Source: Gekko japonicus (Eukaryota). Taken from it: a DNA stretch of 64,000 bases. The stretch covers positions 199,415 to 263,414 of the forward strand of contig NW_015160837.1 of assembly GCF_001447785.1 (NCBI RefSeq), written 5' to 3'. The position numbers and the translations under genes were made by a program. Positions 1 to 64,000 of this stretch are shown here, piece after piece. Numbering within the stretch: position 1 is the stretch's first letter; each line of letters opens with the position of its first letter. The notes under the pieces are model-generated. The model had not been told where the DNA came from. It was given only the letters and a program-made list of their open reading frames with translations, and made no database searches.

Positions 1-365
1 AAAATGTCTCGGCTAGAATTGCAAACAGCTGAATGTGGAGTATTTTCTGCGAGACTGAAACAGCTTGCTTGGCACTACAAAAAATGTGAGTGATTCAGGA
101 TGTGGCAGAATATGCCTGCTCTGGCCTGCAGGCCCTGTTTTGCCCTGTCCTCCTGGGGGTTATGAACTCCCTGGACTTTTCTTCTACTCTCAGGGTAGCT
201 TGCCACCATCACCTGATCATTGCAGGGATTTCCCACTGGGACGATCAGGACTCCCAGCTTCCCTTCCAAGTTCAGAGGCCTGGTCATTGCGAGGACAGAT
301 TACTGCCTTGGACGCCCTTGGAGGAATTGCCGCTTGCCAACTGCCTGCCTTCCCCCTGGCCCCCC

Positions 366-1579
366 CTCTTCAGATAGTGTGTTCGAGATGGTGGTCTGTG
401 AGGTACAGCGTCAAAAGTTATAAAGTATTTATTTAAAAAGAAAATGTTTATAAGCATACTTTTAGCACAACACCAGACCGAGAAAGAAATACAAAGATAT
501 TGACCAAGATGCAAATTCTCTGTTCCTTTCTCTATATATGCCCTTTATATATGCCCTATCAGCTGTTAAAATTTAGGGCAGGCTCTTTTAACTTAGATGT
601 TCTAGTTTTCTATAAAGTTACCAATACATTGAAGCTCCCTTCAGCTCTCTAGGCGAGCATGTGGTTAAAACGGCTGCCTGTTCCAGAGCTCAGCTCAGAG
701 TTCTCCTGAGTACAGCATCCCAGAGAAAGAACCTTTCCTCTTGAAAGGATTTATCACATATGTTTTCCCTCTCACTTGATCCAGTCAGCCCAGGTCAGAG
801 AAGCATTTCCTCCAGCCCCTTCCTGGAGATTATTCCTGAAGCTGTTCTAGCCTACAGCCCTCCAAACTCTGTTCCTTACCTGGAGAAGGGGGAAGCTTGA
901 CCAACCCATTAGCATTTCCCTCCATGGTTGTAATTGGAAGACTTGGCTGGTATCAACAAGCTCTGCCAGCTTCTCTTCAGATAGTGTGTTCGAGATGGTG
1001 GTCTGTGAGGTACAGCGTCAAAAGTTATAAAGTATTTATTTAAAAAGAAAATGTTTATAAGCATACTTTTAGCACAACACCAGACCGAGAAAGAAATACA
1101 AAGATATTGACCAAGATGCAAATTCTCTGTTCCTTTCTCTATATATGCCCTTTATATATGCCCTATCAGCTGTTAAAATTTAGGGCAGGCTCTTTTAACT
1201 TAGATGTTCTAGTTTTCTATAAAGTTACCAATACATTGAAGCTCCCTTCAGCTCTCTAGGCGAGCATGTGGTTAAAACGGCTGCCTGTTCCAGAGCTCAG
1301 CTCAGAGTTCTCCTGAGTACAGCATCCCAGAGAAAGAACCTTTCCTCTTGAAAGGATTTATCACATATGTTTTCCCTCTCACTTGATCCAGTCAGCCCAG
1401 GTCAGAGAAGCATTTCCTCCAGCCCCTTCCTGGAGATTATTCCTGAAGCTGTTCTAGCCTACAGCCCTCCAAACTCTGTTCCTTACCTGGAGAAGGGGGA
1501 AGCTTGACCAACCCATTAGCATTTCCCTCCATGGTTGTAATTGGAAGACTTGGCTGGTATCAACAAGCTCTGCCAGCTT
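366..1579. repeat. Perfect 607-bp head-to-tail tandem duplication (366-972 and 973-1579)
   Basis: Both copies start CTCTTCAGATAGTGTGTTCG and end CTCTGCCAGCTT at an offset of 607; no mismatch seen by eye; ORFs 284-514 and 909-1121 share the same N-terminal peptide. Confidence 0.95.
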
Positions 1580-3340
1580 GTCCTCACCAATGTTCCCTCT
1601 AAGCTGTGGGGTCTTGTGAGCAAAAATTCTACATTGTGAGCTACTGGCATTAAAGCTGTGAGCGAGCGATTTGGCTACTGCATAAATTAGCTTGCTCTGG
1701 AGCCATCCTTCCTGAGCCAAGACAAAAATGTGTGAGCCGGAGGCTAAAAAACTGTGAGCTAGCTCACACTAACTCAGCTTAGAGGGAACACTGGTCCTCA
1801 CCTGCAACTACTTCAGATTTGGTGAAGATTTATTCCTTCAGATCAGTGGCACACCCGTGGGCACCCTTGTGGCACCACCATATGCCAACGTTTTCATGGC
1901 TAACTTGCAGCAGTGCTTCTTCAGCTCCCATTTATTAACCCCCTGCTTGTCCCTAAGATTTATTGATGACATTTTCATCATTTGGACATATGGGAAATAA
2001 GAGCTGGAGAAATTTCACTAGGTCTTCAACTTCAACCTGACCATGGACCACTCCACGCAAGAAATAACCTTTCTTGACACCACTGTACAAAAACATAATG
2101 GATGCATAAAAACCACCTTATACCAGAAACCTGCTGATGGCCGAATATATCTATGAGCCTCCATTCACCATTGGAAACACACAGAATGATTGGTTGTCTA
2201 CAACCAAGCTCCGTGCTACAACTCCATCTGTACTGATACCTCAGGCAGAGACCTGCAGGATCTACAGTAAACACTCTTGCAATTACAATGCCCACCTAAT
2301 GCCGTAAGGAAACAGATAAGCATAGCTAGAAAGATACCAAGGGATAACTTGCTACAAAATAGGCTCAGATGAAACACCGCTGATGGACGCACAGAACTTT
2401 CAGTTGAAACTGGTTCAATACATCATTAATGACCTACAGCCTATGCTGAACAAATATACTTCTCTCTTACAGGCATTGGGAGGCAAACCTTTTCTTGCTC
2501 AGAGAGAGCATCTTAACCTTAAACAGCTTCTCACCCACAGCAATACTCTTTTAAATGTGGGCATGGTCTCTGGGACCAGGGCCTGCAACAAACCAAGATG
2601 CCAACTCTGTCCCCATAACCACTGTAACAACACGATAACTGGACAACAACAGCATCTTACCATCTCAGGTTCATTGACTCGTTCATCTTCCAAGATTATA
2701 TATGCCATCAAATGACAGCAGTGCCTTTTCACAAACAGGTCCTATGCAGAAAGAATAAAAGGACGTAAACCCAACATTAATGTTTAGTGATAAGTATTGC
2801 TTGAGAATTCCTGTAATGGTTTTGATGAATAATGTATCATTGTTTTATATATTAACCATAGTTACTTTGTTTCTCTTTGTAATTAGTTTGTTGTACTGTT
2901 GGAAGCTGTATTGAAATATTAATAAAATATTAATTTTAAAAAGCCCTACAACTGTAAAAAATAACAGGGGGAGAACATTTTAATCTTCCAGGACATTCCA
3001 TTGCTGACCTAAGAGTGGCAGTCCTCAGACAAAAAAAAAAAAAATCAAGGAGAAATTACAGCACAGGATTGCTGAATTTGAGTTCATTCTCAAGTACAGA
3101 ACAGTAGACCCCTTAGGGCTGAATAGGGACATAGTCTTATCTCACTGCAGATGCTGATTTTCTGCTGCTCTGGAGTATGTATTGTATATAAACATTTTTT
3201 ACTATGCCTTTCCACCCTTCTGACTGTGATAAAGACTCATCTCCATTCCTACTCATTTGACGAAGGGAGCCTTGGCTCTCAGAACCCCATGCCCTGAAAC
3301 TCTAGTTGTTCTCTAAGGTCCTACTGGACACAAGTCTAAC
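1560..3340 (+). mobile_element. Decayed Penelope-like retroelement (RT plus GIY-YIG remnants, terminal repeat)
   Basis: Translatable remnants NYFRFG..LQISGT..APPYANVFMA (PLE RT) and KPRCQLCPH..ISGS..IIYAIK (linker/GIY-YIG); many stops and frameshifts; interrupted by the MITE at 1588-1793. Confidence 0.85.
1588..1793 (+). mobile_element. hAT-type MITE family A (~206 bp), copy 1
   Basis: TIRs CAATGTTCCCTCTAAGCTG / CAGCTTAGAGGGAACACTG; 8-bp TSD GTCCTCAC at 1580-1587 and 1794-1801. Confidence 0.92.
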
Positions 3341-3482
3341 TGCCCCATGCTGATGTTAGTGGTGGTTGTTCACCATCATCACAAACAATTCCTTTAATGG
3401 CATTTCACAAGAGTAAAAACATAATATCTGAGAAATTAAAACAAAAATCAGATTCTGCATAAGATAGGGTGGTTGTTCATAG

Positions 3483-3878
3483 CAGGGGTCATTTCGTAGA
3501 AAAAGAGGTGCAGGAGCTCATTAGCATAACTTATTTGCATATGCCACACCCCCTGACATCACCGAAACTGTGTCAGAAGGCAACACCCACCGCTCAGGCT
3601 CCACTGGACTGTTTTGGATTGCTAGCTATTGGGGGAGGAACATTCTGATCTGTCCTAGCAGAGGAAGGAGAGCTTGTACCTGAATAAAACCTGGTCTTAA
3701 AGGTGCCACTGGACTGTTTTGGGCCGGGGGGGGGGAGCTCTGAAACTTACCTGGCTCTTTCTTGCTCTGACTGAGGGCTGCTGGGAGCAGGGGATGGGGC
3801 TTGTTGCATGTGCCCGCCCCCTGGGCTCTTTACTGCCGGAGCTCCTCTCCTGTGCGCTCCTGCAGGAAATGACCCCTG
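3483..3878 (+). mobile_element. hAT-type MITE family C
   Basis: TIRs CAGGGGTCATTTC / GAAATGACCCCTG; 8-bp TSD GTTCATAG at 3475-3482 and 3879-3886. Confidence 0.9.
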
Positions 3879-5359
3879 GTTCATAGCATGAAAAAGCATA
3901 ATTCATATTGTAATACTAGAGCTCTGTGAGTCATATATCCTGAAAATGGCTTCAGTGGGGTCCTTGCAGTGCCATCCTAAGTGGGTCTACTCAGTGAGGC
4001 TCCCTCCCAGAAAAGTGTTCTTAGGGTTGCCTCATAAGAGCCTCTCGGGCACATTTCTGGATCGTAGTTGAGAGAGAGAGAAACAGTTTTGCACTTCAGC
4101 TATGGGTGTTTTATATCTGGGTTGCTGTTAGCTTTTTGTTGTGATGACAGCCAGAGGTTGTCATCCCTAGAGATCTGTGTAAAATTTCTGGAAACTATGA
4201 AGCCATGGGCATTTTACCTTGATATAATTAAAAACAACAAATTTCTTGATAATAAATTAAGCACATTACAGGATTTTGTTGCCAGAATTAGTCCCATTTA
4301 AACAATAAACATGTCTTTGAAAATGTTGTGTATATCTAGAGAATACATAGGAAATACCATTCTTGCATGGTATAGATTGTCTTATATAACATATTTCATG
4401 CTGTACATTAGGAATGAGGAAAACCTTGTCTTAAAAAGCTTTCCAAAAGAGGGGGGGGGGGGAAATCTATAGGAACTTTTTTCGTTGTTCCCTCAAATTT
4501 CCTGATCATTCCAGGGGGTTAGATTGGGGGGGAAACTCTTGAAGGACCCCTGTCAATCTTTTTCTTGTTTATTTTCAGGCCTTCACATTTGTAGTTGCGT
4601 AATGTATGTACTGTAATACCTGTCATAGCACTAAAAAAATTACAAGTCATCAGTTGGCATTGTCATTCCCATTTTAGTTATAGCAGTTGGTAACATTTTT
4701 GAATTTAGACAAAATTTCTGTATTTATTAATGTAGAATTGTTTCGTTTTGGCAAAGTTCCATTTAGTCCAGCATTCCTTTTTAAATGACAGCTAGACAGA
4801 TGTCTCTGGGAGCTCAGAAGTGTGATATGAAGTTGATGGCCATAAGCTGTTGTTTATCCCCAGCATCTGGTACTTGGAGAGATACTGAACACAGCCCATA
4901 AGGACTCAAAATGTGTTCTTTTTTAATTAAACCTCAGGATGTCGAATCGTGCACCAAATGTCTGTACTGTTACCAAAGATGAATCTTTTAAAAAAATGTT
5001 ACCAAAAGTCCAACATACCATGTTTCAGAATAATATATACAATCTGATGTGTTGACCATATCTTAACATACCCTAAACTTTTGTTTTCCTATAGTTTTAC
5101 TGTATTCCAATAAACAATAAGAGCTCTCCATCGTTCAATAAATGTCTAATATAAGCATTTTTGACTCTTTGTTGTCTTATCATAGTAATTTTATCAGTGA
5201 GCGCATTAAACCAGCATTTACTTCACCAAGCCTCTGTTAAAGGTATTGTCTTTTGGGTCCAATGCTTTGCTCTTAGTCTTCCTGCCACTTAAATTTCTTA
5301 ACCAATATCAATTTTCCTTGCTTTCTCCCCCCCCCCCCAACCTGTCCTAACAAAATCAG

Positions 5360-8300
5360 ATGAGTGAAGCTGTTGTGGTGGAGGATAGAGGGAGAGATGG
5401 TCTCACAGCTCTGAGGGTCCAGTGCTGTGCAGGGGTTGGTACTTGATAGCCAGAACTTTAAATTGAGCCTGGTAGCTGATGGGCAGCCAGGGGGTGACTG
5501 TAGAATGGGAGTAATATATATATATTATTATTACACTCCATTTGTATACCGCTCACCCCCTAAGGGCTCTGAGCGGTTTACATTACGTTATACAAGACAT
5601 CCTACCTAAGGACTACACATACAATGAACGGGGAGTGACTGACCTAACAGGCACCCTCTGGCGAAGTCTTGTTGTTCTTAGTCTCTCTGCGGGAGGTATT
5701 TTCAATCCGGTGGCGGCGACTTCCTGGCGCAGGACTTCTGGCGTAGATCTTCCTTCAGTCACTTGTGATTCCTCGGGCGAAGGGCACGTCAGTGCGTGCT
5801 CCTGCTGTGGTCTCCGTCCAATAGGCTCCGGCCTGCTGCGTTGCCCCGCCTCCGTGCTCCGTCAGCCCAGCCCTGCTCGCTCGACTCACCATCGCCACCA
5901 TGCTCTCTGCCACCGCCGCTCCACTGCTCCGCCGTTCCGCCACTACACCACTACGAAGGACTATATATATATATATATATAAATAAATAATGTTCCATAG
6001 TAGCTGAACTGTGGCAGTCTGCATCAACTGGAATTTCTGAACTGAATTTAAGGAGAGACCAATGTATAGTGCATTACAGTAGTCTAATCTTGAAGCCACT
6101 ATGGCATAGATCCAGGTGGCCAAATTATCCTTCTCAAGATAAGAGGCCATTTTTCAAGGAGCTGGAAGAAAGCCTTTTTGGCAACTGTATTAATTTGATT
6201 CTCCAGCTGTAATGTTGGGTCCAGTGTAACCTCAAGGCTCATAACTGTTGGCAAAGGTCAGCTGAACCCCATCGAAAGTGGGGAGCATAATGGCCTTCAT
6301 GATCTCCGCCTTCTTGACCAGTATTATTTCTGTCTTTCCCAAGTTTAGTTTTAATTTGTTCTGTCTTTTAACCACAGCAGTCAGGCAGTGATTTAGGACC
6401 TCTACAGCATCACTGGGAGATTTGGGTAAGGGGGGGGGAGAGCTGTATATCATCTGCATATTGACGGCCAATCTCAAAACTATTAATGATTTGGTCTAAG
6501 GGTTTACATAAAGATTGAAAAGCATGGAGGATAGGATTGTGCCCTGTGGGGACCCCCAGGATAGGTCCCACAATCTCCAATGGCAATTCTTTGAGTTTGG
6601 TCTGTGAGGAATGATTTGAACTAGTCCAATTAAGCGTGTACCCGCCAGAAGTCTTCAGTTCTAACACAGTGACTTTCTGGATCTTGCATACATGTCCATA
6701 CAGTTAGCACTGCCAAGAGAGAGTTGTTGAGTGTAACTGGACTGGGGGTCTGACACCAATGCACCATCCCTGATGCCACCTTCTGCCTCCTGGCACCTCA
6801 ACAAGATGGCATGGTCCACTGTGTCAAAGGCAGCACATAAATCCAGTAGGAGCAATAGGGAGGTCTGACCTTTGTCTGCATTTAGATGGACATAATCAAC
6901 TAAAGCCAACAGAGCTATTTCCATCCCATAGCCCGGTCTGAAACAGACTGAAAAGGGTCTAGAGCAGATGAGTTATCTAAGAATACCTGGATTTGGTCTG
7001 CTTTCACTTTCTCAATCACTTTGCCTAGGAGGGGCAGATTAGAGACAGGGAGATAATTGGCTACATCGTTTTACTTTATGGAATGGTTTTTAGTAGCAGA
7101 TAAGCACGTCTTTGAGTGGCCTAGAGAAGATGCCCTGAGTTAGTTATTGATTTATAATAGATACTAAGGATATGTTGATGTGGTCTTTGCATGATTTTAG
7201 AAGCTAGGATGAACAAGGATTCAGGGCACAAGTAGTGGCCTTCACAGATCTTAAGAGCTTGGCAACATCTACCATGGGTCAAAGTGGTCCATAAATAAAC
7301 AGGAGATGTAATAGGCAGTTCTTCTGGTGGACCTATGATATTTATTTTATCAGCAGAGGTTTTTTGCAAAAGTATCACAACTAATTATCTGGTCCTGATA
7401 CAATGAAGGTGCAGTTTTAGAAGTCAGCAGGTACTGGCTTGTTACTTTGGGATGGTAATGAATAAGTTGATGACATAGCACCATAGAAGTAAAATTTCTT
7501 TGCTGCTGTCTCTGCCACTTCATAGGTTTTACAGCAAGCTGCACAACATAATCGGTCAGATTCGGTATGAGTTCTTCGCTGGTACTGTTCTAAACGTCTC
7601 CCAACCCTTTTTAGATCACTCAGGCTCCCTGGTTTTGTGTCAAAGTTGGGAGTGGATGTTTATGGGTGACTATCAATAGTTTTGAGTTTCAGATTCCACG
7701 CTTCTACTGCAACCTCAACATAGTACACGCTTGGAATCCTAAAATCCCCTACAGCGTTCTGGAATCCAGTCAGATTCATGAACCTCCATGAGTGTGACGG
7801 TCATTTTAACCAGTCCTCTTGTGGAGTGTTGGAGCCACATTGACCTCAGTTTTGAGTAGGTAATGATCAGACCATGGTTCAGGGCGAGTCTCCATCCATG
7901 AAATCAAACCTTTCCTCAAATATTAACTGAAAAGGATCGGGTTCTCTTTCATATGTTGGGCCAGTCATGGTTTCAAAGAGACCCATGGCAGACAAAAAAG
8001 CTACGAAATCCTGGGCAATCCCTGGTGAGGTATCCTTGGCCTGAATGTTGAAGAACAATGAGCCTGGGTGTTTCCAGTATTGCTCTGAGACAGTGTCTGC
8101 CAGTTCAGACAAGGTGCCCACTACAGAATTAGGCAGCTGGTAAAAAAAGCAGAATGCCTAATCTGTTTTTCGTCCCCAATGTGAGTAGCATACAGTCAAT
8201 GCCAGTGATGGTATTCCCTGGAAGTCTGTGGAAGTTGAAGGACTCACAGAGAATAATGGCCTTGCCTCCTCCCCAGTCAGCTGTGGATGGTTGATGGAGG

Positions 8301-8430
8301 ACTGCATAACCAGGTGGTGTTAGTTGGGACAGACACATCACATTGTTTTCTTCAAACCATATCTCCTTAATGCAGGCCAAGTCAATTTCCTCTTCCTGTA
8401 ACATCTCATACAGTTGTGCGGTTTTGTGCC
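5360..8430 (-). mobile_element. Decayed L2-clade LINE (endonuclease plus reverse transcriptase)
   Basis: Minus-strand ORF fragments DLACIKEIWF..PPGYAVLHQP..GGG (APE endonuclease), LLLLLDLCAAFDTVDHAILL, QYADDIQL, SRLDYCNALYIGL in collinear order with frameshifts. Confidence 0.9.
5524..5961 (-). mobile_element. Young CpG-rich non-autonomous retroposon with L2-type 3' tail, nested in the L2
   Basis: Interrupts the L2 frame, flanked by (TA)n on both sides; minus strand ends GTAAACCGCTCAGAGCCC..GAGCGGTATACAAAT..(AAT)n; CpGs retained. Confidence 0.7.
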
Positions 8431-8933
8431 TTACTTATCTGGTGTGTTACATAGTATACAGGTGGAGGAAATAAGCCCCCTTGCCTCATCAACACTTGGG
8501 AGGGTATGGAGGTTACACAGGCAGTGAGCTTTGCTACAACAAACTGGTCTTGTAGATCCTACACCCATATCTGCTAGCTCCCAACTGCACTGAAATATTA
8601 CATTCATCAGACACCTTGTAGTAGGTAATGAGTGCTCCCCCCCCCAACAATAATAAGCCACCCAAACACCCAACAATCAACATGCTAGTAACTGCACAGA
8701 AACTACTACAACAGAGCCAGGGGTCCATTTGTGGTATGCTCATTTCAGTGTTGTCCAACTGGTGTAGTTCCGTGTCAGTAACTGGTCATGTAACTGGTGA
8801 AACTTTCCAGTAGTGGCAAACCTTCCTCCAGTTGTTGTGTGCCCCAGGCCGGGAGCCTCTTCCAAGAGCTTGTCTTTAAAAATGCACCACAGAAGCCAAT
8901 TACCTTCCAAGATTTAGGTGTTTTACAAAGTAA

Positions 8934-9161
8934 CAGAAGAAGACGACTTGGTTTTTATACCTCATTTTTCTCTACGCTGAGGAGTCTCGGAGCAGCTCCC
9001 TTCCTCTCCCCACAGTAGTCAACCTTGTGAGGTAGGTGGGGCTGAGAGAGGTCTGAGAGAACTGTGACTGACCCAGCAGGATTCATGTGGAGGACTGGGG
9101 AATCAAACCTGGTTCTCGAGATTACAGTTTGTTGCTCTTAACCACTACACAACACTGACTC
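8934..9161 (-). mobile_element. tRNA-derived SINE (Squam3-like)
   Basis: Similar to 18558-18888; minus-strand A box (GTGTAGTGG) and B box (GGTTTGATTCC); (CTT)n tail. Confidence 0.75.
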
Positions 9162-9236
9162 AGTGTGAAGGCTCAGTTGTGAAGATATTAGTAACTAGAA
9201 TTGTCCAGCAGGTGCTGTCCTATGTCAGAGCTGCTC

Positions 9237-9700
9237 TTGGTACCAGAGTTGTTTTTATTAAATATGGTACCACAAAATTACAAAAAAGATGTACATATGA
9301 TTATACATGTAGTAACAATAGCTAGGATATTGTATGCTAAGTATTGGGGAAAAGAAGAAAGCCCAACAAAAGAAGAAGTGATTTATAAACTTTTAGAAGC
9401 AGCAGAAATTGACAATTTAACTTTGCAACTATAAGATAAAAAAGAAGAAACTTTTGGGTAAAAATGGCTGAGGTTATATAAATGGATAGAAAATTATTCT
9501 GGAAGATTGGCGTAATAACTGAAGTAAATATATAAACTAACTGAGGTGCATATGTGCAAGATTCGAGGACACCATGTGAAACTAAACCAGAGACCAGAGT
9601 ATAAGCTCCAATGTATATTTATTGGGGTATGTTGTTCTTTGTTTTGCATTGTTTTTTCTGTTCTTGTTTGTGTTTTCTATTTCTGAAACTAATACAATTG
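9237..9700 (+). mobile_element. L1-clade LINE 3' fragment
   Basis: PELFLLNM..VTIARILYAKYWGKEESPTKEE resembles the ORF2 C-terminus of reptile L1 elements; T-rich 3' UTR follows. Confidence 0.7.
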
Positions 9701-12369
9701 CTTACAAAAGAGCTGCTCTTGGTCTTAAGGTACATAGCTACTGTGTATGTGTTGATGCCACCTATGCTCAATCTCTGGAGAATCAGTGTGCATTGCTAGG
9801 CCAATTGTTTGTGTATGAAAAGTTGTATAGTCACATTAGTCCATGCAAAATCCAAAAACAAAAATGAAATCCATATAATACATATTTTTAGGACAAAACA
9901 AATTGTTCATGTCTCCATTATAGTCATGAGTGCATTCTGTGTAGCTGGCTCAATGAGTACACTGAATTTTTTGTGTAGGGCAATGGCTGGTTTTGATCAT
10001 AGAAAGTGCTGGCTTCCAAAGACTTGACTTCTTGTGATATAGTTACTATTAACTTTTCAATTAACTTTTTAAAAGGTCAGTAATGTTGATGATCTGAGCA
10101 TTTATTGCTCGTTGTTGTTGTTGCTCAGTCGCATAGTCGAGTCCGACTCTTTTTGAGCAACATTGGTGAAAGAGCTTGAACATTTATAGGAGTTGTGCTT
10201 CTGGATGCCTTCTGTTTCAGGTTTTGATCTGGATTTTGAATATGCTGGCAGGATGTGTGTGCGGTTTTGGTTGATTTCCCCCTCCCACTGTAGACACACA
10301 CACCCCGCATTGCACCTAGCGCTGTTCTTGAGATTCTCATGACCCTTGGGGGCAGTGCTTTGTGGTTCTCAGATTGCTATAGTGTTGGGTGCGGGGGCAC
10401 AACTGGAGAATTCTGCTCCATGAGTGGAGCTTGCCAATAATGGGAACCAGCTCGTTGTCTCTGTGTATATATATGAGTCTGGACTTGGATGCATAAGAGA
10501 GAGTGTTTCTGGGCATAGATAGATCTGCTTACTCCTCACCAAAATTTCTCTAGCCAGGTCTTGTTCATTGTTCTTCAGGGAAAGGGTGAGTGATTTTCAA
10601 GAAGGTTTGACAATGACATGTTTTTTGCTCCTTTTTTTTGGCTTACCATTTCCACATTTTTAGTAGATTTCTTTCAAAGACCGAAGGTAAAATTTATGTG
10701 ATCACTAATGAAAGGAATAAAATTCTGCTGCTTTGTCTATAGAACAGGGAAAATGCATTAAAACACCTGTTTTAGATAGTGTCTACAGCAGACTTAAGAG
10801 TTTTTGGTGATTTCTTCCCCATGACCACCTTCGAGGTCAAGGTCGTATTCCTCAGGGCTTGTTACTGTGATAGAGCTGGGTCATAAGAAGCTATTTAGGC
10901 TAGTTCTCACTGGGGTTCTAAACTTGCACCTGGATTGCTCCATTTCTGACTACAGGTGGGTACATTGTTTAAAGTTCTACCATATTTTAAAGACATCCTC
11001 TGCACATAACAAACAAGCATATCTGCGTAAAGGCTATACTAGACCTGTTATTGTCAGCACAAATTTTCTTTCTTCAGAAGATCTGTTGTAGGGAGGAGCA
11101 TTTATTGTAAGGAGTAAACTGCTACTTATGGTCTGAGGTGGTATAACCCAGATTCAGGATTAGCACCTCCTTGATAATTAGGGCTTGGTGTAGTTGACAT
11201 TTATATGAAACTGAGGTGAGAATAAGGTAATGGAGTGCATGGCACCATGGTTTATGTCACCTGGAGAAAGGCTCTTTGCTTACTATGCTGGTTTTCTATT
11301 TTCCTGAAAGTTTTAACATAGCAGCATTTTGAGATATGATACTCCACTTGCAATCTGGAGTGGTACAGCTCATTGTCCTCATTCTCTTATGTGTAAACCA
11401 GACCTAAAGACTGACAGGGAGCTTGGAAAGGTTTCCTGAGTGGAAACAGATGGGAGTAGAAGGACAGTGTTCTTTTAACATCAACTACTGGTCCCATATT
11501 CTTGGTTGCAGTTTGTGCCTTAAGAATAATGCTATTGTTTATTGTCTTCCTGTTTCAGAATTCCCATATATATGTATGAAATCTCCAGATTACATATCCA
11601 GTCTTTCATATGATTGAGTTTGATAGACATTTTAAAAACTCACATGTAGTCAGAGATCTTCATATCTAATGACCAAGCATGCCCTCGATGTGAATCTGAA
11701 TTTTAATTTATTTATTGACGTTATTTATAGTCCTGTCTCATTGAGGCTCAGGATAATTACACCGGGGGTGTCAAAAATATGACCTGTGGGCTGGATCCAG
11801 CCCCTGCGAGGCCCCAATCTGGCCCAAGAGCAATGGGCTTTGTGCAGCTTCCTGCTTCCTGTTAATTACATTGCAGCTCCTTTTGGCCAGTCTCTCCTAG
11901 TTACTGCTTCAGAGGAGAGAAAGAAAGCCTTCCATTGATTGGTTGAGAGCTCCTCCCCCCCTCCCCTAGGGAGGGAGGGGGAAGGAAAAAAGCCAGAGGA
12001 GGGGTGGCATCTTGTGGGTCTTTTAAGAAGACCAGCAATGTTTTATTCCAGGTATAAGCACACTTTTTCTTCAGAGAGAGGGAGGGAGGGAGCCAGAGGA
12101 AGCATGCCAGAAAATGAGAGAGAGAGTCCTGTAAGACCAAAAAACGTTTTCTTCCAGGGATTGCGGGGGAAGAGTCCTCTGTTTAAGACCAAAAAACGTT
12201 CTGTTCCAGGTATGAGGGGAGGGGGGAGGGTCCTGTGTTTAAGACCAAAAAATGTTTTATTCCAGGTATAACAGAGTGCCCATCCCATGACCTTTGGAGA
12301 GATCCCCCTTTCCATTTCTAATAGATTTGGGGGAGGGGGGGAAACCTAACAGCACAACTTGCATTCCTT

Positions 12370-12908
12370 ATCAGTGAAAGGGAGCAAGAGTACCGCAGCA
12401 CCTTAATAACTAACAAAATTTGTGGCAGGGTGTGAGTTTTCATGAATCACTGCCCACTTCTTCAGATACTAAAAATTTGTGGCAGGGTGGGAGTTTTCAT
12501 GAATCACTGCCCACTTCTTCAGATACTGCTGGAATGTGAGTCCATTTGTCCTTATATCTTTGAGATTGAAGTGATTTCAGACGCCAAAAGACAATAGCAG
12601 GCATTGGTAATGAGAGAAGAAACCTAGGTGTCAATTCAGTCCAGGAGTTTGCAGTCTTGAGCTTCATGATCAGTTGCAATTCAGCAGTCTCTCTTTCTAA
12701 TCTCCCTTTGAAATTCCTTTGTAAAACAACTGCTACTCTTAGGTCAGCAGCTGAATGCCCTGGAAGGTTAAAATGTCCCCCCACTGGTTTTTAAATGTTG
12801 TGGTTTCTAATAGTGGTAGAAAGAGTAAGAGGCCAGTAGTACCTTTAAAGACTAACAAAATTGTGGTAGGGTATGTGCTTTTGTGAATCACTGCCACTTC
12901 TTCAGACT
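12370..12908 (-). mobile_element. Penelope-like element 3' fragment with terminal repeats
   Basis: ORF 12497-12784 GGHFNLPGHSAADLRVAVVLQRNFKGRLERETAELQLIMKL is a GIY-YIG C-terminus; the block (T)AACAAAATT..GG.AGGGT..CACTTCTTCAGA occurs on both sides. Confidence 0.88.
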
Positions 12909-12919
12909 TATTTCAGTTT

Positions 12920-14080
12920 ATTCTTTGCATCCTCCTGAACTGAATCCTCCTGTACCCATTTTCTGTGGGACCACAAAAAATGTAGGATTAGCGTCTACAC
13001 TCTATTAAACTTGTTAAAGATGGTGGTACTGGTTTTCTGGAGTTGTTGCTGTACCATGATGTAGCTCCTCTAACGAATCTGATCAAAATGCTGCATCCAG
13101 AAACAGCACCGAACTGGACTCTAATTGAACAAACTTTTTCTGATTCTCAGACCCTACAAGAACTGATCTGGAATATGAAAAAGGAAAGACTCCAATCCTT
13201 AAGTCAAAACACTTTCCTGCTCTATACTCTTGCAGTCGGGGAGAGATATCGTAATAAATTAGCTCCTACAATATCTCCATTATCAACTTTTACAAAACAA
13301 CACTGGTTTCCACCAGCTGCTTCAGATGACTCTTTTGCCATTTGTAAGCTTATGAAGTTAAATAGACTAATAGATATTATTTCTGAAGGCCATATTCTTA
13401 CCAAAACCATCTTAGAAAACAAAGGCTGAGGTACAATACCTTGGTACCAATATTTACAGCTTCGACACTGTTTAGATAGTAAGCAGCTACGTGACAGATT
13501 GAAAATGAATCTCACCGCGTTCGAGTCACTAATTAAAAATCCCCATACAAATTATTAAAAATACATATTATTGTATAAAATATTATCAACAACTGCTAAC
13601 ACTTTACCTTCCTATACCACCTATTGGAATAGAGATTGCTCTCAATCACTTTCTTCAGATCAATGGAGTAAGATATGGATCTCTTCTATCTTTTGGGCAA
13701 AAAATATATCTATTCGCACTCAGTTTTTCAAACTGATTACAAGATGGTATTTAACTCCTCAAAAACTGAGTCATATTCAAAAAGATGTCTCACCATTTTG
13801 TTGGAGAGGCTGTCAAGAACTGGGCTCTTGTAAACATTGCTGGTGGAACTGTATAGTTACAAAAATTTTTGGAAATCAGTTGTAAAACAAATTTATGCTG
13901 TAACTAATTTCAAAGTCCCGATGGAAATGGAATCTTTAGTATTGAATTATTGGCCTACTGCCAAATGTCATATGCCTAATTCTGATCTAATAGAAATACT
14001 CTGTGCAGCAGTTTGCGCAGTTATTGCTAGATTTTGGAAATATGACAAAAGACCTACCATATCTGATTGGTTTTTAAAAA
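12920..14080 (+). mobile_element. L1/Tx1-clade LINE ORF2 C-terminal fragment
   Basis: KLITRWYLTPQKLSHI..CWRGCQELGSCKHCWWNC is the CCHC zinc knuckle of L1-type ORF2; stops and frameshifts. Confidence 0.85.
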
Positions 14081-15790
14081 GACCTAGGTTTCCTGTCTCA
14101 TTACCAATGCTGATATCTCCACACCTTTGTATATCACACCAATGCTGATATCTCCACCTGTCTCCATATCACACCTAATCCAATCACGGCTGCTATTGCC
14201 ATTCGGCATCTGAAACCATCTTTATAACGTTTATATCTCTGGTACCTTGTGTTACATTTTATGGCACGCATGGCCCAGCCCAACAAAGTGACATCTATGT
14301 CAGATCCAGCCCTCGTAACAAATGAGGTTGACACCCCTGGATTACACAGTGTAAATCCATATTGTCAACAGGATTGGGCATCCAATGAGTAATGTAATAG
14401 GATTAGGAATGCAGAAATCTGAAACCGAGCAGAAAATCAGACAAAACTGAAGCAAAGCATAAGTATTAACATGACGTGTTAAATTATGCAGAAATTATGT
14501 AGTAAGATAATAGATACAGATGGTATGTACTATCTGTTCCCCATGATAGCCTCAAAAACAAGTGAGCTGTTCCAGCCTGTCTTGTGCAGTGCCTTTAAAC
14601 TTTCAAAGGACTGCAGAAGACAGCTCAAAAAACCTATCCCCCTTCAAACCTTATGGGTCCTTCTCATGCTCAGTAATAATACCAGTGAATTTTGAAGGTA
14701 TATCGCACCAAATTCACATTTTTTAGAAACACCCTTATTCAGAGGGTTTCTCTGTTTTCTGTAGAGTAAAAGGCATGGCCAACATCTTATATTTTAGGAA
14801 GCAACTATTTCTTTAGGAAAACCAGCCTATTGCTTTTGATCTGTGAGAAAAGCTCTACCTTTCAGTATTAGAACCATGGAAAGTCATGTTGGGACTCCTT
14901 TGTTATGCTCCCACCATATTTAGTGCAGCGTCCAAAAGTATCTGTCTGAATCTCAGCTTGTTGGCTTTTAGATATCAGTTACTAGCATGTTTTTAGAGAG
15001 TCTGTTGCAAATTTTTTTATTTAGCCTCTCAAAATTTAAACTGTTATTTATTTATGTATAGGATTGTTAAACTGCCTTGGGCTTTGAGAAGGGGTGGACA
15101 TTTAATAAATATAAACTCATTTCTCAGTTTCCCCCCTCCTTTTTTACAACATCAGGCCATTGTTTCATCTGTTTTCTCTGTTCTGACCAGCTGTGGCTCT
15201 CCACAGACCCAGGCAGATAAACGTCTTTCTGCGTTGAGACTCTTTAACTGGGGGTAATGGGATTGGATCTGGGACCGTCTGCATGCAAAGAAAGATACTC
15301 TGCAACTGAGCTATAGCCCCTCCTCATATTATAAGCTTTGAATAAGGCCTGACTGGATAGTATGAAACGTAGCACTTCATTACGTGTGCAGAGAAACACT
15401 TTATTACTTCTTCACAAGTTCAGAAGTTGAGCATTGACAATGAATTGAAGTTGTCAAGTTGTTTCCAGATATGAGCTGCTGATCTGGTGAACATCTGACT
15501 TTGACTTTATTCTGTGGCTATTCCTTAAGGCACTCAGACCATGACTACCACCTGATGATGTGATGGGTGTGTGGCCAGCCCAGTATTTCATGGGTGGCAC
15601 ACACATTGGTTGCATGGTTGGCAACTTAGCCATTTGCTGCAGGTAAATAGCAAATTATAACTTGTATTAGATTGCTCTGTACGTTTAATTAGAATTGGGA
15701 CGATCACTTTGTGTGTGTTTATTTTTAAAGAAAGCTATGGTAGGAATGTCATTATAAATGCAATTATTTAAGTACTGGTACCACTTCAGT

Positions 15791-16143
15791 AGGAGCTGCG
15801 GTGGCTCAAGTGGTTAAGACGCTGAACTGCAGGCCGGAAGGTCGGTAGTTCAGCAGTTCGAGACCAGAGTGTGCCGCATGACGGAGTGAGCTCCCGTCTC
15901 TGGTTCCAGCTCCTGCCAACCTAGCAGTTCGAAAGCAAGAAATTGCAAGTAGATAAATAGGTACCACTTCGGTGGGAAGGTAACAGCGTTCCGTGCGCCT
16001 CAGCATTTTGTCATGCCGGCCACATGACCACGGAAATATCTTTGGACAGCGTAGGCTCTTCGGCTTGAAAACGGAGATGAGCAGCGCAACCCTAGAGTCG
16101 GATTCGACTGGCTTTCGAGCAAGGGAAACCTTTACCTTTATCT
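15791..16143 (+). mobile_element. Sauria SINE, full length
   Basis: tRNA-like head, core CCAGCTCCTGCCAACCTAGCAGTTCGAAAGC, (ACCTTT)n tail, 12-bp TSD TACCACTTCAGT. Confidence 0.92.
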
Positions 16144-16749
16144 TACCACTTCAGTGTCTTCTTGATATGCCAAATAGGAGTATTCTCGCTTGTCTTTAGC
16201 TTGTTTAGGCTGACATGGTCTTGTCTTTGCTTAATACATGGATGCTGATGTGTAGTAGGATAAATAACAAAACTTGTTGCTTGTCCTGATAGAATAAGCA
16301 TAATTAGATTACTTTTGCAATTTTATCTCCTTTTTTGTTTGTTATTGTTAATTTGTAATGATTTTTAGTTGCTGTATATAGTGTGTGTTTGTGTGTAAAT
16401 TTTGTATATTGTTACAATTTAAAGAGAAGGTTAGGGTGTCAGTGAAATATATTTTGACTACAGATCTGCAGAATTTAAATGTGTCAGATCGCCTTTGTAC
16501 ACTAATTCAGCATGCTATGTGCTTTCTTGTTTTACTATACTGAGATTATAAATGATAACTAAAGCACATTAGTCAATTTTTAAAAATCTAGTCAACAGTT
16601 AAATCTCTAAGGAAAACCTGTTAATACAGATTAGGCCATAGGGGCAGTGTAGTTAGACTGTGTATTTTGTGGGACAAATGTTGCTATTGTGCCCTTGTTT
16701 AGGAGTTACATTTAAGTGCACTGGGTGGGTAATACAGTACCTGGAATTC

Positions 16750-17810
16750 AAGGACTTTCTTTCCCTCTCACTGTTTGGAAAAACTGGCCCCGAGGGAGGC
16801 CTGGGGCTGGTTCTGGGCATGCTGCTCTCTCACTGAGCCGCCCGGAGCCCAGCATTTCTTGCCACTGACTCTGGTTGGGCAGCTCAAAAGGGCTTTGCTG
16901 GTGGTGTGTGTCCCGGCGGCTGAAAGGGCACCAAATTGAGGCGCCTCTTAGCAGGCTAAGAAAACAACCCACTTCTGAGGCAGGAACTTTACAAGCGACC
17001 CCCGAGTTGTTTGTAATCTTGGGAAAAGGCGAACACCAAGGAACCACAACATGTCCCCATTCCTCCCCCCTGCAATGCTTAGGGCTTGAAATCGAATGTC
17101 CGAGCTCCCCCCTGATGGGCAGGTCTTACTCTTCCCGCACAGGGAAGGTGCTTTGGCCCTGGTCCACTGGCTGACGCTCCTGTGGGGTGCTGCTTTAAGT
17201 GAACAGAATCACCGCTCCTGTGGCTCTTCCAGATCCACTGAAAATGCGTTCTGTGGAGGGTTTCAGTCCTACGTTCACTTTCCTGGTGGAGAAAACTGCT
17301 CCTGCCTTTTGGGACTCAAGGAGGCCAGCGGCACTTGGGAGGCAAACGCGCTCCAGGGAGGGAGAAAAAGTGGGTGCCGCTTTCCTGCTCTTTCAGGCGG
17401 ATTGGGGTGGGAGGGAGGAGGGGGGATAACTTAGGAACCCTGATATGCATGCTTGTGCCAGCCCGCCCCTCCAAGCCACACCCCCTTTTTCTGCTGTGCA
17501 CGCGCTCATTCCCCTTGCTGTCAGGCACCTCCATTCTTTTTGCTCCCCCACCCCTCCTTCATCCGGTCCCCCCCCCACACCAAAATTGTCTCACTATGAG
17601 CTGGCTTGAAGAATCCCAGATCACCGTGGTGTCTAGAAATTTCATTGTGGTGTCTAGTTTTTTTTTCTTTTCACAAACATAAACCCTTTGCTGCTGAGCT
17701 TGGCTGCTGCTGCTTCTGGCAGCTCTTCTTGGCTCCCCCCATTCAGCTCCCCGGTGGAAGGAGATTTCACTCGCTTCAGAAAGATTGGGGAAAGGGGAGA
17801 TATTCATGAC
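16750..17810. promoter_or_regulatory. Candidate intronic promoter/enhancer (GC-rich, apparently unique segment)
   Basis: GC and CpG content above the flanks, no repeat recognised, ATTGG (CCAAT), GCCCGCCC, CACACCC and G-tracts clustered at 17390-17580; motif evidence only. Confidence 0.4.
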
Positions 17811-18557
17811 ATGACAATGCAGAATTTAGCATACATATTGCATTAATGCATCCTGAGTAGTAGACGCTGGAGCCCTGAAGAAATGTGTCTTGAGAATGGC
17901 TTGATTCAGGTAGTAATAGCCCCTTGAGTATATTTATACACTGACTTTTGCATCGTCTTTTATGTATACATGTATTTTTACTATTCTGTGGTTCTTTCAA
18001 AATGAGTGTTTCTTATCTGGGTTAGAGATTAGCTTTTTTTTCCTGGTTGTGAAAACCGGGGTACCCCGTAACACTTTTGTCATGGCCTTAAACAGAAACT
18101 GTAGAAAAGGATTAGGTATTGTAGCGATCATTAGAACATGCCTGAAGTCTTAAAAATGGGGCTGGCTCCCTGATCTGAAGAAAATTTGTCAAGGCCTGTT
18201 GTAATCTATTTCTCTGCCTCAGTGGCACTGTCTAGTAGCTTAATCTTCGGTTTTTGCGGAACTGAATCCGTACTTCAACACTGGACATCTGCGCCCTTGA
18301 GGGAAAGAACTACTATCGAATTCACCGCCGAATCCAAGAAAGATCCTGCTGTTAGGTGTCTAGTTAGGAAAATACCCTCCCCTTACCATTGTCCTCCTAG
18401 CTTAGATAAAAATTGTCTGTAAACCGCTCTGAGCCTCATGGATAGGGCGTTATATAAATCGCAAATGTAATGTAAAAGGTCTACAGATTTTGTGGTAGTT
18501 CCATGTGGTAGCTAGTGAAAATTTGTGATCACCACTGAAGCAGAGTTTGACTCCATT

Positions 18558-18888
18558 GAGGAGGAGGAGGAGGAGGAGGAGGAGGAGGAGGAGGAGGAGA
18601 AGAAGAAGAGAAGAAGAAGAGATTGGATTTATACCCCGCCCTTCACAACCCAAAGGTGTCTCAGAGCGGCTTACAAACTCCTTTCCCTTCCCCTCCCCAC
18701 AACAGGCACCCTGTGAGGTGAGTGGGGCTGAGAGAACTCTGAAACAAACTGCTCTTTTTCAAGGACAGCTGTGCCAGAGCTTGTGACTGACCCAAGGTCA
18801 CATCAGCAGGTGCAAGTGGAGGAGTGGGGAATCAAACCCAATTCTCCCAGATTCGAGTCCGCGCACTTAACCACCACACCAAACTGGT
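18558..18888 (-). mobile_element. Squam3-like tRNA SINE with expanded (CTC/CTT)n tail
   Basis: Minus-strand head CCAGTTTGGTGTGGTGGTTAAG..GGGTTTGATTCCCC; (GAG)n(AAG)n tract at 18558-18620 on +. Confidence 0.85.
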
Positions 18889-19063
18889 TCTGAGGAAGCA
18901 GCATAAATAAGGTTAGGTCGTCTATATAGAGAAATGGAGGTGGCAGAGAGGGGATTGGTTCTACAGTTTGCTGGGGCAACTGGTGTAGACTCCTATATAA
19001 TCTGGAATCTTCATGTGAGTTTGGGGAAGAGTGTGTATGTTGCATGACCAGGTAAATTAGAAA

Positions 19064-19390
19064 GTGGCTCAAGTGGTTAAGATGCTGAACATCGGTAGTT
19101 CAGCAGTTCGAAACCCAAGTGTACTGCATGACGAAGTGAGCTCCCGTCTCTAGTTCCAGCTCCTGCCAACCTAGCAGTTCGAAAGCAAGAAATTGCAAGT
19201 AGATAAATAGGTACCACTTCAGTGGGAAGGTAACAGCGTTCCGTGCGCCTTGGTGTTTAGTCATGCCGGCCACATGACCACGGAAACGACTTCGAACAGC
19301 ACTGGCTCTTCGGCTTGGATACGGAGATGAGCACCGCAACCCTAGAGTCGGATTCGACTGGCTTTCTAGCAAGGGAAACCTTTACCTTTT
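19064..19390 (+). mobile_element. Sauria SINE
   Basis: Near-identical to 15791-16143; ACCTTT tail. Confidence 0.9.
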
Positions 19391-20543
19391 ATAGGATGCA
19401 GAGAAGAATGGCAGATGGTAGCAACATCCTTACTTCTGACCCCAGGCCATGATGGGTAGATTTGGCCCTTACTCTGGCGCTCTAAAGATATGGTTAACCT
19501 GCCAACCTGGCAAGCTCATTTGTTATCTGTTGTCTGGGGTTTACAGAGAACCCTAATCTGCAGGATGAGTCCACTTTAACTCATTGTACTGTAAATTCAG
19601 CTCTGTCATCCTCTTCTCTACATGTTTTCTTAAACTTAAGTCCTCCCCCTAAAAGTGGTAAGGTCACTGGTGTAATCCTCCATGGATTGGGTATGATATA
19701 GTTGTAGGTCATGATGATTTACTAGTTGAAGTCCAGTGTAGAAAGGGAGAATGTGACTGCTTGCTTGATTGTCTTATAAAGTCTTCGAATTTTTAATCTG
19801 AGACTTGCTCTGCAAATTGCACTGTCTCAGTTTCATCTTATATGTGAATGTCTTGGAAGTAAGTATTAAATTACAGAGGAAAACCAGTACATTTTTTCAC
19901 GTATAATTCTTATTGTTCGCAAAAAAAGCACAATTTTACAAAGTGCTGTCTTAAATATCTAAGGCAATTGTGCAAGAAACTAAGAGCAGCTCAGACCATG
20001 TAGACAAGTCAAATTTTATAGACCTCTAACTTTGAGCCAGTAGTCAAACATCAAAGGTTAGTCATTATAGGTTCCTCTTAACACCCTAAGTCTTAGGGTA
20101 GTAGATAATGCCTGTTGTCCTGTGACTATGTTTAAAATTGGAACTCTTCAGGTAGCACTCCATGGAATGCCCTACCTTACTTGCGTTGTATACAAGTAAA
20201 AATGGATTTATTACTGAAGACATTTTTAGTTGCTGGCATATTTGCTATTTTGGTGCTGCTGTTCAATTTGTAATTTTTTAAGGTACAATTTAAGCTGATT
20301 TTAAACTGGCGGCTTATGGCTGTAGATATGGTTGTCTTTTGTTTGTTAATATTTCTAAATTATACATATTTGATGCTATATTTAGGTTTTATCTTGTATA
20401 TTGCTTCAAAGGTGACTGGAGTTGACTAAATAAATAATGGTGTGCTCTGAGAAACCTTGTAAAGCCAGTATAGGTTTAACTTGGTCGTTGCATATAAATT
20501 CAGAGTAAAATGTGAAGAAAAAAATATTTCTTTTAATCCTTAG

Positions 20544-20747
20544 ATGGTAGTGAAAACATTTATGGACATGGACCAGGATTCAGAAGATGAAAAACAACAG
20601 TATCTCCCACTAGCCTTGCACCTTGCATCAGAATTCTTCCTCAGGAATCCCAATAAAGATGTCCGTCTCCTTGTAGCATGTTGCCTGGCTGATATCTTTC
20701 GAATTTATGCCCCAGAAGCACCATATACTTCCCATGACAAACTCAAG
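20544..20747 (+). CDS. PDS5A: PDS5A exon 3 (sister chromatid cohesion protein PDS5 homolog A)
   Basis: tag|ATG..AAG|gtaaaa, 204 nt; [68 protein letters not shown]; DEKQQYLPL is the PDS5A rather than PDS5B sequence. Confidence 0.98.
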
Positions 20748-21266
20748 GTAAAAATTACTTGCAAGTAATTTTCTTTTTTCCCCCCTCAAAAACAATATAT
20801 TCGGATATATTATTAAGTCAAATACAAATTTCAAGGATTATTTAGAAAAATATTGGGATGTAAAGGACAATTTAATTTGCTTTGAAAGTTATTGAGAAGT
20901 TGATGTTATTAGAAGAAAGTTAACTATAAGAAAACAATAGGTGAAAGAAATGTTACCGGTAGATTATGACTAGAAGATAAGGGAAAATAGAAGTAAAATT
21001 AAGAATTGGGCTGGAGGTTGGAGCACTGTGGGAAGCCATGGGGGGGAGAATAATAGAAGAAAGGATGTATAACAACCAATAATATAATTTGCAAGTAATT
21101 TTCATCCATTTCAGTTGTGTTTGTGTATTCAGGGGTAAGAGTAATCTTTTAACACTACAACTCTCCCCAACATTAAGAGATACTTATTATTAAATGAACT
21201 TGGACTACAATATATTGAATGTTCACCTTTCGAAGTATTTTTTAAAATCTCTTTCTTATTTTACAG

Positions 21267-21353
21267 GATATATTCTTGTTTATTACAAGACAGTTAAAAG
21301 GATTAGAAGATACTAAAAGCCCCCAATTTAACAGATACTTTTACTTACTAGAG
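21267..21353 (+). CDS. PDS5A: PDS5A exon 4
   Basis: cag|GAT..GAG|gtaact, 87 nt; [29 protein letters not shown]. Confidence 0.97.
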
Positions 21354-21742
21354 GTAACTTTTTTACTAGATGTAACCTTTTATAGATCTCTTAATGTCTT
21401 GCAATCCAGGGAAATGAAATTCAGATTATATTTATGAAAGTTGCAGCTTAATATATAGTTTTTTATGTCGTTTGTATAAGACAAAAATAGTTCTGCCTCT
21501 GATCCTAGACTTATTTTAATGTATTTTTTATCAGGGACGTGCAGAGAGAATGTAGTATGTGAAGCTGTTTAAACATTATTGAAGCAGAAGAGTAAACTGC
21601 AAGTAGTCTAGAGTTAGCAAATCAGCTTTCAAGTATGTTTGTGTTTTGGGTCTTGTTGGGCAAACTGCTTCGAGGTTTGTGTATAGTTCTGTATAGTTCT
21701 AATCAAAAAACAATTTAATACCTTGCTTTGTTTTTGTTGTAG

Positions 21743-21840
21743 AATTTAGCTTGGGTTAAATCTTATAACATCTGCTTCGAGTTGGAAGATTGCAATGAAA
21801 TTTTTATTCAGCTTTTCAGGACTCTCTTTTTAGTTATCAA
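21743..21840 (+). CDS. PDS5A: PDS5A exon 5
   Basis: tag|AAT..AA|gtaagt, 98 nt; [32 protein letters not shown]. Confidence 0.97.
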
Positions 21841-22121
21841 GTAAGTTGGATTACTCTGAATTCTTATGTAGTTTCAACGTGCAGTTTTTTTTAAAGTATA
21901 TGAGATATATTCCAAAAGGTTATAGAAAAATATTTGAACAGCTATTTAAGGTAATGGTAGTGTGTACTCCTCATGTTTGTCTTAAATATTTAGACAGAAA
22001 AATGTTTATTTTTAAAACGCTTTAACAGCACTCCAAAAAAAGTCCTGTGAATTACAGTAAAAACTGCAGTGGTTGAAATGAAAGCTGCACTTTCCTACCC
22101 CGGTCATGGTTATGTTGGCAG

Positions 22122-22334
22122 CAGTATTCCTTCTAAGCTGCGTTAGTGTGAGCTAGCTCACAGTTTTCTAGCCTCCAGCTCACACCTTTTTGTCTTAGCT
22201 CAAGAAGGATGGCTCCAGAGCAAACTAATTTATCCAGTAGCCAAATTGCTCACTCACAACTTTAATGCCAGTAGCTTTAATGCCAGTAGTGAGAATTTTT
22301 GCTCACAAGACTTCACAGCTTAGAGGAAACATTA
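22122..22334 (-). mobile_element. hAT-type MITE family A, copy 2
   Basis: Reverse orientation to copy 1; TSD GTTGGCAG; internal 15-bp duplication CTTTAATGCCAGTAG. Confidence 0.9.
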
Positions 22335-23145
22335 GTTGGCAGCCAAGATAATTTTATTTTGTGTCCAGTGAGTCTGTTGGGGTCAAGCATGCTCAAGAAA
22401 CAAGCACAGGAGTGGGATCTGCAGGTTGGAGTAGCTTGGTTCTCTGTCTCTTCCATTACGTTCTTTTGTACAAAATAGACTTGCTACAGTTGGCAAGAAA
22501 GCTGGAAGAAAGGGCAAGGCCTGCTGTTCCCAGAGCAGGGATTATCAGGAGCAGAGGATGCTTTTATGCTGTCTTCCAGTGTTGTCCTGGAGTACAACCC
22601 TATTCCCCCGTATATCCTGATGGTTACCATTTGCTCTCATTGGGAAAATGCTACTTATAACTCAGGATCCTTATACAGGATCCTGCCCTTTCCATCTGAC
22701 AGAGCATGATTCAGATTCTCTGTGTGCGCGCGCTATGTTTATGCAGACGGAAATATTGTACTGCAATATATGGACATTCTTCCCCCATCAATTGTATAAG
22801 GCATGTTGACAATCATATACATTTTGCTTTTAGAGCAGATCATATTTTGGTAATGTCTTGTTCGTATCATATTGATGCCATGCATTGGGTGAGGGATTTT
22901 TGCTGGAAGAATAAACATGGAAGAATGTTGGTTGGTCATGATGTAACATCCTGGTCTAGTGTTTGAACAGGGCAAGGGAGCTGTCAGATCAACTGTAAAG
23001 GAGAAGAAAAATGTCACACAGTCCAATCACTTTAGTTGCAGTGACAAAATGTTAAAAGAATATAAAGGACATACATTTTGTAGGTTAGTAAAGGACTTTG
23101 CAATGTTCATTCTGTCACACTGACCTAATTTCATTTTATTGTTAG

Positions 23146-23272
23146 CAATAGCCACAACCAGAAAGTACAAATGCACATGCTAGATTTGATGAGTTCTATC
23201 ATCATGGAAGGCGATGGCGTGACTCAAGAACTGTTGGATTCAATTCTTATCAACCTCATCCCTGCACACAAG
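23146..23272 (+). CDS. PDS5A: PDS5A exon 6
   Basis: tag|C..AAG|gtttgc, 127 nt; [42 protein letters not shown]. Confidence 0.97.
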
Positions 23273-24017
23273 GTTTGCAAATAAAGACTACCACCTTCTA
23301 GCATCATTTAATTTAACTCTTGTTACGTGTTTTGTCCAAAGAATTGTTTTAGCCTGTTACTTCCTTCCCTTGCATGTTCTGTCAGTGTGTAGTACCTGGT
23401 TGTTGCTGTGTTTCCCTAAAATGCCATTGTACGTGCATCCCTGTTGATTCATAAGAAAGATTCTGGGGCAGACCAACTACAGGGGTGGTACTTCTGTCTT
23501 TGTGTTTTCCTTCCTACACACTGAATCATTGTACATCATCTCTTGTGGGAGAGGATGGCTGGATGCATGCATACTGTAATCAAATATATGTTACGTGTAC
23601 CTGGCCCTAGTGTACCTAGTGATTAAGTGACTTGCCATATCAATTCTGTATATGTGTGTTAGTTGACAGCTTGTGAATTAAGGGGCTTGCCAGGATAAAA
23701 GCAGTTTTAAATCAAAGATCTACTAATGAAAATGTTTTTACAACTCTCCTTGATAAGAGTATGTAGACAGTGAGTGCAGGGAGACTCCATCTACAACTGA
23801 GCATAATATTGTGCTGAGTCATATTTTTGCTTTCTATCCAGACTGAGGGTGTGCATGAATGTAACAACAGGGAAAAATGTCTTGTATAGCAAGTACTTAG
23901 AGTTTGCACTCTATCCCCTGTACATTCTGATGTGCCTCTGTAGATACAGCCAGTGTTTTTATATTGATCATTAGCAAAAGGAAGTATTTCCCTAATTTTC
24001 TCTCTCTTTTATTACAG

Positions 24018-24098
24018 AACCTTAATAAACAGGCATTTGATCTTGCAAAAGTCCTGTTGAAAAGAACAGTCCAGACCATTGAGTCATGTATTGCCAAT
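24018..24098 (+). CDS. PDS5A: PDS5A exon 7
   Basis: cag|AAC..AAT|gtatgt, 81 nt; [27 protein letters not shown]. Confidence 0.97.
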
Positions 24099-24768
24099 GT
24101 ATGTAATATATGCATTCATATGTTTTCACTTTTCACTTATTTCTTTGCTTTTGGATCTATGAAAGCTTAATATTATACGAGACAAAGTCGACTGAACAGA
24201 TACTGTTGCTGCAACTGTATTGGGATGCACAGTAGAGCATTTGGTTGACCTGAGCTCTTCTCTTGTTGGAGAACATAGCATCCACACTCTGTGTGTACCT
24301 ATTCAATTTTCCCCTCTAGAAAGCTGCTGTGGTGGTGGGGAGAAGTGAACTCACTTGCAGTGGCACTGAGCTGTCTGGAAATTCTTGCCACAGGTTGCCA
24401 TGCAAGTGCCCGGACTCCTAGATTTAGCATCTATGAATCAATTGATCACTAAAAGTAGTTAGGTCATCTAAAATATAAACATGTGTGATGTGAAGATTAC
24501 ACTGAAAGTTCTTTTTGTCTTATGGGCTGGGGTGAGGCCAACAGATGAGCTACATTGGATCTGGCTGGGTCCTTGTAAACTGTAGTCTTCTGTGCTGCCC
24601 TGTAGTGGTTCATCCTGATTCCTTCCCCCACAATTCCAGACTGGACTGTTTACCCATATTTGCTGTCTCCTTTAGCATAACGCTACTGACAGCTCTAATT
24701 CATGGGCTCTTGTTTGTTAACATTAAGGCTGAAAACATAATGATTAAATAACGTCTTCTTTTTTCTAG

Positions 24769-24909
24769 TTTTTTAACCAGGTTCTGGTACTAGGGAAATC
24801 TTCTGTAAGTGACTTGTCAGAACATGTATTTGATCTAATACAGGAGCTTTTTGCTATTGATCCTAATTTATTATTATCCGTAATGCCACAGCTTGAGTTC
24901 AAACTGAAG
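24769..24909 (+). CDS. PDS5A: PDS5A exon 8
   Basis: tag|TTT..AAG|gtaagg, 141 nt; [47 protein letters not shown]. Confidence 0.97.
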
Positions 24910-26791
24910 GTAAGGAAAAAAATTGCACTCTTAGAATTTAATCGAAATGCATTTAATGTAAGACCAGGAAGGTCAAATGTGTGGAATTGCAGTTCTGAAG
25001 AACAAATTATTTTATCTAGGCGCTAACGGCCAATGTCTGCCTTTTGGTCTGCCTCCAAAGAACTGCTCAAATACTTTCACATGTTTAGTGGTGCTTTGGG
25101 CTTAACTTTATCAATGAGTAGCCTCCCATGATGCGTTGTCAACAATTTTAGAAAATTGGTATGTGTGTGTCAAAACCAGGTTGTGATAGGATGGGGGCCT
25201 GTTAAAAACGGGGGGGGGGATACTTTTGTAAATTCTCTCCCTCGGGCATTCTGGCTGCTCTTAGGGCTAGATTAGGCTCACTCCGCCCCCTCCCCCCTCC
25301 CCCGGTCTTTAGCTGACACTCTGCTGCTCAATGTTCCATCCCTTCTGTGCCATTTTCAGTCCCTATGAAGACATGTCTTGTTCTTTTCCTCTTTTGGGGG
25401 AGGCAAGTTTGACATCTTAAATTTTTTTGCATAACTGAGGAGTCCCCCAACTAGGCAGAGACTTTTCTTATCTGTAAAGTGATCCCATTGCGCAGCTTTA
25501 ATAAATGTATGCAGTCGACAGTCAGTTTGCTCTGGGAAGATATAGTGATAGTGTATGGTGATCTTTAAAAGGAAATAAAAAGATATTTACTGGGCATGCC
25601 TAAAGTAGCAGTTTGGATCTCAGCCCTTAAAGGCAAAATTATTTGTTCCAATTAAAGTACCGGGTCAGATTAATCAAACATGACCAAAACTGCTATTGTC
25701 TAAGTGTTGAAGTAACATGGCAAACTTATTAGGCTATAAACTATAAAAGAGTTTTGCTATGAACCAGTGTTGGGGCAGTGAACACAGTGCTTAGGTTGCT
25801 TTCATGCAAGTAGCCCCCTGTTTTGGTAAGGGTGGACAAAGCAGGGTAGAAATGTTTTAATAAAACACGATCTTTAGAAAAAATGTTAAAGTAGTAGCAC
25901 AGCCTGGTTGTGTTCTGCACTTGTAGTGCTTAAAACTGGCAATGGACATTATGGGTAGTCTTCCACCAAGAGTCAATGGATGGTGTTTAGTGGGAAGAAG
26001 AACAAGAGAGGGAGAGATTAATTACCAAGTAGGAAAATAATGGAGAAGGGGGAGATTAGGAGGAGTTGGGCGGGGGAATAAATATTACTTTAACTGGAAG
26101 AGTCAATACAGAGAAGACAGAAGTGAAATTGAGTTGGATCCCAGCGATAACCTCTGCCAGGAAAGGCTCTTGCATTAGCAGAGAGAAGTTCCCTGCCTCC
26201 CCTGTCCGGAAGCAGCATGAGGGACAAAATGAAGTTTTGTAGCAGGAGGGGAGAATTGATTAAAAAAAAAACCCCAACAGAAATACTCTGATCTTCCCAG
26301 TGTCATGAGGCATGTCTTCATGCAGTTAGGTAAAAGCTATCTTAGGGATTTCCAGGCTAAACTGAACGTATGTATTGAGCATGTTGCTGAAAGCAGCTTT
26401 TTCTTGATGAGCGATCCCTGTTCTGATTGTAACATATTGAACTCACATCCTTTGTTGTTCTGATTGTAAAACAGTCTGAGCATATTTATAGAAAAGCAGT
26501 GTAGAAATGTTTTAAATAAATAAACGTTCTGACGAATTGCTTCCATTGTCCTGGGATTCTTCCTAGAGCAGTCACTTCTTCATAGAGGAATACCACAACA
26601 TTTGGGAGAGAGTGCCAAGCAGAATTTGTGACATAGATTCCAGTGTTGCTTTTGACTTTTCCTATTGCCTCTTTTGGGAACAAAAAAACAAGAGTTCCAT
26701 GTTTGAATAGTTTTGATATTGGAACGCATGATGTTTGCACTGCTCATAGTGACAATTATTAATCAAAAGCTGCTTTTCCTTCCATCAATAG

Positions 26792-26907
26792 AGCAATGAT
26801 GGAGAAGAACGTTTAGCTGTTGTTCGGCTTCTAGCTAAACTGTTTGGTTCTAAAGATTCTGACCTTGCAACACAGAACCGTCCTCTTTGGCAGTGCTTTC
26901 TTGGCCG
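26792..26907 (+). CDS. PDS5A: PDS5A exon 9
   Basis: tag|AGC..CG|gtgaga, 116 nt; [38 protein letters not shown]. Confidence 0.97.
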
Positions 26908-27550
26908 GTGAGAAAACATACAGATGTATTTTCAGTTTAATTTTGTCTTAGGAGCAATGCTTTCCCAACCATTTCCGCCCCCCCCCCACCCCCCCGTATT
27001 AAATTCACTTTTTATTTCATCAGGATTGACTTCTGCATGTTAATGCTAGCTTCTGTTTTCAAATAGGGACTTCTAAAGTTCATGGCTTATTGGTTGTGTT
27101 CTGTTTCTGATGGTGGAAGGGTTCTTCTGTTGGGGAGTGTGGCTTCTGTTGATTTTCCCCTTGTGCTGTTCATGAGGGTCCCTTGACCCCCAGGAACAAA
27201 ACTTCTGGGAATTTAATTAGTAAGTTTGCTGGGATGAAGAAGTGGTAAAGTTAACTCTGCTTTCAGATACAGGATTCAAGTTTTATGGGGTGGCTATATA
27301 GATCAGTTATTTTTTGCTCTGCCCTAAGTAACCTTGCTGCTGGCATTAGACATTTTAGCTATTTCAGTGCAGATTTATGTGGCTTTTGTTTTAAGTATTA
27401 TTGTCCTGCAATTTTTGCTTTATTTTCACCATGTAATAAATTCACTTTGTGTTGCTCAGATGTTGGCACGTATGAAAACGTACTCAGGTTATTTGTGTAT
27501 CAATACTGAATGTGCTCATAATTGCAAAAAGATATTTTTCCTTCATCCAG

Positions 27551-27645
27551 ATTTAATGATATCCACGTCCCTGTGAGATTAGAAAGCGTGAAATTTGCAA
27601 GTCATTGTTTAATGAACCATCCAGATTTAGCAAAAGACCTCACTG
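27551..27645 (+). CDS. PDS5A: PDS5A exon 10
   Basis: cag|A..G|gtaagc, 95 nt; [31 protein letters not shown]. Confidence 0.97.
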
Positions 27646-28249
27646 GTAAGCTTTCTGACTCTAAAATAATTTGACAAAAGAGCATAGGGATAATTGTTTC
27701 GATAACATGCCACTGTGGCCCAATAAATAGAAAAATGGCTGTGAAACATAAATATGTGACCACATTATTTTGCTTGAACCTTGAAAGGATCATTGAAGGC
27801 AGATTTTCATACAAGAATAGGAGCCAAATGCAGTGGTGCTGATAGGTGTTGCATTGCTAAAACTTTGACCACTAGTGAGTTGTTTAAGTATATTAAGTCA
27901 TTTCTTATTCTTCTGATATATTCATTTTAATGCAAAGCCTGATGTGTTCAACAAACCTGTTAAAGTTGTTTTAGCGGTCAATTGTTAATAGGAATAGGCA
28001 CGAACTGAATTATGAGCCTAAATTTGTCATGAACAATGCCCAGTTCATGGTTCATGAGCCTTGATTCGTGCAAATCATTAGTTATTAACAACTCCTTCCT
28101 AAAAGCATGTGTTGTGTGAAGGGTTATGGGATAGTGGTTTTAGTATTTGTAAATGGTTGTTCTTTTTAGTGGAAAGCAAAGTACATAAATTTCTTGTATC
28201 TTTCAATAGAATGTATTAACAGTGTGTTTTGTGTTTTGTTTTGCAACAG

Positions 28250-28395
28250 AGTACTTAAAAGTTAGATCACATGATCCAGAAGAAGCCATTCGACATGATG
28301 TCATTGTTACAATAATAACTGCTGGCAAGAGGGATCTTTCTTTAGTCAATGACCAGCTACTTGGCTTTGTGAGAGAGAGAACACTGGACAAGAGG
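28250..28395 (+). CDS. PDS5A: PDS5A exon 11
   Basis: cag|AG..AGG|gtaaaa, 146 nt; [48 protein letters not shown]. Confidence 0.97.
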
Positions 28396-28695
28396 GTAAA
28401 ACAAATGAAACCTTCAGTCTCCCAACTCTTACGTATAAAGGGAGAAAGCTACGAAAGTCATCTTTCCCGTGCTTTGAGATAGCATAGAATGATCTTTCTA
28501 CATTGCATGGTGTTTTTTTCAGAACAGAACCCAAAGATCAATTATTGACATGGCCATTCAAATTTCAGCATCCCCTTTTAATCTGGGGATAAGATTGTGG
28601 GTTAAGATGATTCAGTGTGATTATAAAGGGACTGCGCCTTGGCTCAGTGTTCAGAATCCATGGGCACATCTGAGAGCAAGACTTGCCCCTTCATT

Positions 28696-28965
28696 GCCCT
28701 GACCTGGATATCCCAGACAAACCCGATCTCGTCAGAACTCAGAAGCTAAGCAGGGTCGACTCTGTCAAGTATTTGGATGGGAGATCTCCTTGGAATACCA
28801 GCAGTCAGTAGGATAGGGGCAGGCTTTATTCAGCCACCTCTCTGAATATCCTCCAGGTCCCCAGTAGAGGTCAGTCGCCAGAGGTCACCTGACTTCCAGG
28901 TGGACACACACTCACATGCACACACACACGCACATATGAAAAACACAAAAAAATACCAAAAATAG
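28696..28965 (+). mobile_element. 5S rRNA-derived SINE (SINE3)
   Basis: CCCGATCTCGTCAGAACTCAGAAGCTAAGCAGGGTCG..TTGGATGGGAGA..GGAATACC matches the 5S internal control region with mismatches; unrelated body and CA/A-rich tail. Confidence 0.8.
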
Positions 28966-29595
28966 AGAGCTGCTCCTTCTTTGACTGTCAAATATTTTCT
29001 ACCCTAGTTTTGGCATTTATGCTGTGTTATATCCAACAAATTGCTTTCCCTCTCATGCTGTAGATTCCCAGGTCCTCTGAAATGCTGCCCCCCCCCAAAA
29101 AAAGCTCAGGGCACCCAAAAGAACAGTAGTGGTATAAAATGGGGGGGGGGGTCTACACTGGTAGGAGGGAATCTGTGACCATCTCCCCCTCCCTCCTCTG
29201 GCTGAAGAAGCATCCTTATGCCTGCAGGGGAGATTAGTTCAGTGATTGGAAATTCTGTTTTTCTATCTTTAATACATTTATATTTTGCATTTTAATCCAA
29301 AGATACCCAGTCTATTGTTGTTTACTCCTGACTTTTCCCCCTCAAAGCTGGAGGGTGCTACTGTTATGACTAGGTGCCCTGTTCTGGGGAAAGTAAAATG
29401 TCTTCAGGATGTTATGGTTCCGCATATCTCTGAAAGAGAACCACCACAATGCCTAGCACCTCCATAGTAATGTTCATATCTGAGCATTTCAGGCGTATTA
29501 TAGTTGCTAACATTTAAAGTAGAAGTGTTTGTTACATCTGTCGCTAAGCGAAGTAGTGATGACGATGACGAAATGTGTCCTCCTGTTTCTTTAAG

Positions 29596-29747
29596 TGGCG
29601 CGTAAGGAAAGAAGCCATGATGGGGCTTGCTCAGCTATACAAGAAATACTGTCTTCATGCCGAAGCTGGGAAGGACGCAGCAGAGAAAGTGAGCTGGATA
29701 AAGGATAAGCTTTTGCACATATATTATCAGAATAGCATCGACGACAA
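29596..29747 (+). CDS. PDS5A: PDS5A exon 12
   Basis: aag|TGG..AA|gtgagt, 152 nt; [50 protein letters not shown]. Confidence 0.97.
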
Positions 29748-29756
29748 GTGAGTCAA

Positions 29757-29787
29757 ATACAAATACAATACCTTTATTGGCATAAAA
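29757..29787 (-). mobile_element. 31-bp extreme 5'-truncated retroelement tail with 13-bp TSD
   Basis: ACAAGTGAGTCAA at 29744-29756 and 29788-29800 flanks an insert containing CCTTTATTGGCAT, the same string as the LINE 3' end at 34221-34233. Confidence 0.8.
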
Positions 29788-30519
29788 ACAAGTGAGTCAA
29801 TCTTAGGCCACTTTCCTAAAATGTAACTGTTTTATGTGACTGTTCCAAAGAAAGCCGATGGGAGGAAAAATGCTCTGTGTTGATTTTGATTTCGAAAAGA
29901 TGTGCCGCTGCACAGCAGCGTGTCTCAATAGCAGCAGAGTGGGCCAAGTAATAATACTAATAACGTATGCGTCTGCCCCATTAGGCTGTACAGATAGCGC
30001 CATGGACTCTCTGGTTTGTTTCTGTATCGGTAATGATTTAATCTAGGAAGGGACTAGTCTTAGTAGGAACCTCCCTGCTCATGGGTGTAGGATTCTTGCA
30101 CTTCCCAGCTTCAGAGTAGGAAAACTCTTTGAGTTCCATCACCAAGCCTTGTCTGCCTCTCAGTACAACTCAAGGACTTTTGGCTCTTCCTGTGCTTCCA
30201 ACAAACGTCTACAAGTCACTGGCAAAGTCACCTTTGTCCGATGTCAGCAAAACTCATGTTGTTGGAACCCCTGCAGGGACTCATCGTTCCACCCAAGGAC
30301 CTGAGTTTCCTCTCCTCTTCCCCCTTCAGTTGTTCCAGAAAAGGGTTTGATAGCCAGATCTAGCCTAGTTTTGTCTGATTCAAGATACAGAGAGACCTGG
30401 GGAAGGTCAAAAGATTTTAAGGGGATCTGCCAGGATTCCAAGCCTGCCTTCGCTGTACAGCCTGGATGAGGAAGTAAAATGTTTTGGTTTCTCTGACTTC
30501 ATGTCATCTATCTTGGATG

Positions 30520-30726
30520 CAATGTTCCCTCTAAGCTGTGGAGTCTTTTGAGCAGAAATTCTACCTTGTGAGCTACTGGCATTAAAAGTTGTGAGTGAGC
30601 GATTTGGCTACTGCATATGTTAGTTTGCTCTGGAGCCATCCTCCCTGAGCTAAGACAAAAATCTGTGAGCTGGAGGCTAAAAAACTGTGAGCTGGCTCAC
30701 ACTAACTCAGCTTAGAGGGAACACTG
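30520..30726 (+). mobile_element. hAT-type MITE family A, copy 3
   Basis: Both TIRs; TSD CTTGGATG. Confidence 0.92.
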
Positions 30727-30820
30727 CTTGGATGCTCCACTTTTTCAACACCAAAGCATTCCAGTTAGCCTTATAATGTAATTTGAATGTATTTAAATCT
30801 ATCTAGCTTGCTATCTATCT

Positions 30821-31164
30821 AGGAGCTGCGGTGGCTCAAGTGGTTGAGACGCTGAACTGCAGGCTGTGGAAGGTCAGTAGTTCAGCAGTTCGAGACCCGG
30901 GTGCCGTGTCATGGAGTGAGCTCCCATCTCTCGTTCCAGCTCCTGCCAACCTAGCAGTTCGAAAGCAAGAAATTGCAATTAGATAAATAGGTACCACTTC
31001 GGTGGGAAGGCGTTCCGTGCGCCTTGGTGGTTAGTCATGCCGGCCACATGACCATGGAAACGTCTTCGGACAGCGCTGGCTCTTCGGCTTGGAAACGGAG
31101 ATGAGCACCGCAACCCTAGAGTCGGATTCGACTGGCTTTCGAGCAAGGGAACCTTTACCTTTAC
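30821..31164 (+). mobile_element. Sauria SINE, full length
   Basis: Head AGGAGCTGCGGTGGCTCAAGTGG, core and ACCTTT tail. Confidence 0.92.
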
Positions 31165-31754
31165 CTAGCTTGCATTACCCAGAGTACATTGAGTTGTACC
31201 GCTCTACTTGGCTAAGGGCAGCACATTCTGTCAGTGGAAGAGCATTTCGTGCTGGCAGGAAGCACCTCTCACTGGTGGAATCCACGGTCCAAAAGAATGT
31301 AATAATAGGATGCAACTCATTGCACTGGATCCAGATTAAATCTCCTAATAGCAGAATTAGACTTTCTTGCCTCAGAGCTGACCTTGAAATAGACTACCAC
31401 TAAATGCTGCCCCTGGGTCATAGGGGGACCGTCGGGAATAACGTGATGGGAAGTCTGGAGCAGGAAGGAGAAATTAGTTGAAGTTGCCAGTTTGGGCCTG
31501 ATCTAACTCATTGTGTTGAATCCTTGGACTGTCCTCTGCGGAGAACAATCTTCTGACAGGAGAAGACTCACTAACAGGATTGAGGTTTGGCATAGAATTC
31601 TGGACAAAAGCCTGTATAGTTCAGATTCAGCAGGTGCTGAGTTCAAATCCCAGTGAAGCTACTAGGCTTATGGGTAGCACACACAAACCTAGCCAGAATG
31701 AGGGCTTTATCTTTAAAAATGAAAGTAACACAACTGTAGATTGGATTGATCAAG

Positions 31755-31928
31755 AAAGGTAAAGGTAAAGGTTCCCTTGCTCGAAAGCCAGTCGAATCCG
31801 ACTCTAGGGTTGCGGTGCTCATCTCCGTTTCAAAGCCGAAGAGCCAGCGCTGTCCGAAGACGTTTCCGTGGTCATGTGGCCGGCATGACTAAACACCAAG
31901 GCGCACGGAACGCTGTTACCTTCCCACC
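31755..31928 (-). mobile_element. Sauria SINE, 3' half
   Basis: Starts with (AAAGGT)n, the reverse of the ACCTTT tail; 5'-truncated. Confidence 0.88.
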
Positions 31929-32009
31929 AGCGTATAAAGTATTCTAAGTACAACCAGCTGCTGATTTCACAGTGAAATTATGTTTGAGCAATGCTTTCTT
32001 AGACTTTAA

Positions 32010-32338
32010 AAGTAAAGGTTCCCCTTGCTCGAAAGCCAGTCGAATCCTGACTCTAGGGTTGTGGTGCTCATCTCCGTTTCCAAGCCGAAGAGCCAGCACT
32101 GTCCGAAGACGTTTCCGTGGTCATGTGGCCAGCATGATTAAACACCAAGGCGCATGGAATGCTGTTACCTTCCCACTGAAGTGGTACCTATTTATCTACT
32201 TGCAATTTCTTGCTTTCGAACTGCTAGGTTGGCAGGAGCTGGAACTAGAGACGGGAGCTCACAACGTCATGCGGCACACTCGGGTCTCGGACTGCTGAAC
32301 TACCGAACTTCCCACAGCCTGCCGTTCAGCATCTTAAC
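32010..32338 (-). mobile_element. Sauria SINE
   Basis: Reverse complement of the family body; followed by a partial Squam3-like SINE (~32345-32525, +). Confidence 0.9.
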
Positions 32339-33449
32339 TGGTTTATGCATACTTCTGTCAGAGCTGTCCTTGAAAAAGAGCAGTTTCTGTCAGAGCTCTC
32401 TCAGCCCCACCTACCTCACAGGGTGTCTGTTGTGGGGAGGGGAAGGGAAAGGAGTTTGTAAACCGCTCTGAGACTCCCTTGGAATAGTGAAGGGCAGGGT
32501 ATAAATCCAATCTCTTCTCTTCTTCCCTTCTTAACCCATTACTGTGGTTCATCTGTGGTCAGGACCCAAAGAGTCCTGTGTTTGCATTAGGGCTTTTCTG
32601 CTCATTCGTTAGAGCTCTCTGCATTTTCCATTCCAAGTGCTGCTCATTGTTCTACATCACAGGCCCCTGCAGAGAGGCTTCTAACTTTATGTAGGTATTG
32701 GAGATGGTACAAGAACCCGTGGTCTAAGTGATGGCATCAGAAAGCATGGAATGTGTGCAGAATAAAGCTCAGCCACTTGCCACAATGGGCTGTAATTTTA
32801 GGGAATCAATCTCCTGTGCTGGTTTCTTCCCTTTAATGGGAAAAAAATCATATCCTTGACTTTGGATTCCCCCCCCTTTCAGTTTCAGTATTTTGAATAC
32901 TTCCTGTTACTAAATGAGGTTGTTCTCCATTCCTGAGTAGCAAGGGAAGCTAGATAATGTGTGATTAGATCATTCCAGTTATCTTACTAGCATGGACGGC
33001 ATTTGATGTTCTGTGTTGAGCAGCAGAGAAAGATTTTCTGTGTGTGTAAGGTGGAAATGAGAATAGGGTGGGGCATATCACCAAGAGCTGAATTAAAAAC
33101 TGGAAGGTATGAATAGTTAGGATGGAAACACAATCCCTCAAGACGTTGGGCCCGTTTTAAGGCTGTTCGATGTTGCCCGCAGAGCTGTGTGGGTTGCCAG
33201 TAGACAACTGTTCTCTTATCGCCATTTAGAAGAGCCTGTGAAATGGTTTTTGGCTGGAAGGTTTTTTGTTTATTTTCACTGCTGTCTCTGTTTTGCAAAC
33301 ATAGTTCTCCGGTGCTGTTGATTTGATTTGATTTGTGTTGTAATTTCTTGTACTGTGTGCTTGATACATACCATTGTAAATTGCCTTGGGTATACTCTTC
33401 GGGGACAGGTGATCCAAAATAATTAAAAATATTTTTTTTTCCTTTGCAG

Positions 33450-33563
33450 GTTACTAGTGGAGAAAATTTTTGCTCAGTATCTTGTTCCTCATAATTTGGA
33501 AACTGAAGAAAGGATGAAATGCTTATACTATTTGTATGCTAGCTTGGATCCAAATGCTGTTAA
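33450..33563 (+). CDS. PDS5A: PDS5A exon 13
   Basis: cag|G..AA|gtgagt, 114 nt; [37 protein letters not shown]. Confidence 0.97.
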
Positions 33564-34217
33564 GTGAGTGTGCTTTGGAGAGAGAACTGGTCAAGCTTTT
33601 AAGTGGGGTTGAAAGTTTGAATATCCTGCATATTATACTTTTTAAACAGAAATTGTCTTGTAGTTCATAATGGTGTTGGATCTGTAATGTGGGAAAGTGG
33701 ACTTTTCAGATAACAGGGGAAATGGACTTGTCAGATACGTCTTGGAATTCAGCTTCAGTGAGTGGTATGACCCTAAATAGTTCTGGAATTAGTTCAGTGT
33801 TACTGGATTTTTCTTTCTTTCTTTTTTCTGTTTTTTTTTTTTAAACCCAAAGGGATGTTTTTTATTTTGCAATAGACTACAGAACTACAAAGAAAATATT
33901 AGGAAGGGAACTACAACTAGGGATAAAGGAAAGATAACCACACTATGCTAAAACCCCAAGAGGAGGAGATCTTATCCCTGTTAGTATGAGTGTTAGTACC
34001 GAAAGTGTTAATATCACAATATACTTGTGGAGTTTTTGTTTATCACTGCTTCATTTTTTTTCTTTCTTTAAAGGGGGGGGGGAAAGAGCCACTATGAAAA
34101 TTAAATAGTGCGTGGGGAGAAATCTGGGTTTATATGAATTATTACTTATGTCTGAACATTTAAGTTTATCATTTATTTTTGTTTTAAAAATAGGTTTTGG
34201 TTGCTGTAAGTTTCAGT

Positions 34218-34814
34218 TAGCCTTTATTGGCATGAAACGATACCTTAAAAGAGAATTACTGTAAAAGAGAAATATGCATATAAAACCATACATATAAAAC
34301 CAAGCATTTTGCAGACTACATATGATTGCATAATCCTACATAAAACAATTTGTTACAAAGTGTTGCTCATTTTGGTAGTTTTTCCTCTCATACCTTTATA
34401 GCTGATTGTTAAAAACATGGCTACCTTCAATGATATTTCAGAAGTGGAGTCATTCAGAAGACGGTACACTTTTAAAGCATCAGGAAGGTCCGTCATGTTG
34501 GCTAAAATAGGGTTTAAATATCTAAATGCGTGTATCTACATAAAAATGACGATGCAAACAGATATGTGAAGCTGTCTCAATACATCCAGAGTTACAATGG
34601 CAAAGTCTAGCCGTATATGCTATATTATTATATCTCCCATGCAAGATTGCTGATGGTATTGCATTGAATCTTGCTAGAGAAAAGGCTCTGCGCTGTTCTG
34701 ATGCTTGTATATCAGATAGGTATGGGGCCATTCGGCCTACCGTGAGAGGAATCTCAAAGTTCAGAAGGGAGCAAGATTTGTTGGCTAAGCTGTATGGCCT
34801 TTGTGTTCCAATGT
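34218..34814 (-). mobile_element. 5'-truncated non-LTR retrotransposon with C-terminal zinc knuckle (RTE-X-like)
   Basis: [35 protein letters not shown]; 3' end TGCCAATAAAGG; possible TSD GTTTCAGT at 34210-34217 and 34815-34822; clade assignment tentative. Confidence 0.75.
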
Positions 34815-34983
34815 GTTTCAGTGTCAAGGACTCTGCTGTCAAACTGTTGGAAGGGGGTGGGTGGGTCCAGCAAGAGAAGAGGCCCAGCTGTATAATAGCC
34901 ACAGTGATTCCATGCGGCCCAACATCAATTTATTGCATGCTAACACTTTCTCTCCCTCCCTCCCCCCCTTCTTGTGTGTCTAG

Positions 34984-35065
34984 GGCACTTAATGAGATGT
35001 GGAAGTGCCAGAACATGCTGAGGAGTCACGTGCGGGAGTTACTGGATTTGCATAAGCAGCCCACT
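34984..35065 (+). CDS. PDS5A: PDS5A exon 14
   Basis: tag|G..ACT|gtacgg, 82 nt; [27 protein letters not shown]. Confidence 0.97.
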
Positions 35066-35502
35066 GTACGGTTTCAGAAAAATCTACATTTCGTTTGTGT
35101 TTCAAATGCTCATGTTATAATCCGTCCTACTAAAAGATTGTTCTTAAAATGACCAGCTGTTTGGAGCTTATTAACTTATTAATAGAATTTAAATGAGACA
35201 GTCGTCTGGAGTCTTGACATGTCGCCTCTTCAACTATTGGGCGACTCTTTTGCTTCGTTGTGGTGTTATAGTTTTGAGAGTTCAAAAAACAGTATTGGCA
35301 ATATCGAACAGGACCTTTCCAAGAATAGAGAACGATTTGGTTGGGTACGGCTGTATATTTGTACCGAATCATAGTTATTCACCACTTGGAAAGCAATAGC
35401 TTGTAGTAGTAGAAGCAGGGCAAGTAGCATGCTGCATCGCCTGTTCATGCTCACTTTTAACTTCTTTCTCTTCATGCTCACTTTTAACTTCTTTCTCTTC
35501 AG

Positions 35503-35551
35503 TCAGAGACCAACAGTGCCGCTATGTTTGGGAAGCTGATGACCATAGCAA
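35503..35551 (+). CDS. PDS5A: PDS5A exon 15
   Basis: cag|TCA..A|gtaaga, 49 nt; SETNSAAMFGKLMTIA. Confidence 0.95.
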
Positions 35552-35642
35552 GTAAGATCTGTGGATCAGTAGTACATGTTTCAATATAGCTTTAAATGCT
35601 GCTGCTGAAACTTAAAAGCATCTTTGTGTTTCAATCCTGTAG

Positions 35643-35782
35643 AAAATCTTCCCGATCCGGGGAAAGCGCAGGACTTTGTAAAGAAATTCAACCAAGTGCT
35701 CGGCGACGACGAGAAGCTTCGTTCTCAGCTCGAGCTGTTGATCAGCCCCGCGTGTTCCTGTAAGCAGGCAGACGTCTGTGTG
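35643..35782 (+). CDS. PDS5A: PDS5A exon 16
   Basis: tag|AA..GTG|gtaagc, 140 nt; [46 protein letters not shown]. Confidence 0.97.
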
Positions 35783-36731
35783 GTAAGCGCTGATGGGTTT
35801 AAAAACAAACAAACAAACGGATGTGTATCAGCTTGGTATGTTTCCAGGAGAATATGGACACATAGTGCAAATCTGATTCATTGACATTGTAAGCAGATCT
35901 GATGCATTGACATTGTAAGCGTGTTTACCCAGAAATAAATCCTCATCATGATTTCAATAGGACTTGCTAATAGTAATTGGATTTTAACCTTTGTAGACTG
36001 TGTAATGTCTCATAGAATTTCCCGTTACAACACGTGCAGCTATAGCATACGTCACAATCTGGTACTGTTCTCATATAAGCACAGATGTTTTAACGCAGTC
36101 ATTGACTGACTGAGGAGCACCAATACACTGATGCCATTTGACTGTCCATAGCCCCTTTTGTATTCCTTTTTATATACGGGATCTGGTCAATGTATACATA
36201 CCTTGTATCTGCATTGAGCAGTTCCCATTATCAGAAGGGCTGAGAGCGTTCATGCATGCAAGAGCTCTTGGCATGTCAGGGGCCCGAAGATCTGGGCACC
36301 CTCAAAAGAAATAATTTCAGATGTTTGAACAAATTTAGAGTTCAGTGGCACCTTTAAGATCTACAAAAGTTTATTCAAGGTATGTGCTTTCGTGTGCAAG
36401 GCACACTTTTTTAAATACACTGGAATGACAGATGAGGTTCTAAACTTATAGAAAGGGATTTGGCAGCAAATTAGCATGTAACGTGATGATGTTTTAAGTT
36501 ATGCAAAGTGAAAAACTAAACAAGTTAAGGTTATAAACAGTTGTAAAGCAATAAACATGTCAAAATAGCAGATTAATGTCTAAAGGTTTTTTTTTTTAAA
36601 TTGTGGGAGGTAACATAATCTTAATTTATTATTTATTTATTATTTTAATTACTTTTTATTCAGAGTACCATTTATGCGTGTTTTATTTGTCGATTTCAAC
36701 CAGCCTCTTTTTTTTTAACCCTTTTATTCAG

Positions 36732-36847
36732 AGGGAGATTGCACGGAAACTTGCGAACCCTAAACAGCCAACCAACCCTTTCCTGGAGATGGTTAAATTT
36801 CTTTTGGAAAGAATTGCCCCTGTTCACATCGACTCAGAAGCCATCAG
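36732..36847 (+). CDS. PDS5A: PDS5A exon 17
   Basis: cag|AGG..AG|gtaaag, 116 nt; [38 protein letters not shown]. Confidence 0.97.
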
Positions 36848-37268
36848 GTAAAGCTGACTGAGGACTACCTAGTGTAGTAGTTTCTGAAACACAAAACTTA
36901 TGCTTATATGTGAGAGGTGAGGCCCACAGTCATAAAGTTTGAATGCTACCATTAGTATCTTTCTTCCTGATCCATGTATTGAAAAGCTGCTGGAATAGTT
37001 AGATCCCGTCAATGCATTAAAAAAAACTTTTAAAATGATTGCATGTTGGAAGAAAGGGGGAAATATGGTTACTTAAAAAAAATGAAATAAGAAAAGTTGA
37101 GTACAAAATTTAGTAAGCGAAGGTAAAAGTATCTAAACATGGCTCTGGCTTAATGATATGTTCTAGCCGATTGGTATAAAAAGTAGTTCAGATCTGTTCT
37201 TTGTAATATATAAGTCATGGCTGTTGACATATTGATCATAAACACACGCTTTTTAATTCTTATTTTAG

Positions 37269-37374
37269 TGCATTAGTCAAGTTGATGAATAAGTCCATAG
37301 AAGGGACAGCTGATGATGAAGAGGAGGGCGTAAGCCCTGATGCAGCTATTCGTTCTGGGCTTGAACTTCTCAAG
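37269..37374 (+). CDS. PDS5A: PDS5A exon 18
   Basis: tag|T..AAG|gtacta, 106 nt; [35 protein letters not shown]. Confidence 0.97.
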
Positions 37375-38149
37375 GTACTATTCGTATGATCAGTCAGGAT
37401 CACTTCTAAATTAATGGCTCGTCGGGCCATTTCCCAACAATTTGAACAGAGATTTCAGTTATTATCTCACTGGAAGAAAATTACAGGAAGAACTGGTCAT
37501 CCCTTTTCTCTCTCCATACGGAGATTAATAGATTGGTTTGTATGTGGTTTGAGGTACTATTGAATTACCTTTTGTGAGGCAGCATAGGTCAGTGCTTGGG
37601 CCATGGAGTCAGAGCCATGTATAATGCCTATTTTGGAGAACACACAGTTCAGAAATGCTTAGAAGCTGGGAGACAGTAGCTCAACGTAGTTGGGATAAGA
37701 AATGGCTGTTGCAGCGAAGCCTTGACAGTGGAAAAAACTACTCCAGGCAACATGAGGACATAGAAATAAATATTTTAATGCCTTTCCCTTCACATTCCCT
37801 CCCCCTGACCACCTGTGTGGTATAATCTGTACAGAAATGGCTTTCTAATTTTAAAAGCTTTTCCATGTGATGGGGGGGTATATATAAAAGGGGTGATTTG
37901 TTTGGCATTGCTAAGGAGAGCCCACATTGGGAGGTATCTGCCACCACGTTTTCTGCTTCCATGAGATCAACCAATCTCTCCCCCCCCACCCCCTGGTAAA
38001 ATGAAGGCAGGGTTTTTATCAGGATTTCTCAAAGGATTTCCCTCATGTTACTCAAGTTCAAGTGAAAAATATATATGCATAATTTGGCCTGCTTCAGGAA
38101 GAGTGGCTGTCTGCATTAAAATGCTTTTTGGTTTGATGTATATCCACAG

Positions 38150-38310
38150 GTTTTGTCTTTCACGCATCCTACCTCGTTCCACTCTGCAGAGACTTATGAA
38201 TCACTGCTGCAGTGCCTCAGGATGGAAGATGATAAGGTAGCAGAGGCAGCCATTCAGATATTCAGAAACACAGGCCACAAAATAGAAACAGATCTGCCAC
38301 AGATAAGATC
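38150..38310 (+). CDS. PDS5A: PDS5A exon 19
   Basis: cag|GTT..TC|gtgagt, 161 nt; [53 protein letters not shown]. Confidence 0.97.
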
Positions 38311-39507
38311 GTGAGTGCCTTCCTCCACTTGCCAAAAACACTTTTAACACAGTTTACTTTAGTCTTGGTTTGCTTTAGTATTGGCACCAGACAACCTCTT
38401 TTCTTGCTGGTGCAACTCTTTGCCTATTACTTATTGTGGTTTTGGTTGTCCTCTGAATGTGTCTCCGGCACTGCCTTGAAAAATCAAAATCGCTGCTGTT
38501 TCTAGTTTACATTGCTGCTTGCTTTTTTACTGATTAGTTTTATCGAATTTTATTTTTCTATGATTATTTTAAATTTCAAAACTGATTTGAACACTGGGGG
38601 AAACCAGCGCTACCCATCACTTGTTGCCTCATTAACTGGTAAATAAGGTTTGCAAAACAAAGTTCTGGACGTCCTCCAGGTCCAACATGAAAGATGTGTG
38701 GGATTACAGTCTGTGGCCTGGATAGGATAAAAGTGGCACATTTCAGAGACGCTAGGTGACAAATTTAATTTAGTAAAAATGTGCATAATGAAGTTTTGCC
38801 TTAATATAATGACGTTTCTTTACAAAAACTTACAAATATAAAGAGACAGCTTTTTAACTCTATGCGTATTTCTCAATAAGGAAATTAAAGTTCTAATTTT
38901 AGATATTTTTATCTTGTGCAGATGGAAATCTTAACTCCACCTGCATGGCGCTTCCTTGGCCCGCACAGGATCCAACCCATAGACTAGCAGGGATACTGGA
39001 GATTGCCTTTTGCCTCCATGTTATAACTGTAACTCTGATGAAGTTGGGAAGGTTCAGTAAGGGGAAAACAGAAAGGTTCGGATCCTTAAGTTACTGTTCC
39101 GTCAGCTCTATAATAGTTCCACCAACAGAAACGGCTTTCCTGTTGGTGAGGAGGAGTGGGTGATGAACCGTTCCTAATGCAGACCCACACTGTTCCTGGG
39201 GCCCACTGACCCACAGGAGCACAGTTCATGGGGAGGATGACAAAGAAGGTTGCAGTAGAATGAAGGAGGAGGAAGTTGCTCTCCTTTAACTTCACTCTAC
39301 TGGTGCTATTTAGGATTGATGCCAAAATGAGCCTGATACCTTTCCACAGAAGAATTTGTTTTTTTCTTAATCTAACTCTGCCATTTTATATAACGGTGAT
39401 TGCTAGAATGTTTAGAATGTTTTCAATTCATGCAAATGTTACAGGAATTCGTTTTTTGGGTTTTTTTGCTATAATTTCTCTCTTTTTTGTGTGTTAAATC
39501 TATGGAG

Positions 39508-39631
39508 AACCCTAATCCCTATTTTGCATCAGAAAGCAAAGAGGGGAACACCTCACCAAGCAAAACAAGCTGTTCACTGTATACATGCCATATTTTCAAA
39601 TAAAGAAGTGCAGCTTGCACAGATCTTTGAG
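39508..39631 (+). CDS. PDS5A: PDS5A exon 20
   Basis: gag|A..GAG|gtaggt, 124 nt; [41 protein letters not shown]. Confidence 0.95.
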
Positions 39632-41122
39632 GTAGGTGTGTGTTATATATAAGCCATGGAAGAATGGGATCCTAATTACTGCGCCATAGGCCATACTTAA
39701 GGTCTTCATAAATACTTAACAGCTTATTGTTTGCAGTGTACTCTACCATTGAACAGTATTTGAAGCAACAGGTTTTAATCAGCAGATTCATCTAAAGCTT
39801 TAATTGTTCGATAGGTGGGCTAAAAATGAGAGGCATATTTAATTTTTCTAAGCTATTTTGGTTATCTTCTTCTACTATAAGAGGGAATGGAGATGAAAAT
39901 ATTTTAAATGTCCTGCACTTGTAGTAATGAATGGTAGCTGTAGTTTATTAAACTGGAAGTGATCTGCCACTTACTATCTCATAAAGGTGTCTCTGTTGAG
40001 GTTTTGATAACAGGTACCTTCAGTGAGTCAGCTGAGATGCAGGTAACTGTCTAAAAAGACTTTAATCACTTGACAGGCCTAAAGTTCAGTGTGTGGTTTT
40101 TGTCAAGTGCACGCATGACATCGTCCTCGTTCGCCACCGATCTTGGGATGTGTGTTGATGGAATGGACGATGTGCTCTTCTGACATCTGGTGGTTGAAAA
40201 ATTGACCATTGCGTGTCACCACTTTTTATTCATTTAGAAACTGGTTTCAAAATGTTGTTTGACTCCTTGAGACAATTCTGGAATAACTGGTCAGCCCAGT
40301 TGTTTTCAGCCTGCTTCTCTACTTGTATATTTACCCATGATTTCAAAACCATTCTGAGGTTGGGGGCGGGGGGAGAATAGTCAAAGACACAACTAGGGAA
40401 TCATAATGCCAGAACCAGGCTTCTCAGTCTGAGCAGTTCATCCCTTTCCAGGTTTTTAACTGAAAGAAAACGTTCATTAATCTGATCCATTTGTTTTCCA
40501 AGCAAAGCAAGGCTTTCAGTTTAATTTACCTACCTGCTGTTCTGGTGTAGTTTGTTTGCTTTGTTTGTAACATAACACTGAGAGATCATAATTAGGTATG
40601 TATATTCAGGACACAGTTCAGATCTGAACACATGCAGGACTCGGCCTCCTCACTTGGTTTTCAAAGCTGACAGGAAAGATTGTAAAAACGTACTGTAAGT
40701 CTGATAGCTCCCTTGAGCCCTGAGAGATCATAAGGAAGCTTAATTTCTCCATTTACAACATTATTTTCTGAGCATTTGCTTGAGCAGTAAGAGGTCACAG
40801 TGAAAGCCGTTCAATGTTTCAGATACAATTTTCTGATCTGACGCTTTTGACGTGTGTCTGAACCCTGCCCTTTTTGTAAAGGGCAGGCACAAGTAACTTA
40901 ATCGATTGTAATGTAATATCTGGAGCAAGGTTTTCAAAACATTTTGCATTACTAGGTTGCATTGCATTTTTATCCCACCCTTTCTCCAAAGAGCTGGAAA
41001 GGATTGTATAAATGGGTCTGTTTCCTTCCATTCAATCCATGTTTTCCCTTCTTGGGCAAAAAGTTGTTTGTGAATGTCAGAGCTCTTTGGAGCAGCCCTG
41101 GAAGAGGAGCGAGGGTCTGCAG

Positions 41123-41328
41123 CAATGCGCCCTCTAAGCTGTGGAGTCTTGTGAGCAAAAATCCTACTTTGTGAGCTACTGGCATTAAAGTTGTGAGCCA
41201 GCGATTTGGCTGCTGCATGAATTTGTTTGCTCTGGAGCCCTCCTTCCTGAGCAAAGACAGAAATGTGTGAGCTGGAGGCTAAAAAGCTGTGAGCTAGCTC
41301 ACACGAACTCAGCTTAGAGGGAACATTG
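41123..41328 (+). mobile_element. hAT-type MITE family A, copy 4
   Basis: TIRs present; TSD GTCTGCAG / GTCTGCAA. Confidence 0.9.
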
Positions 41329-41913
41329 GTCTGCAATGGGCGGGCAGGGAAAGCTGGCAAATGCATGCCTGTGTGTAGGTGTGTGGGGAAGCTCTTTAGA
41401 TCCCAGCTGCTGTTATGTTTTATGGCTGGTTTTCTTGACACAGGCAGGCAGAATTTTTCCAACGAAACTAAAGAGAAATCATTCCTATCCTTACATTAGA
41501 TTGAAAGGAAATGCAAAATGTATAATGTCACCTCAAATCCTAAGTAAAACGTTCCTCAACTATATATCTAAACATGACTGTCTCTCATACACAGCCAACT
41601 AAGAAAATGTTTTGCTGGACTTCTGAAAGATACTTTGATTTTGAGGAACATTAAAAGTGTGTTAATAGAGGCTGGGCATTCTGAAGCTCAGTTAGCGACC
41701 AGGGAGGAGTCAACTCATCTAGATATAAAGTGTTCAAAATGATTAATTTTCAGGTCAGATTAGTATGTTGCAGTGGGTCTCAAAGGAATTAGGAAGCTAG
41801 TTCTGTATTGTGTTCGGGGTCTTGAAGCTGATATTTTGTAAAGGAATTACATTATTTAGAAGTACACACCTGTTAATACACAATAGAATTATGAATTCTT
41901 TTTTCCCTCCTAG

Positions 41914-42072
41914 CCTCTAAGTAGAAGTTTGAATGCTGATGTTCCAGAACAACTGATAACTCCGTTAGTTTCTTTGGGCCACATTTCCATGTTAGCACCA
42001 GACCAGTTTGCATCGCCAATGAAATCTGTAGTTGCAAATTTCATCGTAAAGGATCTCCTGATGAACGACAGG
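41914..42072 (+). CDS. PDS5A: PDS5A exon 21
   Basis: tag|CCT..AGG|gtaagg, 159 nt; [53 protein letters not shown]. Confidence 0.97.
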
Positions 42073-42252
42073 GTAAGGTTTGATATAATAAAAGCTGAAA
42101 TTATATGGTGAGAAGGAAGAATTTTGTATAATTACCTGATAACGATTCGGAGCTTGTGGGAAGACAAACAAAATTAAAAATCTCTTCTAAATCAAGACAT
42201 TTTATTCATTTTTCACTTGAGTCAGCTTTCAATCTTGCGTAAATATCTGCAG

Positions 42253-42321
42253 TCTACAGGTGAGAAAAATGGAAAATTGTGGTCCCCAGATGAAGAGGTT
42301 TCCCCAGAGGTTTTAGCAAAG
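42253..42321 (+). CDS. PDS5A: PDS5A exon 22
   Basis: cag|TCT..AAG|gtaggt, 69 nt; [23 protein letters not shown]. Confidence 0.96.
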
Positions 42322-43409
42322 GTAGGTTAATTTTTCTTTTATGTATGACATATTGAGATTTCCCGCAACAAATATATAATAGTCTTAAGGCTTTTCACTA
42401 TAAAGAGGAACAATCTGGTTTTTTTAGCTCTCTTTACATTCGTCAAAGAAGTTCAGTTGCAGTGAAGGAGCTCAGTGGATGGATTCCATTGACCGAAGAG
42501 TCTTGCAAGACCTTGATCTTCCCTTCTCCTGTATTGTGCAGCTTGTAGGTTAAAGACTTCCCAGTTATGAGGAGCCACACTTTGTTGCAACTTCTGTATT
42601 GAGACTTTTATCAAATTGTGGTTTGCTTCCTGTTTGCAAACCAGGATTCTAAACCGCTATTAAACTAGTTTATAATCCTGGTTGACTGGCAGGAAACAAG
42701 CTGCAATTTGTTAAGGAGCCTGATTTGAAGAGCATAAGGAATAGTGTTTAGTTCTAAACCAGAAGCAGCGTGCGAGGGGGAGAGCACGTGCGAGGCTGCT
42801 TAATGAGGTCTGAATGCAGCTAAAATTAAAAAATTGCTTTCTATATTCTGACCGACTGATCAGATTTATGTAAAATGTTGTTAAGATTTCTATTGACTAC
42901 AGTTTTGCCCAAGTTTGGTATATCTGCTCTGTTCTACTAATACATGTGCTGTTGGCCTTCTCTAAGAAATAGAGCTGTTTAGTTTTAATTGCTGTTTTTG
43001 TTAAACTTTGTATATTGAGAACATCGAAAAACATAAATACATTGTTGCCCTAAATGTCAATCAGCTGCTTCTACAGCTGATTAAAAAAAAAAACCAACCC
43101 TAAGTGTTAAAAGGATCTCTACCAGACCTTTGAATTCATAATTTTCATTAGTTTTTTTAAGAGAGTGATTGCGTATTCAGGTAGCTATACAACCACTAGT
43201 GAATTGAAATATGACAAAACATAGTGCAAAAAGTGTTATCCTGACCCAGTACTTTAAGCAATGTATCTGGCTTCTACTGTTCTGAAACTGATTAGAAATT
43301 AACGTTCAACCTTTTGCTAAAATTTCTGTAAAGAAGTCTCAAACAATAAGTAACTGATCTAATTTGACACTATTAACAGCATCACAGTGACTGACTCATT
43401 GGTTAATAG

Positions 43410-43546
43410 GTTCAAGCAATTAAACTTCTGGTACGTTGGTTGTTGGGTATGAAAAATAACCAGTCAAAATCTGCAAATTCAACGCTCCGGTTATTATCAG
43501 CTATGCTGGTCAGTGAGGGAGACCTGACAGAACAGAGGAGAATCAG
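43410..43546 (+). CDS. PDS5A: PDS5A exon 23
   Basis: tag|GTT..AG|gtacgg, 137 nt; [45 protein letters not shown]. Confidence 0.96.
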
Positions 43547-44344
43547 GTACGGCTCATTCAAAGTTGTCTTTTGTTTGTTTTAGGAGTTTTCTGGGTTTTT
43601 TATTTTTTTTCAAATTGCAGTAAGATGCATTCAAAAAGCTTAAACACATAGATTTACAAAATTCAGAGAAGAGAAAATAATTACCAATATTGATCCGCAG
43701 ATTATTTCCTAAATCGTAGGAAAGATTCCCAAATAGCAAACATCAGTTTGACTGACTTCCATCATTCAGATATCCGTACTTCGTTAGCCATTTTCACAAT
43801 TTGTCAGACCTTTTAAATCCATTCCTTCACTTAAAAGGTTTTTGGCCACATGTCAGTTTTTAGCTATAATCAGTTTTGCAGCTCTTAAAGATACAGCAGT
43901 CATAGGAGACTCAGTTTAGAGGTGACATTTTGCCTAAATCCTAGCAGCGCTGTTGGTTCTTGGAATTTTTTTCTTGCTTACACCCCAGTCCAGCTAAGGA
44001 GGATCCTCACATTGATTCCTTTTGCTGGTTCTAGTGCAGTTTGTGCAGGTTGCAGGAGCATCTGGATGCAAAATGTTTTGTGTGGTACCTACTTGCATCA
44101 GATGCATTGAGGCTAGGGACGTGCGTTGCCTGCTCTGTTGCAGAGTGAATGGGAAAAGGCTGCCCAGTATGACATCTAAAGCCACTTGTTCCGTGCAACC
44201 GCGCATAATGTGTCAGCATCTCTGGGTTGAGGCCTTAGTGTGTTAGATGCCTCAGGGACTCTTTAGGCAGGGATTCATAAATTGCAGATTCTGCCATAAG
44301 CAAATGCTGGAGGTTTGGAATGCCAATCCTCATTTGGCAGTCCA

Positions 44345-44575
44345 AGCTCTCTTATAGCGATTCTATCAATGGCTACCAGCCATGGTGACTGAGGGGAAAC
44401 TCCACATTCAGAGGCACTAATCCTCTGAATCCCAGAGCCAGGGAGCAATATCAGGGGAAGGCGTTGGCCTCTGTGCCCTGTTCTTGGCCATCCAGAGGAA
44501 CTGGCTGGCCACTGTGTGAGACAGGATGCTGGACTGCTGGTCTGATCCAGCAGGGCTCTTCTTATGTTCTTATAG
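44345..44575. mobile_element. CR1-related SINE/LINE 3' fragment
   Basis: Ends ..TGGTCTGATCCAGCAGGGCTCTTCTTATGTTCTTA, a CR1-type tail common in sauropsids. Confidence 0.65.
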
Positions 44576-45280
44576 CAAAGAATATTGCATCTATTGTCAG
44601 TGATCATTTGTCATTAGTAAAAGTAAAGTTGTGGCATTTGCCTGACCTTTGTGAAAAAGGTATCCAGAAAAAGTAGTGTATTTTAACTACTTCTGGGGCT
44701 TTACTTATAAGCTGAGTTGCGTGCTTTACATCTTTCAGTGTACTCATTGGTGTTGGAGACTTGGGAGGGGGGAACAAGTGGCACTATTCAGGAAGGACTT
44801 GATTTCATTTCCTCCTAGATATAGATGATTGTCTCTTAAGTATATATTCGTATCCACTGTAACACTGCCCCAAAAAAGCACAGTCTTAAGAGATGTACTG
44901 GCCATATGGAACACAAATAGGAGCTTTGCAGAAGCCGTGTCTTCCTGCTTCTAACAGGTGTGTGAGAGTTGTGCCATCTGCAATCCTGCTTGAAACGGGT
45001 GTTAGAGTTTTGCCGCCTGCAGTTGCTGTGGCATCTTTAGAGCGTACTGGATCTTCCGGCTTGGGATCCTGCTGTTTTGGGTCAACGTTTAGGGTGGTGG
45101 GTTTTTTTTGAGAGATGTGTGACACTGTGACAGTTGGTCTTGGCATAAAGATTAGCCCTGCTCATTGGATAGCTGCCCTTGCAAGAGAACTGCTTGACCC
45201 TACCCATGACCAAGTACCACCGTCAATATACTGAGTCAGGGGATCAGGCTTTTACCACAGCCTGATACAGATCTACGCTG

Positions 45281-45505
45281 CCGTGGCGTAGTGGTTAGAG
45301 TGTCAGGCTAGAATCTGGGAAACCCAGGTTCGAATCCCCACTTCTGCCGTGGAAGCTCTCTGGGTGACCTTGGGTCAGTCACGTAGTCTCGGCCTAGTCT
45401 ACTTCACAGGGTTCTTGTGAAGATAAAACGGGGGAGAGGAGAACAGCGTGAGCCGCTTTGGGTCCCCATTGGGGAGAGAGATAAAGTAAATAAAATAAAT
45501 AAATC
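45281..45505 (+). mobile_element. tRNA-derived SINE (Squam3/MIR-like)
   Basis: A box TGGCGTAGTGG, B box GGTTCGAATCC, (TAAA)n tail; related copies near 47120-47362, 55720-55910 and 56880-57070. Confidence 0.8.
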
Positions 45506-45716
45506 TAGTGGAGAAGCCAGGTTGTTAATGAGCATCTGAAATATGTGGGTTTGTTTTTTTCCTGCTTTTTAAAGGTTTTTGGGACCAGGTTGTTACCCAC
45601 TTAAGTAGAAATTGGGGTATTTGAGTGACGTGTGTTAGAATTTTTGTGCCGTATGCACATCTTTAAACACAGCTGTGACTTCTGAGAGAGGACAATTTGT
45701 TTTCTTTTGTATGCAG

Positions 45717-45840
45717 CAAGTCTGATATGTCCCGCCTACGGTTGGCTTCAGGCAGTGCCATAATGAAGCTTGCACAGGAGCCTTGTTACCATGAAATTAT
45801 AACCCCAGAGCAGTTCCAGCTCTGTGCACTGGTCATTAAT
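45717..45840 (+). CDS. PDS5A: PDS5A exon 24
   Basis: cag|C..AAT|gtaagt, 124 nt; [41 protein letters not shown]. Confidence 0.97.
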
Positions 45841-46094
45841 GTAAGTAACTACCCTTGAAGGGTTGCAATGGACAGTTAATTGAAGCAGCTCATATTCCCA
45901 GCCACAGAATTTGTATTCAAGAGAAGATTATATTTTTCCTTTCTTGTGATGCAACATTCGTCTTGTGCCTGTCCTTGAACATTGCAAATGTTTCGCTCTG
46001 TGGAACTGTGTTTTAAAATTAATGTTTAGAGTTTATCAAATTTTTCTTGCTCAGTTGCACTGTTTTTTTAAAAAGTCTCTTTTAACTCTTACAG

Positions 46095-46299
46095 GATGAA
46101 TGTTACCAGGTGAGGCAGATATTTGCTCAGAAGCTACATAAAGCACTGGTAAAATTACTGCTCCCATTGGAGTACATGGCAATTTTTGCATTGTGTGCCA
46201 AAGACCCTGTAAAGGAAAGGAGAGCACATGCAAGACAGTGCTTGCTAAAAAATATAAGTATACGGCGAGAGTACATTAAGCAGAATCCTATGGCCAATG
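46095..46299 (+). CDS. PDS5A: PDS5A exon 25
   Basis: cag|GAT..G|gttagt, 205 nt; [68 protein letters not shown]. Confidence 0.97.
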
Positions 46300-46584
46300 G
46301 TTAGTAAACTTTCCTGCCAATTCTCTCTCATGATATTTTTACTCCCAAGTACTGTTTTGGGCACTCTCACTTTCTGTGCTTGAATATGTTTGTTTTCAGA
46401 AACTTTCCCAAGAAACATAACAAGTTCATTTTATAGGGTGTTCCTTAAGGAAGGAGATAGCTGTATTGCCTGCTTGTACAGTAGCAAAACAGTGATGTTT
46501 CTGGGTCTCTTTGCTTGTACTGCAAAACCATGGCTTAGAATCGGAGGGAAAAGCCTCTCCTCCCAACACTCAAGAGTTGGTTAG

Positions 46585-47061
46585 TGTCAGGTGTCGGACG
46601 CAATCCCTCTCACCACACTCTTGTCTCAAGAAGATTTGTTTATTGAGAAGTGGAAAGGTTCCAAGCATGGACAAAGTCTATGTCAGAACTGACACTCAGG
46701 TGCCAGGCCTGACCCCATACTATATGCAAGACATTCCCCCTAAGTCAAACTACCCAATCGGTATCCTTACTCAGCCCGCCAAAGATCCAAACCTGCCCCC
46801 CATCTGCCACTAGCCGTTGCATTATCTAGACATTCCCTGCATCCAAGGTCAGGGTGGATGCTGAGATCATACATTTCCCAGGCCCTTGTAGACTACTCCA
46901 AGCTGGTACTAGGGAAGCGTAAGCAGACATTCACACACGCACGCACCCCCCCCCCCTTCTAGCTAGGAAACCAGAAAAAGCAGTGGACTGAGTTCTTCTG
47001 AGAAAGCAATTAACCCCTGAGGCCACAGAGCTGGAGTGTAGCTAGATAACATTATCTGACA
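46585..47061 (-). mobile_element. Possible solo LTR
   Basis: 477 bp bounded by inverted TGTCAG / CTGACA with an AATAAA on the minus strand near 46640; no clean TSD found. Confidence 0.45.
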
Positions 47062-47462
47062 AGTGAGACTCGAGCTTGACAGTTTCTGTTTGGCACAGAC
47101 TATAATTTTCTGTTACATCCAGTGTAGTGGAGTGGTTAGAGGGTGGGACTAGGATCTGGGAGACCCCAGTTCAGACCCCCACTTTGCACTGGAAGTTCAT
47201 TGGTTGACCTTGGGCCAGTCATACCCCCTTGGCCTAATCTACCTCGCAAGGCGGTTGTTGTGAGGATAAAATGAAGGATAAAATGAAGAGTGACAAATGG
47301 TGTAAACTGCTTAGGGTCCCTGTTGGGGAGAAAGAAGGGGCATAAAAAGTAAAGTAAAATAACATATGAACTAACAAGTTGTACTCTGTGCTGTCCTCCA
47401 AACCAGAATGGTACATGCCTTGACTTGAAGCTAGTTTGCGATCCCAGGTTAAGCATACAAAC

Positions 47463-47745
47463 TAGGGTTGCCAAGTGTACTTACCTTGGCGGTGGGGGAG
47501 CCTCGCCGGGCTCCGGGAGCTCTCCGGGGAAGCGCGCGCCGCCAGCACATCACAGGAAGTGACGCGCTACATCGCTCACGTTGGGGGCGTGGCCCCGATC
47601 ATCAGAGGGGTTTCCCCCAGAGGTGCCGCAACCACACTGCGCTTCAGGGGGCGGAGTTCCCCCCGGGACCCGATTCCGCGATGGTGGGAATCGGGCCTCC
47701 AAAGCAGGGGTTTAACCCCCCCCCCGCCCCCACTTGGCAGCCCTA
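47463..47745. mobile_element. CpG-rich hAT-type MITE family D
   Basis: TIRs TAGGGTTGCCAAGTG / CACTTGGCAGCCCTA; 8-bp TSD ATACAAAC at 47455-47462 and 47746-47753. Confidence 0.9.
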
Positions 47746-47962
47746 ATACAAACCATAACTTGCCAGATCTACTGTTCTGGAATGATAAACTGTTTTGCAC
47801 TAAACAGGAAATAACTAATCAACTCGAAGCACATGAGGGGGAAGCAGAGCGCTGCATAAATACGAGACTCCTTCCCTTCTGAACCAGCCTTCTGATGTTC
47901 TCTATGTGTTGTATATTATATCCATTGGTTGCTTACGGAGCTCTTATGCCTTATTGTTCCAG

Positions 47963-48077
47963 AAAAGCTTTTATCTCTGCTGCCCGAATACGTGGTACCC
48001 TACATGATTCACTTGCTGGCTCACGATCCAGATTTTACAAAACCTCAAGATGTTGATCAGCTTCGTGATATCAAAGA
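47963..48077 (+). CDS. PDS5A: PDS5A exon 26
   Basis: cag|AA..GA|gtatgt, 115 nt; [37 protein letters not shown]. Confidence 0.97.
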
Positions 48078-48907
48078 GTATGTGTTGTCCTGTATTAGGC
48101 TTATGGAAAAAAACTGTAAATGGAAATCAGTGCATTTGTGGATGATCTGTTTGGAAATTTGGTGTATGGTTTTTGAAGAAAAAAATCCATCCCCAGCTCT
48201 TTCACCAATGTTTTTATGTGAAACCTGTGTAATGTTAGGAAAGTCTTTGTTATCAACAGGAGCATTTATCTGGCATATTTCTACCTTCCCTTGTTTGTGT
48301 GTGTGTGTGTGTATTTCACTTAGTACAGTATTCTTCCTCTGAGGAATGCAGAGGTTTCTGTATATAATTCTCAGGCAATCTTCTGTTCAAGCAGCTTACA
48401 GCACCTGATCTGCCAAACTTCAGATATCTTCAGGGGACTCTCTGGGTGGGGGTTAACTGCTGTAAAATTATACATACTAACAGCAATGAGCACTCAGTTC
48501 CATGAGTGAGTTTTAAGCTTTTGGGTTATCACTAAACAGAGGACTTTTTAACTTTCACAATAGCCTTTGCTAATTTAGGATAGTTCTACTCCATGCAAGC
48601 TATTCCTTCCTAAACACTGAGGCCATATTTTCTCCCAGTCCAGCGCCTTCTTTGCAGTTAATTTCTGCTGTTTGATCTCTTTTTAACTACTGAGGTCTGC
48701 TTTCTTTGACTTTCTCCCATTTCCCCTTAATAGAAAAATTCAGGGTTTTTAAAGTTTTATTAAGTAGTTAAAACCATGAAAGTGCGATTGCTTGATGCAG
48801 TTTAGAGCTTGAAGGAGGAGCCTTCACACCCAAAAGGTGCTTTCTGATAGGGTAAGGAGTTAGTGTTGTGAATGAATCCTGACATTTGGGTGCTTGTGTT
48901 CCATTAG

Positions 48908-49040
48908 GTGCCTGTGGTTCATGCTGGAAGTCTTGATGACAAAGAATGAAAACAACAGCCATGCCTTCATGAAAAAGATGACGGAGAGCATCAAACTGAC
49001 GCGGGATGCGCAATCTCCAGATGAGCCAAAGGCCAACGAA
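48908..49040 (+). CDS. PDS5A: PDS5A exon 27
   Basis: tag|G..GAA|gtaaga, 133 nt; [44 protein letters not shown]. Confidence 0.97.
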
Positions 49041-49537
49041 GTAAGAAATGTAGTGGAAGGGGGAAAGGTTTTGAAGTCAGTTGTTGAATGAGACAGAATG
49101 CTTTAGAACGTGCGCTAAGCCAGAATCTCTGATTTATCTCCATAGAGAACTTTAGTTGTAATCATTTCATGTTAGCGGTTGCATATTTTCAAAGTTCTAG
49201 CAGAGTATAGTTGTCAGGAAGCAATGCTAATTGTGTTCCATTGAAAAGGGATAATATAAATGTTTGTGATTCATAGGCATAATGTGAAAGTAGGAAACTT
49301 GAGGATCTTCTTCTATAGTAGCCATCCAGTCTTTATGTACAACGTATTATTCACAATTAATAGTATTGCGTATAAACCAAGATGTGTACCATGAGATATG
49401 GGAGGGGAAATGTGGGTTTTATTTTAAGCACAAAAGAAGTTTATAGAATTGTGCATTAGAGTGTAAACACAATTTTGCTCTCTTTTCAAAGAGCAAATTA
49501 ACTTCCAAAAGTACCATTCTCTCTCTCTCTCCCTCAG

Positions 49538-49657
49538 AAACTCTACACCGTATGTGATGTGGCCCTGTGTGTAATCAACAGCAAAAGTGCTTTATGTAAT
49601 GCAGAGTCTCCAAAGGATCCTGTATTGCCAACCAAATTTTTTACACAACCTGAAAAG
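49538..49657 (+). CDS. PDS5A: PDS5A exon 28
   Basis: cag|AAA..AAG|gtaatt, 120 nt; [40 protein letters not shown]. Confidence 0.97.
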
Positions 49658-50016
49658 GTAATTTCATTAAGTTTCAGTTTTGGAAAGGTAATGAAAAACA
49701 ACCTGAGACTAGATTTTCTAGTTTGGTATAGCTTCAAGTGCAGTAAGATGCAAGGGAAGGCGCTCACGTCTCTTGATTTTTATTAACTAAATTATCCACG
49801 TAGATAATTATCCCAACGTTGTCCTATTCTGTTCCTTCTCTAATGAAAGAAGAACACCACTAAATTTATTTGCAGTCATTTGGAGATGTTGTGGACTATT
49901 GAATCTTGAAGAACTGTCATTTATAAACATCAAATCTGAATGAAAGTGATGGAATCTTTGAAATGCAGAAACTGCACGAAATGTTCGGTTTATCTTAATT
50001 AGGCCACAGTATAGTA

Positions 50017-50194
50017 CAATGCTTCCTCTAAGCTGTGGCATCTTGTGAGCAAAAATTCTACTTTGTGAGCTACTGGCATTAAAGTTGTGAGCAAGCGATT
50101 CAGCTACTGCATAAATTAGTTTGCTCTGGAGCCCCATCCTTCCTGAGCTAAGACAAAAATGTGTGAGCCGGAGGCTAAAAAACTGTGAGCTAGC
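50017..50194 (+). mobile_element. hAT-type MITE family A, copy 5 (right TIR missing)
   Basis: Family A body running directly into MITE family B. Confidence 0.88.
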
Positions 50195-50196
50195 CC

Positions 50197-50376
50197 GGGG
50201 CTCTTTTTGTAGCAGGAACTCCTTTGCATATTAGGCCACACACCCCTAATGTAGCCAATCCTCCAAGAGCTTACAGAGCTCTTCTTACAGGAGCTACTGT
50301 AAGCTCTTGGAGGATTGGCTACATTAGGGGTGTGTGGCCTAATATGCAAAGGAGTTCCTGCTACAAAAAGAGCCCT
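50197..50376. mobile_element. Palindromic (fold-back) MITE family B, copy 1
   Basis: Arms of ~80 bp GGGCTCTTTTTGTAGCAGGAACTCC..CTTACAG and its reverse complement around a short spacer. Confidence 0.9.
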
Positions 50377-50399
50377 CACCTTTCTTTAAAAAGACTGAT

Positions 50400-50620
50400 G
50401 GTAGTAGATAGTGCCCCCAAGTCACAGCTGACGTGTGGTGACCCACCCTCACGGGCATTCAAGGCAAGAGACATTCAGAGGCGGTTTGCCATTGCCTGCC
50501 TCAGCAGAGTGGCCTTGGGCTTCCTTGGTGGTCTCCCATCCAGATACTGAGCAGGGTTGACCCTGCTTAGCTTCCAAGTTCTGACAGGGTCAGACCTGCC
50601 CGGGCCATCTAGGTCAGAGC
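50400..50620 (-). mobile_element. 5S rRNA-derived SINE
   Basis: Minus strand reads GGAAGCTAAGCAGGGTCAAC..TGGATGGGAGACCACC; body differs from the copy at 28696. Confidence 0.78.
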
Positions 50621-50715
50621 AAGAAAACCACGTGCAGTTTGGATTATTGGCCTTCTAGTCCATTGCCAGCAGGAGGACACATCGGCCAGCGTGAAGAATG
50701 AGAACCATTTTTCCT

Positions 50716-51064
50716 GTAAAGGTAAAGGTTCCCTTGCTCGAAAGCCAGTCGAATCCGACTCTAGGGTTGCGGTGCTCATCTCCGTTTCCAAGCCGAAGAG
50801 CCAGCGCTGTCCGAAGACATTTCCGTGGTCATGTGGCCGGCATGACTAGACGCCAAGGCGCACGGAACGCTGTTACCTTCCCACCGAAGTGGTACCTATT
50901 TATCTACTTGCAATTTCTTGCTTTCGAACTGCTAGGTTGGCAGGAGCTGAACTAGAGACGGGAGCTCACTCCGTCATGCGGCACTCGGGTCTCGAACTGC
51001 TGAACTACCGACCTTCCACAGCCTGCAGTTCAGCGTCTTAACCACTTGAGCCACCGCAGCTCCT
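50716..51064 (-). mobile_element. Sauria SINE, full length
   Basis: Reverse complement of the family from the ACCTTT tail to the AGGAGCTGCGG head. Confidence 0.92.
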
Positions 51065-51178
51065 ATTTTTAACTAATCTTGTAGGAAAGGCATTTGGCTG
51101 GAGCTTTCTTCACCATCTACTCCTGTATCTGCTAGGAAGGGTTCGTCCCAGAAACTGAAAGATTTATTTACCTAAATG

Positions 51179-51510
51179 CAGAGGTCATTTCGGGGGGGAA
51201 CGCAGTTCCCCCGGGTGAGGTACAGGGGGGCGAGGCACATGACGAAGCCCCACCCCCTGCTTCCGGCCGCCCCGCTTCCAGCCCTCATTCAGCCAGGAGG
51301 AGGCAGGAGAAGAGGGAGGGTAAGTTGCTTCCTCCCCGCCTCTCCCCACCCCTGCCTGCCTGGGGCCAGGGAGGGCCTTGGCGGGGCTTCCTCGCACGCC
51401 CGCTGGCCTTGCAGGTCCACCACCGGGCCCCTGATGTCAGGGGGTGTGGCATATGCTAATGAGTTATGCTAATGAGTTCCCCTAGCTCTTTTTCTACGAA
51501 ATGACCCCTG
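51179..51510 (-). mobile_element. hAT-type MITE family C
   Basis: TIRs CAGAGGTCATTTCG / CGAAATGACCCCTG; TSD CCTAAATG at 51171-51178 and 51511-51518. Confidence 0.9.
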
Positions 51511-52162
51511 CCTAAATGTGTGCCTTTTTTAATATTCATCATTTTTAGGAGTTTGAACCGGCCATGAACATACGTTAGAAATAAATATCTGGAGGGCTTT
51601 TTGGTTTCACAGGCTTATCAGAAGAAACTATTTACAACCTTACAGTTTGGACGTTTCTCTTAAGACTTTTCAAAGGGCAGTATGAAGTTTAAATGCTATC
51701 TGCTCAACAGGAAACTTTCCCCCCTTATCACTTGTAAGTCTGTAATTAAGAAAAAATGCTGCACATGTAATCATTGCCTAACAAACATGATAGGTTTTGG
51801 TTAGGACCCCCCAGGACATTGTAGGTTTATGAAACACTTTGTCCTAGCTCACTGGAACATTTAAATCTCATATCCTATCACATCACACTGCATTTGAAAC
51901 TCATCATTTTAAAAAGCAGTTTGTCACCACAGCACCTGTTTGAGAAAGTGAAGGATAAAGACATCTTGGGCTTCCCGAACTAGTTTCACACTAGTCCTGT
52001 TTTTGAATGAAAATTGTATTTATTAGAAATAGCTGTTTAGAAGCACTGATACCAAAACCTGAAAGAATTTCAGAATCTGACAGCTCCCTGAGAAATGTTA
52101 TTGAACCCTGAAAATGCTGAGGTTAACAAGAAGAAATAAAGTAATATTTCTTTGTTCTACAG

Positions 52163-52225
52163 GATTTTTGCAATGACAGGAATTATATTTCAGAAGAGAC
52201 AAGAGTTCTTCTTTTAACAGGAAAG
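52163..52225 (+). CDS. PDS5A: PDS5A exon 29
   Basis: cag|GAT..AAG|gtattg, 63 nt; DFCNDRNYISEETRVLLLTGK. Confidence 0.96.
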
Positions 52226-53390
52226 GTATTGTTGGTGGTATCAAGTATTATGTGCAACACATTATCAGTCAATGTGTCCATCTAAATGAACATAGCCCAG
52301 TGATACAACGTGGAAAATTTTTCCAAAATGAAAAATTCTTCTATAGATAATTTTTCATGCCACGTATGTCTCTGTTTATAGTTGTCGGGTTGTTGTGCCT
52401 CAAATCAGTCATGTTAGATGGGCTAAATGCGGGATATAAAGCATGAGCAAACCCCAGTGCTTGCACATGGTGCATTTGCCTTCTTCCGCTAACATTATTT
52501 AAATGGTTAAATTATTCTAATTTGAATCAGAAAATTTTCCTATTCAGATTTTGCCAGAAAACTCCCATCACTGATGTAGCCCCCTTCGTTTCAGCAAGAG
52601 ACTAGTGTAGCTAAGTAATTTGTTAATTGGGTCCTAGTTTCTCAATTTTGTAATGATGGAGTAAGGTTTTTCATTTTTACTTCAAATATGCCAAATTATC
52701 ACACGTTTGCTTAGTGAGGATTGGGTGCCACTTTTAGAATGGCCCGTGGTTAATCTCAGAGTACAGTTTAAGGAAAGTATTGTAATGATGTGGCATAATA
52801 CACACACGTTTACACTCGTTCTGTTCTTGGAATGAAGGCTTGAAGGTCTTCTAGTACTTTGTGGAGTGATAATGCACTGTACGTGTGTCTCATGTGTATA
52901 TCCACATGGAAACAAAAATTATCCCAGCAGCTTGTGAATGCTCAGGCATTTACAGTAAGTAGTGGTGGCTTTAGCCATTCCCCTCAGGTGGAAGTGTTTC
53001 GTAGCTAAAGCTGAAAGGGCACTGTAACGATTCCTTATTTCTCTGTGTGTGTGTGTGTGTCTTTAAATGTTTGGTAGATAGACTAGAGTGGTTGAGAGAG
53101 GCAAGTGTGGTATGATTGGTGGTTGACAGAGAGGGGGAGGGGCTTTGGAAGTGAATCCGGTTGGCTGAGTATGTGAGTCAGTCAAGAGTTTCAGTTAGAT
53201 GTTATTTACTAAGACTGCAGTCATCTGCTGACTTACACAGGAATGTGTTCCAGTGATCAAAGTGGAATTTATTGCATTTCACCGTAAAATGATTATTTTT
53301 CACTACTGTTAGGAAGAGTTTTAAAATCAAGTGGTTAAACTGCATCGTGAAGCTGTACATGCTTAAACGAACTTACTTTGTCTATTTCAG

Positions 53391-53536
53391 CCCAAACCAA
53401 CTGGCGTGTTAGGTGCAGTAAACAAACCTCTTTCTGCAACGGGAAGAAGACCGTATATTAGAAGTGCAGGATCAGAAACTGGAAGCAATAATAGCGTAAA
53501 CTCAGAGCTGAGCTCTCCTGCAGGAAACCGATCAAG
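53391..53536 (+). CDS. PDS5A: PDS5A exon 30
   Basis: cag|CCC..AG|gtacac, 146 nt; [48 protein letters not shown]. Confidence 0.96.
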
Positions 53537-54241
53537 GTACACTTCCGGCAGCAGCACGGTTTAGATTTCAAAAGCAGGCTTTCCTCTTGGATGGCACTCA
53601 TCTTAATTGTCCGGATAATTGCCATTGTTCCATCCTCTTGCATGCCAGGTTGCTAGGGGCAGAGTAATGCCGTTTGTCCTTCTTCCAAAGAGAATTTGAA
53701 ACTTCAAAGTATGTAGAAGTTCCAGGGATTTGCATAACAAATTAATTGAAGAATATTTGGCTTGCCGTCCAACTAATTCAAGAGGAAATTCAGCTAGAGC
53801 AATATAATTTTTCCACAGTCATATCAGATTATTCGAAAACAGTTTTTACTGACATGTTGATGAATCTCCCAACTAAACTAGACAAGCTGCAATAGGCATA
53901 ATACAAGGGTGGGGATCCACAAATCACTTGCAGGAAGGGGGGATCCTCCACTGCTGTATCCTCCTTTTGCCTCCACCTCCGTCTCCCTCCGCTTTCCTTC
54001 TGCCGCTCGCCTTCTCGCCTGCCTCTCCTTCCCATGCCGACTTCCTCTCTCTGTCTCCCTCTTCTTCACCAACCACCACCACCTCCCTGGTGTTTCTGCT
54101 GCCCTCACATTACTGCAGCATTGTTACTAGGGTTACCAGGCAGTCCCCCAAATGGATGAGATCTCGCAACATAGCATCACGAGATCTCATTTTTATCCAC
54201 TTGAGTTTTTATGTTCCCCTCAGTGCTTTAATTCAGATTGA

Positions 54242-54712
54242 GTGAGAAAATGCATTTTAACATACTGCGTCTGTGCCTGGTTTGCCAGTTGTACGGCTGT
54301 GGATAGGAAAGCACTCCGGAGAGTTATCACAGCCCAGAAGATTATTGGCTGCCCTCTCCCGTTCTTGGAGGAATTGTATAGTTCTCGATGTTTGAAAAAA
54401 GCAAAGAACATTTTGCAGGATTTGTCACACCCTGAACACTCCCTGTTTGAACTGCTGCCTTTGGGTAGAAGATATAGGACAATTAAAACAAGGACAAGCA
54501 GATTAAAAAATAGTTTTTATTTGAGAGCTATTATTGCTTTAAATGCTGTATGAAATTGGAATTTGGGTGACATTGGTGGTTTAAGTTGCAATGTGAACCT
54601 TAAGGGGAGTTATGGGATGGTTGTGAATGGTTGTGTGAGTGTATATGAGTATGGTTCACTGAAATGATTGCATCTTTAATTTCATTGTACTATGTACAAT
54701 GACAATAAAGTT
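54242..54712 (+). mobile_element. Rex1/Babar-type LINE 3' fragment
   Basis: ILTYCVCAWF..DRKALRRVI..DLSHPEHSLFELLPLGRRYRTIKTRTSRLKNSF, typical Rex1/Babar C-terminus; tail AATGACAATAAAG. Confidence 0.85.
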
Positions 54713-54724
54713 GTTTTTATGTAT

Positions 54725-54770
54725 TTATTATTATTATTATTATTATTAATAATAATAATAATAATAATAA
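54725..54770. repeat. (TTA)n/(TAA)n microsatellite forming a 46-bp perfect palindrome
   Basis: 23-nt TTATTA.. arm immediately followed by a 23-nt AATAAT.. arm. Confidence 0.95.
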
Positions 54771-56096
54771 TAACATCAAACGTGGTGTTTCCCTTGGGTT
54801 TGTAGAGGAAATTTTTTACCTATCTATGCATGGCCCCGTTGTATGGATTCTTTGATCTATACTTCAGGGGCATGGTTCAGAACTAGGTAGAAGGATACAT
54901 AAGATGTCTATATGACTTGAACACATGAAGCTGCCTTATACTAACTCAAACCATTGGTCCATCGAGGTCAGTATTGTCTGATAGGCAGTGACTCTCCAAG
55001 GTCGCAAGCCGAAGTCTTTTTAAATATTATTATTACCTGCTTCTTTTAGCTGGAGGTACCGGGGATTGAGCTTGGGATCTTCTGTATGCCGAGCAGATGC
55101 TCTGCCACTGAGCCATAGCCCACTCCATTGCAATATGGATTGTTCTGTGACTTACAGTAACCGCTCCAAAGTGTTTGCTGTTATAGACGCTGTGCAGCTG
55201 AGCACCTAATTTGTTGGAGTATTATTCTCAGTCCCAAGCCTTATTTTGAACTGAAACCTGTGTGGTCTCCCCTATCGCCTCTGCATTTATTCTGACTTCA
55301 GTGTTATGTGGACCTGGCTGCTTAAAGTGCAGGAAAAGCATATTCTCAAATTCATATGTGACTGCTTTAGTGCAGTAATCCCACCAGTGTAATACCTTGT
55401 ATTAAGCAATACCTTAAATTTTTTAATGCTGTAATTATGGCTAATGAGGTAAAGGTGAAGGTTGATTGCCAATTGAGAACTTTTCTCAAGCAAAAAAGTT
55501 CTCTCTACTGATTGTAGAATCTCAGAATAGATTAATAGCATATGCAAGTGTATAGGGATTCTATATTGTAGTGTTGCCATACCTGTGGCCTGGTGAGTTT
55601 GTGAAATGAAAGACTGCCTCTACAGTCTGGCTCAGAGGTAGGTATCTCCAAGCCTGTTGAACTCGGTGAGCTGAAACGCATCTGATTCTCTGCTAGATTG
55701 TGCTGTAAATAAAGTATGATGTAGTGATTAGACTAGGGCAGGCCTGTGGAGTCCTGGGTTCAGATCCTCACTTGCCATGTATGCACTACCTGTGCAATGT
55801 TGGGCCGTTTGTTTTCTCTCAGCCTAATGGTACTTCATGAGATGGTTATGAGGATAAAATGAAAAAGTAGAGAACAACATATGCCTTCCTTAATTTTTGT
55901 TAAATAAAAAATGTAATCAATATATAAAATTGCTATTTTGTAAGCTCGAAGTACAGTCTTTTGGGAGTGGCAGATCTAGGCTTTTCAACCTGTTAGCTTA
56001 TTAAATTAACCAGGTAGACTGAAATAGGAAGAAAATCTTACAAGGCTGCCTAATAAAAGCAGATATTATACCGACTGGTGTTAATTCCTCCAACAG

Positions 56097-56202
56097 AGAG
56101 CAGGGCTCAGACATATCAGAAACTGGCGTCAGTGAAAATGACGAGAATCCGGTCAGAATTATTTCTGTAACGCCTGCAAAAACAGAACCTGTTAAAAACA
56201 AG
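56097..56202 (+). CDS. PDS5A: PDS5A exon 31
   Basis: cag|A..AAG|gtatgg, 106 nt; [35 protein letters not shown]. Confidence 0.95.
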
Positions 56203-56460
56203 GTATGGTTGAGGTACTTAAAAGATGTCTCAGAATTGCTACCTGATGTTTTATGCAACTACTATATTTGCTTCGCCATCCCATGAAAACAGAGTGCAGA
56301 TTAATAACACTGGTTCTGCTGAGGAATAGAAAGAAGGTCGCTGACTGAAACAGGGTTTATCTTAGTTACTGAATATCTGGTGAGGGAGGAAAAGCCCTCA
56401 AATGTTTACTAGACAGGGGTGGGTAACAGAGGTAAGATTTAGTCCTCTGCGTGGCAGCAC

Positions 56461-56666
56461 CACTGTTCCCTCTAAGCTGAGTGAGTGTGAGCTAGCTTAC
56501 AGTTTTTTAGCCTCCGGCTCACACCTTTTTGTCTTAGCTCAGGAAGGATGGCTCCAGAGCAAACTAATTTATGCAGTAGCCAAATTGCTCGCTCACAACT
56601 TTAATGCCAGTAGCTTACAAAGTAGAATTTTTGCTCACAAGACTCCACGGCTTAGAGGGAACATTG
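56461..56666 (-). mobile_element. hAT-type MITE family A, copy 6
   Basis: TIRs present; TSD GGCAGCAC. Confidence 0.92.
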
Positions 56667-57603
56667 GGCAGCACATGTAGTGGTTTGCTTGGAATCTCCC
56701 TACCTGTCTTCAGGTACCGTGTTTTAGTGTCCAGGTCTGAGATGGGCATCTGTGTTGAGACTTAAGTGATGCAAGGACTGACCCTGGCAATGTAGTAATT
56801 ATGTATTTCTGGTTTGTTTCCTATTGTTTTGAGTTGAGTGACTTGCTTTGTTTTAAGCAAAAAAGAAAAGAAGTTGAACACGTATAGTGTAGGAGACAGA
56901 ATATCAGACTGGAGAGACGCTAGGGTCCCTTCCCCCAATTAGCCATGAATCTCATTGGGTGATACTGTTCCGGTTACCTTCTCTGAGTCTGACCAGCCTC
57001 ACAGGGTAGGGGGAGCATCACGTATGTTGACCAGAGTTCCCTGGGAAAAGGGTGAGATAGATATGTAGCGTACCAAAGTAACTAGGAGCGCATTGAATTG
57101 GGCATGAGAGTGAATTTGGGGGAATTCTTAGGTAACTAAAAACACCCCTTCGTATTATCCGTTGGCACATTTCCCCGCCACATAGGAACTGAAGCGAGCT
57201 GCCTGTCAGTCTAGTTGAAAAGAAAGACTTCAGATGCAACAGGTCACGCTCCCATTTAAAGCGTGCTTGCTGATGAGAGAACGTTGGAGTTTTGCACGTT
57301 TCTTCCTGCCTGTATTCACTGCGGCTAAGGTTCATATTGGCACTGACCTTAGCCAGAGTTAATGCTAGCCAAACTCTTGAAAAACACTCAAAGTGAATCC
57401 TTTTTTTGTCACCCCATATCCCAATCGGGTCGATGGCATTAAAATGAAATCTACTGGGAAAGGCATAGCTGTGGGGATGAGAACACCTACTTGCAGCAGT
57501 AGATCTCTCTGCTGCGGTGCTTGCAAGCTGGTTATTATAGTTGCTCTCGGGAAAAGGCTTCAGAAACATCTCAAAGCTTTTGAAGTGGGTATAATTGCCC
57601 TAT

Positions 57604-57783
57604 GGGCTCTTTTTGTAGCAGGAACTCCTTTGCATATTAGGCGATACACCCCTAATGTAGCCAATCCTCCGAGAGCTTACAGAGCTCTTCTTACAGGGGC
57701 TACTGTAAGCTCTTGGAGGATTGGCTACTTTAGGGGTGTGTCGCCTAATATGCAAAGGAGTTCCTGTTACAAAAAGAGCCCTG
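57604..57783. mobile_element. Palindromic MITE family B, copy 2
   Basis: Same fold-back sequence as 50197-50376. Confidence 0.9.
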
Positions 57784-57841
57784 CGATGACCTTCTAGGAT
57801 TCAGTTGGCCAGAGACTTAATAATTCGTTTTCTTTTTCTAG

Positions 57842-58197
57842 GAGATGAATTCTGATCAAGCAACACAAGGGAATGTGAGCACAGAGCGAGGGAAGAAAAG
57901 AACCACAGCAGCAGCTGGGGCAGAGAATATTCATCAAAAGACGGAAGAAAAGAAAACGGACGAGATGGGACAGTCAGTCCCTCCCAAACCCCGGAGAGGG
58001 CGTCCCCCCAAGTCTGAATCTCAGGGCACCACGGCAAAAAATGCTGAAGCTAGTAAACCATCTGGCAGGGGACGGAAAAGGGCAGCGCCAAGTCAAGAAG
58101 GTCCAGGGGGGTTAGAGGCAAGTAACGCCAAAGCACCAAAACAGCAGGACACAGCGAAAAAAGCAGTACCAGCACAAAGACAGATTGATCTGCAAAG
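57842..58197 (+). CDS. PDS5A: PDS5A exon 32
   Basis: tag|GAG..AG|gtaagg, 356 nt; [45 protein letters not shown]. Confidence 0.97.
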
Positions 58198-58705
58198 GTA
58201 AGGAAACAACACACAGCTCTTGAGGACTGTTCCTAAATGTCGAAATAGATTTGTCATAAATGCAGAGTGAAACGCTGGTAAACCAGAGCCATTTACCATT
58301 AATCTTTAGTGTTAACTAAGACGTGGGCAGTATGGGTTGCACTTGGCGGTACCCCCTATAGCAATCTTGGGTTTTGTTGGGTGATAATTTGGAAAGGGTA
58401 CCGATGGTTTTATCGACAGCTCCAGAATTAGCCTAGGTGTTTAAACCATGGTTTTGAAAGAACTTCATGGCCTGACCCTACTACTGGCTCTTGTCCCCTT
58501 GCTTCTGTTGACCTTCACGCTCTCCTGCTCCTCCCCACCCCACTTTACATTTGTAGTCTTTGTAATACGATTCCAACTTCTTATCCAGCTAATATATTTA
58601 TAATCCTAGCAAATAAGAAACAGCAACTTTATTGAAGGTACCGGGATGGAGACCTTTTTTTCTGTTTGCAGCCCCCCCCCCCCCAAGCTACATTCATGTT
58701 GTATC

Positions 58706-58911
58706 CAGTGTTCCCTCTAAGCTGAGTTAGCGTGAGCTAGCTCACAGTTTTTTAGCCTCTGGCTCACACATTTTCGTCTTAGCTCAGAAAGGATGGCTCC
58801 GGAGCAAACTAATTTATGCAATAGCCAAATCGCTCGCTCACAACTTTAATGCCAGTAACTCACAAAATAGAATTTTGGCTCACAAGACTCCACAGCTTAG
58901 AGGGAACATTG
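58706..58911 (-). mobile_element. hAT-type MITE family A, copy 7
   Basis: TIRs present; TSD GTTGTATC. Confidence 0.92.
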
Positions 58912-60839
58912 GTTGTATCTGTAGGTCCCTGTCCCTCAGGAGTGACTTTGTGAAGGCTCTGGGGGCTGCAGTGGGGGAAAGGGAACATGGCAACAATCCC
59001 TCTCACAAACTCCTCCCGCTTGAAAATTCTTTGGGTCTGTTTCTAGCACAGATACTGGATTATTATTTTTTTATGGGAAAGATGCAACCTTTAACTTGAT
59101 GAGGATGAATATTGAAGTGTACGGAGTATAAAGGGCAGTTTGCCGAAAACTCTCTCCTGTGGTGTCCCGAACAACCATTTCCAAATTCTCGTTCTGTTCT
59201 TGTTCGCAGAGGATTACTGTGGGAAGGGGGGGGGGGTAGAGAAAGAGGCACGAGCGCTTTCTGTTGGCATGACGATGGGAATCCAACTTACTCTGCTGAG
59301 TTGAACAAGCAGGAAGAGGCCTTCCAAGTAAACACGGGGCTTCTTTCCTGGCCAGTGAAGGTGATAGGCTGTTCCTTTTGCGATTTGCTCCTGATGGAAT
59401 CAAAACGGGAGAGAGAACAGCCGTGTGAACCGTTCCTTCCCCTTCAGGTTAGGCTGCTGGAGGCTCCTTCTTATCTCAAGGGTTCTTCTTATCCCTCAGG
59501 TTCTCCCCGGTCCTTCTGTCACAGAGGTTTCCGTTTCTTTCTCCCATTCTACTTGAGACATTAGTCCAGAGCTCTGTGACCCCAGCTTCCTTGACATAGT
59601 TAGGAGCTTTGGCAGATTCATCCCCAATATTCACCTCAGCAGTTACCTGCCATTTGCCTCCGCCTAGGCCCTGTGCACAGGAAACGGCTGATCTGCTGCA
59701 TAAAAGGAGGGCTGCCAAGGACCCCGTTTCTGTTCACACGCGGGATTCCCGTGTGAGCCGGTGTCCCTTGTGCCTTGGTTTCCATATTAGCAAAGAAGAC
59801 ACAAGCAAAACCAGTGGTTCACAGATCCCCTCGCCAGGGGCGACTGCCTCTCCTCCCGTCTTGCACAATGGCTGCCTCCCTCTGGGTTCTTTGCAATGTG
59901 AAATGGATTGTGGGGGGAGGGATTTTTGGGGGGGGGCTGAAAAACCAGTTCTGCCCCCCTCCAGTGCAAAGAATCCAGGGTGTCTTGATACGGGCGTGGG
60001 AGGAGGAGGAGAGCTCTCCTTCTTTCCTGGCAGCAGTTCCTCTGTGCTCAGAGGAGTTCATGGCGTGATGGGATTTGTGTGGACTTCTCTTCCACAAGTA
60101 GGGCCCAGCATGTAGGCCTGTGCCAAAGTTGCCAGTCCTCTAGCCCCTTGTCAGTTCAAAGTGTGCCCTCTATTAGAAATCGGTTGCTGATCGTGGAGTT
60201 AGAAGGAAGGATATTGATCTGATTCTGGCTCCTGATCCATCTTGCGCTAGTAAGCAGCAGAATGGGAGAAGCTTACCCAGAAGTCACCCTGCTGCGAAAC
60301 CACGGACCCTGTCAAGTATCCACAAATTCAGTGCTGTGCAGTTTCCAGAGGACTCAGTGGAACGGCCAGGTTACTGTTAACCACAAATAACAACTAGTTA
60401 CCGAGACCAGCCAAAAAAGTGTGGGGCTGGCCTCCCTGTGCTTTGCACAAGCTGCTTTTGAAGTGGGTAATGGTGTTCAAATGAAGTTTGAAATCCAGCT
60501 GGGCTTGTGCAAGCCCTTGGTCAAAGCCGCACAATTTGTGGCACCTCCAGCCAGGTATTATGGCCTGTTAGGGGCTTGACAAACATTGCAGGTGGGGGGG
60601 TCTTTCTCTTTTCTGCTGTCAGGCATAAAGAGGAGTTTATTAAGCTTCTGGACAAAGGATACCATGAATGGCTGTTGGGTTGTATTTAACTTCTGGGCCA
60701 CAAGTTGGGCTGCTTTGCCCTTTGGCGTGTGTCAAGTAGCTTTACAGATTCCAGCCCAAGATTGAGGAGCTATGTCTTAAGTCTGGTTTCTAGCAATATC
60801 TGGTATTTTAACTCTTCCTACACGGAAGCTTTTAAACAG

Positions 60840-60902
60840 NNNNNNNNNNNNNNNNNNNNNNNNNNNNNNNNNNNNNNNNNNNNNNNNNNNNNNNNNNNNN
60901 NN
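60840..60902. other. Assembly gap (63 N)
   Basis: Run of n characters. Confidence 1.
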
Positions 60903-61157
60903 GTAGATTTTTTTTTTTTAAACCCTGTAAAATACTTTTGTTCAGCTCCGTAGTATACATTTGATATCCGTAGACCATTTGTCCTCCCTTTCGAAGAAGG
61001 TTTAAGAAAAAAAACATTAAAGACAGCTCAAGTCGACTCTGGCTTTGAACGGTGGAGGAATCAACTTGTCTCCACTGCAAGGACAGTAGCACAGTTCCTA
61101 GCTTGATGTAGTTAGAATTTGACTCCCAGATGATATTCCCGTTTTAACGTTTTTCAG

Positions 61158-61308
61158 AAGCCAGGTGCTGGGAAGTGACGGAGACTCAGTGTTGGAGATA
61201 GAATCAAGTCCCGGATATTCTCCCAGTGAAATGGATCTTTTTAAGCTTTGTGAGAGCAGCCAGGAAGACACTGAGGATACAGATCTAACAGAGGGAGGCT
61301 TCCTGAAG
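61158..61308 (+). CDS. PDS5A: Candidate alternative penultimate PDS5A exon (32b), acidic Ser-rich tail
   Basis: tttttcag|A..AAG|gtgcag, 151 nt, phase 2 in and phase 0 out, no stop; SQVLGSDGDSVLEIESSPGYSPSEMDLFKLCESSQEDTEDTDLTEGGFLK; resembles the PDS5B penultimate exon; donor is weak. Confidence 0.7.
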
Positions 61309-62028
61309 GTGCAGACAGGCAGCTTACACAGGGCTCCGCAACGGGATTTGTATGGTTGGGGGTGCTGGAAGGAGGTGGCGGCAGTCAAGCCTTTTATGAG
61401 ACGGGTTGATGTGTGTGGATGGTGGGCATCACGCCCCACTTCTGTATTTTTGTAAATTCGGTTGATCTAGAGTGTTGGGTTTGCTAATGCAGGTATACAC
61501 AATACTGGCCCGTATCCAGCGGCGTTCAAGAAATTTGGCCCTTAAGTTGTCTTCAGACAAGGGTGGCTGTTTCCTCCGATTCCCATGCCCCCCTAGACTC
61601 CTCTGCTGTCCTTGAGGTTCTGCTGCTCTCCTCTTAAGGAAAGCTTTAAGGGCACTTAAATTTTCCTAACTGTGTGTGGTTGGATACAGGCCGGCATGGT
61701 TCTCTCCATTCGACTACCAATCCACTGCAGAGCAATTTCTAGACTCGAGCGAAAGCATCTTTGTGATCACACTTGCTTTAAATTAAAAGAATGCTCCCCC
61801 CCCCCTTCAATCAATTTGTGAAATTATTGCTGAGTTGACTGTGAAAACAAATTGCCTGTGTTCAGGGAGATTCGGATTCGGCCCCTAACTTCCAGCGGCA
61901 GTGACACCACTGGAAAACACAGTTCATTGTAAGAAATTAAACGTGGACTTGAACAGGGAAAATTTGTTTTCCTGGCTTGGGTGGACTCGAACACTTCCTA
62001 AAGCTTTCCTTTTTTTCTTCTTCACAAG

Positions 62029-62032
62029 GTAA
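62029..62032 (+). CDS. PDS5A: PDS5A exon 33 coding part in the short isoform (G + TAA, protein ends QIDLQR*)
   Basis: Long pyrimidine tract then acaag|GTAA; completes AG+G = Arg then stop, as I recall for human PDS5A. Confidence 0.88.
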
Positions 62033-62121
62033 AAAGAAAATGTGCCCACAAGGGAAGGAAAGGAGGGCCCAATCCAGGCATGCCCCCAGCTTCTGCAAAA
62101 ACCAAGAAACTTCCTATATAG
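62029..62121 (+). CDS. PDS5A: PDS5A exon 33 alternative frame in the candidate long isoform
   Basis: Phase-0 reading gives VKRKCAHKGRKGGPNPGMPPASAKTKKLPI* (TAG 62119-62121); used only if 61158-61308 is included. Confidence 0.65.
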   Translation, partial: VKRKCAHKGRKGGPNPGMPPASAKTKKLPI

Positions 62122-62726
62122 GAACTGAGAATATTTCAACACTTGGCTTTCAGCTCTGAAGACAGAAGGAAAAACTCTGCAGGAACTCTTGAGAGAGAGG
62201 CTAAAAGCATCTGTACTTATTTCCCCTGAGACTTTTTTTATGAAAAGTCAATAATTAAGCAAATTGCTTAACACTTGATTCCAGTTCCTGCATAATCTGG
62301 AGTTTAAAAGTGTTTTTACTCCATTAATTTTCATGCTGCATTTTTTTTAAAAGAAAGTCAGAGGGAGGTCCTTACGAGAACATAAAAAATGCTCAGACCC
62401 AGAACCAGCTTTGGCCCATCTTTTTATGAGACGTAGAAGCCAACTGAATGAGGTTTTAAACGAAGACCCGAGGAAGATGCCTGAATTCTTGTTTGCTTTA
62501 CTTTTGGAGACTCTTATGTATAATTCTTTCAACCTGCCTACTTTCCAGCAAAAATAAGGTGTACAGATTTTGGTTCCTGCTACGAAAAGTCACATAGTGA
62601 CAATTTTTATACATGTTGCTTTCTGACTTTTACCAGAGTGGGAGAGCAATCACTTGATGATTGATTTGCAAGTAGACATTTCAGATTTTTTTTTTTAAAT
62701 CCCCGTTTTAGTTTAATATAATTTGC

Positions 62727-62732
62727 AATAAA
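62727..62732 (+). terminator. Polyadenylation signal, proximal
   Basis: AATAAA followed by GU/U-rich TTGTTGTTTGTTTT. Confidence 0.7.
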
Positions 62733-63143
62733 TGTACATATTGTTGTTTGTTTTATAAAAACATATATCACTTCTAAGTGGGTTTACTCCTGTGGTTCTG
62801 TTGGAATATTCTAAAATTTTAATGGAGTAAAGACAGCCCGGTATTTGATTTTATAATGTTTTGTCACCAGATTTTTATTATTGATGTAAAAAATCAATTT
62901 TTAAAAATAGTTGGACTTCGGCAGCTTTGTAAGGAACGTTTGGAAATGTTTAGGATTGCTCTCAATTTTAAGCATTTGTGCTGATTGAAAATAAGTCTGT
63001 TTCACGTCTTTGTCTTCCTATCCCAGCTCATTTTTAACGTTTCATTTAAAAGACCGTTGCATCGATATTAATTTTCCTGGCATTGTTTGGCATACTGTGT
63101 ACACTTTTATGTACACATTATCATATTTAAGTTTGTTGCATAA

Positions 63144-63149
63144 AATAAA
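63144..63149 (+). terminator. Polyadenylation signal, distal
   Basis: AATAAA preceded by TGTA motifs at the end of the conserved UTR block. Confidence 0.7.
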
Positions 63150-63198
63150 TGCTTCTAGGTGTCACGTGGTTATCATTTCGCTTACATCTCTGTAGAAT

Positions 63199-63335
63199 AG
63201 ATCCTGGTGGGGTAGTCGTGTTGGTCTGAAGCAACAGAGCAAAGTTTGAGTCCAGTCGTGGCCCCTTTAAGACCAACAAAGTTTTCTTCGGGGTATAAGC
63301 TTTCATGGGCAAACAACACTCCCTGAGACATTCCC
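63199..63335 (-). mobile_element. Penelope-derived terminal-repeat fragment
   Basis: GTAGTCGTGTTGGTCTGAAG..GAGTCCAGT..CCTTTAAGACCAACAAAGTTTT..GTATAAGCTTTC, related to 12820-12908 and 36330-36420. Confidence 0.7.
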
Positions 63336-64000
63336 TGTAGAATGTTTGTTTTGCCTCTCTCACAGCATTTTATATATGCAGGACCAGGGAAATCCCCCCG
63401 AATCTAAAAACTGATCTTGAGACCTAGGATGTTGGCACTTTCCCAGTCTCTTCACGAAGCATGAATTAAATTTAACGGTGAGTAGGAATTTTAAACATTT
63501 TCTGTCCAGGCTGGATCTTAAGGGCTGCAGGGCATTAGACTGTGTGAGCAGAGCACATTTATGTTGGCAAAAAGCACTATGCTTACACGTGCCTCACAAA
63601 GTCCATTTTCTCTTTTCTCTCACTGAGAACCTAAAGCGCTTGTTGGAGAACCTGATTGAGTTGGCCCACGATAATGGTTGACTGTAGATCACTCTGATCG
63701 ACATTTTATTCTTGGTCTCATAAAGCTTACTGAATCGAAGGCATGCTGGACTCTCTGGCAGAAGCCATCTCAGTTTGACCAGGTCATAAAAATAGGAGTT
63801 CAGAAAGATTAGGAGTGGAGTGACTTTATTTTGTGTGTTTTGCGCCTGGATGGGTATTTGGTGTCGAGTTCAGAATGTAACAGTCTTAAGAACCTCAGCT
63901 TTTGTTCAAAGACCTCCATTTTCCTTCCTTTTGGTGGATTAAAATGAGGGCTGTGTGGGCCTGGGTGTCTCACAGCTCACTTGTAGAGGAGGAGGAGATT

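What the first reader, a model, noticed from the sequence alone, without database searches (positions are those of the whole stretch)
61158..62121. Hidden cassette exon switches the terminal exon's frame and restores a PDS5B-like C-terminus
Seen: a 151-nt AG/GT-bounded segment (61158-61308) accepts exon 32's phase-2 end and encodes SQVLGSDGDSVLEIESSPGYSPSEMDLFKLCESSQEDTEDTDLTEGGFLK. It leaves in phase 0, so exon 33's G-TAA is read as GTA AAA, giving VKRKCAHKGRKGGPNPGMPPASAKTKKLPI*. The total extension is 80 aa: an acidic block with SP, SQ and CK2-type sites, then a basic NLS-like block. From memory human PDS5B ends ..SSEEVDVFQGSSPVDDIPQEETEEEEVSTVN|VRRRSAKRERR*, which lines up with SPSEMDLF..SQEDTEDTDL..|VKRKCAHKGRK, including Val at the last exon start. 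Inference: this is the ancestral penultimate PDS5 exon, retained as an alternative exon (weak donor AAG|GTGCAG) in this reptile, while the familiar QIDLQR* end is the skipped form. The start of exon 33 is then coding in one isoform and UTR in the other. Automated annotations of some sauropsids may already predict it.
Basis: partly seen in the sequence, partly recalled or inferred. Interest (0 to 1): 0.85.

Follow-up and report, generated by a model that had tools for sequence, protein, structure and literature searches.

The report
Conserved alternative exon in PDS5A
A 151-base exon in the last intron of this lizard's cohesin-regulator gene PDS5A is spliced into roughly a quarter of its mRNAs in one RNA-seq run, is conserved from shark to a bird-like sauropsid, and gives the protein a second, longer acidic-then-basic tail that the PDS5 papers I searched do not mention.

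Summary
Window 61158-61308 has AG/GT bounds, accepts exon 32's phase-2 end and leaves in phase 0. Exon 33 is then read as VKRK... instead of G+TAA.

Open frame and phase alone are not special: 190 nested candidates exist in this intron. Three other lines decide it.
- **RNA-seq of the same species.** Raw reads show both predicted junctions: 58197>61158 with 12 reads and 61308>62029 with 11 reads. The skip junction has 30 reads, so inclusion is about 28% in that run.
- **A bird-like sauropsid contig (L001).** It keeps the exon at exactly 151 nt with AG/GT. This is the best-conserved block of the region (86%). dN/dS is 0.26-0.29.
- **An NCBI model for whale shark PDS5A-like (XP_048456790.1).** It already contains exon 32 end, cassette and basic tail in the same order.

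Only the first 11 tail residues (VKRK..KGRK) are conserved. The lizard's other 19 follow a stop that is present in the bird-like contig (TGA) and absent here (GGA).

Homology to the PDS5B tail could not be tested: no tool gave a PDS5B C-terminus. This is a new, well-supported member of a known kind (a conserved alternative exon), already predicted by automated annotation in one species.

The parts
57842..58197 (+). 3' part of PDS5A exon 32 (last constitutive coding exon). It ends ..QIDLQ plus AG (phase 2), with donor AAAG|GTAAGG.
   Evidence: 58% identical to residues 512-628 of whale shark PDS5A-like P0007, E 9e-38. 80% nt identity to L001. RNA depth about 110-150 in X21.
61130..61157 (+). 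Acceptor region of the cassette: pyrimidine tract, TTTTAAC branch-point-like motif, TTTTTCAG|A.
   Evidence: TTTTTCAG is identical in L001. It is translated as ..FFR in genomic ORFs of the other groups.
61158..61308 (+). Alternative cassette exon, 151 nt. Its first base completes the Arg codon, followed by 50 codons for an acidic Ser-rich block (net charge about -11).
   Evidence: Junction reads 58197>61158 (12 in X21, 1 in X20) and 61308>62029 (11 in X21), with flanking intron depth 0 in X21. 151 nt with AG/GT in L001, 85-86% nt identity. dN/dS 0.285, differences by codon position 4/6/12. 59% identity without gaps to P0007, E 1e-16.
61309..61332 (+). Weak donor (AAG|GTGCAG) and conserved start of the downstream intron.
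   Evidence: The blastn block with L001 runs to 61332. The donor is GTGTAG in L001. Translated ..K|VQQA.. is shared by ORFs of several groups.
62029..62061 (+). Conserved basic tail (11 codons, VKRKCAHKGRK), read only when the cassette is included. The first 12 nt are dual-use.
   Evidence: L001 reads VKRKLARKGRK then TGA. Shark P0007 reads VRRKSMPKGRR.. directly after its cassette. The first 12 nt are identical in L001.
62030..62032 (+). TAA stop of the skipped (QIDLQR*) isoform.
   Evidence: Skip junction 58197>62029 seen in X21 (30 reads), X20 (6 reads) and an X1 contig.
62062..62121 (+). Lizard-side extension of the tail (19 codons plus TAG at 62119-62121). The first codon, GGA, sits where L001 has a TGA stop.

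Best explanation
Window 61158-61308 is a genuine, evolutionarily conserved alternative coding exon of PDS5A. Skipping joins exon 32 directly to exon 33, and the protein ends ..QIDLQR at a TAA that starts at the second base of exon 33. Inclusion adds 151 nt, which moves exon 33 into another frame. The protein then gains a 50-residue acidic, Ser-rich, mostly disordered block with one short conserved helix-prone motif (DLFKxC), followed by a short basic end (V-K/R-R-K-x3-K-G-R-K/R). Both stops lie in the last exon, so neither form should be a target of nonsense-mediated decay. The weak donor, which is weak in the bird-like contig too, and the reduced synonymous divergence fit a regulated alternative exon. 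Shown: the splicing, the conservation and the purifying selection. Inferred: the long tail acts as a charge or phospho-regulated module of the disordered PDS5 C-terminus, the part thought to set PDS5A and PDS5B apart. Also inferred: it is the counterpart of the PDS5B end.
For:: GT..AG joints at exactly 58197>61158 (X21: 12 reads, 11 starts; X20: 1 read) and 61308>62029 (X21: 11 reads, 10 starts), beside the skip joint 58197>62029 (X21: 30 reads; X20: 6 reads; X1 contig). X21 covers the cassette, and the intron on both sides of it has depth 0. JGI contig L001 has the same three exons in order, with the cassette exactly 151 nt and AG/GT kept; the cassette is the best-conserved block (85.9%, against 80-82% for exons 31, 32 and 33); cassette dN 0.113 is close to exon 32 dN 0.123. 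Omega is 0.285 (excess of synonymous changes, p=0.0075), or 0.26 with the tail (p=0.003). Cassette dS of 0.40 is below exon 32's 0.79; 50-residue matches in ORFs from 10 or more clusters, with no frame-breaking indel in the sauropsid-like ones; one has a 4-residue in-frame insertion. NCBI XP_048456790.1 (Rhincodon typus, PDS5A-like) has exon 32 end, cassette (59% identity, E 1e-16) and basic tail in the same order. AlphaFold2 gives mean pLDDT 61 with a single helix at residues 27-32; cassette charge about -11, tail +7 to +9.
Against: Junction evidence comes from one study. Only X21 shows both inclusion junctions with good counts; X20 gives a single read. The tissues are unknown. Reads resembling human DNA are dropped silently by the reads tool, so the 28% figure may be biased. 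The Logan contigs of X1 and X5 carry the cassette only on unspliced contigs. Selection statistics rest on one species pair and 22-29 differences. The neighbouring 3'UTR is itself 81% conserved, so nucleotide conservation of the tail alone does not prove coding. No peptide evidence. No functional data.
Confidence: 0.9

Rival explanations
1. Splicing noise: a chance pseudo-exon that the spliceosome uses now and then, without function.
For:: 190 nested AG..GT open segments of the right phase exist in the intron, so such segments are common. The donor lacks the consensus bases at +4 and +5. Only one run gives good counts.
Against: About 28% inclusion, with 10-11 distinct read starts at each junction. 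Exact length, splice sites and frame are kept in L001. The exon is as conserved as constitutive exon 32 at protein level, both in the shark (59% against 58%) and in L001 (dN 0.113 against 0.123).
Confidence: 0.03
2. The exon is conserved for an RNA-level role (for example, control of PDS5A mRNA fate or splicing feedback), and its peptide is incidental.
For: Synonymous divergence is unusually low (dS 0.40 against 0.79 in exon 32). The intron start after the donor and 1.25 kb of the 3'UTR are conserved too.
Against: Differences fall 4/6/12 on codon positions, and omega is 0.26-0.29 with p of 0.003-0.008. An in-frame 4-residue insertion is tolerated in P0004. The shark protein is 59% identical without gaps, at a distance where I would expect unconstrained DNA to be saturated (my own judgement). 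Both stops are in the last exon, so there is no obvious decay switch.
Confidence: 0.06
3. The cassette is used mainly as an alternative terminal exon: the intron after it is retained and the frame runs on for 46 more codons to about 61455.
For: The frame stays open past the donor (ORF 61165-61455). X1 and X5 contigs run unspliced through 60953-61570 and 61114-61884.
Against: In the RNA raw reads of X21, depth falls to 0 in 61356-61499, while 11 reads join 61308 to 62029. The read-through peptide is not conserved beyond about 10 codons. The unspliced contigs sit at the low depth of the rest of the intron.
Confidence: 0.01

Closest known systems
NCBI RefSeq model XP_048456790.1, sister chromatid cohesion protein PDS5 homolog A-like, Rhincodon typus (P0007)
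   Same: It ends with the same three pieces in the same order: exon 32 end (..QRQMDLQR), a 50-residue acidic block 59% identical to the lizard cassette without gaps, then V-R-R-K-..-K-G-R-R.
   Different: It is a 693-residue automated model that lacks much of the middle of PDS5A. Its tail is 14 residues against 30 in the lizard and 11 in the bird-like contig.
Canonical vertebrate PDS5A as treated in the literature (ends ..QIDLQR; review PMC8198109)
   Same: Same gene. The skipped isoform of this window ends exactly so, and it is the major form in the RNA-seq runs read.
   Different: The long isoform adds 50 + 11 conserved residues (plus 19 in the lizard). The review does not contain the word 'isoform' and describes the C-termini of PDS5A and PDS5B as under 28% identical.
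PDS5B C-terminus (long disordered tail with AT-hooks, phospho-regulated; PMC2672303, PMC11535040)
   Same: Paralogue with a longer disordered C-terminal part. Its last residues are SAKRERR, decoded from a cloning primer. They resemble LARKGRK, the last residues of the bird-like PDS5A long form. Phosphorylation of the PDS5B C-terminal part changes partner choice between sororin and Wapl.
   Different: I had no PDS5B tail sequence to test it. The kinase sites studied in PDS5B (1161-1209) lie elsewhere and are not conserved in PDS5A.
Conserved alternative exons in general (my own knowledge, not tested here)
   Same: Weak but conserved splice site, conserved flanking intron, lowered synonymous rate, and a disordered, phosphorylatable peptide.
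   Different: The length is not a multiple of three. The frame shift is absorbed because the skipped form stops at the second base of the next exon, so 12 identical bases serve as stop plus UTR in one form and as V-K-R-K in the other.

Membership tests
Alternative cassette exon (expressed) | Both inclusion junctions and the skipping junction are present in RNA of the same organism, at canonical GT..AG sites. | tested here: met
   58197>61158 (12 + 1 reads), 61308>62029 (11 reads), 58197>62029 (30 + 6 reads and one contig). All are GT..AG.
Alternative cassette exon (conserved, coding) | The orthologous exon keeps the same length class, splice sites and open frame in distant lineages. | tested here: met
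   L001: 151 nt with AG/GT. Sauropsid-like ORFs have no frame-breaking indels, and V (GTN) follows the last Lys. The shark model is collinear.
Alternative cassette exon (conserved, coding) | Purifying selection on the encoded peptide. | tested here: met
   Nei-Gojobori, window against L001: omega 0.285 (p=0.0075), or 0.26 with the tail (p=0.003). Codon positions 4/6/12. This is one species pair only.
PDS5A (sister chromatid cohesion protein PDS5 homolog A) | The host gene is PDS5A: the C-terminal disordered region with an RRGRPPK / GRGRKR AT-hook-like stretch, ending ..QIDLQR. | tested here: met
   Exon 32 against the NCBI-named PDS5A-like P0007 (Pfam PF20168): 58% identity, E 9e-38. The HEAT-repeat part of the window's gene was not examined.
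PDS5B-type C-terminus (homology to the last two coding exons of PDS5B) | Significant sequence alignment of cassette plus tail to the PDS5B C-terminus. | not testable with these tools
   The PDB holds only PDS5B 1-1111. Three homologue searches gave no PDS5B tail. Only SAKRERR, from a primer, is available.
PDS5B-type C-terminus (homology to the last two coding exons of PDS5B) | Same intron position and phase before the final basic peptide. | not tested
Classical nuclear localisation signal in the basic tail | Match to the monopartite K-K/R-x-K/R core or to a bipartite pattern. | tested here: inconclusive
   By eye, VKRKCAHKGRK is basic (net +7 to +9) but has no clean K-K/R-x-K/R core. PDS5A already has predicted NLSs upstream (PMC8198109).

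The most novel reading that the evidence does not exclude
The long PDS5A isoform is an ancient module, at least as old as jawed vertebrates: an acidic, phosphorylatable block with a DLFKxC helix, then a basic end. It is the true counterpart of the PDS5B C-terminus and has been overlooked because the field works with the short QIDLQR form. Regulated inclusion would then tune how PDS5A-cohesin behaves (chromatin or DNA contact, or partner choice). Its decay in part of a third, possibly mammalian, group would be one way in which PDS5A and PDS5B became distinct.
Probability: 0.35. Interest if true: 0.6.

Novelty: new member of a known kind. Interest (0 to 1): 0.45.

Why it matters
PDS5A and PDS5B are about 72% identical over their first 1200 residues. 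Their different roles in cohesin release, cohesion and loop control are commonly attributed to their divergent disordered C-termini (PMC8198109, PMC11535040). A second PDS5A C-terminus, conserved from shark to sauropsids and present in roughly a quarter of transcripts in one lizard RNA-seq run, means that 'the PDS5A tail' is not a single thing, at least in non-mammalian vertebrates. In practice it affects gene annotation in reptiles and birds and the design of tags, antibodies and knock-ins at the PDS5A C-terminus in chicken, lizard or fish models. It also gives a concrete test of what the extreme PDS5 C-terminus does. It is not a new kind of biology. Its weight for human or mouse work depends on whether mammals still use the exon, which I could not settle.

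Tried and rejected
1. Frame and phase as evidence. One search shows such segments are common in this intron, so this argument was dropped.
2. The search for homologous proteins, three searches. Shark tail region 630-693 and region 560-693 found only the query itself. The window ORF 61165-61452, region 1-48, found only short genomic ORFs. The length window of that tool hides full-length PDS5A and PDS5B isoforms, so these blanks say nothing about existing annotation in sauropsids.
DNA for the Logan and ENA ORFs could not be fetched. Only one foreign locus (L001) was obtained, by the search for related loci.
4. PDB search: PDS5B is present only to residue 1111, with no tail.
5. ESM Atlas search on the shark tail: no usable hit.
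6. Paper searches for a PDS5A C-terminal isoform and one supplement found nothing relevant. The PDS5A mis-splicing in SF3B1-mutant myelodysplasia (PMC6128865) concerns alternative 3' splice sites yielding truncated transcripts; no link to this exon appears in the passages read.
7. A bacterial promoter/terminator scan was irrelevant.
8. The search of earlier findings gave nothing bearing on this finding.
9. Joined model. Each exon was searched by reference, and the only joined sequence used is the natural database protein P0007.
10. A third group of ORFs (P0005, P0016, P0006, P0017-P0021, P0026) occurs on many ENA and Logan contigs and may be host DNA of mammals. I cannot exclude that some of it is human. 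I only aligned these proteins as the search returned them. I did not fetch their DNA or search further with them.

Full report
**What is in the sequence**

The + strand of the window carries the 3' end of PDS5A.
- Exon 32 ends at 58197 with ..QIDLQ plus the two bases AG (donor AAAG|GTAAGG).
- Exon 33 begins at 62029 behind CACAAG. In the usual form the codon AG+G (Arg) is followed at once by TAA.
- The segment 61158-61308 is 151 nt. It sits behind a pyrimidine tract and TTTTTCAG, and is followed by GTGCAG.
- Its first base completes AGA (Arg). Window 61159-61308 then gives 50 codons without a stop and leaves in phase 0.
- Exon 33 is then read as VKRKCAHKGRK... up to a TAG at 62119-62121.

**Is that more than chance?**

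Not on its own. A script that lists all AG..GT segments of at least 90 nt in this intron which accept phase 2, stay open and leave in phase 0 finds 190 nested candidates. The argument from frame and phase is therefore worthless, and the case rests on outside evidence.

**Expression**

Runs of the same species ('organism A') were found with the cassette as query. I laid two RNA-seq runs kept as raw reads (X20, X21) and two Logan contig sets (X1, X5) on window:57900-62200. Three GT..AG joints appear, at exactly the predicted coordinates once the tool's stated cut shifts are applied.

| Joint | Meaning | X21 | X20 | X1 |
|---|---|---|---|---|
| 58197>62029 | skipping | 30 reads, 23 starts | 6 reads | one contig, depth 324 |
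| 58197>61158 | exon 32 to cassette | 12 reads, 11 starts | 1 read | none |
| 61308>62029 | cassette to exon 33 | 11 reads, 10 starts | none | none |

- In X21 the cassette is covered, while the intron on both sides of it has depth 0.
- By junction counts, inclusion is about 11.5/(11.5+30), or 28%, in X21. It is lower in X20, where counts are too small to say more.
- X1 and X5 hold the cassette only on unspliced, low-depth contigs, like the rest of the intron.

Caveats on the figure:
- The informative reads come from one study, and the tissues are not known to me.
- The tool silently drops reads that resemble human DNA, which could distort the ratio.

**Conservation**

A phmmer search with the 50 residues against 1.84 billion representatives gave 7 hits.
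- Six are short ORFs called on genomic contigs (Logan, ENA, JGI). They read through the acceptor as ..FFR and through the donor as ..K-V...
- The seventh is NCBI XP_048456790.1, 'sister chromatid cohesion protein PDS5 homolog A-like' of the whale shark.
- That shark protein ends with ..QRQMDLQR, then a 50-residue block, then VRRKSMPKGRRQRL.
- Against it, the lizard's exon 32 is 58% identical (E 9e-38). The cassette is 59% identical without a gap (E 1e-16). The first 11 tail residues are 6/11 identical, in collinear order.
- A further search added closer squamate-like ORFs at 85-98% identity.
- In the alignment no sauropsid-like sequence has a frame-breaking indel. One has an in-frame insertion of 4 residues.

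One foreign locus could still be fetched by the search for related loci. This is L001, from JGI metagenome contig Ga0065711_1033423. It is evidently host DNA of a sauropsid. I take it for a bird, from its short AT-rich introns and the many near-identical variants of its ORF, but this is an inference.

blastn between the window and L001 gives four collinear blocks.

| Block | Window | Identity |
|---|---|---|
| exon 31 | 56094-56207 | 82% |
| exon 32 | 57828-58201 | 80% |
| cassette with 9 nt before and 24 nt after | 61149-61332 | 85.9% |
| exon 33 with 3'UTR | 62005-63169 | 80.7% over 1250 nt |

Details of L001:
- Its cassette (9994-10144) is exactly 151 nt, with TTTTTCAG|A and TTAAG|GTGTAG.
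- Exon 32 ends CAAAG|GTAAAA.
- Exon 33 starts AAAAAG|GTAAAAAGAAAA.
- Its frame-0 tail is VKRKLARKGRK followed by TGA.
- The lizard has GGA at that codon and runs on for 19 more residues. Only 50 + 11 residues are therefore conserved, and the rest of the '80-aa extension' is a lizard-side read-on.

Nei-Gojobori estimates, window against L001:

| Region | dN | dS | omega | p (excess of synonymous changes) |
|---|---|---|---|---|
| cassette | 0.113 | 0.397 | 0.285 | 0.0075 |
| cassette + tail | 0.119 | 0.457 | 0.26 | 0.003 |
| exon 32 | 0.123 | 0.788 | 0.156 | 3.5e-09 |

Differences in the cassette fall 4/6/12 on codon positions 1, 2 and 3. The peptide is as constrained as the constitutive neighbour, and synonymous sites are more constrained. 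That pattern, together with the conserved weak donor and the conserved intron start, is what regulated alternative exons usually show (my own knowledge).

**What it most likely does**

- The cassette is acidic (13 D/E, 2 K/R, net about -11). It is rich in Ser and Thr, with SP, SQ and S-x-x-D/E sites.
- The tail is basic, +7 to +9.
- AlphaFold2 with the small alignment gives low confidence (mean pLDDT 61) and a single short helix at residues 27-32. This falls in the conserved DLFKxC motif.
- The long isoform therefore lengthens the disordered PDS5A C-terminus by an acidic, probably phosphorylatable stretch with one short linear motif, plus a basic end.
- Both stop codons lie in the last exon, so both mRNAs should be stable.
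- The disordered C-terminal part of the paralogue PDS5B is a regulatory target: Nek2a and Cdk-cyclin A2 phosphorylation there switches it from sororin binding to Wapl binding (PMC11535040). It has also been reported to bind AT-rich DNA (PMC2672303).
- By analogy, I infer that the alternative PDS5A tail modulates contacts of PDS5A-cohesin with chromatin or partners. This is inference, and nothing here tests it.

**Comparison with what is known**

- The review of PDS5A and PDS5B (PMC8198109) does not contain the word 'isoform' and calls the two C-termini under 28% identical.
- An evolutionary survey (bioRxiv 10.1101/2025.05.08.652912) likewise does not contain 'isoform'.
- My full-text searches found no description of this exon.
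- Automated annotation has already predicted it in at least the whale shark.
- The tools could not show me full-length isoforms of other species, because of the length limits of the homologue search. I suspect that pipelines with RNA-seq support predict the long form in birds and reptiles too.

The claimed likeness to the PDS5B end could not be tested.
- The PDB has PDS5B only to residue 1111, and no search returned a PDS5B tail.
- The one checkable piece is a cloning primer in PMC2672303, which decodes to SAKRERR at the PDS5B end.
- That resembles LARKGRK at the end of the bird-like PDS5A long form, but seven basic residues prove little.

**A third group**

- ORFs P0005/P0016, P0006/P0017-P0021 and P0026 are 52-71% identical to the cassette. 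They share their own signature (..SLW-D/E-IESSPGNSS..).
- P0026 keeps ..FLK-V... P0005 and P0016 read ..FLE-M.., so there is no GT at the homologous donor. The P0006 group diverges before the exon end, as after a frameshift.
- They occur on many ENA metagenome and Logan contigs. They may be host DNA of mammals, and I cannot exclude human. I did not fetch their DNA or search with them.
- If they are mammalian, the exon is decaying in part of that clade.

**Working rules kept**

- I searched the spliced model exon by exon, by reference, and left the joined step out.
- The N block at 60840-60902 was left alone.

**Verdict**

The core interpretation is supported by direct junction reads and by conservation back to sharks: a real alternative exon that switches the frame of the last exon, with QIDLQR* as the skipped form. 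The PDS5B homology is plausible but untested. This is a well-supported new member of a known kind (a conserved alternative coding exon), already caught by one automated annotation and, as far as I could search, not described in papers. Interest is moderate.

Noticed in passing
window 58705-58912: A 208-bp element with 20-nt terminal inverted repeats, 95% complementary, so it looks like a MITE. It is extremely abundant in the RNA data: contig depth about 1e5 and thousands of reads with unrelated flanks. Several 'goes back' joints (58912>58705) suggest head-to-tail copies elsewhere.
   Followed up: partly
window 62029-63169 and L001 10742-11950: The start of the PDS5A 3'UTR is 80.7% identical over 1250 nt between the lizard and the bird-like contig. 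That is as conserved as the coding exons.
   Followed up: no
proteins P0005, P0016, P0006, P0017-P0021, P0026 (no locus fetched): A third, more divergent group of cassette-like genomic ORFs of unknown taxon, common on ENA metagenome contigs and perhaps mammalian host DNA. One member keeps K|V at the donor, one subgroup has E|M (no GT), and another diverges before the exon end. DNA was not fetched because a human origin could not be excluded.
   Followed up: partly
window 57900-58187 versus 62076-62200: In RNA run X21, depth over exon 32 is about 110-150 but only about 30 over the start of exon 33, and the junction reads sum to about 42. This may be the tool's silent removal of human-like reads, or a real 3'-end effect. 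Unexplained.
   Followed up: no
window 58909 joined to 62043: X1 and X5 each have one contig joining the end of the MITE to a point 15 nt inside exon 33 (ends TG..TG, not splice-like). It is probably an assembly chimera through a shared word, but it occurs in two studies.
   Followed up: no
window 61309-61455: The cassette's frame stays open for 46 codons past the donor (ORF 61165-61455). RNA reads of X21 do not cover it, so it seems unused.
   Followed up: yes
window 62062-62064 and L001 10775-10777: The stop of the long isoform in the bird-like contig (TGA) is GGA in the lizard, which lengthens the lizard tail from 11 to 30 residues. The shark tail has 14. Whether other squamates share the read-on is unknown.
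   Followed up: partly
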